Shown: piece by piece, positions 1-64,000 of the stretch | Layout of the letters: every line of letters begins with the position of its first letter | Position numbering within the stretch: position 1 is the stretch's first letter | Translations under genes and position numbers: made by a program | The notes under the pieces: generated by a model | Databases searched by the model: none | What the model saw: only the letters and a program-made list of their open reading frames with translations | What the model was told of the DNA's origin: nothing | From: a virus | Lineage: Duplodnaviria; Caudoviricetes | Reading direction: 5' to 3' (one strand) | Length of the DNA stretch: 64,000 nt | IMG/VR virus record: IMGVR_UViG_3300050343_000159

Positions 1-1
1 T

Positions 2-271
2 CTTGCTCTCTGTGATGAGTACAAGAACCGTTATGGTAAGGAACACACTTGTCTGCAACCACTACAAGAAGCTCGTATCATACTCCCCACTGGAGACCCT
101 ACAGGACGGTCTGGCAAAGATACCACACCGTTCGTTAGAGCTATGCCTGATGAGTTCAAACTAGATACTAGTATCTCAACCTTTGATGCATACAAGATGT
201 ACATTGGTTCTAAACCGTGGGTATCTGACAACTACCTTCGTATTCCTGATCGTAAACCTGAATGGGTATGA
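2..271 (+). CDS. Partial ORF (5' truncated), conserved T4-like phage protein, possibly pyrimidine-dimer glycosylase-like family
   Basis: Open frame from window start: LALCDEYKNRYGKEH...PFVRAMPDEFK...YLRIPDRKPEWV*; TGA overlaps purC ATG. Confidence 0.4.
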   Translation, partial: LALCDEYKNRYGKEHTCLQPLQEARIILPTGDPTGRSGKDTTPFVRAMPDEFKLDTSISTFDAYKMYIGSKPWVSDNYLRIPDRKPEWV

Positions 272-960
272 ATGAAATCTTAAAAGGAAAAGTAAAAACA
301 CTTTTCGAAACAGACAATCCTGAAGAAGTGATTATTCGTTATGAGGATTGTGTAACTGCTGGAAACGGACAGATGATTGAATACCCAAAAGGAAAGGGTA
401 CAGTCTGTTGTTTGATGACAGCAATGTTGTTTGAGTATCTTGAAAGTAACTCAATCAGAACACACTTTATTGATTGTCCTTCATTGGATACTATGAGGTG
501 TAAGAAACTAAAGATCGCTCCTGTGGAAGTTATCTGTAGGAACATCGCAGCTGGTTCTATTGTAAAAACTACAAATATCACTGAGGGTTTCCTTATTCAA
601 CCTCCCATCATTGAGTTCTTTCTCAAGGATGATAGTAAGAATGATCCCTTACTCACACCAGATCGTGTGAAGTTGATGGGTATTGATACAGAACCACTGA
701 TTGAAAAGGCTCGCAATGTTAACGATCTGCTACAACCACTCTTCTTATTGTGTGGTATTGACCTAGTTGACTTTAAACTGGAGTTTGGGTATGACGCCCA
801 TGGTGATCTCTTCTTGGCTGATGAATTGTCACCAGATAACATGAGGTTATGGAGTAAAGACAGAACAGAACGGTTCGATAAGGACTTGTTCCGTAAGGGA
901 GAAGGTGATATAGTAGAAGCCTACAAGATTATTTTGACAAAACTGAGGCAGTTTGTATGA
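262..960 (+). CDS. purC: SAICAR synthetase (start probably ATG 268)
   Basis: GKVKTLFET, VEVICRNIAAGS, PIIEFFLKDD, LVDFKLEFG, LADELSPDNMRLW, DKDLFR motifs. Confidence 0.93.
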   Translation: MGMNEILKGKVKTLFETDNPEEVIIRYEDCVTAGNGQMIEYPKGKGTVCCLMTAMLFEYLESNSIRTHFIDCPSLDTMRCKKLKIAPVEVICRNIAAGSIVKTTNITEGFLIQPPIIEFFLKDDSKNDPLLTPDRVKLMGIDTEPLIEKARNVNDLLQPLFLLCGIDLVDFKLEFGYDAHGDLFLADELSPDNMRLWSKDRTERFDKDLFRKGEGDIVEAYKIILTKLRQFV

Positions 961-1904
961 GTCGTAATGAATTCGTTTGGGTGGAGAAGTATCGCCCCCA
1001 GACTATTGATGATTGTATTCTTCCTGATAACATCAAGAAGACCTTTATTGATTTCCTAGATAAAGGTGAGGTTCCAAATCTTTTGTTATCGGGACCACCT
1101 GGATGTGGTAAAACCACTGTAGCTAAAGCACTTTGTAACCAATTAGGAGTAGATGTTTATGTCATTAACGGATCCGATGAGGGGAGATTCCTCGATACTG
1201 TCAGAAACAATGCGAAGAATTTCGCTTCGACCGTATCGCTTTCGTCAACTGCTAAACACAAAGTCATCATCATTGACGAAGCAGATAACACAACCCCGGA
1301 TGTACAACTTGCCTTACGGGCGTTTACTGAGGAGTTTATTGGCAACTGTCGATTCATCTTCACCTGCAACTACAAAAACAAAATCGTTGCTCCCCTCCAC
1401 TCCCGATGTGCAGTCATCGACTTTGCCATTAAGGGAAAAGAAAGACAGGAACTTGCAGGAAAGTTTTTCAAAAGACTCCAACAAATCCTGGATCAAGAAT
1501 CTGTTGGATATGACGCAAAAGTCCTTGCAGAACTTATCAACAAACATTTCCCAGACTGGAGAAGAGTACTCAACGAAGTTCAAAGGTATTCGGTCGGGGG
1601 CAAAATCGACTCAGGAATCCTCGCAAGTTTTTCGGATGTAAAGACTAATGATCTCTTTAAAAAACTTAAGTCCAAAGACTTCTCGGCAGTTAGGAAGTGG
1701 GTTGTTGATAATCTTGATAACGATCCCACTGTATTGCTACGTTCTATATACGATGCAATCTACGCCCATCTTGATGGTCCTGGTATCGCTGCCGCTGTAC
1801 TTATTATTGCGAAGTATCAGTACCAAAGTGGCTTCGTTGCTGACCAAGAAATAAATATGTTGGCTTGTCTAACTGAAATCATGGTGGAGGCTGAATTCAA
1901 ATGA
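957..1904 (+). CDS. gp44: Clamp loader large subunit (T4 gp44)
   Basis: WVEKYRP, Walker A GPPGCGKT, IIDEAD, SRC motif. Confidence 0.95.
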   Translation: MSRNEFVWVEKYRPQTIDDCILPDNIKKTFIDFLDKGEVPNLLLSGPPGCGKTTVAKALCNQLGVDVYVINGSDEGRFLDTVRNNAKNFASTVSLSSTAKHKVIIIDEADNTTPDVQLALRAFTEEFIGNCRFIFTCNYKNKIVAPLHSRCAVIDFAIKGKERQELAGKFFKRLQQILDQESVGYDAKVLAELINKHFPDWRRVLNEVQRYSVGGKIDSGILASFSDVKTNDLFKKLKSKDFSAVRKWVVDNLDNDPTVLLRSIYDAIYAHLDGPGIAAAVLIIAKYQYQSGFVADQEINMLACLTEIMVEAEFK

Positions 1905-2182
1905 AAAAACTATTAATAGCTTTGGGTGGAGTTCTCTTACTCTCCTCACCTGTAATGGCTCACAGTAAGGGATATCGTCATCATAGTCGTGGTAGTCACA
2001 CTCACTGCCATAACCACCACAAACGTGGATACAGTCACTGTCACTGGCACTCCCATAGACCTGGAAATGGTCACCATGGAAAGGAATATATGCATGGTAG
2101 AAAACATCATATCCATCATGATCATCGTGGTTATCATGATCACTATGATCATGATTTTGATTTTCAAATTATTATTCGTTGA
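1901..2182 (+). CDS. Histidine-rich small protein with signal peptide
   Basis: MKKLLIALGGVLLLSSPVMA signal peptide, then very His-dense mature part; ATGA overlap with gp44. Confidence 0.7.
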   Translation: MKKLLIALGGVLLLSSPVMAHSKGYRHHSRGSHTHCHNHHKRGYSHCHWHSHRPGNGHHGKEYMHGRKHHIHHDHRGYHDHYDHDFDFQIIIR

Positions 2183-2185
2183 TTT

Positions 2186-2569
2186 ATGGAACTTAAAGAT
2201 TGGTTGAATTCTCTTAACTTTACCAAAGAGAATCTTATTAGTGATGAACCCCATCTTGCAAAAGAGTATCCACCCTACATTATCAATCGTTGTATGTCTG
2301 GACACATGGATTCAGTCATGTATGCCCAAGAGATGAACAAGTATCACTTCCTTGATAAAGATTTGCAATATAATTTTTATCTAAATACTCTGAGAAAGAG
2401 GAAGAGATTCTCTCCTTGGATTCGGAAGGATAAAGTATCAGATCTTGATTATGTAAAACGTTACTATGGTTATAGTAATGAGAAAGCATCTCAGGTTATG
2501 AAGATTTTGACTCCTGATCAAATTACATACATTAAACAACGACTTGAAACTGGTGGGAGTAAAAAATGA
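2186..2569 (+). CDS. gp62: Clamp loader small subunit (T4 gp62)
   Basis: LKDWLNSLN, YPPYIINRCMS, LRKRKRFSPW; position between gp44 and regA. Confidence 0.9.
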   Translation: MELKDWLNSLNFTKENLISDEPHLAKEYPPYIINRCMSGHMDSVMYAQEMNKYHFLDKDLQYNFYLNTLRKRKRFSPWIRKDKVSDLDYVKRYYGYSNEKASQVMKILTPDQITYIKQRLETGGSKK

Positions 2570-3009
2570 GTCAAACTACTGAACCTCAGGTTCAATGGTC
2601 TCAAGATAAAATGATTGAGGTCAGATTGAATGAACCTGATGATTTCCTGAAAGTCCGTGAAACTTTAACTCGTATTGGTGTGGCTTCTCGTAAAGAGAAA
2701 AAACTATATCAGTCTTGTCATATCCTTCATAAGCAAGGTAAGTATTATATCGTTCACTTCAAAGAACTATTTGCTCTTGACGGTAAGTATGCAAACCTTA
2801 CTATCAATGATGTACAACGTAGAAACCGTATCACCAAACTCCTCTCTGATTGGGGTTTGATTGATGTATGTACAGAGGATGAGATTATCGATATCGCACC
2901 ACTGAACCAGATTAAGGTTCTTCCGTATAAGGAAAAGAGTGAGTGGATCTTGGAACAGAAGTACAATATCGGATCGAAAAAGAACCAGGGTAGTGAAACC
3001 CCACAATAA
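2566..3009 (+). CDS. regA: Translational repressor RegA
   Basis: PDDFLKVRETLTRIGVAS, LYQSCHILHKQGKYYIVHFKELF. Confidence 0.95.
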   Translation: MSQTTEPQVQWSQDKMIEVRLNEPDDFLKVRETLTRIGVASRKEKKLYQSCHILHKQGKYYIVHFKELFALDGKYANLTINDVQRRNRITKLLSDWGLIDVCTEDEIIDIAPLNQIKVLPYKEKSEWILEQKYNIGSKKNQGSETPQ

Positions 3010-3061
3010 ATAAGACTGAGACTCTTTTCGTGCGGTCTCTACGAAAGTCGGAAACCCGAAA

Positions 3062-3102
3062 CCCCAGAGGTGCTTGACACTTCTGGGGTTTTTCCTTATA
3101 AT
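3062..3102 (+). promoter_or_regulatory. Intrinsic terminator hairpin overlapping a consensus sigma70 early promoter
   Basis: 11-bp stem 3062-3072/3078-3088 plus T-run; TTGACA 3074-3079, 17 nt, TATAAT 3097-3102. Confidence 0.85.
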
Positions 3103-3123
3103 GGGTTTCTATAGAATAAACCA

Positions 3124-3729
3124 ATGGAAGTCCAAGCACACGGCAACGTTTATGAAGATTGCGTTATTCGTGAAAGAACTGACATGTCTAAGGATCAGTA
3201 TGATGCACTGAAACCCAATGGATATACTTCTGAGTTTGATTTATCTAAGGGTCTTGTAGTTGACTACAACGGCAGTATCAAAACTACTAAGAACAATACT
3301 ATTTGTTGTTCAGATGTTGTCCGTAAGATGACACATAATAACTATCGTCTTATTGTTGGTCAGTATACTCAGGTAGGTAAAGAGAAAGTATTTCATACTG
3401 AGTATGAGTTCTTTATTACTCCAGACGATGATAAGGCACTCTGGGGTCAGATGGACATTCAAGAAGTACGTGAGTTTGTTGACTATGTAAAGAGCATTCC
3501 TTCTGGTAAGGAAGCACAATTAAGCACTAAGTCTCAACGTCAAACACTTCAAAAACAAGCACAAGACAAAAGTGCATTGTTCAAACTCAATCCAAAGGTT
3601 GATAGTAAGAAACAACGTCGTGTTCAATGTTCACTTCACATTAACAAACTGATTGCTGCTGGTGTAAAATATACAAAGAAAGATATCAATTACACTGTAG
3701 TTTCTGCACCCCGTAAGTTTAATAAATGA
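3124..3729 (+). CDS. Putative PD-(D/E)XK-type restriction endonuclease-like protein
   Basis: HGNVYED helix, FD...SIKT motif, basic C-terminal NPKVDSKKQRRVQCS; overlaps a DNA methyltransferase gene. Confidence 0.45.
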   Translation: MEVQAHGNVYEDCVIRERTDMSKDQYDALKPNGYTSEFDLSKGLVVDYNGSIKTTKNNTICCSDVVRKMTHNNYRLIVGQYTQVGKEKVFHTEYEFFITPDDDKALWGQMDIQEVREFVDYVKSIPSGKEAQLSTKSQRQTLQKQAQDKSALFKLNPKVDSKKQRRVQCSLHINKLIAAGVKYTKKDINYTVVSAPRKFNK

Positions 3730-4235
3730 GAGCATTCTGTCCACCTAAAAATACTCCCGACAAGGATATTGTCATGACGCCAGAATATCTGGCAGTCGAG
3801 ATTATCAATCATTTTGCACCAACTGGTGTCATTCTTGATCCTAGTCACGGGGGACAGGTGCTTTCTATGATAACTTTAACACTGATAATAAACGAGTGGT
3901 GTGAACTTGCAGAGGATAAAGACTTTCTAACTTACAATAATAAAGTAGATTGGATTATCACCAACCCACCATGGAGTTTGATGCAAAAATTCCTTGCACA
4001 TGGTATGGAGATTGCTGATAATATTGTGTATCTCACAACTATCAATCACTACACTACAAAACGTAGGATTCGTGATATGTGTAAATCAGGTTTTGCATTA
4101 AAAGAGATATACAATGTTCCTACACCTACGAAACCTTGGCCTCAATTAGGGTTCCAACTTGCTGCTGTTCATACTCAACGTGGATGGGATGGTGATATTA
4201 AGTTTAGTTATTCTACCAACAGTATGATGTATTGA
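3726..4235 (+). CDS. Amino-group (m6A/m4C) DNA methyltransferase
   Basis: Motif IV IITNPPW; motif I recovered as ILDPS..RGTGAFYDNF in a shifted frame at ~3840-3890 (two compensating indels). Confidence 0.8.
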   Translation: MRAFCPPKNTPDKDIVMTPEYLAVEIINHFAPTGVILDPSHGGQVLSMITLTLIINEWCELAEDKDFLTYNNKVDWIITNPPWSLMQKFLAHGMEIADNIVYLTTINHYTTKRRIRDMCKSGFALKEIYNVPTPTKPWPQLGFQLAAVHTQRGWDGDIKFSYSTNSMMY

Positions 4236-4323
4236 ATAAATGTAGTATAATTATTGAGTTACTAAATAACACTGAGATTTGATAAGTCAGATCTTATAAC
4301 CCTATAATTTTGGAGATTCCAAG

Positions 4324-5499
4324 ATGGCAAAAAAATTAAAGTGGGGAGCTTTCTCCACGGATGAATTGTCTCTAGACAGAGATGATGATATTTTCATTGA
4401 TTTTCCTTTCCTTGAATATGTTGGAATGGAAATGAATAACGTGAACGAATTTAGTGTTGGTGATAACACAGTTCGTGGAACTAAAGATACAGTATCTCAA
4501 AAGATTGTAGGACTGTCTGGATCACTTCCTGGTGGATGGGAACGTACATCTTGGCCAATCCCCTTTCTTCCTGATAAAAAAACAACTAATGTTAAGAATA
4601 AAATAGCATTTGATCGTCGTCACACTCTTAAGGTTTGTCGATTACTTCCTGGAATTAAGCAAGTTCCCTCAGCAGAATATAAGAGAGTTTTTCCATCTTT
4701 TGGTGGAGTTATCAATTCTTTTAGTGACCATTCAATTCTCACCATGGGTGCAATGTGGGGAAATGTGCATGGTCCTACCAAAGATGATACAAGGGATCAT
4801 ATGTTTGAGATTGCTTGTGCAAGTATTCTAAAAGATGAAAATAATTTACATGAAGAAGATCTTCTCACTAGAGATTTTGTGAAAAGAATTCTTACTTACA
4901 TGAGTTGTTATGATCGGTATAACAACAATAATACTGTTGTAGAGAGAATTGTAACTAAGATATTGGATTCTTTGAGAGATCCTGAAACAGTTTCTGGAAG
5001 ATTGTCACAAAATATCAATCAAGAAGACCTTGATAATTTTATTAATGAGTCTGATGATTGGCAACCACATAATACAGAGAACGACAAATATAAGTTTGTA
5101 GTGGTTCCCCTCCAAGATAATCCCAGTTTTTGCTTCACTTATGCCGAAAGGATTCTTACAACCGTGTGTAAGAATGAGGCAGAGGCAACACAGGTAACTG
5201 TTGAAGGAACTTTACCACCAAAAATTACAAGAGTATTACTCTGGAACGGAACTAATCCTTCTCCTCAAAAAATTGTTGCATCACGTCAAAAGTTCAAAAA
5301 ACAACTTAACATTTCCTGGCAAACAAGAAGAGATAATGTTCTTAAAACTATTGAGAATATTTTGAATCCCACTATTATTGATAATTATCGGAAAAAACTT
5401 TCTGATTTGAATATGGAAATTTGGTGTATGAATCAAATTGATGATGAGAATGAACCATTTGAAATGTGTTTTGAAGATGAGGTGTGTGAACCCGAATAA
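4324..5499 (+). CDS. Hypothetical protein, possible ParB/Srx-like N-terminal domain
   Basis: 391-aa ORF; NTVRG, GWERTSWPI and FDRRHT resemble ParB-N motifs; TAAATA late-promoter box upstream near 4262. Confidence 0.35.
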   Translation: MAKKLKWGAFSTDELSLDRDDDIFIDFPFLEYVGMEMNNVNEFSVGDNTVRGTKDTVSQKIVGLSGSLPGGWERTSWPIPFLPDKKTTNVKNKIAFDRRHTLKVCRLLPGIKQVPSAEYKRVFPSFGGVINSFSDHSILTMGAMWGNVHGPTKDDTRDHMFEIACASILKDENNLHEEDLLTRDFVKRILTYMSCYDRYNNNNTVVERIVTKILDSLRDPETVSGRLSQNINQEDLDNFINESDDWQPHNTENDKYKFVVVPLQDNPSFCFTYAERILTTVCKNEAEATQVTVEGTLPPKITRVLLWNGTNPSPQKIVASRQKFKKQLNISWQTRRDNVLKTIENILNPTIIDNYRKKLSDLNMEIWCMNQIDDENEPFEMCFEDEVCEPE

Positions 5500-5535
5500 A
5501 AAGTAGGGGTTACTACACCCCGTTTTTTATACATC

Positions 5536-5604
5536 TGTTATAATTAGTATGTGGTCGTCGAAAGAGGCCACACATTTCAAACTCGCTTACTAAAGGAGTA
5601 ACAC
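5536..5604 (+). promoter_or_regulatory. Extended -10 promoter and structured hsp20 leader with ROSE-like SD-occluding hairpin
   Basis: TGtTATAAT 5536-5544; hairpin 5550-5572 with GAAA loop; UCGCU (5583-5587) pairs with AGGAG SD leaving G5585 bulged. Confidence 0.6.
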
Positions 5605-6048
5605 ATGACTACACTAGCACGCTACAACTCTGCAAACATCAACCAACTGATGGAACGTTTGCAACGAAACACGATCGGTATGGATGATTATTTTGATCGT
5701 GTATTCAGCTACGAAGCACAAAGCTATCCCCCATATAACCTCGTTCAGGTTTCTGAGGATGAGTCCCGTCTAGAACTGGCTCTAGCAGGTTTCAGTCAGG
5801 ATGAGGTAAAGGTCTACACTGAGAAGGGTTATCTGGTTATTGAGGGACAGAAGGAGAGCTCAGACGGACGGGAGTATATCCACCGTGGTCTGGCATCACG
5901 TTCCTTCACTCGTTCCTGGTCTATCTCAGAAGACACTGAAGTCTCTGATGTAAACTTTGAGAATGGTCTTCTGGTAGTAACACTGGCGCGAGTTATTCCT
6001 GAGAACCGCCGCCGTCGTTATCTTATGGGAGGTGCCGACACTAAATAA
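5605..6048 (+). CDS. Small heat-shock protein Hsp20
   Basis: SYPPYNLV, LELALAGF, YIHRGLASRSFTRSW, FENGLLVV. Confidence 0.95.
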   Translation: MTTLARYNSANINQLMERLQRNTIGMDDYFDRVFSYEAQSYPPYNLVQVSEDESRLELALAGFSQDEVKVYTEKGYLVIEGQKESSDGREYIHRGLASRSFTRSWSISEDTEVSDVNFENGLLVVTLARVIPENRRRRYLMGGADTK

Positions 6049-6139
6049 TCTATATCGTCGCCGCGGGAGGCACCTGGTCAGTAATCAGGTTGCCCTCCCC
6101 CTTTTTTTGCACTATAATAATAGGAGATACTGTCTGAAT

Positions 6140-6286
6140 ATGGCAACCCGTACATACAAGAAAATCGATAGTAAAGGTCGTGAAGAAACTTGGGAGTGGG
6201 AAGAAACTCCTGAAGTTGTGGCAGCAGTCAAACAACTTCATGCCACTATCGCACAAAACAAACTGAGACTCGAAGAACTAAAATGA
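6140..6286 (+). CDS. Small hypothetical protein
   Basis: ATG 6140 after AGGAG; overlaps next ATG. Confidence 0.6.
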   Translation: MATRTYKKIDSKGREETWEWEETPEVVAAVKQLHATIAQNKLRLEELK

Positions 6287-6645
6287 CTGTAAAAGTAGTA
6301 TTACTCAAATCAGGTGAAGACATCATCGCTGATGTTGAGGAGATGATCGTAGGCGAACCCGCAAAGGTAGTTGGATATTTCTTTAACTATCCTTGTTCTG
6401 TAAAACTTCTAGGCAATGAACCTGTGAAGGATAGAAAGAGTTCTCCCTTCAAGCTTCGTATCACACCATGGGCACCACTTTCTAAGGATCAAAAGATTCC
6501 TGTGGTAGCAGATTGGATTGTCAGTATTATGGAACCCATCGATGATCTTCTAGATATGTACACAACAAGTATTAAAGACTATGAACAAAGACAATCTAAA
6601 ACTACTAGTTCTACCGACGAATCAGATTCTACTGACTCAGATTGA
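6283..6645 (+). CDS. Conserved T4-like hypothetical protein (Sm-like fold suspected)
   Basis: KVVLLKSGEDIIADV...PWAP pattern; operon overlap. Confidence 0.6.
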   Translation: MTVKVVLLKSGEDIIADVEEMIVGEPAKVVGYFFNYPCSVKLLGNEPVKDRKSSPFKLRITPWAPLSKDQKIPVVADWIVSIMEPIDDLLDMYTTSIKDYEQRQSKTTSSTDESDSTDSD

Positions 6646-6844
6646 AGAAGCTGGTGGTGATATCGGTGAACCTGATTGTAGGTTGGTTGAACCTTTTGTA
6701 GTGAATGGTGATGGAACTCTGGCTCCATGGTTAGTTTCTCTTACCAATCAGAACTCATTCATGATTCATTCTGATAAGATCTTGACTATCGTGGAACCTA
6801 ATGGTACACTAGTAGATAAGTACAGCGACCTGGTGAAGGAATGA
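6581..6844 (+). CDS. Conserved T4-like hypothetical protein, paralog-like to the previous ORF
   Basis: LAPWL...FMIHSDKILTIVEP; overlaps gp43A start. Confidence 0.6.
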   Translation: MNKDNLKLLVLPTNQILLTQIEEAGGDIGEPDCRLVEPFVVNGDGTLAPWLVSLTNQNSFMIHSDKILTIVEPNGTLVDKYSDLVKE

Positions 6845-8301
6845 ACTTTTACGCCAATGTGATTATGGTTGGAAATGATTTCCTCGTTCGTGGTTATGAA
6901 AATGGCAAAAGAGTTCAATACAGAGAAAAGTTCCAACCCACCTTGTTTGTCAAATCAAACAGGGAGAGTGAGTGGAAGACATTGGAAGGTGAGAATGTAG
7001 AGCCCATTCAACCTGGGTATGTTCGTGATTGTCGTGAGTTCTACAAGAAGTATGATGGTGTAGATGGTTTCAAGATCTATGGAAATGATCGATACATCTA
7101 CCAATACATGTCTGAGAAGTTTCCACAAGATGAAATCAAGTGGGACATGTCTAAGATTAAACTTGTTACTATTGATATTGAGGTGAAGTCAGAAGATGGA
7201 TTCCCCTCACCAGACTCTTGTTCGGAGGAGATGCTAACCATCTCTATTCAGGATTACAACACCAAGCAGATTCTTACTTGGGGACGTAAACCTTACACTC
7301 CATCACAAAAGAATGTCACATATTTCCATCATGAAGAAGAAGTGGATATGCTGAGAGCATTCATCAACTGGTGGAATGAAGATCCCCCAGAGGTTATTAC
7401 TGGATGGAACTGTAGGTTGTATGATATTCCATATCTTTGTGGTCGTGTGGATAGGATAATGGGAACCAAAGAGATGAAGAGATTGTCTCCTTGGAATATC
7501 ATTCAACACGATGAGGTATACATCAATGGTAGACCACACAATGTATACAATATTGCAGGTGTAACTACACTTGACTTTATGGATCTCTATAAGAAGTTCA
7601 CCTATGTGAACCGAGAGAGTTATCGATTAGACTTTATTGCAGAAACAGAATTGGGACAGAAGAAGTTGGACCACTCAGAGTTCAACACTTTCAAAGAGTT
7701 CTATGATGGAGACTGGAAGAAGTTTGTAGATTATAACATCGTTGACGTGGAGCTGGTTGATAGGATGGAGGATAAACTTCGTCTGATTGAACTGGTGATT
7801 ACTATGGCATTTGATGCTAAAGTGAACTTTGTTGATCCTATGTTCCAGGTTAGATTGTGGGATACAATCATCTATAACTATCTAAAGAAAAGGAATATTG
7901 TAGTTCCTCAAATGGATAGAACAGACAAGGATTCAAAGTTCGCAGGTGCATATGTTAAAGAACCGGTACCGGGAGTCTATGATTGGGTTGTCAGTTTTGA
8001 CCTTAACTCTCTCTATCCTCATCTTATCATGCAGTATAACATCTCCCCAGAAACTCTCTTGGACGAAAAACATCCAACGGCCACAGTTGATCGAATTCTT
8101 GATGAGACGGTGAACTTTGAAATGTATAAAGACAATGCAGTTTGTGCCAATGGTGCAATGTATCGTAAGGATGTAAAAGGTTTCCTACCTGAGTTGATGG
8201 AGAAGATGTATGCTGAACGTAAGGCATTCAAGGGTAAGATGTTGAAGAGTAAACAGAAACTCGTTGACATTGAAGCTGAAATGAAGAAGAGAGGTTTGTG
8301 A
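6841..8301 (+). CDS. gp43A: DNA polymerase gp43, N-terminal part (exonuclease, palm motif A, first fingers helix)
   Basis: ExoI TIDIEV, ExoII TGWNCRLYD, ExoIII YNIVD, region II SFDLNSLYPHLI; ends ...KKRGL* inside the fingers. Confidence 0.95.
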   Translation: MNFYANVIMVGNDFLVRGYENGKRVQYREKFQPTLFVKSNRESEWKTLEGENVEPIQPGYVRDCREFYKKYDGVDGFKIYGNDRYIYQYMSEKFPQDEIKWDMSKIKLVTIDIEVKSEDGFPSPDSCSEEMLTISIQDYNTKQILTWGRKPYTPSQKNVTYFHHEEEVDMLRAFINWWNEDPPEVITGWNCRLYDIPYLCGRVDRIMGTKEMKRLSPWNIIQHDEVYINGRPHNVYNIAGVTTLDFMDLYKKFTYVNRESYRLDFIAETELGQKKLDHSEFNTFKEFYDGDWKKFVDYNIVDVELVDRMEDKLRLIELVITMAFDAKVNFVDPMFQVRLWDTIIYNYLKKRNIVVPQMDRTDKDSKFAGAYVKEPVPGVYDWVVSFDLNSLYPHLIMQYNISPETLLDEKHPTATVDRILDETVNFEMYKDNAVCANGAMYRKDVKGFLPELMEKMYAERKAFKGKMLKSKQKLVDIEAEMKKRGL

Positions 8302-8564
8302 TGGAATTACCAGAGATCATCAGAAAGAATTCATTTGCTTGTTTTGGTAGTTTAAATGCTTCTGAGAGATCAGTCATCTTAATGGGTGATGATGAGTATC
8401 GTAAATCACTAGACCTTGAGAATGATGATGCTCCCTGTTGGAAGATTCCAAGTAAGGAATCAACAACATTTGTTGGATGGAATCCCCAATGTATTCCAAC
8501 AATTGATTACATAGTATGGAAACTAGAACGCCTTGAAAAAATTACTACAGGAGAAATTCACTAA
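8298..8564 (+). CDS. Hypothetical protein inside the split polymerase locus
   Basis: 88-aa ORF with 4-nt overlap on the gp43A stop. Confidence 0.65.
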   Translation: MMELPEIIRKNSFACFGSLNASERSVILMGDDEYRKSLDLENDDAPCWKIPSKESTTFVGWNPQCIPTIDYIVWKLERLEKITTGEIH

Positions 8565-8764
8565 TGGCATTATCTAATTCAGTTGAAGAGTCACTTAAAG
8601 AAGCATCTGGACATTTACGCAACGCATTATCATTTGCTGCTAGACAAGAAAGACCTGTTGTTTGTGTACAAATTTCTAAGTTGATTAGTGATATTGAAAA
8701 CATCGGTTCTTTTGATAATATTCTTGATACACTCGACAACACAATTGCGGAGATGGAAGACTAA
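8564..8764 (+). CDS. Hypothetical helical protein inside the split polymerase locus
   Basis: 66-aa ORF with TAATG overlaps at both ends. Confidence 0.65.
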   Translation: MALSNSVEESLKEASGHLRNALSFAARQERPVVCVQISKLISDIENIGSFDNILDTLDNTIAEMED

Positions 8765-9678
8765 TGGATTACAAAACTTCTGGCGTTGATATTGAAAAGG
8801 GAAAAGCATTCGTAGAACATCTTAAAATTATGGCACCTAAAATTGGTGGATTTAATGGAATGTATCCTCTTCCAAAAGGATATGAAAGACCGGTCTTGGT
8901 ATCTGGTGCTGATGGTGTCGGAACTAAGATGAATATCTGTAGGATTGCCTTTGACTACACTACAATTGGAATTGATTTAGTTGCAATGTGTGTCAATGAT
9001 GTAATCTGTAGTGGTGCTAAACCATTGTACTTCTTAGATTATATCTCTACTAAAAATATAAACTCTAGTGTCAATGAAATTGTATCTGGAATTGTCAAAG
9101 GATGTGAGATTTCTGGAATGGACCTTCTAGGTGGAGAGACTGCAGAACATTTCAGAGCAACTGATTATGACCTTGCTGGTTTTGTACTGGTATTGTAGAG
9201 AAATATGAGATTGTTAATGGTAGTAGTATCCGAGCTGGTGATGTAGTCATTGGTATTGAGAGTAGTGGTCTTCATAGTAATGGATACACTCTTATCAATG
9301 ATATGTTGAGTAAACATAAAATCTTCTATAAAGGATATGCCAGAGTTGTTAACACCAACTACAATCTATTCTCCTTTGATTCAATATCTTTTGGATCAAG
9401 TTCCTATTCTTGGTATGGCACACATCACAGGTGGTGGTATTCCCGAAAATCTTCCTAGGTGTCTCCCCGAAGGATTGAGTGCAAATGTTGATTACAATTC
9501 TTGGGAAAGACCAGAACTCTTTGATAAGATACAAAAAGCTGGTGATATCACTGAAGAGGAGATGAAAAACGTATTCAATCTTGGTATCGGATTCTGTTTG
9601 GTTGTTCCACCAGATGTGGTAGAATTGACTCAATCACTTATTAGTATGAAGTCCTGGGTCATCGGAGTAGTTGAATGA
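8764..9678 (+). CDS. purM: Phosphoribosylaminoimidazole synthetase (frameshifted in this assembly near 9180 and 9335)
   Basis: [38 protein letters not shown] in the intervening frame, AHITGGG, FNLGIG. Confidence 0.9.
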
Positions 9679-9953
9679 AGTTTAAAGCATTAGTATTCAT
9701 CCGACTACGATCACAGGTTGATGATTCGCCAGGTAATGCTGTGAGAGATTGCTGTAAAAGAATGTCTGAGTTAGACATCAAGAAACTTAGACTTGGTAAG
9801 GTCATTGATGTTTGGTTGGAAGCAGAGAGTAGAGAGTATGCTGAGAAGGAACTCGAAATGCTATCGGATAGATTTCTTGCTAATAAAGTTATGGAAGACT
9901 GGGATTATGAATTGACTGAGATTGAAAACTTTCCTAAAGGTATTGAGGAATAA
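9675..9953 (+). CDS. purS: FGAM synthetase subunit PurS
   Basis: V.D..GNAV, LRLGKVI, LAN.VME. Confidence 0.8.
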   Translation: MKFKALVFIRLRSQVDDSPGNAVRDCCKRMSELDIKKLRLGKVIDVWLEAESREYAEKELEMLSDRFLANKVMEDWDYELTEIENFPKGIEE

Positions 9954-11113
9954 TGGGATATCTAATCGGTGGTGCTGGTGAAGGTGTAGAAGAGGAGATC
10001 GTACAATCTGGTAAAGACTATTCTAAACTGTCTGATAGAGAACTTCTAAGTCTCAGGGATCAGACAGTAAAGGATGTTGCTAAGTTCAATAACTTTCAGA
10101 TGGTGAGAAAGATTTGTTTGAACTCAGCTTATGGTGCGGTTGGTAACCAATACTTCAGATACTTCAAACTTGCAAATGCAGAAGCTATCACTCTGTCAGG
10201 TCAAACATCTATCAGGTGGATTGAGGATAGGTTAAACAAGTATCTGAATGAACTCCTAAAGACTGATAGTGATTATGTTATTGCCGTTGATACTGATTCT
10301 GTATACCTTAACCTTGGTCCTCTTGTTGATAAGTTCCTAGCAAAACAGAAGGATGATAAGGAGAAGGTGGTGAACCTTTTGGATAAGGTTTGTCAAGACA
10401 AGTTAGAACCTTTTATTGACGACTGTTATGTGAAACTGGCTGACTATGTGAATGCATATGATCAGAAGATGCAGATGAAGAGAGAAAATATTGCTGATCG
10501 TGGTATTTGGACCGCCAAGAAAAGATACATTCTTAATGTGTGGGATAGTGAGGGTGTTCGTTATGAAGAACCCAAACTCAAGATCATGGGTATTGAGGCT
10601 GTCAAATCATCTACACCCGCTCCCTGTAGGAAGATGATTAAGGATGGTCTCCGAGTGATGATGGAAGGAACTGAGGATGAGATGATTAAGTTTATCGATG
10701 AGGCTAGAATTAAGTTCAATAAACTATCGGTAGCCGAGTTGTCATTTCCCCGTTCTATTTCTGATGTAAATAAACACAAGAGCCATACAACCATCTATGG
10801 AAAGGGTTGTCCTATCCATGTGAGAGGTTCGCTACTTCATAACCACTACATTAAAGAGAGAGGTTTGGATAACAAGTATTCTCTTATCAATAATGGTGAT
10901 AAGATTAAGTTTGTTTATCTTAAGAAAGCCAATCCTATTCGTGAGAATGTGATTTCATTCTTGAATGATTTCCCGTATGAACTCGGACTTGATAAGTATA
11001 TTGATTATGAGTTACAATTCAACAAAGCCTTCCTTGAACCTGTAAAGGTCATTCTTGATTCCATTGGATGGAATGTTGAGAAAGTTGCAAACCTAGAGTT
11101 ATTTTTTAGTTAA
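9953..11113 (+). CDS. gp43B: DNA polymerase gp43, C-terminal part (second fingers helix, palm motif C, thumb)
   Basis: KICLNSAYGAVG, DTDS, KKRY, IMGIEAVKSSTP, C-terminal clamp-binding LELFFS. Confidence 0.95.
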   Translation: MGYLIGGAGEGVEEEIVQSGKDYSKLSDRELLSLRDQTVKDVAKFNNFQMVRKICLNSAYGAVGNQYFRYFKLANAEAITLSGQTSIRWIEDRLNKYLNELLKTDSDYVIAVDTDSVYLNLGPLVDKFLAKQKDDKEKVVNLLDKVCQDKLEPFIDDCYVKLADYVNAYDQKMQMKRENIADRGIWTAKKRYILNVWDSEGVRYEEPKLKIMGIEAVKSSTPAPCRKMIKDGLRVMMEGTEDEMIKFIDEARIKFNKLSVAELSFPRSISDVNKHKSHTTIYGKGCPIHVRGSLLHNHYIKERGLDNKYSLINNGDKIKFVYLKKANPIRENVISFLNDFPYELGLDKYIDYELQFNKAFLEPVKVILDSIGWNVEKVANLELFFS

Positions 11114-12123
11114 TGGATTTCCTTAAAGAGATTGTAAAAGAGATTGGAGATGAGTACACCCAACTGGCAGCCGACATCGACGAAACCGAAACTTACGTGG
11201 ACACGGGTTCGTACATCTTTAACGGACTTTGTTCAGGTAGTATATTTGGTGGCGTATCTGGGAATAAGATTACTGCCATTGCTGGGGAGTCTTCTACTGG
11301 AAAGACTTTCTTTAGCTTGGCAGTCGTCAAGAACTTCCTTGATTCTAACCCTGGTGGTTATTGTCTATATTTTGACACTGAAGCCGCTGTTAACAAGTCT
11401 CTTCTTACAAGTAGGGGGATTGACTTAGATCGGTTTGTTGTAGTGAATGTAGTTACTGTTGAACAGTTCAGACAGAAGGCACTACAAGCTGTTGATATCT
11501 ACCTCAAAACACCAGAGGAAGATAGGAAACCATGTATGTTTGTGTTAGACTCTCTGGGTATGTTGTCTACAGAGAAAGAGATTCGTGATGCTCTTGATGA
11601 TAAACAGGTTCGGGACATGACTAAATCACAGTTAGTCAAAGGAGCCTTCAGAATGTTAACCCTGAAGTTGGGACAGGCTAAAATCCCAATGATTGTTACT
11701 AACCACACCTACGATGTTATCGGATCTTATGTCCCGACTAAGGAAATGGGAGGCGGCAGCGGCCTCAAGTATGCCGCGTCTACGATCATTTATCTCAGCA
11801 AGAAAAAAGAAAAGGATGGAACGGCTATTGTCGGAAACCTTATCAAGGCTAAAACAGCAAAGTCAAGACTTAGTAAAGAAAATAAAGACGTAACAGTTCG
11901 TCTCTATTATGATGAGAGAGGATTGGACAAATACTATGGTCTCCTTGAGTTAGGAGAAGTTGGTGGTATGTGGAAGAATGTGGCAGGTAGATATGAAATG
12001 GATGGTAAAAAAATATATGCAAAAGAGATTCTTAAGAATCCAGATAAGTATTTTACACAGGAAGTTTTAGAACAGTTAGATGAAATCGCGAAAGAACAAT
12101 TCTCCTATGGTTCAAGTATTTGA
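11113..12123 (+). CDS. uvsX: RecA-like recombinase UvsX
   Basis: Walker A GESSTGKT, LDSLGML, MGGGSG. Confidence 0.93.
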   Translation: MDFLKEIVKEIGDEYTQLAADIDETETYVDTGSYIFNGLCSGSIFGGVSGNKITAIAGESSTGKTFFSLAVVKNFLDSNPGGYCLYFDTEAAVNKSLLTSRGIDLDRFVVVNVVTVEQFRQKALQAVDIYLKTPEEDRKPCMFVLDSLGMLSTEKEIRDALDDKQVRDMTKSQLVKGAFRMLTLKLGQAKIPMIVTNHTYDVIGSYVPTKEMGGGSGLKYAASTIIYLSKKKEKDGTAIVGNLIKAKTAKSRLSKENKDVTVRLYYDERGLDKYYGLLELGEVGGMWKNVAGRYEMDGKKIYAKEILKNPDKYFTQEVLEQLDEIAKEQFSYGSSI

Positions 12124-12625
12124 CCATGTTCTCCCCGAGGACTTGTGTCACAATCTCATAGATCTGTTTGAAGACTCTGAGAAGAACCATGAATACTTTA
12201 ATGATGATTATAAACCCTGCTTTACACAACTGAATCTTAATCAACATAATCCAGAACTTGTAAAGGTTTTAGTTGGTTTTGTTCAGAAAGCATATGGAAT
12301 GTACTCAGTTGAGGTTAGGAGAAAACATTTACCAAGATTGAAATCTCTTGAAGAGTTTAGACTTAAGAGATACCTTCCTGGTGGAGAACAGAGATTTGAT
12401 GAACACGTAGATGTTGTTGATCATCCCTCTGCAAGGAGATGTCTTGCCTTCTTATTTTATCTAAACGGTAGTGACGGAGAAACATACTTTCCTGAACATG
12501 ACGTGACAATCCACCCAAAGTGTGGTAAAGTATTAGTGTTCCCTCCAACATGGGAATACCCACACGCTGGGTTACCACCAACAAATACAAAGTATATTTT
12601 GAGTACATACATTCATTATGAATAA
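12080..12625 (+). CDS. 2OG-Fe(II) oxygenase (start probably 12107)
   Basis: FDEHVD HxD motif, LFYLN, GETYF, YPHAG, KYILS. Confidence 0.85.
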   Translation: MKSRKNNSPMVQVFDHVLPEDLCHNLIDLFEDSEKNHEYFNDDYKPCFTQLNLNQHNPELVKVLVGFVQKAYGMYSVEVRRKHLPRLKSLEEFRLKRYLPGGEQRFDEHVDVVDHPSARRCLAFLFYLNGSDGETYFPEHDVTIHPKCGKVLVFPPTWEYPHAGLPPTNTKYILSTYIHYE

Positions 12626-13991
12626 GGTTGAGTTTCTAATCCTAAGAAGTCTTCTTCACAATGAAGAATATTTGCGTAAGGCTTTACCATTCCTCAAAGA
12701 TGAATACTTTGAGGACGAGGATCAGAAAGTTGTATACCAAGAGATTCTCAGTTTTACAACTGAGTATAATGAACTTCCTACAAAAGAGGTTCTTTCTATT
12801 GAGGTTGAGAAACGAAAGGATATCAATGAGGATCAGTTCAAGAAAATTGCTCATCTGATTTCACATCTAGATGATGAACCAGCAGAGTTTGATTGGTTGT
12901 TAAACACTACTGAAAAGTGGTGTCGTGAACGTGCTATCTACTTGGCACTGGTTGAGTCTATTGGTATCGCAGATGGTCAGAGTAAAGATAAGACTCCAGA
13001 TGCAATTCCTTCTATCTTATCTGATGCTCTAGCTGTTAGTTTTGACAACCATGTTGGACACGATTACCTGGAAGATTATCTAGAAAGATATGAAGCCTAT
13101 AATAGAAAGGAGAATAGAATACCATTTGATTTAGAATACTTCAACAAAGTTACAAAGGGTGGTCTTCCTAATAAAACACTGAATATTGCTCTTGCTGGCA
13201 CAGGTGTTGGTAAGTCTTTGTTTATGTGTCATATGGCTGCCTCTGTTCTTCTTCAGAACAAGAATGTTTTATACATTACTATGGAGATGGCTGAAGAGAA
13301 GATTGCAGAACGTATTGATGCCAATCTTCTGAATGTCAACATCCAAGAGGTGGCAGAGCTTCCTAAACAGATGTTTGAAACCAAGGTAAATAATCTAGCA
13401 AAGAAGACTCAGGGAACCCTGATCATCAAAGAATATCCCACAGCATCGGCACACAGTGGACACTTTACATCACTTCTTAACGAGCTTGCACTTAAGAAAT
13501 CATTTAAGCCTGATATTATTTTCATTGATTACCTTAATATATGTGCTTCCAGCAGGTATCGCGGAGGTAGTAATGTCAATTCATATACGGTTATCAAGTC
13601 TATTGCTGAGGAGCTTAGAGGATTGGCTGTTGAAGCAAACGTCCCTATCGTTTCTGCCACGCAGACCACTCGTTCTGGTTATGGTAGCTCTGATGTTGAG
13701 CTTACTGACACTAGCGAATCCTTTGGTCTCCCTGCTACTGCTGATCTTATGTTTGCCCTTATTTCAACTGATGAGCTTGAGGGGCTCGGACAGATACTGG
13801 TAAAACAACTCAAGAATAGATACAATGACGCTAATGTGTATAAGAGATTTGTGATTGGTATTGACAGAGCCAAGATGAGGTTGTATGATTGTGAGCAGTC
13901 AGCTCAGGACGATCTCCTTGAAAGTAAAACCGAAGAGGAGTATAATTATGAGGACAAACCTAAGAAATCATTTGAGGGATTTAAGTTTTGA
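12618..13991 (+). CDS. gp41: Replicative DnaB-like helicase gp41
   Basis: AGTGVGKS, ITMEM, IFIDYL, ATQTTR, QLKNRY; no intein. Confidence 0.95.
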   Translation: MNKVEFLILRSLLHNEEYLRKALPFLKDEYFEDEDQKVVYQEILSFTTEYNELPTKEVLSIEVEKRKDINEDQFKKIAHLISHLDDEPAEFDWLLNTTEKWCRERAIYLALVESIGIADGQSKDKTPDAIPSILSDALAVSFDNHVGHDYLEDYLERYEAYNRKENRIPFDLEYFNKVTKGGLPNKTLNIALAGTGVGKSLFMCHMAASVLLQNKNVLYITMEMAEEKIAERIDANLLNVNIQEVAELPKQMFETKVNNLAKKTQGTLIIKEYPTASAHSGHFTSLLNELALKKSFKPDIIFIDYLNICASSRYRGGSNVNSYTVIKSIAEELRGLAVEANVPIVSATQTTRSGYGSSDVELTDTSESFGLPATADLMFALISTDELEGLGQILVKQLKNRYNDANVYKRFVIGIDRAKMRLYDCEQSAQDDLLESKTEEEYNYEDKPKKSFEGFKF

Positions 13992-14302
13992 ACGGTTACT
14001 ATTCAGTGTTTAATCCCAGAGGTGAAAAGATTGCCGATTGTGGTAGTCAAAGAGATGCCGTTAATCTTATTGGTATGAGGAATGCACGATGGGACGGACA
14101 TTACTATATGTTCAATCCTCTCCCTGGTGATATAATTGATGTTAGTTCTGACAAACAACTTCCTACCCGAGACATCGTAGTTAATATGGATGGTGGAGTA
14201 GGTGGTAGTTGGGAACAAATTGAATATTTCGAAGTTGGTGGTCAGAAACTTCCAACCCAACAATCTCTCCCTGAAAATCAACAACAACCTTTAGACTTAT
14301 GA
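13988..14302 (+). CDS. Hypothetical protein
   Basis: 104-aa ORF, TTG start overlapping the gp41 stop. Confidence 0.55.
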   Translation: MNGYYSVFNPRGEKIADCGSQRDAVNLIGMRNARWDGHYYMFNPLPGDIIDVSSDKQLPTRDIVVNMDGGVGGSWEQIEYFEVGGQKLPTQQSLPENQQQPLDL

Positions 14303-14703
14303 CTGTAGACACACAACGATACCTTGAATTTGTAAATGGCGTTACCTCGGAACAAAGTAAAGATCACGAAGCTTTTGTATATCGTATCCAAGAACTTGAA
14401 GGACAGGAATTTCCTACCGAGCGATTGCTTACTGCTGCTGTAGGAATGTCTGCTGAGGCAGGTGAGTTTACTGAGATTGTCAAGAAGATTGTATTCCAAG
14501 GTAAACCTGTTAATGAAGAGAACTTGTTTCATATGAAACGAGAACTTGGTGATATTATGTGGTATGTGGCTCAAGCCTGTATGGGGTTAAATACCTCGAT
14601 CGATGAGATCATTGAGATGAATGTAGATAAACTTGAGAAACGATACCCTGGTGGATCGTTTGATGTTCACTACTCTGAAAACCGTAAACAAGGAGACCTC
14701 TGA
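14299..14703 (+). CDS. mazG: MazG-like nucleotide pyrophosphohydrolase
   Basis: EAGEFTEIVKK, RELGDIMWY, NVDKLEKRYP. Confidence 0.9.
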   Translation: MTVDTQRYLEFVNGVTSEQSKDHEAFVYRIQELEGQEFPTERLLTAAVGMSAEAGEFTEIVKKIVFQGKPVNEENLFHMKRELGDIMWYVAQACMGLNTSIDEIIEMNVDKLEKRYPGGSFDVHYSENRKQGDL

Positions 14704-15805
14704 TGGATGGCGCAGTTCATGCATGGAATACCATGAGTTATGGAGAAGGATTTCTCTTCTCCGTTTGGTTACTGGGGATGTATTTTATTAAACTAAAAAT
14801 GGATCAGAGGTTTGGGCGATGAATCTTGAAATGAGTAGACGTGACGCAATTGTTCTACGTCATCATCTTTTCTTGTATACAAAAGATCACCCTGGTTTCT
14901 TCTCTGATGAAGGTATTCTAAAGATCAGAGAGATTTCACAACAACTAGATAAACAAATTGGTAAAGAGGAAAACCTATGATTAAAATTGAAATGGATGTT
15001 AGAGCTGCAGCCGCAGTGAGAGCATCACTCTTTCGTGATACAAAAGAGTATACATATGATCCAACCTGTTGTCCTCAACGAGTTGTTGATCTTCGTAACG
15101 TAATTTTAGATTTGGACACACAAATCGAAACAGAAATCCAAAAAGTAATTGAAGCACAAACTGAGGAGGAATCCAATGAAACTACTGACGCTTGAAGACT
15201 ATCAAAAAGCTGGAGAAGAGTTTTGGCCTAAGTATTGGTACGTCTCTAAAGAACTTGGAGAGGGAGCTAAGGTTGAGGACATTCTAAAAGTTATGGAATC
15301 TCTTGGTGCTGTTGCTTTAAAAATTAAAGTAGAAGACAAACTCTCTGGACCATTTGGATTTAACAAAAAGAAAGATGACGAATCAACGGAAGAATGAAAC
15401 CCTGGTTGATGAAGCATTCTATGTCTGGGAAACTAGATATGGACTGTGGTCAACAGAAACAAAAGAAGGTCGTGGTATGATGACTGGAGCTACTAGAGAT
15501 GCTGTTGTTGTAATGACACGGTGGCATCTCAAGTGTGAACAAGATGGAACTCTTGAACAATACACAAGAGTTGTAGGTAGTTCTGTGGTTGATGGGAAGT
15601 TGTAATGGACCAAATATTCAGACTGTTGTCTATGTTTGTTATGTTGTTCAATATCTGTAATCAGAGTGACTTCAATAGACAACAGTGTATGAAAGACTGG
15701 GATGTGTGGTTGTATCCTGAACTTATAAGTGGTTGGAATCTATACACAGAAAAAGAAAAACCCTATCAAAGAGAGAAGGAAATATTAGAAGACATAAATA
15801 ACTAA
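14703..15805 (+). CDS. Run of about six small overlapping hypothetical ORFs (14703, 14819, 14977, ~15176, 15354, 15605)
   Basis: Tightly packed start/stop overlaps in the same orientation. Confidence 0.55.
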
Positions 15806-15827
15806 TAATAGATTTGTTGCTAGAACC

Positions 15828-17079
15828 ATGCAAGATATGAGAGATCTGTATAAGGCATATTCTGCCGTACATGATACTACTATTAAGGAAGAACTAGATA
15901 ACTCGAAAGATCAGATTTCTGCAATGAACTTGGGTCAGCTGACCGAAGATGATTTGCTTGAAGTTTGTGAGGAGATTGTAGAAGGTTTGTTCCAGTATGG
16001 TTGTGTTCTAAACACTGTACATGAAGTTGTTGGTTCTGTTATGGAATCGACTGTAGAAGGTGAACTTCCTGCACATAGACAAGAGAAGATTGTTCGTATC
16101 TCTGAAGCATTTGATAAGACATTTGAAAAGGTAGCTAGTAGAGCTGAGAGAAACTGTGAAGAAGAGTTCCTCAAGTATCGCACTAATAAGCCTCTGAATG
16201 AGAAGTGGCAAAATAAGTTGAATAATGAAGTTGGTAACGAGAAACTTCATGCAGCTTTGATTCACGAAGATAGAGAAACCATCAAGGGTGGTTTGATTGA
16301 GATGATCTCTAAGGTCATTGAAGAGAAGAAAGATTCTTCTTATCTTGAGACAGATATGAAGAAGAGAGAGAAGAATAACGAGAAGGCTCGTAAGGACATG
16401 GAGAAGATGGGTTCTATGAAGAATCCAGCCTTTGAAGAAGTATCAACTCTGAGAAAGGGTTGGGGTGATGCATATGCCGCCATCTACGAGAAGAAACTTG
16501 ATCCTGTAGGTCAGGAAGATGGTGATATCGATAATGACGGTGACAAGGATTCTTCTGATAAGTATCTTGCCAAGAGACGTAAGGCTATCGCTAAGTCCAT
16601 GAATGAAAGAAGGTAAGATGTCTGATGAAGACATCAAGAAGCGTGTTGGTTACACTTCTGATGAAACTCGCCAGAAGAGACTTGATAAAATCAAAGTCAA
16701 GTTTATGAAGAAAGAAGAGACTGAAGTACAAGAAGGTATCCGTGATCTTGATCAAGAAAAAGGAACCAAAGAAAGAAAAGCAAGTCTCGAAAAGAAGCGT
16801 GGTATGAAACTTGATGATCATCCCCAGTATAAGAAAGAAAAAGTCGAAGGTTACATGCCTATGACACCTGAGAGAACTGCTCGTGTTGACAAATCAAAAG
16901 CAAAGGCTTATGATAAGGACATGATGGCACAATCCAAGGGTGACACTGAAGGAGCAGATAAACAGTTCAAACGTCGTATGGCAATGGACTTCAAAACTAA
17001 GATGAAGAAAGAGGAAGTAACTTTCTCTGAAGCTGAACTGAAGAAGTTTGAAGAGATTGCAAAATCCTGGGAAGATTGA
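15828..17079 (+). CDS. Probable head-internal/virion protein (likely one ORF; 15828-16616 and 16603-17079 joined by a 1-nt indel)
   Basis: TAAATA 15795-15800; DLYKAYSAVH..IKEE and AYAAIYEKK repeats; LDPVGQEDGDIDNDGDKD motif; removing one A at ~16606 fuses the frames. Confidence 0.6.
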
Positions 17080-17082
17080 TCG

Positions 17083-19061
17083 ATGACGAGAGACGTATTT
17101 AAATATTTTAAACATGTAAGGTCTCTCCAAGAAGATAAAGGAGCTGAGAAAGCAGCAGAGCTTGGTTACCAACACCAGGCTCGTGGTGTGTATATTGATC
17201 CTAAAACTCAGAAGAGATACAAGAATGTTGGCGATAAGTTAGAACCTATCGTTGTTGAACCAACTGCCGAAAAGGGTGGTGGTCAACAGAAACCTGATAC
17301 CAAATCATTGGGTCAGTTTAAAAAAGATGCTACTAGCAACACAACCAGACACCAACAGCATTGCCACAAATTCCTGATGGAGTTAGTGACGATGAGTTTG
17401 CTGCTGCTAAGGCAAAAGAATTTACTGGTGGTAGAGATGTAACACCAGAAAGAAAGGAGTTCCTTGATAAAGTATCTAAGACACTGGTTGCATTAGGTAA
17501 TCGTCAGGCGGCAGCTGAGGTATCTGATGAAGAGGAACCTGAAACACCAGAAGAAACAGAAGCACCAGAAGAAAAGACAGCTGATGATTTCCCTACTATT
17601 GATCAGAAACTAGAACAGGAATCTGAAGAGGCTACTGAAGACAATGATTTAGATGAGGATGAAGCATTTGAAACTGAGTATGAAAGGTTCCAACAGGAAG
17701 CCGAAGAAACCATGAGAGGTTTGGCTGATAGGCAACGCAAGATGATGGAAAAGAAGTTCGGTAAATTTACTGAATCTCTGAAGAATATCCCTAGTGCTAC
17801 TGATAAGAAATCATTCTTGGCATCAATGGCACACGCCAAGACATTTGAAGGTCGTGTGAATGCAGGTGCTGGTAAGAACAATCTTGGATATGCTGATGTG
17901 CAGAACTTGATGGCCAATCGTGACAGATTGATTGAAGGATATGGTGATGGATCACCTGAACATATTAAAAAGTTTGTTGATTCTGTTCGTTCGATCGAAG
18001 TATCTGATGAATTTGTTGATGCATCTTATGATGTTCTTCCTGAAACTTTCAAGAAATCATTGAAAGGTAAAGGTCAAGTTACTGGTGATAAGTATGTGTC
18101 AGATGATAAGGCACATAAAGACATGCACTATCTGGGCAAAAACCCAGATGGTACAGCAAAGAGAGGTATGGCTAGTACTAATGATAGGGCTAAGTTGATG
18201 TGGAAGATCTACCTGGAACAGGGTGGTCGTGATGCCTATACAGGTCTCCCACTTGATATTCAGTCAATGGATTTGGAACATGTTCGTGGTTTCAACAATA
18301 AAGATGGTGGAAAACCAGGTAAAGAAGAGTGGGAACAGAGAGAAAATGATGATAATATGACCCTTATCAACTCTAATATCAACCAAACAAAGGTTGATTT
18401 GTCAATGAAAGACTTCTTTGAACAGAGAGTTGATCCAGATAAGGACAAATCAGAGGAAGACTTTGGTGGTATTGAGAAGTTATTTGACAAACAGAATGAA
18501 ATTATGAGTGTTGGTGAGGAACTTTCCAAAACACTTTTAGGTGAAGGTGGTAAGGGACTTGGTAACGAAGTAACTAGAGAAGTTCTTAGAGAACACTTTA
18601 GTGGTGATGATACCAGGTATAATGATCTTAGAGAAGAGTTCCGTAAGGTTGCCACTGATGAAAAAGATAAGAAAAAGGCCAATGGAATGAAGTCTAAGAT
18701 GGGTAAAACTCTTCTGAAAGCTACTGGTTTGGCTCGTGGTATTACTGACCCTTCAGGTAGAAGAACAGTAGCACTTCAAGAGAATGTGTATCGTGGTTTC
18801 TTGGAGTCGATGGCTGGAGCAAAATCATCAGATCGTCAAAAGTATATGGATGGTTGGGCAGAAGCAATTAAAGCAGGTAATGATGAGAGAACACCTAAAG
18901 CAGTCAATAGAAAACTGATTGAACTCGGATTGATCGATCAAGAGATCTTGGATGATAAGAAAGCTGGTCGAGTGTTCCGTGAAGAACTTGAATATCTTGA
19001 TAGGATGAATGGAAGAATGACTATTGATAAGTTAAAAAAATCATTAAGAAATCCCTTTTGA
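17083..19061 (+). CDS. Large protein with Cas9-like HNH nuclease domain, probable head-internal protein (frameshift ~17335)
   Basis: KIYLEQGGRDAYTGLPLDIQSMDLEHV...DNMTLINSNINQTK at ~18200-18400; acidic linker; N-terminal LQE site. Confidence 0.7.
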
Positions 19062-19062
19062 C

Positions 19063-19091
19063 TTGACACAGGGGTCAAGGTGTGTTAGTAT
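19063..19091 (+). promoter_or_regulatory. sigma70-type early promoter
   Basis: TTGACA 19063-19068, 17 nt, TG-n-TAGTAT 19086-19091. Confidence 0.8.
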
Positions 19092-19115
19092 TGTCGTATA
19101 GTAAAAAAGTCATTA

Positions 19116-19796
19116 ATGTCCGTTAGTCTAAGACTCTCTCATATTGAGGAGATTGAGTTGTGTAAGTCAGCACAACAGGGTTGTGAGAAATCCATGGAGA
19201 AGATGGTAACTCATAATCTTGGTCTGGTAAGTAAACTTGCCAAGAAAATGTATTACAAGAATGAGCAGTTCTCCTATGAGGATATGTTCCAAGAAGGTGT
19301 CATCGGTTTGATGAAAGCCATTCGCAAGTTTGATCCAAAAGAAGGTTGTAGGTTTTCTACTTACTCTTACTATTGGATCTATTGTTTTGTAAGTAAGTTT
19401 CACACCAATCACTATGGTAGGGTTCGTGTTCCTTCACATGTAAAAGAGAAACTTCGTAAGTTGGAGAAGACTGATATTAAAGGTTTCACTACATTGAAGA
19501 ACTCACTTCCTTATGTTGTGTCAATGAACTCATCGATTGGTGATAGTTCAACACTTGAAGATCTTATCTCAGATGACTATTATCGAGAACTTGATTGTGA
19601 AGTAGAAGTTGTTATTGATCAGATGAGGAAGGTTCTGAACGAACGTGAATACAGTGTAATGTGTTATCGTTATGGTTTGGATGGTAAAGACCAAATGACA
19701 CAACGTGAGTGTGGTAAGGTATTTGGTGTAAGTTACGCTATGATCCACTTGATTGAGAAGAAATCACTAGATAAACTTAGAAGATATTTCAACTGA
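19116..19796 (+). CDS. sigma70-family RNA polymerase sigma factor (regions 2 and 4)
   Basis: NLGLVSKLAKK, EDMFQEGVIGLMKAIRKFDP..GCRFSTY..YWI; region 4 LNEREYSV..RYGL...TQRECGKVFGVS. Confidence 0.88.
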   Translation: MSVSLRLSHIEEIELCKSAQQGCEKSMEKMVTHNLGLVSKLAKKMYYKNEQFSYEDMFQEGVIGLMKAIRKFDPKEGCRFSTYSYYWIYCFVSKFHTNHYGRVRVPSHVKEKLRKLEKTDIKGFTTLKNSLPYVVSMNSSIGDSSTLEDLISDDYYRELDCEVEVVIDQMRKVLNEREYSVMCYRYGLDGKDQMTQRECGKVFGVSYAMIHLIEKKSLDKLRRYFN

Positions 19797-19824
19797 TAAA
19801 TACTACTATGGTTGTATGTAGAAG

Positions 19825-21093
19825 ATGAAAGATTTTTTCAACTTCCTTTCGGAGGCTAGAGTATCTAAAGCTGCTGAGAAGGCAAAGAAACTTGGCCTCA
19901 CTAGTGATGGATCAGGCGGATGGGTAGATAGACAAGGTAATGTTCAAGCAAGAACTGTAGGTGGGGAATTAGTATTCTCACAAAAGAAAGGACCAACTGC
20001 AGAGAGAGAAACGGCAGGAAGAGTTACCGCAACTAAGGAAGATCCTAAGGCACAATCTCAACAACAGGCAGAACCTGAGGTTGAGAAGAGTAAGGATGAT
20101 CAAACTGATGGTGATATGAAGAATGGGGAGACAATCACCCTAGTCTTCGGTAGGTTTAATCCACCAACAGTTGGTCATGAGAAGTTACTTAATGGCGCAA
20201 AGAGTATTGCAGGTGGTTCAGAACTGAGGATTTATCCATCAAGATCCACTGATCCTAAGAAAAACCCTTTGGAACCAGGTGAAAAAACTAATATGATGAA
20301 GCAAATGTTCCCTGATCATAAGGAGAGCATTATTAATGATGAAGGTATCAAGACTATCTTTGATGCTCTTAAGTTAGCAGATGATGAGGGATATTCTAAT
20401 GTCAAAATCGTAGTTGGATCTGATAGAGTATCTGAGTTTGATAGTCTGGCTCAGAAATACAATGGTAAGTTGTATAACTTTGATGAAATTGAGACTATTT
20501 CTGCTGGTGATAGAGATGCAGAGGGTGAAGGTGTAGAAGGAATGTCAGCCTCTAAGATGAGACAGGCTGCATCAGAGGATGATTTTGAGGCATTCAGACA
20601 GGGTATTCCATCATCGCTGGATGACAAAACTGCAAGACAGTTGATGAGTACTGTTCGTAAGAGAATGAAAGTTACTACAGAGTCTTGGAGTCTGTGGGAG
20701 ATTGCACCTAAGTTTGATTGGAGAAACCTCCGTGAGAACTATGTAACTGGTAAAATCTTTAACATTAGTTCTTTGGTTGAGAACCTAAACACTGGTTTGG
20801 TTGGTAAAGTTATCCGTAGAGGAACCAACTATCTAATCTGTGTGACAGAGGATAATATTATGTTCAAGTCTTGGGTAAGAGATCTCAAGGAATATACTGA
20901 AGTCAAGATGGATAGTGAGATGAGAGATAAGACTCATCCAAATACTTTGGTTGGAACTTCTGGTAACTTCAAGAGAGTTGCAAAACTTACACCTGGTTTT
21001 GAGAAGGGAGACCCCACTAATCTACAGGATGGTGGAAAACCATACAAGGGTTATGATATCAGAAACTTCATAAATAAGAATAAGAAAAAGTAG
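19825..21093 (+). CDS. Cytidylyltransferase/NMNAT-like HxGH nucleotidyltransferase, probable virion protein
   Basis: FGRFNPPTVGHEKL, VVGSDR, MSASKMR; N-terminus MKDFFNFLSEA; TAAATA 19797-19802. Confidence 0.85.
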   Translation: MKDFFNFLSEARVSKAAEKAKKLGLTSDGSGGWVDRQGNVQARTVGGELVFSQKKGPTAERETAGRVTATKEDPKAQSQQQAEPEVEKSKDDQTDGDMKNGETITLVFGRFNPPTVGHEKLLNGAKSIAGGSELRIYPSRSTDPKKNPLEPGEKTNMMKQMFPDHKESIINDEGIKTIFDALKLADDEGYSNVKIVVGSDRVSEFDSLAQKYNGKLYNFDEIETISAGDRDAEGEGVEGMSASKMRQAASEDDFEAFRQGIPSSLDDKTARQLMSTVRKRMKVTTESWSLWEIAPKFDWRNLRENYVTGKIFNISSLVENLNTGLVGKVIRRGTNYLICVTEDNIMFKSWVRDLKEYTEVKMDSEMRDKTHPNTLVGTSGNFKRVAKLTPGFEKGDPTNLQDGGKPYKGYDIRNFINKNKKK

Positions 21094-21101
21094 TCAAAGA
21101 A

Positions 21102-22235
21102 ATGATTAACCCTCTTAATGAATTGTCTTCTGTGTATATGCAGGACATTTCAGAAAAAAAGAAGTGTGATGAAAAACTCCCACAGGGTGATAGTGTAGAT
21201 GGTGGAGATGCTGCTAAGCCTGGTAAGGATAAGAACTATGTGAAGCCTATGGCTACAGAAGGTCATTGTGCTGTTGATGGTGTTGAGTGTTCTCCAACAG
21301 AGAAGAAGAAAGACTCTAAGAGAATGAAGAAAGAAAGTGCATATTCAAATTGGAGAAATGATTCACAAGATCTCCTAGAAGTCATTGGTGGCGCATATGG
21401 TGGAGTTGCCGGTGTTGATAATGAGAAAAATCTTGAGAACCCTAAGGCTAAGAAAGCTTCTAAGTCTAACGAAAGAATTACTGAGAAAAGTGTAAAGAAT
21501 AAGATTAGAATCAATCCTCCTCAGGGTGTAACTGAAGGGTTCGCAGAACTCGGTGGTGTTATTGCAGAAATGTATGAAATTACTGAGAAGATTGATATCG
21601 CTAAGGCTGATATGGGTGATGTTGTAAAGGACTTCCGTAAGTCTGATGCACCTCAGTTTAAAGGTAAGTCGGATAAAAAGAAGCAAGAGATGGCTGTTGC
21701 AGCCAAACTAGCTACTGAGGAGACAGAAGAAGAGAAGAAGAAGAGAGAGTTGTTGGCTAAGACCAAGGAACATGATGATAAACAGTCAGGTAAATTAGCT
21801 GAGGCTGATATGGCTGGAGCTCCTTCCATTAAGAATATCAAACCAGTAAAGAAAACTAATGTGAAGTATGATCCTGACATGAAAGTTATGGCTCCTACCA
21901 TCAAGGCAGAAGGTAGAGCATTGGCTGGTGTTCTTTCTACCATCAGAGCAAAGAATGGAATGGGAACTGTAACAGCCAAGGGAGCTGATAAACTACAGGC
22001 TAAGAAAGAGAAGACTATGGGTGAAGAGATGTCTGTGAAAGATCAGATGGCAGCTACTATTAAATACAACAAAATGAATCCTCGTAAACCATATAAGCCT
22101 GGTGATGGATACAAGAGGAACCAACGTGATGCAGCTGCTAATGCAGCAAGACAACCTAAGGATACTAGAACTGATGCACAGAAGATGACTGATGCTACTG
22201 GACCTAGACCCGGATCCAACTATAGAGGAGACTGA
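21102..22235 (+). CDS. Probable head-internal protein, K/E-rich
   Basis: TAAATA 21071-21076; many [ILV]xE sites (ISEKK, ITEK, VTEG, LAEA); EKIDIAKADMGDVVKDF. Confidence 0.6.
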   Translation: MINPLNELSSVYMQDISEKKKCDEKLPQGDSVDGGDAAKPGKDKNYVKPMATEGHCAVDGVECSPTEKKKDSKRMKKESAYSNWRNDSQDLLEVIGGAYGGVAGVDNEKNLENPKAKKASKSNERITEKSVKNKIRINPPQGVTEGFAELGGVIAEMYEITEKIDIAKADMGDVVKDFRKSDAPQFKGKSDKKKQEMAVAAKLATEETEEEKKKRELLAKTKEHDDKQSGKLAEADMAGAPSIKNIKPVKKTNVKYDPDMKVMAPTIKAEGRALAGVLSTIRAKNGMGTVTAKGADKLQAKKEKTMGEEMSVKDQMAATIKYNKMNPRKPYKPGDGYKRNQRDAAANAARQPKDTRTDAQKMTDATGPRPGSNYRGD

Positions 22236-22717
22236 TGCAAGTTGGAACTGGAGGATTTACTAATAGTTCTCCTGCACAAGGACCAGTTGCTGGTATAGAC
22301 ACAAAGTTGTTCAAGGGCGAAGATGATCTTCTGGATCAAGATTATCAAACCCCTGGACAATCAGGTCAAGCCAAGTGGAGATTTTCTAATGTCTATCCTG
22401 TTCAGAGAGTAGGGTTACAAGATGTTGATGCAATGGTTGATGCATCTAAAGAGTATGTTAAGATGGTGGATGAATCAGCCTATCAACGTATCCGTCAGGT
22501 CTTCAATCAAGTGAGGTTAGAACAAAAGATGAGAGAGAACTATGATCTTAAACGTGAAAAAAGACTTGATGATCAAGAGAGGAAACATAAAGAGCAAGAT
22601 GAAAGAATGAAGTATGGTAAGAAAGGTTTTAATCAATATCAAAAAGATTCACTGAGACCTGGCGAAGTCAAAAGGTATGATAAAATGAAGAAGAAGTGGG
22701 TATCAAATAAAGATTGA
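22235..22717 (+). CDS. Hypothetical late protein
   Basis: 160-aa ORF overlapping the previous stop. Confidence 0.6.
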   Translation: MQVGTGGFTNSSPAQGPVAGIDTKLFKGEDDLLDQDYQTPGQSGQAKWRFSNVYPVQRVGLQDVDAMVDASKEYVKMVDESAYQRIRQVFNQVRLEQKMRENYDLKREKRLDDQERKHKEQDERMKYGKKGFNQYQKDSLRPGEVKRYDKMKKKWVSNKD

Positions 22718-22748
22718 TTTATATATAGTGTAGTTATGAATTATTACT

Positions 22749-22949
22749 ATGCTATCCTTTCTACTACCATTAGCAGCAAAGATTATTAAAGATGCTGTTG
22801 CAAACATTCCCGAAAATGAAGAACTGGGTGAGAAGATGGTTGAGATCTGTCTTGTTATTCTTTCTAAGGCAGTTAAGCTGACCAAGACTGATATGGACGA
22901 TCAACTTCTTGAGGTTGTCACAAAGGCAATAAATAATAGAGAAGAATGA
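22749..22949 (+). CDS. Small conserved hypothetical protein
   Basis: 66-aa amphipathic ORF followed by terminator at ~22955-22983. Confidence 0.6.
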   Translation: MLSFLLPLAAKIIKDAVANIPENEELGEKMVEICLVILSKAVKLTKTDMDDQLLEVVTKAINNREE

Positions 22950-23025
22950 TAAATGAACCCCCTATTAGGGGTTCTATTTTTTTATAAATATTTACTAACA
23001 TAACAAAGTTTATTAAGGCAGAAAC

Positions 23026-23544
23026 ATGGCACTTTGGGGAAATAACGATAACGTAGGATCGACGGGTACCGTTGCCCTGAACTACTCTACGGGCGTCGTA
23101 ACAGGAACTGGCACAACGTTCGGTCAAGTGGGTGCAGCATCAACTGGTGATGTTATTCGATTCGGTGCCCGTGGTGGTGCCTATTTTGGTGATGCAGTCA
23201 TCGTTAGTATCGCTTCTACTATTTCTTGCACGATTGGTTCGACCATGGGTCTGACTGGTGGTGCTATTAGTGGAGCTCAATTTAAAGTATCTCAACTTCC
23301 TAAGTCTAGCATTAAGGATTCTACTTACTCCAAGAAAGGAACACTATCAGGCGATTCTTTGGTTTATGGCGTGGCTAATGCTGGAGGAGTGATTCCTTCA
23401 TATCAGGTCACAGCAGAAGGTTGGGTTGGTGTTACTACATATAATGACTCCCAAGGAAATCTGAGAGTTAAGAAAGAGACTTTAGTTGCCATGTCTGGTA
23501 TTACAACTGGAGCTGGATCTATTGTATATCCTACTAACAAATGA
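23026..23544 (+). CDS. Virion structural protein (Gly/Thr-rich)
   Basis: MALWG start, GWVG..Y...GNLRVKKETLVAM; TATAAATA 22983-22990. Confidence 0.65.
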   Translation: MALWGNNDNVGSTGTVALNYSTGVVTGTGTTFGQVGAASTGDVIRFGARGGAYFGDAVIVSIASTISCTIGSTMGLTGGAISGAQFKVSQLPKSSIKDSTYSKKGTLSGDSLVYGVANAGGVIPSYQVTAEGWVGVTTYNDSQGNLRVKKETLVAMSGITTGAGSIVYPTNK

Positions 23545-23547
23545 TAA

Positions 23548-23940
23548 ATGAGATTTAATGAATTGAACGCAGATAACTTTCTGCTATTTGCGATTAAACA
23601 TTATGAGAATCCTCAGGCAGTCAGTGTTGATGACTTTGAGAAAGACTTAAACATCTTTCGATACATCAAACGACTCCTGAGGAAGTATAAAAATGGTTCA
23701 GATTTGAAGGTTCATCTTCTAATAAACCATTTTATTATTCTTTATAATATCTTTGGAGATGCTGCAACACCCATGCTTTTCTTTAAGCTGGATAAGGATT
23801 TGTGGCCTTCACTAAAGGCTTTTGTCTTATTCTTAGATAGATTACCAGATTACCCGAGAACATCTTTACATGATCTTGAGGTAGATGAATATTGTTTAGA
23901 AGAACTCAGAGGTATTACTGATGGAAAGGGAGAAAATTGA
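23548..23940 (+). CDS. Conserved T4-like hypothetical protein
   Basis: NFLLFAIKHYENP...FRYIKRLL...LINHFIILYN.FG pattern. Confidence 0.7.
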   Translation: MRFNELNADNFLLFAIKHYENPQAVSVDDFEKDLNIFRYIKRLLRKYKNGSDLKVHLLINHFIILYNIFGDAATPMLFFKLDKDLWPSLKAFVLFLDRLPDYPRTSLHDLEVDEYCLEELRGITDGKGEN

Positions 23941-24232
23941 TAAGGTAATCGATGCATTTCGATCTGCCATGTATCAAGAGTTCAGTGTGAGTGAAGAAGG
24001 AATGGTAGCTAATCCTCCTGGTGGATCTGGTGGGTTTAGTGGATCTTCTGATGCAAAAGGACCAACTGCTGGTTATGATAAACCAATGAAGTTTGATGGT
24101 CGTAATAAGTTTGTTAGAAAGGCTATCAGTGACCTGATGAGTAGAAAGGAAAAAAGAGAAAATAGAAAAAACAAAAAGAAAGCATTAGAGTTCAACCCTT
24201 ACTTTAAGCCTCAAGATGGACGATCAAGTTAA
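23921..24232 (+). CDS. Hypothetical protein
   Basis: 103-aa ORF with Gly-rich GFSGSS..KGP.AGYD segment. Confidence 0.6.
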   Translation: MEREKIDKVIDAFRSAMYQEFSVSEEGMVANPPGGSGGFSGSSDAKGPTAGYDKPMKFDGRNKFVRKAISDLMSRKEKRENRKNKKKALEFNPYFKPQDGRSS

Positions 24233-24590
24233 GTTGGCTATACTACAACAGAGAGTTGATGACATCAAACCTCTGTTAGATAAATTAGACGTAACTATTG
24301 AAAAACTTTCTGAGGTAAATACAACAGTTAGCAGAATGCTTGCTGTTCATGAAGAAAGATTATCAAAGTCAGAAGAGATTGACTCTGTATTATTTGCAAA
24401 GATTGACGAACTCCGTGATAAAATGGACTCAGATCATAACAGTGTCTTGTCAAGACTACAGGATCTAGAGAAAAAGGTTTGGGTTGCTATCGGGTGCGTA
24501 GTAGCTGTGTCTTTTATAGCACAAACCAATTGGTTCGACTTGACTCCACCATCAGAAGTTGGTAAAATAACGAGTAGTTATATCAAGTGA
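24216..24590 (+). CDS. Coiled-coil protein with C-terminal transmembrane helix
   Basis: Heptad-rich N-part; VWVAIGCVVAVSFIA hydrophobic segment. Confidence 0.6.
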   Translation: MDDQVKLAILQQRVDDIKPLLDKLDVTIEKLSEVNTTVSRMLAVHEERLSKSEEIDSVLFAKIDELRDKMDSDHNSVLSRLQDLEKKVWVAIGCVVAVSFIAQTNWFDLTPPSEVGKITSSYIK

Positions 24591-24591
24591 T

Positions 24592-25584
24592 ATGGATTTT
24601 ATTGATGTCAAATACATCAATTTGATCTCCTCCAGACTTCAAAAGTTCAAAAGAGTAAAGCCAAAGCTTTATAACTTCCGATGTCCCATATGTGGTGACT
24701 CTCAGAAGAATAAGAACAAAGCTAGAGGTTTTCTTTATCAGGTTAAGAACAATACTAATTTCAAGTGCCATAACTGTGGTATCAGTGTTTCGTTTGCAAA
24801 CTTCTTAAAGGATTTGGATCCTCAAACTTATAAACAATATACTTTTGAGAAGTTCAAAGAAGGTAATACTGGTAAGAACTTTGTAACAGAATCACCTGAA
24901 GATATGTTTAGTAAGATGAGAAATACTAAACCAACATTTAAGAAGAAGATTGTCATCGATCTCCCTTCTGCTTTCAGTATTCCATCGTCTAAACACTATT
25001 TGGAATCTAGAGCCATCTTGAGTGGGAACTTTTATTACGCAGAAAACTTCCAAGAGTTTGTTAATAGTATCAAACCAGGTTCATTTGAACATCCTAAATT
25101 TGGTGAATCTAGAATTGTAATTCCTCTTGTCAGGGATGAGAAACTTATCGGGTTACAGGGCAGAGCCCTATCTACAAACCCTGTTAAATACTTAACCGTT
25201 ATGTTGGATGAGGATGCCCCAAAGATCTATGGAACCGATGAGATTGACAAATCCCTTCCAGTTTATATTACAGAAGGACCATTCGACTCTACGTTCATTC
25301 GCAACTCGGTTGCTATGTGTGGAGCTGATGTTGATGTCGTCAGTTGCGGGATTAGTAATCCTGTCTGGATATATGATAACGAACCACGCAACTCCCAAAT
25401 CACCAGAAGAATTGAACAAACAATCGATCAAGGAGATAAAGTCGTTATCTGGCCCTCCAATATTCGGGAAAAGGATATAAATGATATGGTCTTAAGTGGA
25501 CATAAAGTTCAAGAGATTGTAGACAAAAACACCTACAAAGGATTAGAAGCAAAACTAAAATTTACCAGTTGGAAAAAAGTATGA
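24592..25584 (+). CDS. gp61: DNA primase gp61
   Basis: Zn ribbon CPICGD...CHNC; TOPRIM ITEGPFDS, DNEPRN, KDIND. Confidence 0.95.
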   Translation: MDFIDVKYINLISSRLQKFKRVKPKLYNFRCPICGDSQKNKNKARGFLYQVKNNTNFKCHNCGISVSFANFLKDLDPQTYKQYTFEKFKEGNTGKNFVTESPEDMFSKMRNTKPTFKKKIVIDLPSAFSIPSSKHYLESRAILSGNFYYAENFQEFVNSIKPGSFEHPKFGESRIVIPLVRDEKLIGLQGRALSTNPVKYLTVMLDEDAPKIYGTDEIDKSLPVYITEGPFDSTFIRNSVAMCGADVDVVSCGISNPVWIYDNEPRNSQITRRIEQTIDQGDKVVIWPSNIREKDINDMVLSGHKVQEIVDKNTYKGLEAKLKFTSWKKV

Positions 25585-27880
25585 GTAACGGTACAAAGGT
25601 TCAGAAGAGAGATGGTCGTGTTGAATCACTTGACCTGGATAAGATGCATCTTATGGTTGAAGAGGCGTGTGATGGCCTATCAAATGTGTCTGCTAGTCAG
25701 GTAGAGATGACATCTGGTATTCAGTTCTATGACGGCATTACTACTGCTGAGATCCAAGAGATTCTTATTAAGAGTGCCAGTGACCTGATTGACTTGGATC
25801 ACCCCAACTATCAGTTTGTAGCTGCAAGACTTCTTCTGTTCTCTCTTAGGAAGCAACTGTATGGTGGTAGGAGGGAGATGCCTTCCTTGATTGATCACAT
25901 CACCAAACTGGCATACGATGATCACTATGATAGAGATATCTTTACAAAGTATTCACAAGAAGAGATTGAGAAGGTAGAAACTTTTATTGATCACGATCGC
26001 GATTTTCTATTCACATATGCTGGTTTGAGGCAGGTTGTGGATAAATACCTAGTACAAGATAGGAGTGTTGGAAAGGTACACGAAACTCCTCAGTTCATGT
26101 ACATGATGATTGCATTGACAATCTTCCGTGAGTATCCAAAAGAAACAAGACTTTCCTACGTTAGAAGATACTACGATGCCATCTCAAAACACAGACTCAA
26201 CATCCCAACGCCAATCATGGCGGGTGTCAGAACTCCCCTACGCCAGTTTGCGTCTTGTGTTCTGGTTGATGTTGATGACACCCTGGATAGCATTTTTAGT
26301 TCTGATATGGCCATTGGCCGTTATGTCGCACAAAGGGCTGGCATCGGTATCAACGCTGGCAGGATCCGTGGGATCAACAGTAAAATCAGGGGCGGAGAAG
26401 TACAGCACACTGGCGTTGTTCCTTTCCTTAAAAAGTTTGAATCAACTGTACGATGCTGTACACAAAATGGGATTCGTGGTGGCTCAGCAACAGTCCACTT
26501 CCCCATCTGGCACCAAGAAATCCAAGACATCATCGTCTTAAAGAACAACAAAGGCACAGAAGACAACAGGGTACGGAAACTTGATTACTCAATCCAAATT
26601 TCAAAGATTTTCTACGAACGTTTCATTGCGAATGGAGAGATTAGCTTGTTCTCACCGCACGACGTACCGGGTCTGTATGATGCCTTTGGTACTGACGGGT
26701 TCGATGATTTATATGTTAGTTTTGAACGAGATGAGTCTGTTCCAAGAAAGAGTATTAAAGCACAAGAACTAATCCTTGATATTCTCAAAGAAAGAGCAGA
26801 GACAGGTCGTCTGTATCTGATGAATATTGACCATTGTAACTCTCACTCTTCCTTCAAAGATAAGGTTGAGATGAGTAATCTGTGTCAGGAAATCACTCTT
26901 CCTACATATCCTTTATCACATATTGATGATCAGGTTGGTGAGATTGCACTCTGTATTCTCTCAGCAGTAATGTTGGTAAGATTAAGACTGATGAGGAACT
27001 AGAAGACCTCTGTGACCTAGCTGTGAGGGGTCTAGACGAGTTGATTGACTATCAAGACTATCCAATCATCGCAGCTGAACTTGCAACTAAGGCAAGAAGG
27101 TCTCTGGGTATTGGTTACATTGGATTGGCACACTACCTGGCAAAGTTGGGTTACTCCTATGATTCACAAGAGGCATGGGATGCTGTTCATGGACTCTCTG
27201 AGTCCTTCCAGTATTACCTTCTGAAGTCTTCTAATCAGTTGGCTAAGGAGAAAGGTCACTGTGAATACTTTGGTCGCACCAAATACTCCAGTGGAACACT
27301 ACCTATCGATACATATAAGAAAGATGTAGATGAACTAGTATCAACGGAGTTGCAACATGATTGGGATATGCTTAGGAATGATATCCTCGAATACGGTCTC
27401 AGGAACTCAACACTGTCCGCACAAATGCCATCGGAAAGCAGTTCCGTTGTGTCAAACGCAACTAATGGAATCGAACCTCCTCGTGGATACTTGTCCATTA
27501 AGAAGTCCAAGAAAGGGCCTCTTAAGCAAATTGTTCCCCAGTATGCCTCATTGAAGAATAACTATACTCTTCTGTGGGATATGAAAGATAATGGTGGATA
27601 CATTAGAATAGTAGCTGTGATGCAAAAGTTCTTCGACCAGGCAATTTCTGGTAACTGGAGTTATAATCCAGAGAACTATCCTGATAATGAGGTTCCTGTT
27701 TCCCAGATGGCAAAGGATTTTCTCACAACTTATAAATATGGTTGGAAGACATCCTACTATCAGAACACTCACGACTTAAAGTCTGATGAAGTAGATGAAG
27801 AGCCGCAGTCGAAGTTAGATGAATTGTTATTAGAACTATCACAAGCCGAGGAGGGAGAGTGTGAATCCTGTGCAGTTTAA
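25581..27880 (+). CDS. nrdA: Class Ia ribonucleotide reductase alpha subunit (1-nt deletion near 26970)
   Basis: ATP cone VQKRDG, PTPIMAG, FASCVL, SNLCQEI, QMPSESSS, C-terminal CESC; frames rejoin as LSAVNVGKIKTDEELEDLC. Confidence 0.95.
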
Positions 27881-29057
27881 AGTTTCACCAGTAGGTGGCA
27901 AAGATATCATGAATGAAGTGAAAGGTATGACGGTGTTTAACACCGAGGTACATGATGCAAAGAAACAACCAATGTTCTTTGGTAAACCTCTGGGAGTCCA
28001 GAGGTATGATTCTTATAAGTATCCGGTGTTTGAAAAACTTACTACACAACAACTTGGATACTTCTGGAGACCAGAAGAAGTTTCACTACAGAAAGATAGA
28101 GGAGACTATCAGTCTCTCCGTCCAGAACAGAAACATATCTATACTTCTAACCTGAAGTATCAGATTATGTTGGATTCTATTCAGGGTCGTGGTCCTGGTA
28201 TGGCATTCATTCCTTACTGTTCTCTACCTGAACTAGAAGCATGTATGGAAGTATGGGGATTCATGGAGATGATCCATAGTCGTTCCTACACATACATCAT
28301 TAAGAACATTTACTCTAATCCAGCTGATGTGTTGGATAAGATTGTCACAGATCAAAAGATCCTAGACCGTGCCAAGAGTGTAACAGAGTCATATGATGAC
28401 TTCATCAACACCGCACAAGTCTGGGGAACTACTGGTATGTGGTCTGCAGATTTTAGAGGATCTCCATCAACTGAGTATGAAATCAAGGAAGTCAAGCGTA
28501 AGCTTTACAGGGCTGTTGCGAATGTCAACATCTTGGAAGGCATTCGTTTCTATGTCAGTTTTGCTTGTTCTTTTGCTTTCGGCGAGCTCAAACTCATGGA
28601 AGGGTCGGCGAAGATCATTAGTCTTATCGCCCGTGACGAGAATCAGCATCTTGCAATCACGCAGAATATCCTGAATAAGTGGAAGAGTGGTGATGATCCT
28701 ATGATGAAACAGATCGCCAAAGAAGAAGAAGAGTGGGTCTATGCAATGTTTGATAGAGCTGTGAATGAGGAGAAGGCTTGGGCTGACTACCTGTTCAAGG
28801 ACGGTTCTATGATTGGTCTAAATGATACCCTATTGCAACAGTATGTTGAGTGGATCGCCAATCGTCGTATGAAGGGTATAGGATTGAAGCCAATCTATGA
28901 TATCCCTGCCAAGAACAACCCTCTTCCCTGGACCCAACACTGGATCTCCTCGAAAGGATTGCAAGTGGCACCACAAGAAACGGAAGTTGAATCTTATGTC
29001 GTCGGTGGAATCAAACAGGATGTACAAAAAGACACTTTCTCAGACTTTAAACTCTGA
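27861..29057 (+). CDS. nrdB: Ribonucleotide reductase beta subunit
   Basis: FWRPEEV, EMIHSRSY, EGIRFYVSF, RDENQH, APQETE. Confidence 0.95.
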   Translation: MNPVQFKVSPVGGKDIMNEVKGMTVFNTEVHDAKKQPMFFGKPLGVQRYDSYKYPVFEKLTTQQLGYFWRPEEVSLQKDRGDYQSLRPEQKHIYTSNLKYQIMLDSIQGRGPGMAFIPYCSLPELEACMEVWGFMEMIHSRSYTYIIKNIYSNPADVLDKIVTDQKILDRAKSVTESYDDFINTAQVWGTTGMWSADFRGSPSTEYEIKEVKRKLYRAVANVNILEGIRFYVSFACSFAFGELKLMEGSAKIISLIARDENQHLAITQNILNKWKSGDDPMMKQIAKEEEEWVYAMFDRAVNEEKAWADYLFKDGSMIGLNDTLLQQYVEWIANRRMKGIGLKPIYDIPAKNNPLPWTQHWISSKGLQVAPQETEVESYVVGGIKQDVQKDTFSDFKL

Positions 29058-29348
29058 GATAGAAGGGAGATATCCCTATAACAAATCTCTTTTGTCCTAT
29101 AAGAGGTGGTCTGATAGTCTCAGGCCACCTTTTCGTGGTATGGCACATGAGGTATTGAAGAGATCTTTGGAGTGGTGGTATGAGAAACCCATCTATCTAC
29201 ATCCTTTACCTATGAATGAACAAGTTAAGAATGTAAGAAAGGTATATGGTAAGACTCAGTACCCTTCAACAGAAGATAGAGCTACAGAATATATCTGGAC
29301 TGGTGATGGGGATTGGCACCGATAAATACCCCCAGTTGAATACATTAT

Positions 29349-29777
29349 GTGTGTGACTACGAGAACCCCTGGACCTTTCTGGAGAGACCTTTTACTAGTG
29401 ATGATGTTCACGACTTTTTTGGGTTTGTGTATCTCATTACCAATCTCACAAACCAACGACTCTACATTGGGAGAAAAGTTTTTTGGTTCCACAGAAAACC
29501 TCCTGGAAAGAAAAGAAGAGTAAAGAAGGAGTCAGATTGGAAAGTGTACTATGGTTCCTCTGATGAACTGAAGGCGGATGTTAAACTTCTTGGAACTCAT
29601 ATGTTTCGTAGGGAGATTCTTTCACTGCACAAAACCAAAGGTAAGACAAACTTTGCTGAGACTGAGGCATTATTCAAGAACAATGTTCTCACAGAATCTA
29701 TGCCTGATGGTACTCCCAAATACTACAACTCCAACATTATGAATCGTTATTATCGCAAGGATTACTTTGAGATTTGA
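29349..29777 (+). CDS. GIY-YIG family endonuclease-like protein
   Basis: GFVYLITNLTNQRLYIGRK; TAAATA just upstream. Confidence 0.75.
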   Translation: MCDYENPWTFLERPFTSDDVHDFFGFVYLITNLTNQRLYIGRKVFWFHRKPPGKKRRVKKESDWKVYYGSSDELKADVKLLGTHMFRREILSLHKTKGKTNFAETEALFKNNVLTESMPDGTPKYYNSNIMNRYYRKDYFEI

Positions 29778-29802
29778 CTGAGATACATAATACTACTATA
29801 AT
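29774..29802 (+). promoter_or_regulatory. sigma70-type early promoter
   Basis: TTGACT 29774-29779, 17 nt, TATAAT 29797-29802. Confidence 0.75.
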
Positions 29803-29824
29803 ATTTAAGATTTTTATTTGACTC

Positions 29825-30418
29825 ATGAAGAAACTATTAACACCTTTACTAGCAACACTGTTGGTAGGATGTCAACAAGCCTCAACAGGAGCCAACTTGC
29901 CAGTTGATGTCACTGAAGACAATAACACAGCTGTACCTATTGAAGTTGTTCCACCAATCAAATGGACCTGTCCAACATGTACAGACAATGAAAAATATGT
30001 CCTCAAACAACTACAAGAAAAAACAAGAATCACAGATCGAAATGCCTTGGCAACGATCATGGGTAATATTAAACAAGAAAGTAAGTTCTATTCCAACATT
30101 TGCGAGGGAGGGACTAGAGTTCCTTACTCTGATTGTCATTGGGGTGGGTACGGACTCATTCAGTGGACCTCTACACAGCGTCATCTGGGGTTAGGATATT
30201 TCGCTAAAAAGTATGGATGTGATCCTAGCACTCTTGAGTGTCAGACACGTTATATGATTAACGAAAATATATTCCAACGGTACCTTCCTGAGTTTGAAGG
30301 TGGTGGACAAAGTATTGCTCAGTATATGGTTCCTTCCTACTACTGGTTAGGGTGGGGAATTAAGGGATCAAGAGAGACATATAGTCATCAATACAGATCA
30401 AAGCTAGTGAAGCCTTGA
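29825..30418 (+). CDS. Lipoprotein with phage-tail-lysozyme-like muralytic domain
   Basis: Lipobox LLVG-C; ATIMGNIKQESKF and GYGLIQWT motifs. Confidence 0.75.
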   Translation: MKKLLTPLLATLLVGCQQASTGANLPVDVTEDNNTAVPIEVVPPIKWTCPTCTDNEKYVLKQLQEKTRITDRNALATIMGNIKQESKFYSNICEGGTRVPYSDCHWGGYGLIQWTSTQRHLGLGYFAKKYGCDPSTLECQTRYMINENIFQRYLPEFEGGGQSIAQYMVPSYYWLGWGIKGSRETYSHQYRSKLVKP

Positions 30419-30443
30419 CAAGGGTAGGAACACCCTCTATAAT
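30415..30443 (+). promoter_or_regulatory. sigma70 promoter of the tRNA operon
   Basis: TTGACA 30415-30420, 17 nt, TATAAT 30438-30443. Confidence 0.85.
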
Positions 30444-30448
30444 ATAAG

Positions 30449-30511
30449 GGTTGAGAGATCAACTGCGGTGACCCCCTTGGTAGTTCAGGGTTAGCGGCGA
30501 TAGGAACTACC
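30449..30511 (+). ncRNA. Candidate structured RNA: GNRA hairpin plus H-type pseudoknot
   Basis: Hairpin 30449-30464; S1 30469-74/30488-93; S2 30479-86/30504-11 (8 WC pairs). Confidence 0.55.
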
Positions 30512-30515
30512 TCTT

Positions 30516-30588
30516 GGGTCAGTAGCTCAGTGGATAGAGCATCGCACTTCTAATGCGTTGGTCGGGGGTTCGAGTCCCTCCTGACCCG
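30516..30588 (+). tRNA. tRNA-Arg(TCT)
   Basis: Cloverleaf, AGCTCAG D-arm, TTCGAGTCC T-loop, CT-TCT-AA anticodon loop. Confidence 0.9.
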
Positions 30589-30592
30589 CCTC

Positions 30593-30666
30593 GCGGAATT
30601 AGTTTAGAGGCAAAACTAAAGGTTTCCAACCTTTCGTCACCGGTTCGATTCCGGTATTCCGCTCCA
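30593..30666 (+). tRNA. tRNA-Gly(TCC) with encoded CCA
   Basis: GCGGAAT/ATTCCGC acceptor stem, TT-TCC-AA loop, TTCGATTCC. Confidence 0.9.
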
Positions 30667-30667
30667 A

Positions 30668-30739
30668 TCCTCTATAGCTCAGTTGGTAGAGCTCGTGACT
30701 GTTAATTTCGCTGTCCTAGGTTCGAGTCCTAGTGGGGAG
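30668..30739 (+). tRNA. tRNA-Asn(GTT)
   Basis: TCCTCTA acceptor, CT-GTT-AA loop, GGTTCGAGTCC; weak anticodon stem may reflect sequence error. Confidence 0.85.
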
Positions 30740-30742
30740 TTA

Positions 30743-30814
30743 GCTCGAATAGCTCAGCGGTAGAGCACCTCCTTTACACGGAGATTGTCGGGGGTTCGAT
30801 CCCCTCTTCGAGCA
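30743..30814 (+). tRNA. tRNA-Val(TAC)
   Basis: GCTCGAA/TTCGAGC acceptor, TT-TAC-AC loop, GTTCGATCCC. Confidence 0.9.
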
Positions 30815-31044
30815 TTTGTATTTTCTATCATGCAACGATTGCCAGAGATCAAACCCGAACATTATGTTACTGAGAAACAGTGTCAGGAAATGATCGATAA
30901 AGCCATCGATAAACATAACAAAACAGCAACACTTATCAGTGCAAGTATCGGTCAGTGTTGTTGTTTTTCTATGCACAAGGGTTGCTAATTGTAATCGGTT
31001 TGTGGAAATAATATTGTAATAAATAAACCAACTACAACAGACTG

Positions 31045-31215
31045 ATGGAAGTTTTTTCTGTAGAAGAATTTCAAGAACGATGGGACGAACTAATAACTAG
31101 AGTGGAAAAGGGGGAGACGTTAGGAGTAGTGAATGAGAACGGGAATGCAGCTGTGATGGTTCCAGTTGATGATCCAGTATACAAGATGTATTGTGATCAC
31201 AACGAGGCCAGTTAA
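31045..31215 (+). CDS. Phd/YefM antitoxin-like small protein (not in the ORF track)
   Basis: MEVFSVEEFQERWDELITRVEKGETLGVVNENGNAAVMVP follows the Phd/YefM N-terminal pattern. Confidence 0.55.
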   Translation: MEVFSVEEFQERWDELITRVEKGETLGVVNENGNAAVMVPVDDPVYKMYCDHNEAS

Positions 31216-31283
31216 GTAACTGACCACTCACTTAACCCGACGGGGTTCGTTCCACTATAATATAAAAGTAATCAAACAGAACA

Positions 31284-31499
31284 ATGACTGTTACTTCGAA
31301 GTTTAAAAAGGATCTTCCTACTCTTCGCTCTGCTGCGAATGGTGAATTCTACCTTGATGTAAAGAATCCGAAACTTTTCAAAAAGGTTCGTAAGTACTAC
31401 GAGAACGATGGTGTTGAATTCTCAGGTGATCCACTGGATGACTATGATATTTTGATCGATTGTTTGAATGAAGACCTTGAAGTTGTTGAGGTTGGTTGA
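31284..31499 (+). CDS. Conserved cyanophage hypothetical protein
   Basis: 71-aa ORF; TATAAT-like element upstream. Confidence 0.6.
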   Translation: MTVTSKFKKDLPTLRSAANGEFYLDVKNPKLFKKVRKYYENDGVEFSGDPLDDYDILIDCLNEDLEVVEVG

Positions 31500-31977
31500 T
31501 GAAAGTTCTTAACGAACGTTTTCCCTATCGTTATGTTGAGTGTGGAACCCTAGAGAATGGGTTCCCTCTTTCGCATTCAGAAAGCCGACAGTTACACAAA
31601 ACGATATCGTGATATGTACCTCTGTGATAATGGAATGCAAATAGCATTGGCCATGGAAGATTTTGACTACACTAAATGGTTAGACCCTGAAGGCCTTTTA
31701 GGTTTGTTGAAAAGGGTATATTGAATCAATGGTAAACCTGATTATAGATTACAGGAGCAAGACTACTACAATCGTAGATGGTTTGATGTTTACCTGTTCG
31801 ACAACCAGGAACAATGTCTTTTAGCAATGGAAGATGTTGAGTATCCTAAGTGGTTGACAGGTAAACCCTGCTATATCAAAGACTCGGTAAGTCGTGTAAA
31901 CTAGCCCTGGTCGGGATTTGAGACTTAGTTATTACTCAACAATAAAAATAACTTGGCGCGGCATGTGTAACCCCATC

Positions 31978-32001
31978 AAAGAGACCTTCGGGTCTCTTTT
32001 T
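31978..32001 (+). terminator. Intrinsic terminator
   Basis: AAAGAGACC-TTCG-GGTCTCTTTTT. Confidence 0.85.
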
Positions 32002-32268
32002 AATGCATAAATATCAGCAGTTATTTTTAAACAATATGTCAGCAACAGGATCGGCAGCTAAGTCTGCTAGTGGGGCAGCAATGTCAAAGTATGATGTTGA
32101 AGTAGAGGCGAGACTGAAGGCACTTGAGAAAGCAGTTAAGGAACTGAAGAGCCATTCTCATGAATCTTCAGGTGGTGGTGGAGATACCCAAGCTCAACTA
32201 GATGATCTGGTTGAAAGGCTTGGTAGAAAGATGACCTTCTGATATAATAGAAACAACTACACTATAAC

Positions 32269-33321
32269 ATGGCACAATATATTAAAAAGGCACTTGTTCT
32301 AGGTGCTGGTGGATTCATTGGTTCTCATATGGTCAAGAGACTTAAGTCTGAAGGCTACTGGGTTCGTGGTGTTGATCTTAAAGCCCCTGAGTTCTCTAAA
32401 CTGAAGCAGATGAATTCGTTCATGGTGATTTGAGAGATGCATTTTGTAAAACGTTGTTTGAATATAAGGGAGACAGGGGAAACTTTCTATAACTCTGTTC
32501 CCTATCGATACATTCAATCCTTTGATGAGATTTATCAGTTTGCAGCTGATATGGGTGGAGCAGGGTTTGTATTCTCAGGTGAGAATGATGCAGATATCAT
32601 GCACAACTCTGTGAGTATCAACCTCAATGTTCTAGAAGAACAGAGAAAGAGAAACGAAGCTACTGGTAGAAATTATACCAAGATCTTCTACTCTGGATCT
32701 GCTTGCATGTATCCAGAACATAATCAATTAGATCCTGACAACCCAGATTGTAGTGAAGACTCAGCATACCCAGCAAACCCAGACTCCGAATACGGATGGG
32801 AGAAGCTCTTCTCCGAGCGTCTGTACTTTGCTTATCATCGTAATCACGGCATCCCTGTTCGGGTTACTCGATATCATAACATCTTCGGACCAGAAGGAAC
32901 CTGGGATGGTGGTAGAGAGAAAGCCCCAGCAGCCATCTGTAGAAAGGTAGCACAACTACCTCCTGTTGGTGGTCACATTGAAGTGTGGGGTGATGGTGAA
33001 CAGACACGTTCATTCCTTTATATTGATGAGTGTATTGAAGCCTCCCGTCGTTTGATGGATAGTGAATTTATTGGTCCTGTGAATATTGGTTCAGAGGAAA
33101 TGGTAACTATCAATCAACTAACTGATATCGCTTCTAAGGTAGCAGGTAAACCTATTAAGAGAAATCATAAAATGGATGCACCTCTTGGTGTTCGTGGTAG
33201 GAATAGTAACAATGATGTAGTCCGTCGTGAGTTAGGATGGGACTACGAACAACCCCTTGAAGAAGGGATTCGTAAAACTTATGAATGGATTGAGGCAAGA
33301 GTCAATGAACAGAATCAATGA
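32269..33321 (+). CDS. NAD-dependent nucleotide-sugar epimerase (GDP-mannose 3,5-epimerase-like; frameshifts ~32400-32470)
   Basis: GAGGFIGSH at 32300; AADMGG, SGSACMYP, YGWEK, RYHNIFGP, WGDGEQTRSF. Confidence 0.88.
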
Positions 33322-34051
33322 TTATAATCAACTCAAGGATGATATTTCTTCTTGGTTGAGTGAATATAAAGATACAAGTTCATCTGAATGTTTTGTAGTT
33401 GGTGTGTCTGGTGGTATTGATTCTGCCGTATCATCAACTCTAGCAGCTGAAACTGGATACCCTGTGTATGCTATAGGGATGCCTATTCATCAAAATGAAC
33501 AACAGAAAGAACTTTCTGAGACACATCTTGATTGGTTGGAAAGGATTTATCCAAATGTGGTTGTATTGAGATATGATCTCACTAATACATTTGAATCTTT
33601 TCGTTATACTATTGGTGTTGACAGTACCAATGTGGACAATCATTCCTTAGCGAATACACGTTCACGACTTCGTATGGTTACTCTGTATCAGATTGCGGGA
33701 AGACATAAAGGTCTTGTGGTTGGAACTGGTAACAAAGTCGAAGATTATGGTGTAGGATTCTACACTAAATATGGTGACGGCGGGGTGGATGTTGCACCTA
33801 TCGCTGATCTTTATAAGACTGAAGTATGGGAACTTGGTAAATTCTTGGGAGTTGACTCAAGGATTGTTGAAGCTAAACCAACTGACGGATTATGGGATGA
33901 TGGACGAACAGATGAGGATCAACTTGGTGCCTCCTATGCTGAACTAGAAGAAGCAATGGAGACTGGTAGTGGTCCTGGTTTGGAAGTTCTACAAAGGTTC
34001 AATAAAATGAACCAACACAAGATGCAACCTATTCCTACATTTACACTATGA
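33257..34051 (+). CDS. nadE: NH3-dependent NAD+ synthetase (start probably 33305)
   Basis: GVSGGIDSAV, NTRSRLRM, GTGNKVE, GFYTKYGDG, PTDGLW, TDEDQLG. Confidence 0.92.
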   Translation: MKKGFVKLMNGLRQESMNRINDYNQLKDDISSWLSEYKDTSSSECFVVGVSGGIDSAVSSTLAAETGYPVYAIGMPIHQNEQQKELSETHLDWLERIYPNVVVLRYDLTNTFESFRYTIGVDSTNVDNHSLANTRSRLRMVTLYQIAGRHKGLVVGTGNKVEDYGVGFYTKYGDGGVDVAPIADLYKTEVWELGKFLGVDSRIVEAKPTDGLWDDGRTDEDQLGASYAELEEAMETGSGPGLEVLQRFNKMNQHKMQPIPTFTL

Positions 34052-35202
34052 AAATTGGAGTTATTGGAGCAGGCAGATTAGGTATCTGTTTTGCCCTTCT
34101 TTGTGAACAAGCTGGTTATGATGTTCTAGTATCAGATATCCGTGAGGATTATGTAAACGATCTGAACCAGAAGAAGATCACAACTAATGAACCTGAAGTA
34201 GAAGATCTACTCAGAGTATCAAGAAACTTTAGAGCTACGACTAACAACAAAGAAGTAATTGATGAGTGTGATCTCATCTATACTCTTGTGCAAACTCCAT
34301 CTAATGATGATGGATCATATGATGTATCAGCTGTCTGGCAGGTTGTAGAAGAATTTAGTGATGTAAAGAAGAGAAAGTATCTTGTGATTGGTTGCACTAC
34401 CAACCCTGGTGATTGTGATCAGTTTACTTCACAACTTCCTAGTAATGTGAAGGTACTCTATAATCCTGAGTTTATTGCACAGGGTAGTATTGTGAGTGAT
34501 CTTAAGAAGGCCGATATGGTTCTTCTTGGTATTGATCAAACTATGGAGAACGATACAACCGTAAAGGATATCAATAATCTCTACAAGAAGATTCAAATCA
34601 ACAGAGCAATTGTTTGTACTATGAGTACAAAGTCTGCAGAGATTACTAAGATTGCAGTCAATTGTTTCCTTACAACCAAGATTAGTTACGCCAATATGTT
34701 AGGTGATGTCCTTCATATGGCAGGATGTGGTGATGAGGTTACTGCAGTCCTAAGTGCTGTTGGATGTGATAGTCGTATCGGTAAGAAGTATCTTGGTTGG
34801 GGTGTAGGTTATGGTGGTCCTTGTCTTCCTAGAGATAACAGAGCCTTCGCACACTTCGCTAAGGGTGTAGGACTGGAGTATAACCTAGGTTATGTTACAG
34901 ATGGTTTCAATAACGAACACGCGAAGATCGTATGTGATTATTGGGATACAATGAACTCACATAAACTCCCATACTACTTTGAGTATATTACCTACAAGAA
35001 GGGAACAGATATTCTTACAGAGAGTCAACAGTATCGTTTGGCTCTAGACCTCCTAGAGAGAGGACACAAGGTCTATATTCAGAATGACAGAAGGGTCACA
35101 CCTCAAGTGTCTGAATACCTTGACAAAACCTATGGTGATATGGTAAGATTCGTGGACAACAAGTTCAACATCACTGAAGACATCTTTATTGTAAACTTAT
35201 GA
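34048..35202 (+). CDS. UDP-glucose/GDP-mannose dehydrogenase family protein
   Basis: GVIGAGRLG, YNPEFI, AEITKIAVN, GYGGPCLPRD. Confidence 0.88.
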   Translation: MKIGVIGAGRLGICFALLCEQAGYDVLVSDIREDYVNDLNQKKITTNEPEVEDLLRVSRNFRATTNNKEVIDECDLIYTLVQTPSNDDGSYDVSAVWQVVEEFSDVKKRKYLVIGCTTNPGDCDQFTSQLPSNVKVLYNPEFIAQGSIVSDLKKADMVLLGIDQTMENDTTVKDINNLYKKIQINRAIVCTMSTKSAEITKIAVNCFLTTKISYANMLGDVLHMAGCGDEVTAVLSAVGCDSRIGKKYLGWGVGYGGPCLPRDNRAFAHFAKGVGLEYNLGYVTDGFNNEHAKIVCDYWDTMNSHKLPYYFEYITYKKGTDILTESQQYRLALDLLERGHKVYIQNDRRVTPQVSEYLDKTYGDMVRFVDNKFNITEDIFIVNL

Positions 35203-36107
35203 TTGGATATGATCGCCTAGGAACGAATGGTCGTTTCGGTAACCAACTCTTTCAGTATGCAGCACTGAGAGGTATTGCATCAAAACATGGGTATGATTGG
35301 TGTATTCCTCCTGATAGTCATGACACCTATGCTAACTATGGGATGCATCATCCCTTTGAGTTGGTTGGACTGAAACCAGACAACATTGGATTTGTGAATG
35401 AGAATGTCTCACCACAATCTATGTTCTCTTTCCAGGCTCTTAAGGAAACTAATCCTAATACTAAGAATGTAACTGAGGGTGCTTATTGTTTTGATGAAGA
35501 ACTATTCAATAACTTTGAGGACGGAACAAACCTAGATGGTTATCTTCAGACTGAAAAGTATTTCAAACACATCGAACATGAGATTCGTGCAGACTTCGCA
35601 TTCAAGCCAGAGATTCTAGAACCTTGTAATGACTTTATCAGTAATTTTGAGAACATTAATTTTCTCCATGTTCGTCGCGGAGATAATGTGGGTCGTGAAG
35701 ATTATTATCGGATGATGACCTTTGACTACTACACAAGAGCTCTGGAACTATTTCCTGACTCTCATGTGTTGGTATGTTCTGATGATCCTCAGTGGTGTTC
35801 TGAACAAGAGTTCTTTGATGATGAAAGGTTCTTGATTAATACTGATGTTCCTGAGTATGACCATATGTGCCTAGAAGGTGATGGTGGTCGTCGTCGTTCT
35901 AAGGTTCCTTATACTGACCTGTGTCTAATGTCTCTATGTAATGGAGCTATTCTCTCTTCCTCCTCTCTGGGTTGGTGGGGAGCCTGGTTGCAGAAGGGTA
36001 GGACTAACCCCGTAGTGGCTCCTGAACACTGGTATGGACCTGTCCTAGAGGCTGTCAATGATTGTAAAGACCTCTACCCTGACGAGTGGACCGTTATCCC
36101 TAACTAA
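35199..36107 (+). CDS. GT11 alpha-1,2-fucosyltransferase-like protein
   Basis: GRFGNQLFQYA, GYLQTEKYF, HVRRGD, SDD, SSLGWWGAWL. Confidence 0.88.
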   Translation: MIGYDRLGTNGRFGNQLFQYAALRGIASKHGYDWCIPPDSHDTYANYGMHHPFELVGLKPDNIGFVNENVSPQSMFSFQALKETNPNTKNVTEGAYCFDEELFNNFEDGTNLDGYLQTEKYFKHIEHEIRADFAFKPEILEPCNDFISNFENINFLHVRRGDNVGREDYYRMMTFDYYTRALELFPDSHVLVCSDDPQWCSEQEFFDDERFLINTDVPEYDHMCLEGDGGRRRSKVPYTDLCLMSLCNGAILSSSSLGWWGAWLQKGRTNPVVAPEHWYGPVLEAVNDCKDLYPDEWTVIPN

Positions 36108-36108
36108 T

Positions 36109-36930
36109 ATGAGACACGATCTTAAAGACACCACTTTCATCATTCCCATTTGTATCGAATCAGAAGATCGAATGAGGAATGTGATCACTACATTGTGTTA
36201 TCTCCTTGAGAACTTTGATACAAAGGTTATCCTCAAGGAGGTTGACACTGAATCAGTATTTCAACAACAGTGTCTCCCTCAGATCTCTGAGTATGTGGAG
36301 GATGGGATTGAGAACTTAACTCATATCTTTGAGAAGAGTGATCCTGCTGACAATATGTTCTATCGTATGAGATATCTCAATGAGATGTTGAGTATGTGTG
36401 AAACAGAGGTAGTTGCTAACTATGATTGCGATGTTTTACTACCTATTAATACATACCTAGAAGCACAAAAGTTTATTACTGAAGGAGGTTATGATGTCAT
36501 CTATCCTTATGGACAGGGACCATGGCAAAAGAAAGTATATGCTACCGATGAAATGGTATCTAAATTTCTATCTAACGACTGTAAGTTCTCACATCTAGAG
36601 AAGAAGGTAGAGATTGATAATGCAGAGAGTGGCCACGCACAGTTCATTCGTAGGTCAACATACATTGAAGCTGGTATGGAGAATGAAAACTTCATCTCAT
36701 ACTCACCAGAAGATAAGGAGAGACTTCATAGGTTCAATATCCTTGGATACAATGTAGGTAGGATTGAGAACTGGGTGTATCACCTAGAACATATGAGAAC
36801 TCATAACTCATGGTTAAATAATCCACACATGCAAAACAACTTTGCCTTGTGGGAGTTTCTCAAACCTTTGAGTGAAGAAGAACTTAGGCAATACTACAAA
36901 GAACAGAAGTATCTCAAGAAGTATACATGA
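36109..36930 (+). CDS. GT-A fold glycosyltransferase (GT2/GT7-like)
   Basis: FIIPI, NYDCDVLL, GMENENF...EDKE, YHLEH. Confidence 0.7.
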   Translation: MRHDLKDTTFIIPICIESEDRMRNVITTLCYLLENFDTKVILKEVDTESVFQQQCLPQISEYVEDGIENLTHIFEKSDPADNMFYRMRYLNEMLSMCETEVVANYDCDVLLPINTYLEAQKFITEGGYDVIYPYGQGPWQKKVYATDEMVSKFLSNDCKFSHLEKKVEIDNAESGHAQFIRRSTYIEAGMENENFISYSPEDKERLHRFNILGYNVGRIENWVYHLEHMRTHNSWLNNPHMQNNFALWEFLKPLSEEELRQYYKEQKYLKKYT

Positions 36931-37733
36931 TTGGTTTTAACTACCTAGGAAAACTAGGACAACTTGGTAATCAGATGTTCCAGTATGCATCACTCATTGG
37001 TGTTGCAGATAAGATTGGAACATCTTTTTGTATCCCACATCATCATGAAGTGATGGTTGACAACCTGGGAAATAGACTTAGGATAGAGTTGTTTGATGCA
37101 TTTGATATCAAACCAGATAGGGTTGGATTTATTCCTACTGATAAGAACTATCAAGAAGGAGAGTTCACTTTTGAAGAGGGAGCATTTCAGATTGACACTG
37201 AACATGACACATGTCTGATTGGTTTCTTTCAAACCGACAGATACTTTAGACACATTCAAGATCGTATCAGATCAGAGTTTACATTCAAGAATGAAATTAA
37301 AGAGGAGTGTCAGGATATCGTGGATTGTTTTGACAATCCTGTTGCTTTGCATATTCGTAGAGGTGATTATCTCATTAATAGTGGTAATCATCACAACCTT
37401 TCTGATGATTATTATGAACATGCATTGAAAGAGTTTGACGAAGATCGACAGGTTGTCATCTTTACTGATGACCCTGAGTGGGCATTGAACAACCCTCTCT
37501 TTGGAAGTGATAGATTCATCGTATCAGAAGGTAATGGTCCTTATCATGACCTGTATATGATGACACAGTGTAGTGATTTTATTATCTCTAACTCTACATT
37601 CTCATGGTGGGGAGCTTGGTTGGCTGACAAAGGTAAGGTGGTAGCACCCGAGACTTGGTTTGGTCCTAACAACTCAGATAAATCTACAAGGGATTTGTAT
37701 CCCGAACATTGGACAATTATTCCTCAATCATAA
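36927..37733 (+). CDS. Second GT11 fucosyltransferase-like protein
   Basis: GQLGNQMFQYA, HIRRGDY, STFSWWGAWL. Confidence 0.88.
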   Translation: MIGFNYLGKLGQLGNQMFQYASLIGVADKIGTSFCIPHHHEVMVDNLGNRLRIELFDAFDIKPDRVGFIPTDKNYQEGEFTFEEGAFQIDTEHDTCLIGFFQTDRYFRHIQDRIRSEFTFKNEIKEECQDIVDCFDNPVALHIRRGDYLINSGNHHNLSDDYYEHALKEFDEDRQVVIFTDDPEWALNNPLFGSDRFIVSEGNGPYHDLYMMTQCSDFIISNSTFSWWGAWLADKGKVVAPETWFGPNNSDKSTRDLYPEHWTIIPQS

Positions 37734-39316
37734 TGACTTGGAACTTACTTACAGTATCATTTGGTAATAATAAGTATAGGAGAGGACAATCTTTTCTAAA
37801 CAAACTATCAAAACAGTTAGGTGTAAATCACTTTGCTGTTGATGAGGAGTCACTTTTTAACTCCGAGATCTACAAAGAGAATGAGGAGTGGTTCTCGAAG
37901 AAAAATAACTATGGTCACTTTGCTTGGAAACCATACTTTCTCCTACAGACTATGGAGAAGTTAGAAGAGGGTGATAAGATTCTAGCACTAGATGCTCTTG
38001 ATATCTTTCATCCTGAAATCTTTAAAGCTGTCGATGATATCTGGGAGGGTGACCCATGTCTCCTTCCATTAGGTAATTCAGTTCAAGGTGAATACACTAA
38101 GAGAGATTGTTTTCATTACATGGATTGTGATGAAGAGGATTACTGGGAGTCTAAACAACTCGAAGCTGGTTTTACATTCTGGAAAGTGTGTGATGAGTCA
38201 AAGAAGATTCTGAAAGACTGGTTGAAGTGGTGTCTAGATGAAAGAACTAATGGTGAAGTTACTACATTCTCTGGTAAGGGAGAGTTGGATGGATTCGAAG
38301 AGGTTCGTCATGATCAAAGTATCCTTACTAACATTGCTATTCGTGATGGACTCCCAGTAGTTGGTAGTGACATTCGTAACTTTATTGAGTGTAATGCTGA
38401 CTACTGGTATGAGAGATACAACAAAGGAATTGTTTCTCTCTATCGTCCTATTGATCAGTTCCTTGTAAGTATCAAAGACCAGGTTGATTATATAAAACCA
38501 GAACCAGTCGATAGTTTGATCCTTACAGTCCATAATCAAGAAGATATCATTGAGGATGTATTGAAAGGTATTGAGGATAATACTGATGGTAACTATGAGT
38601 TGATTGTAGTTGTGGATGGTTGCACTGATAAATCAGAAAAAGTCATCACAGACTATTTGAAAAACTCTGAGATTACTAATTCTGTAATCAATACACCAGA
38701 TGTATTTGAGACAAAGGCAAACAACGCTGGTCTCAAATTGGCTCAAGGTAAATATGTAACTATCATCCAAGATGATATGGTCATTCGTGAGAAGGGTTGG
38801 AATACTCGTATGAGGAAACCCTTTGAAGCGTTTGATGATGTGTTTGCTGTGACTGCTAGAACTGCACACAACTATAAGTTCAATCCAAACTCCACACATC
38901 TTGGAATGGAGGAAGACTTGGATAACTGTTGGTGTGATATTGTAGATCCATGTGACGAAGCAAATCAATCAAACATTGATAGAAACACATTTGCTGTAAG
39001 AGGTACAGTAAATCGTGGTCCTCTGATGATCAATAGTGAGGATCTTAGAAAGATGAATTACTTTGATGAGGAGTTCTCACCACAGGATATGGATGATCAT
39101 GATCTCATGTTCCGTATGAGAAAGAAACTCAATAAGGTTGTTGGTTGTTATTGGATTGATTTTGTATCAGATCCAAGTTGGGGTGGAACTCGTAAGGAGA
39201 CTGGAGAACCAGCACCATGGTTGTATAAATCACAACACAAAAACAGTAAAATATTCTACAAGAGAAACAAAGATAATCTTGAGAGAATCATTATTAACAG
39301 GGAGTTACCAGAATGA
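37733..39316 (+). CDS. Two-domain glycosyltransferase (N-terminal GT-like domain plus GT2)
   Basis: HFAWKPY...HDQSILT, then LTVHNQ..VVVDGCTD..IIQDD..FDEEF. Confidence 0.75.
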   Translation: MTWNLLTVSFGNNKYRRGQSFLNKLSKQLGVNHFAVDEESLFNSEIYKENEEWFSKKNNYGHFAWKPYFLLQTMEKLEEGDKILALDALDIFHPEIFKAVDDIWEGDPCLLPLGNSVQGEYTKRDCFHYMDCDEEDYWESKQLEAGFTFWKVCDESKKILKDWLKWCLDERTNGEVTTFSGKGELDGFEEVRHDQSILTNIAIRDGLPVVGSDIRNFIECNADYWYERYNKGIVSLYRPIDQFLVSIKDQVDYIKPEPVDSLILTVHNQEDIIEDVLKGIEDNTDGNYELIVVVDGCTDKSEKVITDYLKNSEITNSVINTPDVFETKANNAGLKLAQGKYVTIIQDDMVIREKGWNTRMRKPFEAFDDVFAVTARTAHNYKFNPNSTHLGMEEDLDNCWCDIVDPCDEANQSNIDRNTFAVRGTVNRGPLMINSEDLRKMNYFDEEFSPQDMDDHDLMFRMRKKLNKVVGCYWIDFVSDPSWGGTRKETGEPAPWLYKSQHKNSKIFYKRNKDNLERIIINRELPE

Positions 39317-39954
39317 CATACAGTAAAAGGTTTAGTAGTAAGTTCTTTGCTAAGATGTTACAACCAGCAGGACCAAATAATCCTGTAAGAGATAGGGCAA
39401 CTTCCCTCTCTATGGTGTTTGAGATCTTAGATGAGAAGAAGAATAAAGACTTCTTCATTGTAGAGACAGGATGTATGAGAGCAGACCATGGTCAACTTGC
39501 TCTTGGTGATGATGGAGCTAGTACCTACATCTTTGATGACTTCATTAACTACTATGATGGTGAAGTAGCTTCAGTGGATATCAATCCAGATAATGTGGCA
39601 CACGCTCAGAAGATGGTATCTGACAAGACACAGGTGTATTGTAGTGATTCAGTAGAGTTTTTATGGAACATTCCTGCGAAGAGAAAGATTGACCTATTGT
39701 ATCTTGACTCATTTGATTTTGAACCAGAAGATCCTATTCCTTCACAGAAACATCATCTTAAGGAACTCACAGCAGTCATGAAAAACTTGAGGAAAGGTAG
39801 TATAATTATAGTTGATGACAACCTTAATACCCCTGAGTTTGAATGGTTCACCAAGATTGCACAAGGTGGTAAGGCAGGATTCGTAAAAGAGTTCATGAAA
39901 GACATTGGAGCAGAACTCCTCCTAGACGAGTATCAAATTATTTGGAGGTTATGA
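39313..39954 (+). CDS. Class I SAM-dependent methyltransferase
   Basis: IVETG, SVDI, DSVEFL, LYLDS, IVDD. Confidence 0.75.
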   Translation: MTYSKRFSSKFFAKMLQPAGPNNPVRDRATSLSMVFEILDEKKNKDFFIVETGCMRADHGQLALGDDGASTYIFDDFINYYDGEVASVDINPDNVAHAQKMVSDKTQVYCSDSVEFLWNIPAKRKIDLLYLDSFDFEPEDPIPSQKHHLKELTAVMKNLRKGSIIIVDDNLNTPEFEWFTKIAQGGKAGFVKEFMKDIGAELLLDEYQIIWRL

Positions 39955-40214
39955 TGGACGTAAAACTGTTTCGTATTGTCACTGGCGAAGAAGTAATTGC
40001 AGAGGTAGTTGAAGAAAACGCATCTACTGTAACTGTAAGAAATGGACTGGTTGTGATTCCACAGGCACAGAACATTGGGTTTGCACCTTGGGCTACTGTG
40101 GTTAGTAGAGAGAAACCAGAACTCGAAGTTTCTCGCACACATATTGTATATGTTGGTGAGGTAGAACATCTATCAGAGAGAAGTATGATTCTATCTACGG
40201 TAGTAAACTGGTAA
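39951..40214 (+). CDS. Conserved T4-like small protein (Sm-like fold suspected; 3' end frameshifted)
   Basis: VKLFRIVTGEEVIAEV...FAPW. Confidence 0.55.
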   Translation: MMDVKLFRIVTGEEVIAEVVEENASTVTVRNGLVVIPQAQNIGFAPWATVVSREKPELEVSRTHIVYVGEVEHLSERSMILSTVVNW

Positions 40215-40242
40215 CACCTGAACCCAAGAGTTTGATTCTCCA

Positions 40243-40893
40243 ATGAGTTATTTTCAATTTGCTAAGAACTACTATTCTGCCAATGGTGAGGATGGTATCA
40301 CAGAACAACTATTCAAAGATCTCAATATCAATGATGGTGTAGTATGTGAGTTTGGTGCATGGGATGGATTTGACAATAGTAATACTGCATACTTCTGGTT
40401 CACCAAAGACTTCTCAGCTATTTTGATTGAAGGTCTAGAGAGTAGATTTAATCAACTTGTAGGTAACACAAAGGGATTTGATGTAACCTGTATCAAGAAC
40501 ATGATACAAGAGTCTGGTGATGATAGTATTGATAACATTCTTGATCGATCTATGGTGAAGTTGAACGATGATAACTTTGCTTTGATGTCTATTGACATTG
40601 ATTCATTTGACTATTATGTGTTTGGTAGTATCAAGAAGTATCGTCCTAAGGTTTGTATTGTAGAAACCAGTAGTGGATACACACCAGACCAAGACTTTGT
40701 TTCTCGTAACGCTGGTTGTTCTCTAAAGTCTGTAGCAGAACTAGGAGAGACTATTGGATATAAGTGTGTGATCCATACAGGTAATGCATACTTTGTTCGT
40801 GATGATCTAGTTCATCTTTTACCAGACTATGATTATAGTTTAGATGCAATCTATAGCTCTCCATCAGACATTGATTCTAGACAAGTTGTATGA
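40243..40893 (+). CDS. FkbM-like methyltransferase
   Basis: YSANGEDG, EFGAWDG, LIE, LMSIDID. Confidence 0.75.
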   Translation: MSYFQFAKNYYSANGEDGITEQLFKDLNINDGVVCEFGAWDGFDNSNTAYFWFTKDFSAILIEGLESRFNQLVGNTKGFDVTCIKNMIQESGDDSIDNILDRSMVKLNDDNFALMSIDIDSFDYYVFGSIKKYRPKVCIVETSSGYTPDQDFVSRNAGCSLKSVAELGETIGYKCVIHTGNAYFVRDDLVHLLPDYDYSLDAIYSSPSDIDSRQVV

Positions 40894-41323
40894 TTTTAGA
40901 CATCCTACATGATGGTGATGAGATACTGAAAAGATATCTTGTTCTGTCATTTTAGATGATGAAGTTAGAGAGTTCATTGGATCTATGAAAGAAACAATGA
41001 TCGATGCTAATGGTATAGGTTTAGCTGCACCTCAAGTTGGTAGAAATATCAGAGTCATTGTGGTTAAACTTCAGTATGGTGACATACAAGAGATGATTAA
41101 TCCGGCTATCAAATGGTATTCGGATCACACTGTCAATATTGAGGAAGGATGTTTGAGTATTCCTGGTAAACATATTGAACTTATCAGACCCAGTAAAATC
41201 TCAATATCATTTCAAGATTTGAGTGGTAAATATAAAAGGTGGAAACTAAAATCACTTGAAGCTCGTATAGTTCAACATGAGATCGATCACTTAGATGGAG
41301 TATTGATGACGGATTATGAGTGA
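40890..41323 (+). CDS. def: Peptide deformylase (frameshift ~40935)
   Basis: GIGLAAPQVG, EGCLS, QHEIDHLDG. Confidence 0.93.
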
Positions 41324-41346
41324 TAAAATTATTCTGAGGAAGAGAA

Positions 41347-42360
41347 ATGAAAGCTGTTGTTCTTGAAGAACTAAATCAACCTCTTGCACTTAGAGAAGTA
41401 GGATTAACTGAACTTAAGTTCGGTCAGGTATTAGTAAAAGTATTGGTAAGTGGGTTGTGTGGAGCACAACTTCGTCAGATTAAAGGTCATGAAGGTAACG
41501 AAAAGTTTCTACCACACTTGATAGGTCATGAAGGTTGTGGTATCGTTGAGGGTGTGGGTATTGGTGTCACTACCGTAAGACCTGGAGACAAAGTTGTTAT
41601 GCATTGTCACCTTGGTTCTGGTATAGAATCATCTTCCCCTTCATATACTTTGGATGGTAAGACTATCTCTAGTGGAAAGATTACTACCCTAAGTGAGTTC
41701 TCTATCGTATCTGAAAATCGTGTTACTAAGATTGATCTCAAAACCCCTTCGGTTCTCGCTGCTATGCTTGGTTGTAGTCTCACCACTGCTCTGGGTATTG
41801 TTGACAATGAATGTGAACTGAAGTTCGGTGAGTCTGTTGCTATTCTTGGTTGTGGTGGTGTAGGGTTGAACCTTATCCAAGCAGCCAAGATGAAGAATGC
41901 ATCACCCATTTATGGTGTGGATATAAACCAAAGCATGTTTGATCTAGCTTCACAACTAGGAGCAGACTGTTTTGTGTATGATATTCAATATCTTCCAAAT
42001 AAATGTGATATTATTATCGACACAACTGGTATTCCTGATGTTATCTCTGCAGCTTTTGAAAGATTGAAACCTGGTGGAAGATTGATCCTAACCGGACAAC
42101 CCGCACCAGACCGTCTTGTATGTCTTCCTAATGTTGTATCCATGTTTGATGGTGATGGTAAGTCTATTCGTGCCATAAGAGGTGGTGGGACTGATCCTGA
42201 GAAGGATATCCCTCGTTATATTAAACTTGCCCTCAAAGGTTTATTGGATTATGAGACCATACATACTCATACATTTACACTCGATGAAATCAATGAAGCT
42301 TTTGATTTGTTGAGGAGTGGAAGTGCTGGTAAAATTATGATAAAGATTAGCGAATCATGA
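41347..42360 (+). CDS. Zn-dependent medium-chain alcohol dehydrogenase
   Basis: GLCG, GHEGCG, GCGGVG. Confidence 0.88.
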   Translation: MKAVVLEELNQPLALREVGLTELKFGQVLVKVLVSGLCGAQLRQIKGHEGNEKFLPHLIGHEGCGIVEGVGIGVTTVRPGDKVVMHCHLGSGIESSSPSYTLDGKTISSGKITTLSEFSIVSENRVTKIDLKTPSVLAAMLGCSLTTALGIVDNECELKFGESVAILGCGGVGLNLIQAAKMKNASPIYGVDINQSMFDLASQLGADCFVYDIQYLPNKCDIIIDTTGIPDVISAAFERLKPGGRLILTGQPAPDRLVCLPNVVSMFDGDGKSIRAIRGGGTDPEKDIPRYIKLALKGLLDYETIHTHTFTLDEINEAFDLLRSGSAGKIMIKISES

Positions 42361-42486
42361 AACGACTAGACAAAGAAACAGGTAAACTCATGACACAATT
42401 GAACATCAGTAATCTGGTTCAATCTCTTGAGGCTGAAGTAACTTATCTTACCTGTTGGGATTATAACGGTAAGAAGACAAGGAAAA

Positions 42487-43239
42487 TTGTATTTGAGTAC
42501 ACTGATGAGTGATGTAATCCTAGCAGCATGGCATGGAGGGTTGGGTGATAATATTCAATTCTCCACATTACCTGAAGAGTTCTACAAACAACAGGGTAGA
42601 GAAACATATCTGAAGGATGGTTCATCTTTCAGAAACGAAGGTATCTATGAATTGATTTGGAAATACAATCCTTATATCAAAGGTATCAAAGAAGGTGAAT
42701 GGAATGCAGGTGATATCCCAGAGATTGAATATTCCAATGTAGCTGGAACCTGTATTGCAAACTGGGAGAAGCTTCATGGGTTAGAACCAACCAATAAGTA
42801 TCCAAAGATATACTACAAACCTAAAGTATCTTCAGAATATAGTGGTGTTTATCTGGTTGACTTCACATGTATAAGTATTGATTATGATATGGGGAAGTTA
42901 ATCAATAAACTGAAACAACTTCAGAGTGAATATTCTGACATGAAGTTTGTTGAGGTAACATTCTCTGAAGACCTGAGTGGTGATGATGGGAAGTATAATC
43001 AGTATGACATGAACTTGGAGAAACTGGTTATCAATAATATCTTTGACTACTATGACATCATTTGTAGTTGCTCTGGTCTGGTTGCTCTCAGTAGTGGAGC
43101 CAGTCACATGTCCTCTGCAGCAAAGGAACATAACAAATCTCTAAACAGTATTTGCATTATGGAGGAATCGTGGTATAATTACCATGTGAATAAAGGAAAC
43201 CTCTTCATCTTTGACAACATTGACTATCAAGTAATATGA
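42487..43239 (+). CDS. Putative glycosyltransferase (GT-B-like)
   Basis: HGGLGDNIQFSTLP N-terminal motif; SSGASHM. Confidence 0.55.
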   Translation: MYLSTLMSDVILAAWHGGLGDNIQFSTLPEEFYKQQGRETYLKDGSSFRNEGIYELIWKYNPYIKGIKEGEWNAGDIPEIEYSNVAGTCIANWEKLHGLEPTNKYPKIYYKPKVSSEYSGVYLVDFTCISIDYDMGKLINKLKQLQSEYSDMKFVEVTFSEDLSGDDGKYNQYDMNLEKLVINNIFDYYDIICSCSGLVALSSGASHMSSAAKEHNKSLNSICIMEESWYNYHVNKGNLFIFDNIDYQVI

Positions 43240-44213
43240 AATTTTTAATCACAGGTATCACTGGGTTTGCTGGTCCACACCTAGCAAACCTTCTTCATGC
43301 ACGAGGTCATGAGGTTTATGGTCTTATTCGTAGGACTAATGGAATGGAGAGTGACATTCGTGATGTTGTTCCTGATGATGTGTATGAAGATATCACATTT
43401 GTATATGGAGAACTGACAAACTATCGTTCACTCGTTACTATCTTTAAAGATACTCAGTTCGATGGTGTCTTCCACCTTGCAGCTCAATCACATCCACCCA
43501 CAAGTTTCCGTGATCCTATCGGAACTATGGATACTAATGTGATGGGTAGTGCTAACCTGTTCCAAGTCATTCAAGACTTCCAGGATAACTGTAAGGTGAT
43601 GTTCTGTTCTACATCTGAAGTTTATGGGAATGTTGGATCCGATGGTCGTAAGATTCGTTGGGATGATACTATTCTTCCTTCTAATCCTTATGGTGCTTCT
43701 AAGGCAGCGACTGATGTTTATCTCCAAGAGAGATTTGCAAATGGATTCATGAAAGGTTTCATCACTCGTGCGTTCTCACACACTGGTCCACGTCGTGGTC
43801 GTATCTTCTCTATCTCCTCTGATGCTTATCAGATTGCAAGGATGATGAGAGGGTATCAAGAACCAACTCTATTGATTGGAAACCTCTCTACAACCCGTGT
43901 GGTGATGGATGTGAGGGATACAGTAAGAGCATACTACTTGGCTATGATTAATCCTGAAGTGAAGGATCAAATCTTTAATGTGTGTGGTGATACTCCTCGA
44001 CAGATGCAGTATTTTACTGATAAGTTGATTGAACTATCTGGTCTAAAGGATGTGAAACAGAAGATCCATCAACCATTCTGGAGACCACATGAGATTCACT
44101 ATCAACATGGTGACTCTACTAACCTTGTAGAGATGACAGGATTTGAAGAGGAGTATAATATTGACACAACTCTGATGGATCTGTTACGATACTGGTATGA
44201 CAAACTATCATGA
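43236..44213 (+). CDS. gmd: GDP-mannose 4,6-dehydratase family
   Basis: ITGITGFAG, HLAAQSH, STSEVYG, PYGASK, RVVMDVRD. Confidence 0.85.
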   Translation: MKFLITGITGFAGPHLANLLHARGHEVYGLIRRTNGMESDIRDVVPDDVYEDITFVYGELTNYRSLVTIFKDTQFDGVFHLAAQSHPPTSFRDPIGTMDTNVMGSANLFQVIQDFQDNCKVMFCSTSEVYGNVGSDGRKIRWDDTILPSNPYGASKAATDVYLQERFANGFMKGFITRAFSHTGPRRGRIFSISSDAYQIARMMRGYQEPTLLIGNLSTTRVVMDVRDTVRAYYLAMINPEVKDQIFNVCGDTPRQMQYFTDKLIELSGLKDVKQKIHQPFWRPHEIHYQHGDSTNLVEMTGFEEEYNIDTTLMDLLRYWYDKLS

Positions 44214-44950
44214 AGAAGATTTTAATCATTGGTGATAGTTGTAAAGACATCTACACCTATTGTGATGTCAAAAGATTGTCACCTGAAAAACCTGTTCCTG
44301 TTCTTGAGGTAGATCATGTAGAGGAGATGCCCGGTATGGCTATGAATGTCTACCGGAATGTATGTCACATGATGCCAAGAAAGAAAGTAGATATTGTTAC
44401 CAATAATAATTGGAAGAGTGTCACGAAGAATAGATTTGTGGACCAGAAAAGTAATCACATGTTTAGTCGTGTTGATACCCCGCAGTTTATTGATAGGGTT
44501 GATGTATTTGAATTAAAGTTAGAGGACTATGAGTATGTCATCATTTCAGATTATGATAAGGGATTTATTTACTGGGATGATATTGAGTGGATTTGTTCTC
44601 GCCATAGTTCCGTTTTTCTTGACACGAAAAAGGAGTTGGACACTTGGGCATTTGATGCTAAGTATATCAAGATCAATAACTTCGAAGCTGAAAGAAGTTG
44701 TATTATGGTTGAACACTTGGGCGAAAAGGTGATTCAAACCTGTGGTAGTGATGGTGTATTTTGGAATGGTGATCTGTTCCCTGTGAAAGATAAGGTAGAA
44801 ACACTAGACGTTAGTGGTGCTGGAGATACCTTCTTAGCAGCACTTGTGGTAAGATACTCACAGGATAAGAAGATTGCAAGTTCTATCAAGTATGCCAATA
44901 GACAGGCAAGTAAGGTAGTATCTAAAAGAGGAACTAGTGTCCCAGACTAA
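44210..44950 (+). CDS. PfkB-family heptose kinase-like (HldE domain I)
   Basis: IIGD..D.Y, LSPEKPVPV, ISDYDKG, DVSGAGDTF. Confidence 0.85.
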   Translation: MKKILIIGDSCKDIYTYCDVKRLSPEKPVPVLEVDHVEEMPGMAMNVYRNVCHMMPRKKVDIVTNNNWKSVTKNRFVDQKSNHMFSRVDTPQFIDRVDVFELKLEDYEYVIISDYDKGFIYWDDIEWICSRHSSVFLDTKKELDTWAFDAKYIKINNFEAERSCIMVEHLGEKVIQTCGSDGVFWNGDLFPVKDKVETLDVSGAGDTFLAALVVRYSQDKKIASSIKYANRQASKVVSKRGTSVPD

Positions 44951-45356
44951 AACTATTTGGTTGAATGGATGTTATGACATTCTTACTCCTGCTCACATTG
45001 AGTTATTCTCAGTAGCCAGATCCCTTGGTGGGACTGAAGGGAGAGTTATTGTTGGTCTCGATTCTGATGATAAAGTCAAGAGAAGTAAAGGAGATCTGAG
45101 ACCTATCAATACATTCTCAGATCGTAAAATCATGTTAGAGTCTATTAGATACATAGATTTAGTAATAGGATTTGACGATCGTCAGGGATTAGAAAACTTG
45201 ATTGAGATGTTCAAACCCGATATCATGTTACTAGGCGGAGATTGGAGAAATGGGGATGTCGTCGGACGACAACATTGTGAAGATGTCAGATTTCTTGACA
45301 GGAGGGAAGGGTATTCCTCAACAGATATCATCGAAAGGTGCAAACGATCTAATTAA
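44937..45356 (+). CDS. Sugar-phosphate nucleotidyltransferase (HldE domain II-like)
   Basis: NGCYDILTPAH, VGLDSD, RPIN, GGDW, YSST. Confidence 0.85.
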   Translation: MSQTKTIWLNGCYDILTPAHIELFSVARSLGGTEGRVIVGLDSDDKVKRSKGDLRPINTFSDRKIMLESIRYIDLVIGFDDRQGLENLIEMFKPDIMLLGGDWRNGDVVGRQHCEDVRFLDRREGYSSTDIIERCKRSN

Positions 45357-45693
45357 GTTTGTACCAAAAGGATGGGGATATGAGAAGTGGATTGTCAATT
45401 GTCCACTATATTGTGGTAAGATACTATTCATCGCTCAGGGTAAGAAGTGTTCATGGCACTATCATAAGGTAAAGGATGAGGTATTCTATGTCCAGAGTGG
45501 TGCAATAGAAGTTATCTTTTCTTATAAAGATAACCCAGAGGTTGCTGATAAAATCCTTCTAATAGAAGGAGATAAGTTTCATGTTCCTACAGGTATGAGA
45601 CATCAAATGTATGCATTAAAAGATACAGAGTTGTTTGAGTTCTCGACACAACACTTTGACTATGATAGTATTCGTTTACAGAAAGGAGACTGA
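45262..45693 (+). CDS. Cupin, sugar isomerase-like
   Basis: VPKGWGYE, SWHYH..KDE.FYV, H.P.GMRH. Confidence 0.75.
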   Translation, partial: SDDNIVKMSDFLTGGKGIPQQISSKGANDLIKFVPKGWGYEKWIVNCPLYCGKILFIAQGKKCSWHYHKVKDEVFYVQSGAIEVIFSYKDNPEVADKILLIEGDKFHVPTGMRHQMYALKDTELFEFSTQHFDYDSIRLQKGD

Positions 45694-46037
45694 TGAGGTA
45701 TTGTTTTGATATTGACGGTACAATCTGTACCCCAACTATAGGAAGGGCATACGATCAGGCAATACCTTATACCTCAAGGATAGATCGTATCAATGGATTA
45801 TATGATGAGGGACACTACATCATCTACTTTACAGCAAGAGCTATGGGTAGGTTTGCTGGTGACCCTGATGATAGACAGAAGGCCAAAGAAGCAATGGAAG
45901 ATATTACTACCGAGCAACTCAAGAAGTGGGGATGTAAACATCATGAACTTCTATTCGGTAAACCACACGCTGATGTGTTTATTGATGACAAGGGTGTAAG
46001 TGATTTGAATTGGTTTGATCAGGAAGGACTTCAGTAA
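45693..46037 (+). CDS. HAD-superfamily phosphatase-like protein
   Basis: FDIDGTIC, FTAR, GKP.AD.FIDDK. Confidence 0.8.
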   Translation: MRYCFDIDGTICTPTIGRAYDQAIPYTSRIDRINGLYDEGHYIIYFTARAMGRFAGDPDDRQKAKEAMEDITTEQLKKWGCKHHELLFGKPHADVFIDDKGVSDLNWFDQEGLQ

Positions 46038-46831
46038 TGGACAAGAACAAAGCAGTATTCAAGACTAAAAACATTGGTCCTATCTACTACATCAATCTGG
46101 ATGATCAACCAGAGAGGCGTGAGTTTATGGAGAACCAGTTTAAGTACTGGGAGATAGAGAACTACACCAGAGTATCTGCCTATGATGGTAGAGAAGATGA
46201 TCTGAGTGATATTATCAAGGGTAGATATCCTGAGATGATGTCGTCCGGTGAGATTGGTTGTACTACATCACACCTCAAAGCTATCAAACAGTTCTATGAT
46301 AGTGGAGAACCATATGCAATCATGATGGAAGATGATTGTAGTTTAGATCTAATCAAGTATTGGAACTTTACTTGGAGAGATTTCTACTGTAAGCTTCCTT
46401 ATGACTGGGATGTGTGTCAGATTGCAATCATCTGTACAGGAGATGTACATATCAAGATCCATAAGAGATTTGTAAATGAGTTCTCTACTGCTTGTTATCT
46501 AATCACAAGACACCATGCAGAGAAGATGATTCGTCTTCATTGTCGTGGTGAGAAATACAAACTGGACAATGGTGTAAGACCACGACCAGTTGCAGATGAC
46601 CTTCTGTATAACTCAGGTAATACTTACGCTCTCCCTCTCCTTCTATATCACATCCCATTGGGGTCTAGTATCCACCCAGAACACGTTGATGCCTTCCATA
46701 AGGGTAACTTTGATGCTCAGTTTAACTTCTGGTCACAGAAGGGTGCACAGATGAGTATCGATGAACTGATGGATTATGATCCATATCTTGGTAGAGTGTC
46801 AGAGTCTTCACACCAACCGAACCAAGCTTGA
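46037..46831 (+). CDS. GT25 glycosyltransferase
   Basis: YYINLD..PERR, GEIGC..SH, IMMEDD. Confidence 0.85.
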   Translation: MDKNKAVFKTKNIGPIYYINLDDQPERREFMENQFKYWEIENYTRVSAYDGREDDLSDIIKGRYPEMMSSGEIGCTTSHLKAIKQFYDSGEPYAIMMEDDCSLDLIKYWNFTWRDFYCKLPYDWDVCQIAIICTGDVHIKIHKRFVNEFSTACYLITRHHAEKMIRLHCRGEKYKLDNGVRPRPVADDLLYNSGNTYALPLLLYHIPLGSSIHPEHVDAFHKGNFDAQFNFWSQKGAQMSIDELMDYDPYLGRVSESSHQPNQA

Positions 46832-46861
46832 CGGGTTAGCAGTTTATTGATACAATAAATA
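46828..46861 (+). promoter_or_regulatory. Overlapping early (sigma70) and late promoters
   Basis: TTGACG, 17 nt, TACAAT 46851-46856; TAAATA 46856-46861. Confidence 0.75.
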
Positions 46862-47014
46862 GACTTGTGAGACGGTAATTCCTCACAAGATTTTTTTCAA
46901 CAGTGCCCTACCCTCGCAAACTTAGGTTAGGGGCATGTAGTTCAAACAAACAGAGACGAGTCGAGTCTCTTTCCATCCGTAGGTTAAACTCTACGAGACA
47001 AAAAGGTAAAACAA
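46862..47014 (+). ncRNA. Structured 5' leader with four hairpins; possibly the manA RNA motif of cyanophages
   Basis: Stems 46864-71/46882-89, 46904-14/46924-35, 46952-57/46965-70, 46978-83/46990-95; family assignment from memory, unverified. Confidence 0.4.
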
Positions 47015-47381
47015 ATGTTTAAATCTGTATTCGCAGCAACCGCTGCTCTGTCCATGTCCGCTGGCGCTGCCCTTGCAGGTCCCTACGTTAACGTCGAAAC
47101 CAATGCTGGTTGGGTTGGCGATGATTACACCGCGGCAACGACAGACCTCCACGTAGGTTTTGAAGGAGAAGCCGGTGCTGCTTCCTACTACATCCAGGCT
47201 GGTCCTGCAATCGTCGCTGTTGACGGCGAAGAGACTGACACCCAGTTCTCTGGTAAGGCAGGTGTTGGCGTCCCCGTTTCCGACCCTCGGAGTATATGGT
47301 GAGCTGTCCTTCCTGACCGCTGAAGACGATGCTGATGACTTCGGTGTTGGTGGTAAGTTGGGTGTTAAGTACAACTTCTGA
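47015..47381 (+). CDS. Small outer-membrane beta-barrel-like protein (frameshift ~47285)
   Basis: Ala-rich signal peptide, alternating beta pattern, C-terminal GVKYNF. Confidence 0.7.
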
Positions 47382-47653
47382 TTGTTCATATAGACAAATA
47401 AATATCTAGATGTTATACTGGGGGTGCTACGGCATCCCCCTTTTTTTATGAAAAATTATTTTATAAAGATCATCACTCATCCTGCTACACACTTTAATCT
47501 GATTTCTATTGGAGTATTGATTACGATAGGGGAATGCTTCATAACCATGCTCACTATTCTATGGAAGTAGATGCTGATTCGTATGTCAGGCAATGGTGCA
47601 GTAAGCATCCAAAGAAATGCACGTATAATAGAGATTGGTAGTAGAAACCCTAT

Positions 47654-47692
47654 GTTACAAATGTTGACAAATGTTAAGAAAACATATATAAT
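47654..47692 (+). promoter_or_regulatory. hli promoter with HLR1-like direct repeat over the -35
   Basis: GTTACAAA-tg-TTGACAAA 47654-47671; TTGACA, 17 nt, TATAAT 47687-47692. Confidence 0.6.
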
Positions 47693-47719
47693 ATAACATA
47701 ACTTAACATAAAAGAATTT

Positions 47720-47930
47720 ATGACTGTAACTACTAATGAAAGAGGACAACAAAATTTGTTCGCCAAGGAACCTACAATGTATGTTTCTCAGACTGATGCT
47801 GAAAGATACGGTTATGAAATCCTATGCAGAAAAGGCAGAGAAGCTCAATGGTCGTGCCGCGATGGTTGGATTCTTCTTTGCTATTTTCTCATACTCATTG
47901 ACCGGTAACATTTTCTTCGGTCTTATCTGA
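47720..47930 (+). CDS. hli: High-light-inducible protein (frameshift ~47820)
   Basis: TTNERGQQNLFAKEP plus AEKLNGRAAMVG. Confidence 0.88.
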
Positions 47931-48009
47931 TGACATTACTGGCATTATCTGGTATACTATTTGCGTCCTTCGTGGGCGCATCACTAATCACACAAACAGG
48001 AGAGGAATC

Positions 48010-48117
48010 ATGAACGAAAACGCAGAACGCATCAACGGTTGGGCAGCAATGCTCGGAATCATTGCAGCCATCGGCGCATATGCTACAACTGGTCAAATCA
48101 TTCCAGGCTTATGGTAA
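48010..48117 (+). CDS. hli: High-light-inducible protein, 35 aa
   Basis: AERINGWAAMLG...TGQIIPG. Confidence 0.92.
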   Translation: MNENAERINGWAAMLGIIAAIGAYATTGQIIPGLW

Positions 48118-48286
48118 TCGAACAAACAATATTATTTTGTTTGGTTCCTCTAATCTTCATGTTATTGTTGGTAGAAGAGGAAGATGATGATAACGATATG
48201 GACGGGGGCATGATGGTTCCCGCATACCAAGGATCCCAATAAGGGGTCCTTTTTTTCTAAATACTGGTGCCACACCAGAACCAATA

Positions 48287-48710
48287 ATGGAAAATAATCC
48301 AGAAGAAATTAAGAAGGAAGATCCAAAAAAGAAAGGTATCCTCGGTAAACTAAAAGAGGCAGCAGATGACAAAGAAGAACAACTTGCTATTCTGTCTACT
48401 TTTGTTAGGCTTGGGATCCTTGTTTGGAGTGGCGGAATACTCACGTTGGCTTATATACAACTCCCCCCAGCTCTTGGTATTCCCGAACAAAAACTAGATC
48501 CAACTTTTATTGCATCTGTATTCACTGGAGTGCTTGCAACCTTTGGTGTTCAGGCAGCTAAGAAGAATGGAGATGGAACCTACAAAGCACAAGCTGCAGT
48601 GCTGCTGGTGGTATCACTAAAGCTGATTTGAAAGAACTCATTGATGCTGCCAAAGAGACAGCACCAGCACAGGTGATTAGAGTAGAACAAGCTCCACTAG
48701 TTATTTCTGC
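48287..48710 (+). CDS. Two-TM membrane protein, late (3' frameshift)
   Basis: Two hydrophobic segments; TAAATA 48258-48263. Confidence 0.6.
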
Positions 48711-49074
48711 AATTGATCCTAAAAAAGACTTGAAATCCTAACAAATAGTTGTCTTAAACACACTCCATATCTAATATAGATTATAGAGTTTTAAGAGAAA
48801 AATGATCTCTTCACTAATGAACAATGGCCTCTTCTTAGGAGGTCTTTGTTATGCCTTAATAGTTGTGCCAGTAATAGGAATGCAACTAATCCATGAACAT
48901 GGATGGCAACACTGGCAACCCTTTGATAAGGGGCACAAGTGAATCTAATACTAAGAACACATGAGAACTTCAACGATCCAGTATGGAGTGTGATATGGTG
49001 TATTATTATACTTTTGTTAGGAATTGGTTACTACATCTTATACATAATGAGAACTGCATTTTACGAGTTAGAAC

Positions 49075-49533
49075 ATGGGAGCCATGACACCACCCAGCAG
49101 AAAAAGCTGCTACAACTTTCGAGTCACGGAGATCAACCGTGTTCTTGATGGCGATACTATCGATGTCACCATTGATCTTGGGTTTGATCTATACAAGAAA
49201 GAAAGAGTTAGAGTTGCAGGAGTTGATACGCCAGAAAAGAGAACGAAGAACTTAGAGGAGAAGGCTCTTGGAATCGAAGCAACCAACTGGCTCAAAGAGA
49301 AACTGGAGAGTACTATCGCTGGTGATGATGAGTTGTCTGTTAGGACTGAACTTGTTGGTGGCGTCGGTAAATATGGCCGTCTTCTTGGTTGGCTTTACAT
49401 TGGGGACGACAGTGTGTCCCTCAACGAACAAATGATTGAGGAAGGTTATGCTCACGCATACGACGGAGGAACAAAAGACATGGATCTCGAAGCACTCAGA
49501 GAGATCAGAAGGGCGCACGGCACGTTGGTGTAG
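49075..49533 (+). CDS. Thermonuclease (SNase-like) family protein
   Basis: RVLDGDTIDV, RVAGVDTPE, GKYGRLLG, GYAHAY. Confidence 0.85.
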   Translation: MGAMTPPSRKSCYNFRVTEINRVLDGDTIDVTIDLGFDLYKKERVRVAGVDTPEKRTKNLEEKALGIEATNWLKEKLESTIAGDDELSVRTELVGGVGKYGRLLGWLYIGDDSVSLNEQMIEEGYAHAYDGGTKDMDLEALREIRRAHGTLV

Positions 49534-49660
49534 AAGTGTTGTCTGTGGATCTACACCTTTTATCCCAGACTCCGAATTTGGAGGGGAAAACTGCGAACTA
49601 ACTTGTAGTATTGCTAAAGATTAATTCTAAACTATATACTTTTAATTAGGAAAAGTAAAA

Positions 49661-49906
49661 ATGCAAAAAGTAATTAATGTTTTAGCAGTCCTGTCGTTTG
49701 TGGGAACTGCGGGTATCATTGGAGGTGGTACTGCAGTGTATCTCAATAAGGATTCTATTATTGAGAATGCAAAGAACCAAATTGCAGCAGCTGCAGGAGA
49801 AGCAATTGCTGGACAACTTCCTGGAATGATGGATGCTGGTATGCCAGAACTTCCTAGTGCTACTGGTGGAGCTGTTCCTATGGGTGGAAGTGCACTTCCT
49901 TTCTGA
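49661..49906 (+). CDS. Small membrane-anchored protein
   Basis: N-terminal hydrophobic helix; Pro/Met-rich tail. Confidence 0.6.
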   Translation: MQKVINVLAVLSFVGTAGIIGGGTAVYLNKDSIIENAKNQIAAAAGEAIAGQLPGMMDAGMPELPSATGGAVPMGGSALPF

Positions 49907-50716
49907 TGGATATCCCTGAAATCGTTATCCCTAATACGAGTGTCAATATTAGTGACATTCGTAATTTGAATATCGATGTAATGCCTGATTGGATGAGAGA
50001 TCCTCCTCAGGCATTACCAATTTACCCACCCGTGTCTACACAGGTGGGTGTTCCTATTGTTAATATACCTGGATGTGTTGAGTCACATAGAGATAGTAGT
50101 GAGAATCAAACACTCAAAGAAGAGGATAGGGATGGTGTCCAGGTATTTTGTGATGCAGGAACACCTAGTTATAGTCCATTAGATTATGATCCACGTAGAT
50201 TAGAAGATAACAACAACATCTCCACCACCTCCACCATATAAAGCACCTGATACAAAACCACCACCAACTCCTGATGCACCAGTCACCTCCACCAACTCCA
50301 CCTGCAAAAGCAGAGTGTCCGAGTAGAGCACAAGAATTAAAAAACCCTGTAGGAAAAGTATCCTAGAGGGTAATAAAAAGATTACTGGGTATGAGACAGT
50401 AGGAAAAGAATGTCTCCCCGTATTTGAAAATTTAAATATACCAGATCAGATTGTCCAGAACATACCATCAGCAGGTATGATAACTGTCACTGCATCTATC
50501 GCTGTGGTGGCAACGACCTCGGCACTGCTTGCAAAACCTCTTGCTGACCTTTTGTTAAAAGTGGTGAAACCTGTGACGAAGAAGGTTGTGAAGAAGATTG
50601 CTGCCTTACGGGGTAAGAAACCCCCGGTATTGTCTGCGACTGAGAGGAAGGCGGAGCAACGGGATAGGAACCGGGCGATAAAGATCCTACGTTCGGCACT
50701 GAAGCCGAAGGGATAG
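49906..50716 (+). CDS. Pro-rich protein with C-terminal hydrophobic anchor (several frameshifts)
   Basis: IPGCVE..CDAG, poly-Pro linker in shifted frames, TASIAVVATTSALLAKP. Confidence 0.5.
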
Positions 50717-51500
50717 AGTGACGATGTTGCTTAACAGTATTAACATTATTAACTACCACGTCCGCACATATTTTTCTATAAGGGCTGCGTGGATGAAAAG
50801 AAATTCCTTGCTGCATTAACTGACCACAATTCTTAAGTCTAGCCAATTCAAAGTCTAATCTTTTATTAGCAAGCATCTGTCCTTGTAAAGCAATCTGAGT
50901 ATCTGCTGCTTGCTTACAACGTTCTTGTAGTCCACCATCAAGTGGGAAAGATATTGTTGCAGATAATCCAAGACTGGTGCTGTAATTTTTAGTGTCACCA
51001 GTTCTTACTGGTTTCTCCCAAAGTTCTGCTCCAGGATTATCAGGCACACCATCACCCATCATTTCCATAACTGTGATGGGCATGTCTGCACCATCTTCAT
51101 AGGCACGAACAGTTTCACCTTCTGAGTTTGTATATGTCCTATCATCATAATGTTCAGACCAAGGCCAGTTCTTCACATTCTTCTGAACTTCTACTAACTG
51201 ACCTTCAAAATCTCTTCCATCATATTGAGGTTCCATATAGTGTGTTTCAAATGGATCCTTCTCATTACGAGCATGAGTAATGAATGGTGTGATGTTAGCA
51301 GTCGGTCCTTGACATGCAATACCCCCACCATATTGATTAGTGATGTATGGTCCTTGTAAGACCTGAATAGCTTGGTTGGTAACTGAGCCTGAACTATTTG
51401 CGATTGGGTTTGCTGTTGCAGAAACACCTCCCACATCAGCAGCACTGACAGGGGAGGCGATAAGAAGTGATATTACTGGGTAAAGATACTTGTGGTATCT
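50496..51500 (-). CDS. Secreted beta-rich conserved cyanobacterial/cyanophage protein (start unclear)
   Basis: Signal-like KYLYPVISLLIASPVSA; SATANPIANSSGSVTNQA; CQG; RCK..LDFELARLKNC. Confidence 0.65.
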   Translation of the reverse strand, partial: RYHKYLYPVISLLIASPVSAADVGGVSATANPIANSSGSVTNQAIQVLQGPYITNQYGGGIACQGPTANITPFITHARNEKDPFETHYMEPQYDGRDFEGQLVEVQKNVKNWPWSEHYDDRTYTNSEGETVRAYEDGADMPITVMEMMGDGVPDNPGAELWEKPVRTGDTKNYSTSLGLSATISFPLDGGLQERCKQAADTQIALQGQMLANKRLDFELARLKNCGQLMQQGISFHPRSPYRKICADVVVNNVNTVKQHRHSIPSASVPNVGSLSPGSYPVAPPSSQSQTIPGVSYPVRQQSSSQPSSSQVSPLLTKGQQEVLQAVPRSLPPQR

Positions 51501-51943
51501 GTGATGCTTGTAACCTCTGTGGTTCTTTGGATCACAGTTTGATTCGTTACACCCGGTCCCATGTAGGTCTGAGAGAACTGAAATGCTGCTCCTGGATCTG
51601 CGATTGTAAAACTCTGTCCACTTAAATTTAGACCAGAGTTGGCGCTTGTTACTTGCCCCTCTGTTCCTCCTAATGGATTCACGATCACTGAGTTTGTCGT
51701 TGGGTTCGGACTGAGGGATTGTCCCCCGTTGGTCACGTTTGAACCCGATACTGAATATTGCCATCCTGTTGCATAATCTATAGAGTTGATAGTTTCAGTC
51801 ACCTTGGAGGTTGTCTCTGTGTGACTCGTCATGCTTCCCTGAGTGAAGTTTGGCACTACAGGGACCGCCAGGGCAGCGGCAGGAATAAGACTTACTCCCA
51901 CCGCAGACATCACAATATATATGATTGTCTTTCCAGAAGTCAT
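51473..51943 (-). CDS. Secreted Ser/Thr-rich protein
   Basis: Signal peptide then VPVVPNFTQGSMTS; PGAAFQFSQTY. Confidence 0.7.
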   Translation of the reverse strand: MTSGKTIIYIVMSAVGVSLIPAAALAVPVVPNFTQGSMTSHTETTSKVTETINSIDYATGWQYSVSGSNVTNGGQSLSPNPTTNSVIVNPLGGTEGQVTSANSGLNLSGQSFTIADPGAAFQFSQTYMGPGVTNQTVIQRTTEVTSITDTTSIFTQ

Positions 51944-51961
51944 GTTTTCTGACCTCCATTT

Positions 51962-52460
51962 ATTTAGTGTAGAATCGTGAGCTCACTGACAAATTGACCA
52001 GTAGCATTTGTACCAGCACCACCAGCCGTCAAAGTAATTACACCAGCAGTTGTAGAGTACCACCATCAGAGATCGCCAACAACACCAGCAGCAGTGGATG
52101 TAATGTTTCCAAAGTTTGCTACATCACCAACAGTGGTGCAGAAGTTGGGATTGCATCTGCCTGTGTATAAGACTGAGAGAAACTAAAAGCACTACCAGGA
52201 TTATCCTGAGTGGCAGCGATTGTGCCTGGGGCATAAATTCCACTGGTAATTGCACCAGTAGAAATTGTATTAACTGTTGTTCCGTCAGTAGTATCTACAC
52301 CGCTACCTGAAATTGAGAAGTTACTACCAAGTCTTGTGACATTAGTAGCAGCTGCATCAACGGTTAATTGAACACTAGAAGATAACTTATGAGTAAGAGC
52401 ACCTGCATTTGCTGCTGGTGCGGTCATCAATAACATTATGAAAGGTAAAAACCGTTTCAT
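51962..52460 (-). CDS. Secreted Ser/Thr/Gly-rich protein (frameshift ~52130)
   Basis: Signal peptide ...AANA; PGSAFSFSQSY; minus-strand TAAATA at 52486-52491. Confidence 0.65.
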
Positions 52461-52593
52461 AGTAAACCGAGAAGGGTATGTGTGCTATTTAGAAACTAAA
52501 TTTTTTGATACAATGTTAAAGTATCACTACAAACATTTCACATAATCAATTAAATAGATTAAATAGTTATTCACCAAAAACAAATTAAATAAA

Positions 52594-52860
52594 ATGTATT
52601 CCAAGGAAACATCTGACTTATTTGTCAGTCGAAAGGAATGTCCAAAATGTGGAGCAGTGTGGTTAAATGGTCAACACATATGGAGCACTGGTCGTAAAGG
52701 TGATGAAGAAACTCTAAGTAACCTTGTGTGTAGTATCAAAAATGATCCACAATGTATTAACTCAAAACATAAGGTAGGTCATGTCTATGGTGAAAAAGAC
52801 ACTTGGGAAAAAAGAAGTAAATTTGTTAAACAAAAATTGAAGGAGATTGACGATGCCTAG
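52594..52860 (+). CDS. Small Cys-rich (CxxC) conserved protein
   Basis: KECPKCGAVWLNGQHIW, LVC..K..QCIN. Confidence 0.6.
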   Translation: MYSKETSDLFVSRKECPKCGAVWLNGQHIWSTGRKGDEETLSNLVCSIKNDPQCINSKHKVGHVYGEKDTWEKRSKFVKQKLKEIDDA

Positions 52861-53197
52861 AGGTAAAATGTTGAAGTATGAAATGGAATCTCATCTTTAT
52901 AGGTTAAAGAATGAACTACACAGTAGGTCAGGAGTTGTGTGAATCTAAAGGTCTAGCTGATGAGTATCTCAATAGGGTCTTAGATAAACTTCAAGAGTTT
53001 AGATACTAAGCTAAGCCCAACCTTTATCGGTAACAAACCTATTGTAGTCAAAACCAATACCCTTGTTAAGTACCAGTTCTCTAAGTGGAACACCAACTTA
53101 ACAGGGGTATTTCTTTGTGGTATGATAACAGGGTAAACAAAACTTTACATAAATAAACCAGTTACTTGTGTTGGTTTCAACATAAGTGTTTATACTT

Positions 53198-53308
53198 ACT
53201 CCCCTTAAACCAAGACCTATAGGGAGTCTAAAAACGTCTTTAATACCTGTATCTAAGGGTGATACAGGAATAGTAAAACCATCATTTCCCTGATGATCTT
53301 ACTTTTAA
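53198..53308 (+). ncRNA. PhotoRC-II-like cis-regulatory RNA in the psbA 5' UTR
   Basis: Hairpins CCTGTATC/GATACAGG and CATCA/TGATG directly before psbA; matches my recollection of the cyanophage psbA leader motif. Confidence 0.65.
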
Positions 53309-53318
53309 GTACATTACA

Positions 53319-54401
53319 ATGGCTTCAACACTTTCAAGACAACAACAATCACAATCCACATGGAATGACTTCTGTGACTGGGTGACCTCCACCAACAATC
53401 GTCTGTATGTCGGTTGGTTCGGTGTACTGATGATCCCAACTCTGTTGGCGGCTACCATCTGTTTCATTATTGCATTCGTAGGTGCTCCTCCTGTGGACAT
53501 CGACGGTATCCGTGAACCCGTTGCTGGTTCACTCATGTATGGCAACAACATCATCTCTGGTGCTGTCGTTCCTTCCTCCAATGCAATCGGTCTACATTTC
53601 TACCCCATCTGGGAAGCAGCCTCACTCGATGAGTGGCTTTACAATGGCGGTCCTTTCCAACTGGTAGTCTTCCACTTCCTTATCGGCATCTACGCTTATA
53701 TGGGACGTGAGTGGGAACTTTCTTATCGTTTGGGTATGAGACCCTGGATCTGTGTGGCATATTCCGCACCTGTAGCTGCAGCGAGTGCAGTATTCCTGGT
53801 CTATCCTTTCGGTCAAGGTTCTTTCTCCGACGCGATGCCCCTGGGTATCTCTGGTACATTCAACTACATGTTGGTCTTCCAAGCAGAACATAACATCCTG
53901 ATGCACCCCTTCCACATGTTGGGAGTTGCTGGTGTCTTCGGTGGTTCACTCTTCTCGGCAATGCATGGTTCACTGGTTACTTCTTCTTTGGTTCGTGAAA
54001 CGACCGAGCAAGAGTCACAGAACTATGGTTATAAGTTCGGACAAGAGGAAGAGACCTATAACATCGTCGCAGCTCATGGCTACTTCGGTCGTCTCATCTT
54101 CCAATACGCTTCTTTCAACAACTCTAGAAGTCTTCACTTCTTCTTGGCAGCCTGGCCTGTTGTAGGTATCTGGTTCACCGCACTTGGTGTTTCCACGATG
54201 GCCTTCAACCTGAACGGTTTCAACTTCAACCAGTCCATCGTTGATGGTCAGTCCCGTGTTATCAACACCTGGGCCGACGTTCTCAACAGAGCTGGACTTG
54301 GTATGGAAGTTATGCATGAGAGAAACGCTCACAACTTCCCACTCGACCTGGCAGCAGCTGAGTCTACTCCTGTAGCACTCACCGCTCCTTCTATCGGTTG
54401 A
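53319..54401 (+). CDS. psbA: Photosystem II D1 protein
   Basis: Complete 360-aa D1 ([31 protein letters not shown]); no intron. Confidence 0.99.
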
Positions 54402-54426
54402 TATAACACCTGATACGTGTTACAAT

Positions 54427-54452
54427 AAGAGGGACTTCGGTCCCTCTTTTTC
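54427..54452 (+). terminator. Intrinsic terminator after psbA
   Basis: AGAGGGAC-TTCG-GTCCCTCTTTTT. Confidence 0.85.
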
Positions 54453-54478
54453 TTTATTCTTTAATGTGAAGTTTTATT

Positions 54479-54921
54479 ATGATTGAACTTTTAACTTACT
54501 ATGTTATTGGTGGAGCACTACTAGTTGGAGCTCCTGCTGTGTTCTTCCTTATCGCTTTTATGCCAGCCCTTCAAAATACGAAAGGTCGTATGGTTGGATA
54601 TAAGGATCGGAAAGCATATGGTGACATCTCTTCTTACGAGAACTCACCCACAGATCAAACTAAATTCTTTTTAGAACTGAACTAATCATGTCCTGTAAAA
54701 CTTTAAGAACAGATATTCTCTCTGCACTTAGAAGTGCAGCAGAAGGAAATATTCAAAAGGCAAGGATCAACATTGAGGTTTACTTGCACAACCCTGTTGG
54801 TATCGGTGAACACCCAGATGTGTTAGGTGCCATTCAGGATCAACTCGATGTTATTGCACACGAAGAGGAACGTATTCAAGTAATTGAAAAGCACTTCTCT
54901 TCACATACTCACTCAGAATAA
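54479..54921 (+). CDS. Two small hypothetical ORFs between psbA and psbD (54479-54685, 54688-54921)
   Basis: First has a TM helix; second has YL.NPVGIGEHPDV motif. Confidence 0.6.
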
Positions 54922-55977
54922 ATGGCAACATCTACACTTGCACCTCCCACTAGGGGGTGGTTCGATCTTTTAGACGACTGGTTAAAACGAGACAGATTTG
55001 TATTCATAGGATGGTCCGGTGTTCTTCTTCTACCTACTGCTTACCTTGCAATTGGGGGCTGGCTTACTGGCACAACTTTCGTTACGAGCTGGTATACCCA
55101 TGGTCTCGCTAGTTCCTATCTTGAGGGTTCTAACTTTCTTACGGCAGCTGTTAGTACTCCAGCTGATGCTATGGGTCATTCTCTTCTTCTCCTCTGGGGT
55201 CCAGAGGCTCAGGGGGATTTCGTCCGATGGTGTCAACTTGGGGGACTCTGGAATTTTGTGGCACTCCACGGAGCCTTTGCTCTCATTGGTTTCATGCTTC
55301 GACAGTTTGAAATCTCTCGTCTCGTAGGAATTAGACCATACAATGCTATTGCGTTCTCTGGGCCTATCGCTGTTTTTGTCAGTGTGTTTCCTCATCTATC
55401 CACTCGGTCAGTCCAGTTGGTTCTTTCGCACCGTCGTTTGGTGTTGCAGCGATCTTTAGGTTCCTACTCTTCCTACAGGGTTTCCACAACTGGACGCTCA
55501 ACCCATTCCATATGATGGGAGTTGCAGGTATCCTAGGTGGAGCACTACTCAGCTATCCACGGTGTCACAGTAGAGAATACATTGTATGAAGATGGTGAAC
55601 AGGCAAACACATTCAAAGCCTTTGACTCTACACAAGAGGAAGAGACTTACTCTATGGTTACGGCCAACAGATTCTGGTCTCAAATTTTTGGTATCGCTTT
55701 TAGTAACAAGCGCTGGCTTCATTTCTTTATGTTATTTGTTCCAGTTATGGGGCTCTGGACTAGTAGTATTGGGATTATTGGGCTTGCTCTTAATCTTCGT
55801 GCTTACGACTTTGTAAGTCAAGAGATCAGAGCAGCAGAAGATCCTGAGTTTGAAACCTTCTACACAAAGAACATTCTCTTGAATGAAGGACTACGTGCAT
55901 GGTTGGCACCAGTTGATCAACCACATGAGTCATTTGTATTCCCAGAAGAAGTATTACCTAGAGGTAACGCACTATGA
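54922..55977 (+). CDS. psbD: Photosystem II D2 protein (frameshifts ~55390-55555)
   Basis: [48 protein letters not shown]. Confidence 0.97.
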
Positions 55978-56417
55978 TTAAATCTCTATTCAGTTTGGTA
56001 TTTGCAGCTCTAATGTGGGTTCAAGTACCTCAGTGGAAAGATGATTGGTCTAAGTGTGCTGTTGATGTACCTGACACAGCATGTCACTGGTACATCGTGG
56101 CACCAGATAGCACCATGGGAGAGGGGTTCGATTGGGCCACCGCTCCCTGGTTCTCAGTCGAAGGATTGAGAGACATTGGTGAACTCAAAAACACAGTCCA
56201 GTCTCTACAGGAGGCATAATGAATAACTTCGAAGTCATTTTATACTTCGTCTGCTTCGCTGCTATTGGTGGCGGTGCCTTTGCTATGATGTGGTCTAACA
56301 TCCAATCTATTAACATAGAGATGGCAAAACCTAAACCACGTCACCCTGAAGCACCACAAGCAGGTGAAGAACTGATGTATGTGGATTTAAGTAGAGAAAA
56401 ACTAGAGGATTTGTATA

Positions 56418-56816
56418 ATGATTAAGTCATTAGGATTCTTACTACTCCGTTTATCGATAGGCATCATGCTTATCCATCATGGATACGAGAAACTAGATAA
56501 CATTGAAAACTTTGCGGATGCATTTGTAAGACCATTACATCTTCCGTTTCCAATCTTCTTCTCATACGTTGCAGCTTTCTCTGAGATTGTAGGAAGTTGG
56601 TTGGTTATCTTTGGACTTGTTACTAGGTTGGGTGCCTTAGCAATCTTAGGCACTGTATCATTTGGAATCTATCACGCTTTAGTTACAGCTGGATTCAACA
56701 TCTATCTGTTAGAACTCTTAGTTCTTTACTGGGGAGGTGCAGCTTGTATCGTTCTCGGTGGTGGTGGTAACTTCTCAATAGATCATTTGATACTAAGAAG
56801 ACTTAAAGGAGTATAA
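56418..56816 (+). CDS. DoxX-family membrane protein
   Basis: LLLRLSIG....HHGYEK, E..G..L...GL.TR, G.G.FSID. Confidence 0.8.
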   Translation: MIKSLGFLLLRLSIGIMLIHHGYEKLDNIENFADAFVRPLHLPFPIFFSYVAAFSEIVGSWLVIFGLVTRLGALAILGTVSFGIYHALVTAGFNIYLLELLVLYWGGAACIVLGGGGNFSIDHLILRRLKGV

Positions 56817-56846
56817 ATTTATACCCTAATAACAGGAAATACACAC

Positions 56847-56880
56847 GGAGGGTTGACCCTCCTTTTTTTGTGTGTATAAT
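56847..56880 (+). promoter_or_regulatory. Terminator hairpin overlapping the early promoter of petF
   Basis: GGAGGG-TTGA-CCCTCC plus T7; TTGACC 56853-58, 16 nt, TATAAT 56875-80. Confidence 0.7.
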
Positions 56881-56904
56881 TAGTGTATGTAATTTTGTTT
56901 TTAC

Positions 56905-57198
56905 ATGGATCATTCAGTAACACTACAATATCCTGACGGTCGTGAGGAGAAGTTCACTTGTCCAGAGGACGAGTACATCCTAGACGTGGCAGAAGAACAA
57001 GGATATGACCTTCCATATTCATGTAGGGCAGGTGCTTGTTCCTCATGTTGTGGAAAGATTGTTTCTGGAACTCTGGATCAAAGCGATCAATCCTTCCTAG
57101 ATGATGAACAAGTGGAAGCAGGGTTCGCTATGTTGTGTGTATCCTATCCAAGTTCTGATCTGGTAATTAAGGCAGAGGCAGAAGAGGAACTATACTAA
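56905..57198 (+). CDS. petF: Plant-type [2Fe-2S] ferredoxin
   Basis: [27 protein letters not shown]. Confidence 0.97.
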
Positions 57199-57490
57199 AA
57201 GTGAAAACTCTTTATATTCATCCCTTAGGTGACACAAGTTGTCTAACACATGATGGATACATTCAAATAGGAGTATTCAATCATTCACTAGAGAAACACC
57301 TTGAACTTAATCCGACTATAAACTGGATTGAAACCTATTGGTATCCTGATGTATTTTCAAACAGATACAAGAGAGCAAACTTTCAACAAACAGAAAAAGC
57401 TAATGAAGGAAGTCCTAGGACTGACAATGCATTAGATAGTCGCCCAAGAGACTTTCCTGATCAAGCACAAACTAGACTAGACAGAACGTT

Positions 57491-57818
57491 ATGAAATTTC
57501 TATTCACACTACTCGCATCAAGTTCTATTTTTGGCTCTCCCAGCATGGGCAGTTGATGTAACTATGGGTTCAAATGGTAACCTAGTATTTGCACCCAATG
57601 ACATCACTATCTCAGCAGGAGATACTGTTCACTTTATTAATGAAGCACTACCTCCTCACAATATCATTGTAGAAGGTCGTGCAGACCTTTCCAGAGAAGC
57701 ACTATTGTTTGCTCCTGGTGAATCACAAGACGTTGTGTTTGCTGATGTAGGAGATTATAATTTCTTCTGTGGTCCCCATCAAGGTGCTGGTATGACTGGA
57801 GTCATTCACGTTCAATGA
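57491..57818 (+). CDS. petE: Plastocyanin (frameshift in the signal peptide)
   Basis: LVFAP, PHNI, FFCGPHQGAGM Cu ligands. Confidence 0.93.
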
Positions 57819-57987
57819 TCGATTCTCCAGAAGCACCTATCGAAGGTGAAGTTGATAAGTGGGGGTTTACAATTAAACCCTCTATTACTGACGATGAGTT
57901 GATCCTCATGTGTCTTAAGAATGCTCCTTGTGGGGCAGATCGTAAACAAGCAATTGCTCTTATTAAAAAGTACGAAGACAAAGTAAA

Positions 57988-58635
57988 ATGAAAATCTTCT
58001 TAGACACCGCGGACACATACGCTATTAAAGATTACTTTGATACAGGTCTCATCGATGGTGTCACAACTAATCCCACTCTGATTATGAAGAGTGGTCGTAA
58101 CCCTGATGATGTGTATCAGAAGATCAAAGATATTGGTGTCAAGGATATCAGTATGGAAGTGATGGGTAACTTTGTTGAGATGTATACAGAGGCATCACGA
58201 CTCTCTCAGAAGTTTGGTGATGTGGCAACTATCAAAGTTCCTATGACCCGTGATGGTTTGAAAGTATGTTATCAACTTTCTCAGGTTGATAAAGTGAGAG
58301 TGAATGTAACTCTTATCTTCTCAGCAGCTCAAGCAGTCCTAGCAGCTAAGGCTGGTGCCACCTATGTGTCACCCTTCGTTGGTCGTTTGGATGACCAGTC
58401 TGTGGCTGGTCTGGAGGTGGTTCGTTCTATCTCTGAACTGTATCGTATTCATCGTATCCCTACACAGGTACTATCAGCCTCCATTCGTTCGGTACAGAGG
58501 GCTGTACGGTCCTGGTATAACGGAGCAGAGGTGGTTACGATGCCTCCTAGTATCTTTGAACAGATGTATGATCACATCTTGACTGATAAGGGTCTGGAGA
58601 TCTTTGAGAAAGATGCAGCTAATATCAAACAATGA
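57988..58635 (+). CDS. talC: Transaldolase, TalC/FSA type
   Basis: KIFLDTA, GVTTNPTLI, IKVP, NVTLIFS, YVSPFVGRLDD. Confidence 0.95.
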   Translation: MKIFLDTADTYAIKDYFDTGLIDGVTTNPTLIMKSGRNPDDVYQKIKDIGVKDISMEVMGNFVEMYTEASRLSQKFGDVATIKVPMTRDGLKVCYQLSQVDKVRVNVTLIFSAAQAVLAAKAGATYVSPFVGRLDDQSVAGLEVVRSISELYRIHRIPTQVLSASIRSVQRAVRSWYNGAEVVTMPPSIFEQMYDHILTDKGLEIFEKDAANIKQ

Positions 58636-59498
58636 ACAGATATTACTACCGAGTTTATTCTGGTAGACCAGAAGAACTAGAAGCCGGGTATTATCCACAT
58701 CTTGAAGCAGTCTTTAAAACCAAAGAAGAGAGCATTGAGTTTGTAAATACTTGGTTGGACTTATATCCAAAAGGTGATGTGACCTTTTGGTATGAAAATC
58801 CAGATTAAAAATTGTCATAACCCTGTTGATCTCATAGGTCAATGGGGTTATACTATGTGTATCGGAAAACAACTATGAACGGATCACTGGACCCAGAAGA
58901 AAGAGTTATGGAACCACCTCACTGTAAACGAACAGGTTGCCTTTATCGCTCAAAAATATGGGTGGGAAGAAGGTGACGAAATTGTAGTTGAAATGGCAGG
59001 TACTCAAGTATCTGGCATCGATGTTGGTGAAGTGTATAACAAGAAGTGGCAGTCACCTATTGGTACTCGAAAGTACAACAAAGATGCGTTTATCATTATT
59101 AGTAATCAATCCCGTAGAGATTTGACTAGATCTCAACCTATGGATAGGGAACATAAACCCCAACACCCATACACTCCCCCATCTCTAAATATTTCTGAAG
59201 AAAAGAAAACAAAATGAGTTTCCCATTCAATCATGTTGTTCTTGAGGATCGTAAAGAAGTTTGGATCAAAGGTGGGTATCCTGGGTGTATGGCAGTACCA
59301 AGGTTGATGGAAAAGTTTTATCCTGGATATGAAGCCAAGTTGGCTAAGAATGAATTTATTGAGAAACTCAAAAAAGATTACACATTGAGGGCTACATTAG
59401 ATGCCTGATCACAGTATTCGCCCTCTACTTGAACAGGTAGGGGGTTTTACTATTACAATATTGATGTTTCTAGTTCCTATTTTAATTTTAATTTTACT

Positions 59499-59750
59499 AT
59501 GACTTTCCTTGTATTCTCTAAAGACGGTTGCCCTTACTGTACTAAAGTTGCACAGGCACTTAAGCTCGCTGAAATGAAGCATGTCATATATAAACTTAAC
59601 CAAGACTACACTCGACAAGAATTTTACAAAACATTTGGAGATGGTTCTACCTTCCCACAGGTTAGAGTATTCACTGAAGAAGAAGGTGAAAGAACTATTG
59701 GTGGTTGTAGTGAAACGGTTAAGTATCTACGAGAAAACAAACTGATCTAA
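59499..59750 (+). CDS. Glutaredoxin
   Basis: CPYC, STFPQV, IGG. Confidence 0.9.
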   Translation: MTFLVFSKDGCPYCTKVAQALKLAEMKHVIYKLNQDYTRQEFYKTFGDGSTFPQVRVFTEEEGERTIGGCSETVKYLRENKLI

Positions 59751-60560
59751 TGGACAACACCTGGGAACTTCTAAACATTGTTGAGAGGACAATTGATAGT
59801 GCATTCCAAGGCAAACAGATGCTCAACATGTATGAGTATCTGAAAGTCTATCAAAGCAACTAAGAGAGATGCTACTGAATTTATTGATAGTTCTGTAGCC
59901 AGAGAGATTCAACTTCTTGTTATGGATCTTGAGGATTATCTTGAAGGTGGTAATGATGAACAACACAAACAACTGAGAGAAGGTTATGGTCATCTGGGCA
60001 AACCCGAAGCCAGAAAGATAAAAGATTATCTCTATTCTATACTAGAGGATGCATGGAAATATGAGCAAGAAAAAAGACCAGGAAGAAGGAGGAAAGCTTC
60101 TAAATAACAAAACAAGTAACCTACCATCAGAGATAGATAGAGGTGTTGAGTTACTATTAAGAAATAAAAAAGGGAGGGTTGGATCAAAAACTTTTCAGAT
60201 TAAATTTGATAAGATGATTTCTCTCTTCAAAAGAGAGTTCCACTTGAATATCGATTTTAGTTTCGATATAAAGAAGAAACCCTAGGAGGTTAAGATGTTA
60301 GCAGTTACTCTCACGTTCTCAGCATTGTTTTCAGTCATGTTCCTTGTGTTAGGAACAGTACTTGGTTGGTTAGCTAAAGACTATGTACTACAAAGAGACT
60401 CTAAGTACATTCCACTTCACCCTGAGATGTTTGATGAGAATGGACAAGTTATCCCTGATGAAGTATTGGCAGTAAGGTTTGAGAATGATATGCTTGATCC
60501 CGATGATCCTTTGAACTAACTCAATAAATACGATATACTGAAACGAGAAAGAAAATTACT

Positions 60561-61019
60561 ATGGCTACATCAACAAAACTCCCACCTAATGCTTTTGTGC
60601 ATGAGATTCTTGCACATGTATCTAAACAAAAAAGTGTTGCAAAGAAAGTAGAAGCACTGCAAGAGTATCGTAATGATGCTCTTACTGCAGTTTTGATTTG
60701 GAACTTTGACGATACTGTTTATAGTCTTCTCCCTGAAGGTGAGGTTCCCTTTAACAAGAATGAAGTACCTGTAGGGACTGACCACACCTCCCTGAGAAGG
60801 GAGTGGAAGAACCTCTACCACTTTATCAAGGGTGGTAACGACAAACTCTCCAAGACCCGTAGAGAGTCCATGTTCATTCAGATGTTGGAAGGTCTTCACC
60901 CAGAAGAGGCAGGTGTCATTTGTCTGGTGAAGGATAAGAACCTTGGGACAAAATACAAACTGACCAAAGACCACGTAGCTAAAGCCTTTCCTGATATAGT
61001 ATGGGGAGGTAGATCGTAA
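60561..61019 (+). CDS. Conserved T4-like hypothetical protein
   Basis: LPEGEVP, LRREW..LYHF.KGG, FIQMLEGLHP.EA; TAAATA upstream. Confidence 0.7.
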   Translation: MATSTKLPPNAFVHEILAHVSKQKSVAKKVEALQEYRNDALTAVLIWNFDDTVYSLLPEGEVPFNKNEVPVGTDHTSLRREWKNLYHFIKGGNDKLSKTRRESMFIQMLEGLHPEEAGVICLVKDKNLGTKYKLTKDHVAKAFPDIVWGGRS

Positions 61020-61765
61020 ATCCTATGAAAATCGTTCACGAAAACTGTGATCTTGAAAAGTGTAACAACATCAAGTTACCAAACACTGCTTATGTTGTGA
61101 CTTACAAGGTCGATGGTAAAGAGTGTAATGACATTACCATCTCACAGAAACAGGTTGAGATCTTTGACCAGTATTATGACAAGTATAAGAAAGATCTAAT
61201 TAAAATTGTTCAATCAAAAGGAACAGCAAATCCAAAACTATGGAAAGGAGTGGAGAAAGATGTCAAAGGGGTTTGATATTAACTTCGAAGGTCTTGATAT
61301 GAGCCAAGAGGTGTTCAAGAACTTGTCAAGAAGTATAAGAAGATCAAGAAGTATCAGAAGTCTTCACTGTTTGCGGTGAAGACTATGGATGGTACAGAAG
61401 AGATCGTTTCTAAGATGGTAGAGGAAGCCCGTGAAGGAGGGTTCTAATCCTGTTGATGTCCTCAGGTTGATATCAGAACTTGAGGGTAGTTCACAAATGC
61501 TCAATACTATTGGAATGTTATGATGACAAAGAAACGATCGACGAAATCAAAAAGAGGTTTTACAGAATTTACTTCGACCTCAAACGATCCCTACGACAGA
61601 CACAAGTATAGGATGAGGTTTGTTGATACGGATAAAGCTATTATCTTTGATGACTATGAAACTATGAGAGTATTTTGGTTTCAACACGCTGGTATGAAAA
61701 GACCTTGTGTTGTTGATGTAATCGATTAAACTTTGTTAAATAAATATTCGAAAGGTTAGTAGAAT

Positions 61766-62080
61766 ATGCTATCGACCAAGTATCGGCTTCGGCTTGAATT
61801 TATCTGTAAGTGTATTGCTAGTGGTGAGGAAGTAAAACTAGATGATATGGTTTGGGCACAGAAACTTGCTAAAGCAAATACATCTGCTAATGAGATGTTA
61901 AAGAAAGCAAGACGACAATCTTCTCAAGATATTGAAGAAGGTAGTACCGACGATTTTCTGAATAGGATGGGTTTAGGAGACCCCGATCCATCCAATCATA
62001 AAACGGGGTTTAGTAGTGCTGATGATATCAAGGACTGGTTTAAACAAGACAAACCTAAGGATTGGAGACAGAGGGACTAA
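61766..62080 (+). CDS. Conserved cyanophage/cyanobacterial hypothetical protein
   Basis: MLST.YRLRLEFIC, DW...D..DWRQRD. Confidence 0.65.
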   Translation: MLSTKYRLRLEFICKCIASGEEVKLDDMVWAQKLAKANTSANEMLKKARRQSSQDIEEGSTDDFLNRMGLGDPDPSNHKTGFSSADDIKDWFKQDKPKDWRQRD

Positions 62081-62313
62081 TGCAATCAGTAATCTATTCG
62101 AATAAAAGTCAAGAGTGTGAGAGAGCTATCATGCTTCTTTCAAATGTCCATGAAGATTTTCATGAGTATATTCTAGATGAAGACTTTACTGACAAACAAT
62201 TTCATGCAGAGTTCGGTGATACAGCAGAGTATCCACAGATTTCTATTGGGCTGAAACACAGAGGTGGATTGAAAGAAACCCTTCAGTTCATGAAAGATAA
62301 CAATATGTTCTAA
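62062..62313 (+). CDS. Glutaredoxin-like protein lacking CxxC
   Basis: YSN.SQECER, FG..AEYPQI.IG..H.GG. Confidence 0.65.
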   Translation: METEGLMQSVIYSNKSQECERAIMLLSNVHEDFHEYILDEDFTDKQFHAEFGDTAEYPQISIGLKHRGGLKETLQFMKDNNMF

Positions 62314-62315
62314 CC

Positions 62316-62345
62316 TTGACATAAATAGTGTAGAAGTGTTATAAT
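62316..62345 (+). promoter_or_regulatory. Overlapping early and late promoters for the riboswitch locus
   Basis: TTGACA 62316-21; TAAATA 62322-27; TG-n-TATAAT 62340-45. Confidence 0.75.
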
Positions 62346-62353
62346 AACACTGT

Positions 62354-62398
62354 CGTTCATCAGAGGTAACTCTGACGCAAGTAAGTTGACTCGGAACG
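62354..62398 (+). ncRNA. Glutamine riboswitch-like aptamer 1 (glnA/Downstream-peptide class)
   Basis: P1 CGTTC/GAACG; P2 TCAGAG-GTAA-CTCTGA; CGCAAGTAAG junction; upstream of a DUF4278-like gene. Confidence 0.7.
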
Positions 62399-62401
62399 GA
62401 G

Positions 62402-62583
62402 CGTTCATCCTATGGTTGATTTCTTTTTATATACAACACTCAGTTGTTCTGATGCCGATAGCATTATGCTACGGATGAGGAGTAATGATGATCTTAACGC
62501 TCAAGTTAGGATTGAATTGGTGGAGGTTCTAAAAGAATCTACACCAGAGTGTCCATGGGACGCAAAAGGCAACTGAAGGAACG
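62402..62583 (+). ncRNA. Glutamine riboswitch-like aptamer 2, split around an ORF
   Basis: CGTTCA-TCCTATGG (62402-15) ... CCATGGGA-CGCAAAAGGCAACTGAAG-GAACG (62553-83). Confidence 0.6.
62412..62576 (+). CDS. 54-aa ORF nested in aptamer 2 (not in the ORF track)
   Basis: MVDFFLYTTLSCSDADSIMLRMRSNDDLNAQVRIELVEVLKESTPECPWDAKGN*; GGAG 62398-62401. Confidence 0.65.
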   Translation: MVDFFLYTTLSCSDADSIMLRMRSNDDLNAQVRIELVEVLKESTPECPWDAKGN

Positions 62584-62617
62584 GGGCCTAAAAATCCAAC
62601 TACTTCAGGAGTATCAA

Positions 62618-62752
62618 ATGAAAGTCACGTATCGTGGTGTGTCGTATGACACAGTTGAGTATCAGAACAGACCCCAAGTTACCAAAAAAGTAACTGAAGT
62701 CTATCGTGGTATCAATCACACCGAAACTGTAAAAGTGGAGGTATCAAAATGA
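62618..62752 (+). CDS. DUF4278-like small protein
   Basis: MKVTYRGVSYD...VYRGINH; AGGAG SD at 62607-62611. Confidence 0.75.
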   Translation: MKVTYRGVSYDTVEYQNRPQVTKKVTEVYRGINHTETVKVEVSK

Positions 62753-62856
62753 ATATACTTGCCATCGAGCAAAGAAAGATTCTCAAGAAAAAAGCTATCA
62801 AGGTAGCTCAACTTGAGTTGACTAAGAAAACACTTGTTTGTTCTAACAACAAGTGA
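62749..62856 (+). CDS. 35-aa basic peptide
   Basis: MNILAIEQRKILKKKAIKVAQLELTKK...; ATGA overlap; terminator at 62866-62888 follows. Confidence 0.5.
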   Translation: MNILAIEQRKILKKKAIKVAQLELTKKTLVCSNNK

Positions 62857-63022
62857 TATAATTAAGGGAGGTAATACTCCCTTTTTTTAATGGAAAAAGA
62901 TAAACTCAAACTAATAACCAGAAACCTAAGACTGTTGGTAGATGCGCTGGAGTCTGAAGTTTATTCTGATGTAAAGGCTTATACTGAACGAATGGAAGAG
63001 ACACTTCCTCCTCTCCCAGATT

Positions 63023-63256
63023 ATGATGAGGTATTTGAAGATGATGAATGATTGGAGATACACCGATGAAAGAATGAAACTAAGGGGTGTTTGCTTATCG
63101 ATTCTTCTAAATAAGTATGGTGGAGCAAGGATTGAAGAAGCCTCCTACTCAACCAAAGATATTTACGAATGCGTTGATACCTGGGTCAGTCAAGGGAATA
63201 AAATCTCTCATGGTATCGAACCTTACTTTAAGACTTATTTTTCTAACACCACTTAA
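63023..63256 (+). CDS. Hypothetical protein
   Basis: 77-aa ORF, DWRY..ERMKLR..CL..LL.KYG. Confidence 0.55.
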   Translation: MMRYLKMMNDWRYTDERMKLRGVCLSILLNKYGGARIEEASYSTKDIYECVDTWVSQGNKISHGIEPYFKTYFSNTT

Positions 63257-63496
63257 TGTATACATTTACTAATTACGAAAGAGCTTTAAGACAATTTAGT
63301 ATTCAAGTTGAATACATATGTGCAGCGGAGATGGCTGGTAAGATTGATTCTGAGGAAGCATACCAACGAATCAAGACCCAACTTAAGACAGTCAAGAAAG
63401 TTAGAAAGTCTGTTAGAACAGGCGTACAATAAGAGTCATTCTGAATATCCAAACTCGATATTCTTTGTTTAATACCGTGAGTGGAAAGAAACCCTA

Positions 63497-64000
63497 ATGG
63501 ATCAATCAGAACAGATGAAACCCGGAGCTAAACTGGTATCAGTTACACCTGATGCTGAAAAACATATAGCATTCTGTGCTAGGGTGAGTAATCCAAACAA
63601 CCAGGACAACGAAAAGTTTTCTGGCCTACTAAAGTATTGTATCAAGAATCAACACTGGAGTATTTTTGAACAGGCGTTCATGACTCTAGAGATCACAACC
63701 AACAGGGGTATCGCAGCTCAAATCCTGCGCCACCGTTCGTTCACTTTCCAGGAGTTCTCACAGAGGTATGCCTCTACAGATTTCCTAGGTGAGATTGAAC
63801 TGCCTGAACTTCGTCGTCAGGATGATAAGAATAGACAGAATAGTATTGATGATCTTGATCCTGAACTCATTGATAAACTTGAGAGACAGATGGTAACTCT
63901 CTTTAGTTCTGCCAACTCTCTGTATCAACAGATGTTGTCAGCAGGTGTTGCTAAGGAGTGTGCACGCTTTGTGTTACCTCTCGCAACACCAACTAAAATC
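63497..64000 (+). CDS. thyX: Flavin-dependent thymidylate synthase (3' truncated by window end)
   Basis: CARVSNP, HWSIFEQA, AQILRHRSFTFQEFSQRY. Confidence 0.95.
   Translation, partial: MDQSEQMKPGAKLVSVTPDAEKHIAFCARVSNPNNQDNEKFSGLLKYCIKNQHWSIFEQAFMTLEITTNRGIAAQILRHRSFTFQEFSQRYASTDFLGEIELPELRRQDDKNRQNSIDDLDPELIDKLERQMVTLFSSANSLYQQMLSAGVAKECARFVLPLATPTKI

Follow-up and report, generated by a model that had tools for sequence, protein, structure and literature searches.

The gene at positions 17083-19061 of the window (the whole 64,000-nt stretch of viral DNA that was analysed) encodes what is probably a nuclease that travels inside the phage head. Its Cas9/HNH_4-type beta-beta-alpha-metal HNH domain is genuine, as judged from sequence profiles and a predicted fold, and the predicted catalytic residues are intact. 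The explanation that best accommodates the whole, and which we hold with roughly even confidence, is that of a late-expressed accessory HNH nuclease of T4-like cyanomyoviruses, which would be packaged into the head and ejected. The family keeps its architecture across 146 clusters formed at 50% identity. In the window, the gene is read as two overlapping open reading frames, ORF1 (17083-17442, 119 aa) and ORF2 (17361-19061, 566 aa, TTG start). The features discussed below are as follows.

15793-15800, + strand: CATAAATA, a motif resembling a T4-type late promoter, 28 nt upstream of the operon's first gene
17083-19061, + strand: the whole HNH-protein gene, 1979 nt, frameshifted in the window; a single ORF of 656-692 aa in relatives
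17083-17133, + strand: N-terminal peptide MTRDVFKYFKHVRSLQE, an amphipathic, CTS-like tag with L-x-E at its end (putative prohead-protease site)
17134-17256, + strand: 'LGL...G.W.D...G...GELV' mini-domain, second part of the shared N-terminal module
17336-17350, + strand: frameshift site, from alignment to a near-identical environmental contig (+1 nt near 17336 and -5 nt near 17350, net -4)
17646-18065, + strand: pre-HNH helical lobe, ORF2 residues 96-235; AF2 pLDDT above 90 over most of its length
18108-18446, + strand: HNH (beta-beta-alpha-metal) nuclease domain, ORF2 residues 250-362, from conservation, profile, Pfam and fold searches
18276-18281, 18354-18356 and 18381-18383, + strand: predicted catalytic residues E306-H307, N332 and N341, from the alignment and a codon check
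18447-19016, + strand: C-terminal helical lobe, ORF2 residues 363-552; AF2 pLDDT about 95

The ORF2 translation contains KIYLEQGGRDAYTGLPLDIQSMDLEHVRGF ... RENDDNMTLINSNINQTK, which a preliminary description of this DNA had quoted as a Cas9-type HNH pattern with the His and both Asn positions in place. The pattern is present as written. In an alignment of 54 relatives, which were drawn from 50%-identity clusters and are mostly 20-45% identical, H307, N332, N341 and K344 are the sole invariant columns, and residue 306 is Asp or Glu in every sequence (codons on the + strand: E306 18276-18278, H307 18279-18281, N332 18354-18356, N341 18381-18383, K344 18390-18392). A family profile of the HNH region searched against the PDB returns Cas9 HNH domains in 46 of 49 matches, with a best E of 4e-4. 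Pfam HNH_4 (PF13395) is matched by 24 of the 54 relatives at E up to 0.1 (best 5.6e-7), and a precomputed PF13395 match is present on one relative. The window protein by itself lies below every Pfam HNH threshold, with no HNH_4 match at E up to 10. When the 566-aa ORF was searched as a single sequence against Pfam, NCBIfam and the PDB (phmmer), nothing useful came up except a weak match to the NCBIfam Cas9 model TIGR01865, obtained with the HNH sub-region (E 2e-4, model positions 557-588).

The preliminary description had suggested AlphaFold and Foldseek as a check, and a beta-beta-alpha-metal fold is indeed predicted, with Cas9 HNH domains ranking first. The AF2 model of the domain (pLDDT 88.6) places the elements at beta56-60, beta86-90 and alpha91-97. 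The top 14 Foldseek matches are all Cas9 HNH domains (prob 0.97-1.0, best E 1.1e-3), and VIA-align gives a Z of 6.3 to SaCas9, GVE2 HNH and GeoCas9 HNH, with nearly all of its top 30 being HNH nucleases. As four columns are invariant and the profile, Pfam and fold searches all lead to HNH nucleases, the motif goes beyond chance. The domain shares with its counterparts in Cas9 (PF13395; GeoCas9 7mpz/8f43, NmeCas9 5vgb, SaCas9 9mb6) the fold, the preceding helix [LY]xxQxG[RG]xxY and the equivalent Asp/Glu-His, Asn and Asn-x-x-Lys residues, and these are its best matches in both sequence profile and structure. It differs from them by an insertion of roughly 25 residues between the two strands, and the similarity of the single sequence is marginal (no Pfam match alone, Foldseek E about 1e-3, Z about 6).

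The N-terminus of the protein resembles the capsid-targeting sequence (CTS) of T4, which reads MKTYQEFIAE (PMC8442874). A strict CTS pattern matches only the cytidyltransferase (MKDFFNFLSE) within the 64-kb window; the N-terminus of the HNH protein has the L-x-E ending, but is longer and looser with respect to the T4 CTS than that of the cytidyltransferase. The HMM of the whole module likewise matches only two genes in the window, the HNH gene and the cytidyltransferase gene at 19825. At least 395 proteins, 133-1221 aa long and with varied cargo, carry the module, kinases among them, and the mini-domain is duplicated in some relatives. The HNH protein has its module in common with the neighbouring cytidyltransferase and with virion kinases. 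The cytidyltransferase of the window is homologous to S-CREM2 gp154 (E 4e-57), which has been detected in virions. This protein and three further virion-detected, non-structural proteins of S-CREM2 (gp6, gp13 and gp14) start with MK[DN/R]FxxFLxE, and gp12 has LRFASFMAE. Kinases have also been reported in the virions of S-CRM01, S-TIM5 and S-CBWM1.

A relative that bears on packaging is S-CREM2 gp12 (WNL50931.1). This protein was published as a virion-associated 'CRISPR-Cas9 nuclease' and was detected by mass spectrometry in CsCl-purified virions, with 28 peptides and 27.4% coverage (PMC10665884); its record is labelled 'Cas9/Csn1 (virion protein)'. It bears the same N-terminal module (an FxxF[LM]xE peptide and an LGL...GELV mini-domain), its pre-HNH lobe is homologous, its HNH is of the Cas9 type (D-H...N...N-x-x-K), and it belongs to a T4-like cyanomyovirus. 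Aligned to the family profile with hhalign, it scores 97.7% probability (E 1.6e-12) over the pre-HNH lobe and the HNH domain. It differs in its length of 869 aa, in its other flanks and in the position of its gene, beside those of a virion kinase and an EcoRI-like protein. It is also distant, alignable only over about 160 residues at 22% identity, which counts against the packaging reading. The whole-protein model further matches an S-CBWM1 'virion structural protein' (BFVD, E 5.5e-11, 464 columns) and an S-TIM5 'virion structural protein and packaging' (BFVD, E 1.6e-8). S-CBWM1 gp174 and S-TIM5 AEZ65730 share the whole-protein fold, and gp174 keeps the HNH motif (EPEH...ENLLW...NNLKK); they differ in coming from non-T4 cyanomyoviruses, in having other N-termini and in being 17-18% identical. 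The record of S-CRM01 g51 carries no virion note, which counts against a head protein. Since a published relative was found in virions and a CTS-like tag is present, the HNH protein is probably carried in the head. The 'probable virion-internal protein' of the preliminary description gains indirect experimental support from the mass spectrometry of the distant gp12 homologue, and the virion annotations in S-CBWM1 and S-TIM5 and the tag-like N-terminus agree with it; for the window protein itself, packaging is what we infer.

The HNH domain had been described as embedded between large helical regions, and in the AF2 model both flanks are entirely helical, with neither an RNase-H-like alpha/beta domain nor a sheet. 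The pre-HNH lobe holds a strongly conserved stretch (family consensus GR.N.G.GKN.LG...GYGDG.PE...VSD) and has no PDB counterpart in Foldseek or VIA-align. The C-terminal lobe is matched by phage relatives only (BFVD), with no PDB or Atlas matches of note. The whole-protein model gave no Foldseek match in the PDB at E <= 1e-3, and in a wide VIA-align search single long helices dominated, making it uninformative for the lobes. Searching the Atlas by shape returned weak rows only, apart from viral hypothetical clusters, and an ESM Atlas feature search with residues 125-250 found no usable match. A single-domain scan of prokaryote genomes, which carries little weight, found no close relative. A plakin-repeat-like match was seen at residues 442-496 (E 0.05). 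A match of the family profile to PsaA, of an Mn ABC transporter (E 1e-3, 33 residues), was judged a short motif coincidence.

Outside the HNH domain, neither Pfam nor NCBIfam gave a match to RuvC, bridge-helix, REC or PI. No tandem repeats were found at 12-26 kb of the window, Rfam matched only four tRNAs and PhotoRC-II in the window, each at a great distance from the HNH gene, and no CRISPR array, tracrRNA, omegaRNA or cas1/cas2 lies near that gene. These searches, together with the all-helical flanks, confirm the earlier statement that RuvC motifs, repeats and adjacent ncRNA are absent. The HNH protein is not Cas9 or IscB, because RuvC, a CRISPR array and an ncRNA are lacking. The reading of S-CREM2 gp12 as a Cas9 acquired from the host (PMC10665884) likewise finds no support in the domain content.

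The HNH gene belongs to a tightly packed operon with starts at 15828, 16603 and 17083. All 18 ATAAATA sites of the window lie on the + strand, which is the coding strand, and 8 of them lie 19-36 nt before an ORF start. With 18 found and 13.7 expected, their total does not exceed chance, so we call CATAAATA promoter-like only; on the basis of this motif the HNH gene may be expressed late. Its neighbours encode hypothetical K/E-rich proteins, a sigma factor and the cytidyltransferase, and the vicinity also holds genes for a DNA polymerase, a UvsX-like protein, a helicase and MazG. Synteny with the sigma factor and cytidyltransferase genes is kept in close relatives. In S-CRM01, the gene lies between gp55 and gp47/gp46. 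The S-TIM5 homologue is flanked by genes for ThyA, a flap endonuclease and a primase, and in a distant 147-kb viral contig the gene is found near those for a polymerase, SSB, UvsX, an exonuclease and DnaB. In S-CBWM1, the homologue has the portal/protease genes on one side and the major capsid gene on the other.

A setting of replication and recombination genes rather than head genes, recurring in several lineages, counts against a head protein. It would suit an intracellular nuclease of replication, recombination, repair or host-DNA degradation, whose presence in virions is incidental carry-over. We consider this improbable: the peptide number and coverage of gp12 in purified virions are above what would be expected of a trace, the N-terminal tag is common to other virion-detected enzymes, the operon has a late-type promoter motif, and the S-CBWM1 homologue does sit among head genes. 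The ip and alt genes of T4 are likewise scattered outside the head cluster. The preliminary description had also raised a nuclease guided by an RNA or protein encoded elsewhere. The nearest solved relatives of the HNH domain are those of Cas9, large helical lobes flank it and the S-CREM2 homologue is labelled Cas9/Csn1, yet a guided relative of Cas9 or IscB finds no support in a protein without RuvC, REC or PI, a predicted RNase-H-like domain, or an array or ncRNA nearby. HNH_4 moreover occurs in many non-CRISPR proteins (an Atlas cluster that is mostly viral), and we regard this reading as highly unlikely. The HNH genes of phages are most often homing endonucleases or terminase-associated packaging factors, and small free-standing HNH genes do lie near the homologue in S-TIM5. 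A mobile homing endonuclease or a packaging factor is nevertheless hardly to be expected here, given a 660-aa multi-domain architecture kept across many lineages, a stable gene order in close relatives, and a location neither in or beside a target gene nor adjacent to a terminase gene. As to a packaging factor, T4-like phages cut their DNA with gp17 (PMC3012670).

The frameshift raises the question whether the gene is functional in this genome. The net loss of 4 nt uncouples the tag (ORF1) from the nuclease (ORF2), and were it real, the nuclease of this isolate would stay unpackaged. In this case the locus would be a decaying or non-functional pseudogene, which we think rather unlikely, although several points speak for it. 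The sequence is out of frame in the window, the change sits in a CA-rich linker and is not a homopolymer slip, and phages can do without internal and accessory proteins in the laboratory, as T4 does without its IPs (PMC8442874). The frameshifted version itself was found in no public run searched (best share of words 0.90), which was also counted for a pseudogene. Against it, the in-frame form is carried by contigs of all four metagenome runs compared, from four studies. Beyond the frameshift site, ORF2 shows 99% identity to intact copies from the environment, with no further lesions, so any inactivation would be very recent, or the change an assembly error. Relatives that are 99% identical have uninterrupted ORFs of 656-660 aa, and the corrected length of about 660 aa given in the preliminary description was right. 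Dozens of intact copies of this length, at 93-99% identity, are present in metagenomes, which we take as a sign of selection on the gene. We also weighed programmed frameshifting and discarded it, since the reading frame of near-identical relatives plainly runs on at this site.

Returning to a nuclease that is packaged and ejected, the IPI, IPII and IPIII internal proteins and the Alt protein of T4, which are targeted by the CTS, processed by gp21 and ejected, offer a likeness. They too begin with a short amphipathic peptide ending in x-E, form a diverse set of dispensable cargos that share the tag only, and are encoded outside the head cluster; late expression may be a further likeness. They differ in having no homology to the HNH protein beyond the tag-like peptide; the HNH cargo is a large enzyme (about 70 kDa) that has a mini-domain in addition, and its cleavage and ejection are proposed. 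An engineered fusion of the CTS to staphylococcal nuclease provides a precedent for a nuclease inside the T4 head (PMC3012670).

The order of parts in the intact protein would be a CTS-like peptide ending in L-x-E, the 'LGL...GELV' mini-domain of about 40 aa, an acidic linker, a helical lobe, the HNH domain and a second helical lobe. We propose that the N-terminal tag brings the protein to the prohead's scaffolding core, in the manner of the T4 CTS with IPI-III, and that the prohead protease may then cut the tag off after the Glu of LQE. The nuclease would remain in the filled head, inactive on the packaged genome, and would be ejected together with the DNA. At time zero it may act as a protein-only (unguided) DNA nuclease or nickase with one metal ion. 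Its probable target would be the DNA of the host or a defence element of the host, attacked ahead of all phage gene expression.

A wider form of this proposal, which we put forward tentatively and with somewhat less than even confidence, is that cyanomyoviruses use a short FxxF[LI]xE peptide, often with one or two 'LGL...GELV' copies, as a T4-like capsid-targeting signal that loads a polymorphic set of enzymes to be ejected with the genome. The HNH protein would here be a naturally injected, unguided DNA nuclease, directed at time zero against the host's DNA or a defence element and, while in the head, restrained by its helical lobes or the ionic conditions. The enzymes proposed to be loaded in this way are the HNH nuclease, an NMNAT-like cytidyltransferase, Ser/Thr and Zeta-like kinases and a SAM hydrolase.

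The HNH protein is a further member of a known but barely studied kind, a homologue having already appeared in print as a virion 'Cas9 nuclease'. In the ocean, a large share of Synechococcus and Prochlorococcus falls to marine T4-like cyanophages, and the cargo that these phages inject along with their DNA has, to our knowledge, hardly been studied. If the proposal is true, the HNH protein would parallel, in nature, the T4 phages engineered with a CTS-nuclease, and would be a candidate time-zero weapon against host DNA or defences. The shared tag, on at least 395 proteins, would then serve as a sequence rule to predict other ejected proteins in cyanophage genomes and metagenomes. The analysis also corrects misleading labels: 'CRISPR-Cas9 nuclease' and 'Cas9/Csn1' on the S-CREM2 homologue, and 'cytitidyltransferase' on homologues in ACG-2014f records, where the name stems from the shared N-terminal module only.

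The domain encoded by the HNH-protein gene is almost certainly a genuine HNH domain. The gene belongs to part of a T4-like cyanomyovirus (Kyanoviridae) and lies among the following features:

17083-19061, plus strand: target locus, two overlapping ORFs; a single gene of 656-692 aa in relatives
17083-17442, plus strand: ORF1, 119 aa, matched by the N-terminus of the relatives' single gene
17361-19061, plus strand: ORF2, 566 aa, TTG start
15828-17079 and 21102-22717, plus strand: four ORFs rich in Lys and Glu, without a known family, on either side of the HNH gene
28 nt ahead of the operon's first ATG, plus strand: late-promoter-like motif CATAAATA, preceding the gene at 15828
19116-19796, plus strand: sigma-70-family factor containing both region 2 and region 4 (Pfam Sigma70_r2 and r4), lying between the HNH and cytidyltransferase genes
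19825-21093, plus strand: cytidyltransferase (NMNAT-like) with a T4-CTS-like start, homologous to S-CREM2 gp154
30516-30814, plus strand: four-tRNA gene cluster (Rfam)
53187-53281, plus strand: PhotoRC-II RNA (Rfam), upstream of the ORF starting at 53319

The HNH peptide quoted in the preliminary description is found in ORF2 as claimed. The family was represented by 146 sequences from 50%-identity clusters, of which 54 full-length ones were aligned. The sole invariant columns among these 54 are H307, N332, N341 and K344 (ORF2 numbering), position 306 is Asp or Glu in every one, and the stretch L-E-Q-G-G-x-D-x-Y-T-G-L-P-L upstream of the catalytic His is near-invariant. A Pfam search with the target's single sequence, which is too diverged, gave no HNH match; Pfam HNH_4 is matched individually by 24 of the 54 relatives (best E 5.6e-7). 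The HNH sub-region of the target matches the NCBIfam Cas9 model TIGR01865 at the model's HNH start (E 2e-4), and 46 of the 49 PDB sequences found with the HNH-region profile (E <= 10) are Cas9 HNH domains (best E 4e-4).

AlphaFold2, run with the family alignment, gave confident models of the whole protein (pLDDT 85.6, pTM 0.74) and of the HNH domain (pLDDT 88.6), the latter with the expected strand-strand-helix core. In Foldseek, ranks 1-14 for the domain model are all Cas9 HNH domains (prob 0.97-1.0, best E 1.1e-3). A VIA-align comparison with 48,161 chains reached Z 6.3 for SaCas9, GVE2 HNH and GeoCas9 HNH; the HNH proteins of retrons and Septu ranked lower, as did T4 endonuclease VII, IscB, McrA and Cap5. 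Judged on their absolute values, the scores are modest, yet the lists are almost purely HNH and consistent with the sequence evidence, so the beta-beta-alpha-metal fold, on which the preliminary claim depended, is predicted to be present. Both helical lobes beside the domain were also modelled with confidence, and structure searches returned no known counterpart for them. Across GKTLLKATGLARGITDPSGRRTVALQENVYRGF, at ORF2 residues 442-496 (window about 18684-18848), there is weak plakin-repeat-like similarity to desmoplakin (1lm5, E 0.05) that may be due to chance.

Among GenBank records, Synechococcus phages S-B05, RB11-B and S-H68 come closest to the gene, with 76% identity at the amino-acid level; S-CRM01 g51 is next at 49%. 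Compared with a metagenome contig of 99% identity, the window shows a one-base insertion near 17336 and a five-base deletion near 17350, in a CA-rich linker, for a net change of -4 nt. The in-frame form occurs in contigs of 4/4 public runs from four different studies, and the frameshifted version was absent from every public run searched. Judging from these contigs, the gene is therefore intact and conserved in nature. The frameshift reflects either a mutation that inactivated the gene recently or a mistake in the assembly, and the assembled copy may be a pseudogene, whatever its function. Programmed frameshifting is unlikely, since relatives are plainly in frame at the same spot.

The Cas9-like domain does not make the protein a Cas9. 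Pfam and NCBIfam searches found no RuvC, REC, bridge-helix or PI domain in the target, the flanks of the HNH domain are all-helical in the AlphaFold2 model, no tandem repeats occur at 12-26 kb of the window, and Rfam placed no family near the gene, its only matches in the window being the distant tRNAs and PhotoRC-II. The reported lack of RuvC, repeats and adjacent ncRNA is thus borne out, and Cas9 or IscB identity is ruled out. A homing endonuclease or terminase helper also fits poorly: the protein is large, its architecture is conserved in many lineages, and no terminase gene adjoins it.

Members of the family are likely to be associated with virions. Mass spectrometry of CsCl-purified S-CREM2 virions detected ORF12, a 'CRISPR-Cas9 nuclease', with 28 peptides and 27.4% coverage, and the non-structural virion proteins also include a cytidylyltransferase, an APH-like kinase and a SAM hydrolase (PMC10665884). 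S-CREM2 gp12, translated from the record, matches the family profile across the pre-HNH lobe and HNH domain (97.7% probability, E 1.6e-12) and shares the target's N-terminal module; its GenBank label, 'CRISPR-associated endonuclease Cas9/Csn1', claims too much for a similarity at the level of a domain. The whole-protein model matches S-CBWM1 gp174, annotated 'virion structural protein' (E 5.5e-11, 464 columns), which keeps the HNH motif and is encoded between portal/protease genes and the major capsid gene, and S-TIM5 AEZ65730, annotated 'virion structural protein and packaging' (E 1.6e-8). The preliminary suggestion of a probable virion-internal protein thus gains indirect backing at family level, through a detected relative and virion-annotated matches.

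The T4 capsid-targeting sequence (CTS; concept described in PMC3012670) is MKTYQEFIAE and is removed by cleavage within the prohead (PMC8442874). The target begins MTRDVFKYFKHVRSLQE, then AAELGY...G.Y.DP.T....G.KLEP. The cytidyltransferase two genes downstream, homologous to virion-detected S-CREM2 gp154 (E 4e-57), opens with MKDFFNFLSE, which closely matches the T4 CTS, and then has the same mini-domain as the target. Similar starts occur in detected S-CREM2 proteins: gp6 MKDFDSFLEE, gp13 MKDLHSFLTE, gp14 kinase (V)KRFDAFLTE and gp154 MKNFSSFLTE; the gp12 peptide is LRFASFMAE. An HMM of the module matches exactly two genes in the 64-kb window, the target and the cytidyltransferase; as both were seeds, this shows just the absence of a third copy there. 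In a large protein collection the mini-domain 'LGL..G.G.Y.DP.TG.VVARTVNGELVF', which has no Pfam model, is carried by at least 395 proteins, 133-1221 aa long (hits including P0271-P0383), sometimes duplicated in tandem. Recognised cargos are Ser/Thr protein kinases, a Zeta-toxin-like kinase and HNH_4; the majority are of unknown family. Some family members bear other N-termini (MDxLxELWxLYE; ...LVREWAWR..G.PD), so by sequence the nuclease body is joined to exchangeable heads. Homologues of the HNH protein in ACG-2014f records are wrongly labelled 'cytitidyltransferase', apparently because of the shared module.

As the most likely reading, we propose that the protein would be carried to the capsid by its N-terminal tag, that the tag would be processed by a protease, and that the HNH nuclease would be ejected and act without a guide; the complete chain has about an even chance of being correct. 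The main rival, an intracellular replication, recombination or host-degradation nuclease, is suggested by the gene neighbours of the target and its homologues, which in several lineages point to replication/recombination. The HNH domain is of a known kind and one homologue is already published as a virion-associated 'Cas9 nuclease', so the target joins a known, essentially uncharacterised group. What appears to be new is the definition of the family and its non-Cas9 identity, the T4-CTS-like tag common to the target and other virion enzymes, and the frameshift in this genome's HNH gene. In our literature search, no paper apart from one T4 review linked the capsid-targeting sequence with cyanophages.

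Genes starting at 15828, 16603 and 17083 are tightly packed into an operon, in which the target comes third after a 3-nt gap. The late-promoter-like motif also lies 23 nt upstream of the cytidyltransferase gene (GATAAATA) and 26 nt ahead of the next K/E-rich gene. All 18 window copies are on the coding strand; their total is not above chance, so the motif is only suggestive of late expression. A TTGACA-like sequence directly follows the HNH-gene stop codon. The four Lys/Glu-rich ORFs may encode internal head proteins; S-CREM2 gp15 (E 1.5e-11) and gp160 (E 2e-4), both detected in virions, are homologues of the ORF at 22235. The N-termini of the ORFs at 15828 (MQDMRDLYKAY...) and 21102 (MINPLNELSSVY...) resemble the 'type B' heads, MDxLxELWxLYE, of some HNH-family members.

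What the first reader, a model, noticed from the sequence alone, without database searches (positions are those of the whole stretch)
30449..30511. H-type pseudoknot RNA at the head of the tRNA operon
Seen: starting at the predicted TSS, a GAGA-tetraloop hairpin, then a classic pseudoknot (S1 6 bp, L1 4 nt, S2 8 WC bp, L2 1 nt, L3 10 nt) ending 4 nt before tRNA-Arg. Established: RNase P cleavage of the pre-tRNA would release it as a discrete ~65-nt RNA; type III antitoxins (ToxI) are small H-type pseudoknots, and some phages make mimics of them. Inference: an abundant early phage sRNA acting as an antitoxin or nuclease decoy, or an exonuclease barrier protecting the tRNA transcript. I cannot assign it to a known family.
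Basis: partly seen in the sequence, partly recalled or inferred. Interest (0 to 1): 0.65.

Follow-up and report, generated by a model that had tools for sequence, protein, structure and literature searches.

The report
Promoter-anchored pseudoknot RNA of cyanophages
Many viruses of ocean cyanobacteria carry, usually once per genome, a small knotted RNA that is in no RNA catalogue I could search; it always begins with the first letter of an early transcript, can wrap other folded RNAs inside one of its loops, and probably works as a long-lived decoy for a host protein, though its job is untested.

Summary
The pseudoknot is real. Alone it is no more than chance (z -0.3; about one such knot per shuffled 64 kb), but over 400 distinct homologous contexts in cyanomyophages (S-SM2, P-SSM2, S-SKS1, ACG-2014f and metagenomes) keep all helices with compensatory changes. 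It is not in Rfam 15 or the papers searched. Corrections: it starts at 30450; the 5' hairpin is part of the fold; S1 extends by two pairs, so L3 is 7 nt. The first base is a G at predicted +1 of a sigma70 promoter (254/280; control about 5%) and pairs with the base of the knot even across loops of up to about 260 nt that hold ORF parts, a whole manA RNA or other uncatalogued RNA modules. Downstream lies a tRNA (134/318), one of 25 unrelated ORF families (141) or a new promoter (21). A sister phage lacks it cleanly. So it is a portable, accessory RNA, not a tRNA part and not a type III antitoxin (no repeats; no ToxN found in 301 cyanobacteria). Best guess: stable trans-acting decoy (0.45); rival: 5'-end shield (0.22). 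No expression data obtained. The scan noted this family before in other genomes.

The parts
30415..30443 (+). sigma70-type early promoter, perfect -35 and -10 hexamers, 17-nt spacer
   Evidence: 12/12; a strong promoter is found within 320 nt upstream in 280 of 287 homologous contexts
30450..30463 (+). P0 stem, 5 bp; G30450 is the predicted +1 base and pairs with C30463; loop variable from 4 to about 260 nt in homologues
30464..30468 (+). conserved linker U, G and P1a 5' strand (C30466-G30496, G30467-C30495) with G30468.G30494 mismatch
   Evidence: G-C 24, U-A 65, U.G 18 at the second pair in subfamily 2
30469..30474 (+).
30475..30478 (+). L1, near-invariant pyrimidine loop; inferred third strand of a major-groove triple helix on purines 30503-30506
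   Evidence: invariance; triplex is inference from the parallel pyrimidine/purine match and from variation starting at the next pair
30479..30487 (+).
30488..30496 (+). P1b and P1a 3' strands
30497..30503 (+). L3, 7 nt, five positions near-invariant
   Evidence: pattern left part of it free
30504..30511 (+). P2 3' strand
30512..30515 (+). 4-nt tail up to the expected RNase P site; 3-4 nt in 116 of 134 tRNA-linked homologues
30516..30814 (+). co-transcribed tRNA-Arg(UCU), Gly(UCC), Asn(GUU), Val(UAC); neighbours, not part of the RNA family

Best explanation
An accessory non-coding RNA gene of T4-like cyanophages that acts in trans. Shown: a conserved three-helix fold (5' stem P0 stacked on an H-type pseudoknot), always starting with a paired G at the position of +1, usually one copy per genome, movable between unrelated loci, absent from many relatives. 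Inferred: host RNA polymerase makes it early and abundantly; the blunt, paired 5' triphosphate end resists 5'-end-dependent decay and the pseudoknot stops 3' exonucleases after RNase P (or RNase E in ORF leaders) cuts downstream, so a stable RNA of about 66 nt, or a longer one with nested modules in the P0 loop, accumulates; its roughly 20 near-invariant bases (linker, L1 triplex, L2, L3, G1-C14) form a surface that binds and titrates a conserved host RNA-binding protein such as a nuclease or defence sensor. The target is unknown.
For: Independent of what follows: tRNA-Arg 99, tRNA-Pro 35, ORFs of 25 unrelated clusters 141 (gp32, purM, Phd-like, methyltransferase and others), a fresh promoter 21. 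One strong copy in each of 5 complete genomes at different loci. Clean absence in sister phage RN05-S and 9 other cyanophages, as for accessory host-interaction genes. No co-occurring phage gene, so a partner would be host-made or core. Loops are more conserved than stems, across Prochlorococcus and Synechococcus phages. It sits among other short, shuffled RNA modules. Paired 5' ends block RppH and RNase E entry (PMC3997798).
Against: It almost never has its own terminator (6 or more U in the next 8 nt in 17 of 318), so release depends on processing that is obvious only before tRNAs. P0 loops with parts of ORFs are awkward for a compact decoy. All features are also compatible with a cis role.
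Confidence: 0.45

Rival explanations
1. A cis-acting 5'-end shield or clasp: the knot docks the transcript's own first base and so stabilises whatever lies downstream or is nested in the P0 loop (mRNA, pre-tRNA, manA and other modules).
For: Strict +1 register, with G 265/280 against 42% at other promoters in the same loci; +1 pairing kept over 100-260 nt in about 26 contexts; no terminator; ORFs follow at 15-20 nt of AU-rich leader; RNase E is active on transcripts in infected Prochlorococcus (PMC3113571).
Against: A plain hairpin suffices for 5' protection (PMC3997798), so the invariant core is unexplained; one copy per genome; tRNAs are cut off and 21 contexts have their own downstream promoter; most P0 loops are empty (224 of 399 span 20 nt or less).
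Confidence: 0.22
2. A put-like nascent RNA that binds host RNA polymerase and suppresses pausing and termination in the early operon it heads.
For: About 65 nt, directly behind an early promoter, indifferent to downstream content, never terminated; HK022 putL has this position, size and a short triplex (PMC9378689).
Against: put is two stem-loops without a pseudoknot and putR works 270 nt from the start, so +1 is not needed; this element moves between unrelated operons and is lost without operon change in RN05-S.
Confidence: 0.1
3. A riboswitch-like aptamer that senses a small molecule in a triple-helix pocket.
For: H-type knot with pyrimidine L1 and invariant junction bases resembles SAM-II or preQ1-II pockets (own knowledge); some copies precede purM or purH-like genes and follow manA, itself a riboswitch candidate (PMC2864571).
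Against: No common function downstream; 42% precede tRNAs; no terminator or ribosome-binding-site overlap; no Rfam riboswitch match at E up to 10.
Confidence: 0.07
4. A ribozyme that acts on its own 5' triphosphate (self-capping, pyrophosphate release or ligation to the 3' end left by RNase P).
For: G1-C14 never covaries (210/210, partly by my parser) and lies next to the invariant linker and L3 bases; the register to the promoter is exact.
Against: No natural precedent known to me; no likeness to hammerhead, HDV-like, twister, pistol or hatchet cores in Rfam; G and a paired end are also explained by initiation preference and stability.
Confidence: 0.05
5. A type III antitoxin mimic.
For: Small H-type pseudoknot with predicted triples in a phage; pseudo-ToxI precedent (PMC3475682).
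Against: No 34-36-nt tandem repeats, no A-rich single-stranded tails, 5' end is paired; no ToxN in 301 cyanobacterial genomes (no positive control rang).
Confidence: 0.03

Closest known systems
manA (RF01745), wcaG (RF01761) and PhotoRC-II (RF01717) RNA motifs of T4-like cyanophages (Weinberg et al. 2010, PMC2864571)
   Same: Structured, covarying RNAs of unknown function in the same phages, near the 5' end of early transcripts, with variable downstream genes; manA is found physically inside this RNA's P0 loop (L693, L696).
   Different: No sequence or structure match; this RNA is anchored to +1 and encloses other modules.
T4 RNAC and RNAD (species 1 and 2 stable RNAs)
   Same: Phage small RNAs of unknown function (PMC9697503); from memory, they lie in the tRNA cluster and are released by tRNA processing.
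   Different: They are late RNAs and, from memory, about twice as long; this one has an early promoter and in most contexts no tRNA. Sequence comparison not done.
ToxI, CptI antitoxins and phiTE pseudo-ToxI (PMC5086642, PMC3475682)
   Same: Small H-type pseudoknot; possible decoy logic.
   Different: No repeats, no toxin-cut monomers with single-stranded tails, no toxin gene nearby or ToxN in hosts searched, extra 5' stem.
HK022 putL/putR (PMC9378689)
   Same: Size, place behind an early promoter, triple helix.
   Different: No pseudoknot in put; put need not start at +1; polymerase binding untested here.
PeSL cassettes of T4-type phages (PMC2839356)
   Same: Mobile promoter-plus-structure unit in variable genome regions; promoter homology could explain how this RNA moves.
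   Different: PeSLs are repeated many times and their stem-loops are terminators in varying positions, often overlapping the promoter; this element is single-copy, transcribed, pseudoknotted and fixed at +1.

Membership tests
Any Rfam 15 family | Covariance-model score at or near gathering threshold | tested here: not met
   Searches (window; P-SSM2 copy): only chance hits at E 5.8-7.1
Type III antitoxin / pseudo-ToxI | H-type pseudoknot fold | tested here: met
Type III antitoxin / pseudo-ToxI | Tandem repeats of 34-36 nt or more, cut into monomers | tested here: not met
   one copy in the window and per genome
Type III antitoxin / pseudo-ToxI | Cognate toxin adjacent or in the host | tested here: not met
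   flanking ORFs are lysozyme, GIY-YIG, Phd-like; PF13958 over cut-off in 0 of 301 cyanobacterial genomes (CptN and TenpN not searched, no positive control)
Type III antitoxin / pseudo-ToxI | Neutralises the toxin | not testable with these tools
   needs an assay
put antiterminator RNAs | Two stem-loops, no pseudoknot | tested here: not met
   fold here is stem plus pseudoknot
put antiterminator RNAs | Lies behind an early promoter | tested here: met
put antiterminator RNAs | Binds RNA polymerase and suppresses termination | not testable with these tools
   needs in vitro transcription
Riboswitch | Consistent downstream gene function and an expression platform | tested here: not met
PeSL cassette | Many copies per genome; stem-loop acts as terminator | tested here: not met
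T4 RNAC/RNAD-like stable RNAs of tRNA clusters | Accumulates as a discrete stable RNA | not testable with these tools
T4 RNAC/RNAD-like stable RNAs of tRNA clusters | Encoded directly beside tRNA genes | tested here: inconclusive
   true here and in 134 of 318 contexts, not in the rest
T4 gene 32 operator pseudoknot | Always upstream of gp32 | tested here: not met
   7 of 318 contexts precede gp32

The most novel reading that the evidence does not exclude
The knot binds the transcript's own 5'-triphosphate G as a self-folded RNA cap (possibly altering it chemically) and serves as the outer clasp of nested arrays of independent RNA modules, a phage host-takeover island built of RNA rather than proteins.
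Probability: 0.15. Interest if true: 0.9.

Novelty: new variant of a known kind. Interest (0 to 1): 0.62.

Why it matters
Cyanophages are among the most abundant viruses in the sea, and only four or five of their structured RNAs are catalogued. A fold that needs the transcript's first nucleotide and carries other RNAs in its loop would be an unusual design; if the modules are decoys, they would extend RNA-based counter-defence beyond pseudo-ToxI and point to unknown host targets.

Tried and rejected
Single-sequence folding gave no signal. Rfam at E up to 10: nothing; nested modules also not in Rfam apart from manA. Literature: core motif strings in no searchable paper; the Fremin 2023 catalogue of 10,006 viral candidate RNAs (PMC10690425) has no supplement held, so the family may be listed there unnamed. 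The genome-contig scan used too loose a pattern and returned chance hits only, so bacteria at large are untested; in cyanobacteria, 151 genomes by model and 401 by pattern gave only coding or low-scoring hits. KVP40 and A511, a lead from an earlier scan note, have no match. Partner-gene search: pstS was the only real gene present in all three other positive genomes and missing in RN05-S and S-CAM9, but it occurs in element-free phages such as Sf-CH1a and has no hit in this window: rejected. Three viral hits with the L3 string in a longer context (L025, L035, L094) look like chance matches within coding sequence. HDV-like/theta, pistol, twister, fluoride, glutamine-I/II and guanidine-III folds were compared by eye from memory: strand order does not fit. 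Caveats: my first patterns fixed parts of the core, which made pair 34-58 look invariant until; counts of modules near the core are biased because loci were fetched on the core; the P0 pairs were chosen by a parser (one search is the unbiased test).

Full report
Setting. The window is part of a large T4-like cyanophage: primase, nrdAB, four tRNAs, sugar-modifying genes, psbA with a PhotoRC-II RNA. Its NrdB is closest to Synechococcus phage RN05-S (86.7%) and Bellamy (83.6%). The element lies between a lysozyme-like ORF (29825-30418) and tRNA-Arg(UCU), behind a perfect sigma70 promoter.

Observation. One sequence does not prove them: z -0.30, and shuffled 64-kb strands hold 0-4 knots of this geometry. 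Homologues do. BLAST finds the element, unannotated, in S-SM2, P-SSM2, P-SSM5, S-SKS1, ACG-2014f, Bellamy, S-B05, S-B43, RB11-B, S-SCSM2R and SynMITS9220M01. In 76 aligned sequences 99.7% of cells pair and 12 of 17 pairs change on both sides. With an APC-corrected G-test and a tree-based null, the ten best column pairs are all predicted pairs and seven exceed every null value. In a set chosen by sequence only, 105 of 105 have six S1 pairs and 102 have four outer S2 pairs. A second subfamily (107 contexts) swaps two further pairs, G18-C46 to U-A or U.G and G34-C58 to U-A.

Refined anatomy (numbering from 30450). P0 1-5/10-14; U15, G16; P1a 17-18/46-47; G19.G45; P1b 20-25/39-44; L1 26-29; P2 30-37/55-62; A38; L3 48-54. 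Stems vary freely, while L1, A38, most of L3, the linker and the three inner P2 pairs barely vary. L1 pyrimidines match purines 54-57 in parallel, and variation resumes at pair 34-58, just beyond their reach; I infer a major-groove triple helix as in SAM-II-type knots (own knowledge, not modelled).

The +1 anchor. Taking the nearest strong promoter without assuming anything about the start, the partner of C14 begins exactly 6 nt after the -10 hexamer in 254 of 280 contexts (control about 5%), and that base is G in 265; at 182 other promoters in the same loci that position is the purine-rich initiator but is G in 42% and starts a 5-bp hairpin in 18%. So the first transcribed base is part of the fold. 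The P0 loop is free: 224 of 399 span 20 nt or less, 28 exceed 100 nt (two of these are mis-picks). Long loops hold ORF parts (L074, L093, RB11-B), a whole manA RNA (L693, L696), or uncatalogued modules that are themselves nested, such as module B (25 contexts, with compensatory changes by eye) whose own loop carries a third module. Other modules follow downstream, and module A also stands alone before psbA leaders.

Context. Of 318 contexts, 134 are followed within a few bases by tRNA-Arg(UCU) or tRNA-Pro(UGG), 141 by ORFs of 25 clusters, mostly 15-20 nt away, and 21 by a new promoter. A U-tract after P2 is rare (17/318). Five complete genomes hold one copy each at different loci; one contig has two (L058). 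Ten other cyanophages have none. RN05-S shares the upstream ORF and tRNA-Arg with RB11-B but has a promoter and an 8-nt leader in place of the element, so tRNA production does not need it. It was not found in the cyanobacterial genomes searched, nor in KVP40 or A511, and no phage gene tracks with it.

Mechanism. Shown: fold, register, mobility, dispensability. Established: RNase P would free the leader with a 4-nt tail; paired 5' ends resist RppH and RNase E entry (PMC3997798); RNase E shapes transcript survival in infected Prochlorococcus (PMC3113571). Inferred: a single-copy unit that moves between unrelated loci and keeps an invariant surface behaves like a gene, so I favour a stable trans-acting RNA that titrates a conserved host protein (0.45). 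A cis 5' shield (0.22) explains the +1 rule and the missing terminator but not the invariant core or the single copy. A put-like polymerase modifier (0.10), an aptamer (0.07), a ribozyme acting on its own triphosphate (0.05) and a type III antitoxin mimic (0.03) are weaker. No expression evidence was obtained.

Comparison. It works perhaps like pseudo-ToxI (decoy) but fails membership: no repeats, no toxin nearby or ToxN in 301 cyanobacteria (PMC5086642, PMC3475682). It shares position and size with putL but not the fold. It is not a PeSL or a gene 32 operator. Its nearest kind is the set of orphan cyanophage RNAs (manA, wcaG, PhotoRC-II) and T4 RNAC/RNAD.

Verdict. A real, abundant, uncatalogued RNA family with an unusual +1-docked, cargo-carrying design; function unknown in print as far as searched, with the Fremin catalogue unchecked. 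Earlier notes of this scan describe what appears to be the same family and its nested modules in other genomes; I read them after my own analysis and do not count them as support. Novelty: new variant of a known kind. Interest 0.62.

Noticed in passing
L749:4545-4715 (+); also L752, L773, L784, L816, L817, L828, L835: Uncatalogued multi-stem RNA module B inside the P0 loop, with compensatory changes and a variable loop that carries different third modules; no Rfam hit.
   Followed up: partly
L354:240-300 (+); L698-L723: Uncatalogued pseudoknot-like module A, found inside the P0 loop or directly before the psbA leader.
   Followed up: partly
L693:6568-6753 (-); L696:545-733 (+): A complete manA RNA enclosed by P0, with the element then leading into gp32 over an A-rich unstructured leader like the T4 gene 32 operator; the promoter looks like a combined early/late promoter.
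   Followed up: partly
L728, L730, L734, L764, L786 downstream of the element: Several further short conserved non-coding modules (H-K) follow the element in place of ORFs or tRNAs.
   Followed up: no
L001, L006, L023, L110 just downstream of the element: A palindromic hairpin precedes the second promoter; resembles a recurring cyanophage early-promoter motif.
   Followed up: no
window 31045-31215: Small orphan Phd/YefM-like antitoxin ORF after the tRNAs (Pfam E 8e-5, below cut-off; a homologue hits phrog_375), with no toxin seen; conserved in relatives.
   Followed up: partly
window 33257-34051: NAD synthetase (nadE) inside the sugar-modification gene cluster.
   Followed up: no
window 26987-27023 and 8259-11113: nrdA and DNA polymerase appear split or interrupted relative to RB11-B (two nrdA ORFs; polymerase match stops at 8259); could be assembly frameshifts or insertions.
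   Followed up: no
window 30830-30988: The small ORF after tRNA-Val seems to change frame near 30950 relative to its likely reading; possibly a sequencing error.
   Followed up: no
window 53187-53281: PhotoRC-II RNA upstream of psbA (Rfam, 71 bits).
   Followed up: no
window 49517: A second sequence fitting the pseudoknot descriptor, at the end of an ORF; no match to the family model; probably chance.
   Followed up: partly

Follow-up and report, generated by a model that had tools for sequence, protein, structure and literature searches.

Covariation among related phage loci shows, at the level of sequence, that positions 62354-62584 of the window (the whole stretch of DNA analysed, 64,000 nucleotides in length) constitute one composite glutamine-riboswitch domain and not two separate aptamers. 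The window derives from a T4-like cyanomyophage, and its relatives are Synechococcus and Prochlorococcus myophages. About 290 related phage loci served as the comparison set for the long-range pairings. This comparison supports a nested architecture with an outer P1 (62354-58/62579-83), a P1a hairpin (62360-75) and a P2 helix (62384-90/62568-74), and inside P2 an inner hairpin (62394-98/62402-06) followed by a long-range stem (62408-15/62553-60) that closes around a gene. The explanation which we favor as a whole, and hold to be reasonably probable, combines the composite domain with strand-swapped glutamine cores, reciprocal ON/OFF control and unfolding of the RNA by ribosomes. The features of the locus are as follows.

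62316-62345, + strand: sigma-70-type promoter TTGACA-N18-TATAAT with upstream TG, 12/12 matches
62320-62327, + strand: late-type box CATAAATA, overlapping the -35 element of the sigma-70-type promoter
62336-62350, + strand: palindrome GTGTTAT-A-ATAACAC around the -10 box, its arms covarying among relatives
62354-62358, + strand: outer P1 5' strand CGUUC ("a"), invariant, partner in the nested fold 62579-83
62360-62375, + strand: P1a hairpin UCAGAG-GUAA-CUCUGA, from the Rfam alignment, covarying in relatives
62376-62383, + strand: joining strand CGCAAGUA, with CGC as in glutamine-II and AGUA as loop-E strand
62384-62390, + strand: P2 5' strand AGUUGAC, partner 62568-74
62394-62406, + strand: inner hairpin GAACG-GAG-CGUUC ("a-prime" and "b")
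62398-62401, + strand: GGAG, Shine-Dalgarno sequence (SD) of the nested ORF, G62399 being the invariant first linker base
62408-62415, + strand: inner long-range stem 5' strand UCCUAUGG, holding the AUG (62412-14)
62412-62576, + strand: nested gene, 54 aa, phrog_504 (E = 1e-24)
62553-62560, + strand: inner long-range stem 3' strand CCAUGGGA, encoding Pro-Trp and the start of Asp
62561-62567, + strand: second joining strand CGCAAAA, conserved in relatives at all three codon positions
62568-62574, + strand: P2 3' strand GGCAACU, its last U being the first base of the stop codon
62575-62578, + strand: GAAG (loop-E strand), from Rfam alignments of compact relatives
62579-62583, + strand: outer P1 3' strand GAACG ("b-prime"), followed by G62584 as in glutamine-II
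62603-62611, + strand: CUUCAG (62603-08), possible partner of CUGAAG (62573-78), covarying and present in the minimum free energy (MFE) fold
62618-62752, + strand: DUF4278 gene, 44 aa (PF14105, 28.7 bits; phrog_5049)
62749-62856, + strand: basic ORF of 35 aa, its start overlapping the DUF4278 stop (ATGA)
62864-62890, + strand: intrinsic terminator 3' of the 35-aa ORF, recognized at 62864-83

Two units and one fold

A preliminary description of this DNA had recognized most of the parts. Unit 1 has the elements of a compact aptamer, namely CGUUC 62354-58, the hairpin 62360-75, CGCAAGUA and GAACG 62394-98, and the architecture indeed restarts 3 nt further on, after the linker GAG, with CGUUCA (62402-07) and UCCUAUGG (62408-15). 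The far partner of this second unit, CCAUGGGA at 62553-60 followed by CGCAAAAGGCAACUGAAG and the GAACG of 62579-83, lies about 140 nt downstream, and the stem thus formed has eight pairs, one of them U-G, and contains the AUG. The SD of the nested ORF abuts P1 of unit 1 in that GGAG shares the last G of the first GAACG. Unit 1 is without a 3' P2 strand and without GAAG, and unit 2 is without AGUA and without a 5' P2 strand. As to the traits of the glutamine-I family RF01739, P1 with an unpaired A (A62359) and the P1a hairpin are present, and the sequence also provides AAGUA (62379-83) and GAAG (62575-78) as flanks of a long-range P2, as well as candidate linchpin pairs, characteristic of glutamine-I and -II, between C62378 and G62584 and between C62563 and G62399; the G 3' of each GAACG is invariant in all loci. 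About 30% of the relatives carry AAAG in place of the consensus GAAG. The H-type pseudoknot of RF01704 (glutamine-II), with GGAACGG in a local P2 hairpin loop and a score of at least 33 bits, was not found.

The family models see only part of this element. Unit 1 matches RF01739 with 29.4 bits (E = 3e-4 in a 701-base search), so that the window element, represented by unit 1 alone, stays below the gathering score of 35 bits, and Rfam at gathering threshold returned no glutamine riboswitch from the whole window. RF01704, for which the test score is 33 bits, found no match in the window at E up to 10; relatives score 23-36 bits against this model, with many non-canonical P2 pairs. A covariance model built from compact relatives (R1), run with filters off, likewise recovered unit 1 only, with 24.9 bits, and the expectation that covariance models would miss the split part was borne out for both Rfam and R1. 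Since such models cannot span the insert of ~140 nt, natural compact relatives were used as an insert-free control. In these, only RF01739 matches that span both units exceed the gathering score, with 46.4 (L106), 46.2 (L195) and 40.2 bits (L125), single units reaching no more than 25-34 bits. The best RF01739 alignment of L106 joins the 5' part of unit 1 to ACUGAAGGAACG of unit 2 and treats everything between them as an insert in P2.

Three long-range pairings covary across the related loci, involving the AUG-bearing stem, a P2 between unit 1 and unit 2, and a hairpin made of P1 strands from both units. In P2, the five-base strand that follows CGCAAGUA forms all five pairs with the strand that precedes [G/A]AAGGAACG in 262 of 265 loci; compensatory changes are found at four of the five positions, and none of 5000 shuffles reached the observed pairing, a result whose significance is overstated because related sequences are not independent. 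The usual form is AGUCG/CGACU, next to which AGUCA/UGACU, AAUCG/CGAUU, AUUCG/CGAAU, AGUCU/AGACU and AGACU/AGUCU occur, and the window itself carries a compensatory form, AGUUG 62384-88 with CAACU 62570-74, which can be extended to seven pairs with one mismatch. In the inner hairpin, CAACG is found only ever with CGUUG (12 loci in three backgrounds), and the outer strands of these loci still read CGUUC and GAACG. This natural double change flips exactly the equivalent of the C5:G36 pair of glutamine-II, which is among the few varying pairs of that aptamer (PMC6698751). Covariation of the long-range stem, which the preliminary description had proposed to look for across phages, is seen as exchanges between C-G and U-A at positions 3 and 4, rarely with A-U or G-C; position 4 is paired in 132 of 147 distinct units, compared with 98 +/- 3 when partners are shuffled, a contrast subject to the same dependence among sequences. 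The first five pairs of this stem are general, and pairs 6-8 are confined to the subgroup of the window. RNAalifold, applied to 27 compact relatives, returned the nested fold.

The earlier reading of the locus as tandem aptamers thus holds in part. It is a glutamine-riboswitch-like RNA whose second unit closes around a whole, real ORF, but the units are not independent neighbors, given that their P2 strands pair with each other. As the outer P1 strands never vary, the outer P1 pairing rests on topology and on the covariation of the inner hairpin. L314 and L208 each have a single split unit, lacking both unit 1 and a P2 partner, which indicates that the composite is not obligatory; in these two loci, the former a close relative of the window, the gene-bearing unit directly follows the upstream gene or a promoter hairpin. 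A pseudoknotted alternative is disfavored but may form as a transient state, and folding across an actively translated ORF of 165 nt may be rare in vivo.

Genes within the hairpin loops

Judged by its codon periodicity and fixed placement, the nested ORF is a real gene. Its 54 codons fill the loop as originally described and end with UGA (62574-76) in the 3' half of the aptamer. The entropy of interior codons at positions 1, 2 and 3 is 1.10, 0.61 and 1.47; in the last five codons none of the three positions varies, which points to an RNA constraint on top of the coding sequence. The protein has homologues in 36 clusters, with two invariant Cys, and is predicted by AlphaFold2 to form a plain two-helix hairpin (pLDDT 74); an Atlas search with it found only its own unnamed clusters. 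The ORF region is common to 354 phage records and is annotated as a hypothetical protein ("gp197").

The position of the coding sequence relative to the RNA elements is highly regular. An ATG is present in all 153 split units examined, in 150 of them at offset +4 or +5 of the stem 5' strand, and the ORFs, of 49-79 codons, stop at two fixed offsets: those in the downstream position 10 nt past the C of CGCAA, with the protein ending ...W-D-A-N-D-stop, and those in the upstream position within the stem 3' strand. The first base of the linker that follows the inner GAACG is G throughout, and the linker reads GAG, giving GGAG, in 71 of 81 ORF-bearing versus 5 of 35 compact units (Fisher p = 3e-14; loci not selected on the linker). 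By this association, the nested gene has its SD in the loop of the inner hairpin and its AUG within the stem.

The P1a loop can also hold a gene, as it does in 37 related loci among the matches listed (e.g., L008, L010, L012, L020). These genes belong to phrog_6471 and two other families, encode 60-79 aa with two Cys, and have their ATG in the stem and their stop codon in its 3' strand, where stop codon and stem covary (UCUUAUG/CAUAAGA, UCCUAUG/AUAGGA, UCUCAUG/CAUGAGA). An SD upstream of these first-hairpin ORFs was sought in the relatives and mostly not found.

The inter-unit junction occurs in at least 120 viral-contig loci, and four more scans that constrained only the 3' half added ~170 further loci. 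Among the matches listed, the first set comprises 76 elements that are compact plus split like that of the window, 37 with ORFs in both hairpins and one that is fully compact; later scans contributed 27 distinct compact-compact elements. A scan of genome contigs for the double unit gave 17 loci, of which the genuine ones are found on contigs, phage-sized or short, from single-amplified genomes or mis-binned metagenome-assembled genomes, so that no clear host-chromosome copy is seen; the remaining matches were dismissed as chance, e.g., in Flavobacterium repeat proteins. The phage element is also present on three contigs (L295, L305, L309; 188-194 kb) listed as Synechococcus, Nonlabens and Prochlorococcus, which are probably whole cyanomyophage genomes that were binned or assembled with cells.

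Transcription, the downstream genes and a candidate mechanism

Upstream of the domain, overlapping early and late promoters are recognizable, as had been suggested: the sigma-70-type promoter matches at 12 of 12 positions, and the CATAAATA box lies over its -35. In 220 related upstream regions, a similar -35/-10 spacing is found in ~60% and a TAAATA box in ~45%. The palindrome around the -10 box, of 6-10 bp, keeps the same position just 5' of the riboswitch across L001-L292, with arms such as GGTCTAT/ATAGACC, GCATATG/CATATGC and TGTGATG/CATCACA. It looks like the 5'-end hairpin of transcripts that would start from the upstream late-type TAAATA box, and transcripts from the sigma-70-type promoter would be without it. 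Many related loci also have a palindrome TGTA-N8-TACA, resembling an NtcA box, just upstream of the -35, e.g., ~45-60 nt upstream of CGUUCA in L119, L012 and L008, which hints at nitrogen control of transcription too; it is absent from the window, where a glutaredoxin-like gene ends at 62313.

In RNA libraries, one contig (X17) spans 62281-62906, and in one run the depth over 62384-62896 was 5-10x that of the flanks; contigs can neither show transcript ends nor exclude DNA. A contig joint from 62409 to 62559, with a side of 26 letters, was considered as RNA processing and rejected, as it most likely stems from a compact relative instead.

The DUF4278-like gene, the basic peptide gene and the terminator follow in the order originally given. 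The DUF4278 gene exceeds the PF14105 gathering cut-off (28.7 versus 25.3 bits). The 35-aa ORF is kept with conservative changes in L311, L313 and L314; no family match was obtained for it, and BLASTP against the downstream gene of SynMITS9220M01 found nothing. Directly 3' of the terminator, an acidic ORF of 53 aa (62890-63051) belongs to phrog_878 and is conserved in S-SKS1. Elsewhere in the window, a PhotoRC-II RNA is located at 53187-53281 (Rfam, 71.1 bits) and four tRNA genes are clustered at 30516-30814.

Between the domain and the DUF4278 gene, CUUCAG (62603-08) overlaps the SD of this gene, AGGAG (62607-11), and its possible partner CUGAAG (62573-78) reaches from the P2 end across the stop codon of the nested gene into GAAG. 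In the resulting anti-SD helix, the middle base of the stop codon covaries with its counterpart among relatives: where it is A it faces U (29/29) and never C, and where it is G it faces C or U. The MFE fold of 62352-62625 (-79.4 kcal/mol) consists of a self-closed unit 1 together with the anti-SD helix. Glutamine riboswitches act as ON switches which free an occluded ribosome site (PMC6212724), and the predicted MFE fold with its occluded DUF4278 SD fits this published behavior.

The geometry of the locus suggests how glutamine and translation might be read together. The occurrence of CGC and GAACG-G in both units leads us to infer two strand-swapped glutamine-binding cores that share P2, an outer one resembling glutamine-I and an inner, permuted one resembling glutamine-II. 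Glutamine would stabilize the composite fold, which would keep CUGAAG in the aptamer and leave the DUF4278 SD free (ON), and at the same time would sequester the start signals of the nested gene, the SD in the inner hairpin and the AUG within the stem (OFF). When no glutamine is present, pairing would shift to that of the first CGUUC with the GAACG close to it and to that of CUGAAG with CUUCAG, the latter covering the downstream SD. Ribosomes on the nested gene would unzip the stem, P2 and P1, as a consequence of which translation and sensing are proposed to be mutually exclusive, and a ribosome terminating at the UGA would also open the anti-SD helix, such that the DUF4278 gene could be coupled to the nested gene. 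It is this geometry that suggests a reciprocal control by glutamine and an unfolding by ribosomes. The hypothetical ribosome-coupled gate of the preliminary description is indirectly backed by the association of the SD-type linker with an ORF and by the covarying anti-SD helix, which includes the nested stop codon.

Alternative readings and known systems

Three other readings have to be weighed against this explanation. That the locus holds two side-by-side aptamers, with P1 helices at 62354-58/62394-98 and 62402-06/62579-83 and the second aptamer wrapping the ORF, appears quite unlikely to us. Each unit does possess the glutamine-II ligand-core set of CGUUCA, hairpin, ACGCA and GGAACGG, Rfam and R1 detect unit 1 alone, the MFE fold closes unit 1 on itself, and side-by-side pairing is the sole one possible in the single split units of L314 and L208; taken by itself, however, each unit has an incomplete loop-E and an incomplete P2, and the covarying inter-unit P2 would go unexplained unless a double pseudoknot formed. 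Moreover, the natural change to CAACG and CGUUG keeps the inter-unit hairpin and would mismatch and break both side-by-side P1 helices, and constrained folding of 62352-62625 gives -71.4 kcal/mol for this arrangement compared with -73.4 kcal/mol for the composite, itself 6 above the MFE. Still less credible, and in our judgment very improbable, is a conserved, structured leader RNA which has lost its glutamine sensing and serves another ligand, protein binding or RNA stability only. The single units below the Rfam gathering score, the CGC instead of the glutamine-I consensus CGG and the change of GAAG to AAAG in many relatives would agree with such a loss, yet CGC goes together with a matching G behind GAACG, the very combination of validated glutamine-II aptamers, compact relatives exceed the RF01739 threshold, and the downstream DUF4278 gene is the usual partner of glutamine riboswitches.

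The most serious competitor, unlikely in our view, accepts the composite and regards the nested gene as a passenger in a tolerant loop, co-transcribed only, whose translation gives no regulatory input and whose stems merely let the aptamer re-form. Peripheral loops of riboswitches often tolerate inserts, and here compact and ORF-bearing forms can stand in for each other at two places in the loops, with at least four unrelated small-protein families in the loops. A mere passenger does not account for the fixed geometry of start and stop codons described above, for the SD-type linker in the inter-unit hairpin loop that tracks the presence of an ORF, for a stop codon lying inside the aptamer/anti-SD switching strand and covarying with the anti-SD helix, or for the last five codons being frozen at the RNA level.

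The composite combines traits of both known glutamine riboswitch classes. With glutamine-I (glnA RNA, RF01739) it shares P1 CGUUC/GAACG with the unpaired A and the P1a hairpin, the ACGNAAGUA joining strand, P2, the GAAG strand, the place upstream of a DUF4278 gene and, as proposed here, ON-type control by freeing of a ribosome site. The phage element departs from glutamine-I in that its P2 is a long-range helix instead of a hairpin, with another P1-like hairpin, another stem and an entire gene occupying the P2 "loop". It has CGC...GAACG-G where glutamine-I has CGG...GAACG-C, and its single units remain below the gathering score. From glutamine-II (Downstream-peptide motif, RF01704) are known the core of CGUUCA, hairpin, CGCA and GGAACGG, the C:G linchpin and an aptamer overlapped by coding sequence. 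The ligand site of that class consists of the CGUUC/GAACG helix, the CGC strand and a linchpin from C to the G after GAACG, and its crystal form is a strand-swapped dimer with hybrid pseudoknot helices (PMC6698751), which resembles the swapped pairing proposed for the phage element. In glutamine-II, the aptamer, an H-type pseudoknot of ~60 nt, takes in no more than the start of the regulated gene, whereas the phage element is a nested fold of 230 nt with a complete, separate gene inside. For tandem glutamine riboswitches, 157 doublets and 4 triplets have been counted, their units being regarded as independent and pseudo-cooperative (PMC9481103), and the compact relatives found here probably belong to this published count. 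The arrangement of two glutamine-type units head to tail is common to both; in the phage element, by contrast, a single P2 serves both units, P1 strands are swapped between them, and genes may occupy one loop or both.

ORFs within sensing leaders are familiar from the mgtA Mg2+ leader with its mgtL ORF and from classical attenuators, in which ribosome and ligand together set the fold. Unlike these short sensor peptides, the nested ORF encodes a conserved protein family of 49-79 aa, and it is enclosed by the helices of the aptamer itself. No description of a gene inside a glutamine aptamer, or of a shared P2, was found in the searchable literature, which is not proof of absence, and one paper has called riboswitches rare in phages.

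Riboswitch aptamers are usually viewed as compact, non-coding elements upstream of the gene that they control. Here, covariation shows that helices of the aptamer enclose 150-230 nt of translated sequence, and the same design is found in hundreds of genomes of marine phages, with genes in a single loop or in both. Tentatively, and with somewhat more doubt than confidence, we picture a strand-swapped double glutamine aptamer of cyanomyophages whose hairpin loops serve as gene slots and in which ribosomes and glutamine compete for the same 230 nt, such that high glutamine would turn phrog_504 off and DUF4278 on, and translation of the nested gene would erase the sensor and couple the downstream gene. 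If true, this would be a naturally occurring RNA that is read by a metabolite sensor as well as by a ribosome, a strand-swapped double aptamer and a riboswitch that reciprocally splits its output between the gene inside it and the gene after it. It would also explain why standard covariance-model scans under-count phage riboswitches, and it would tie phrog_504, a very common cyanophage family, to nitrogen status during infection.
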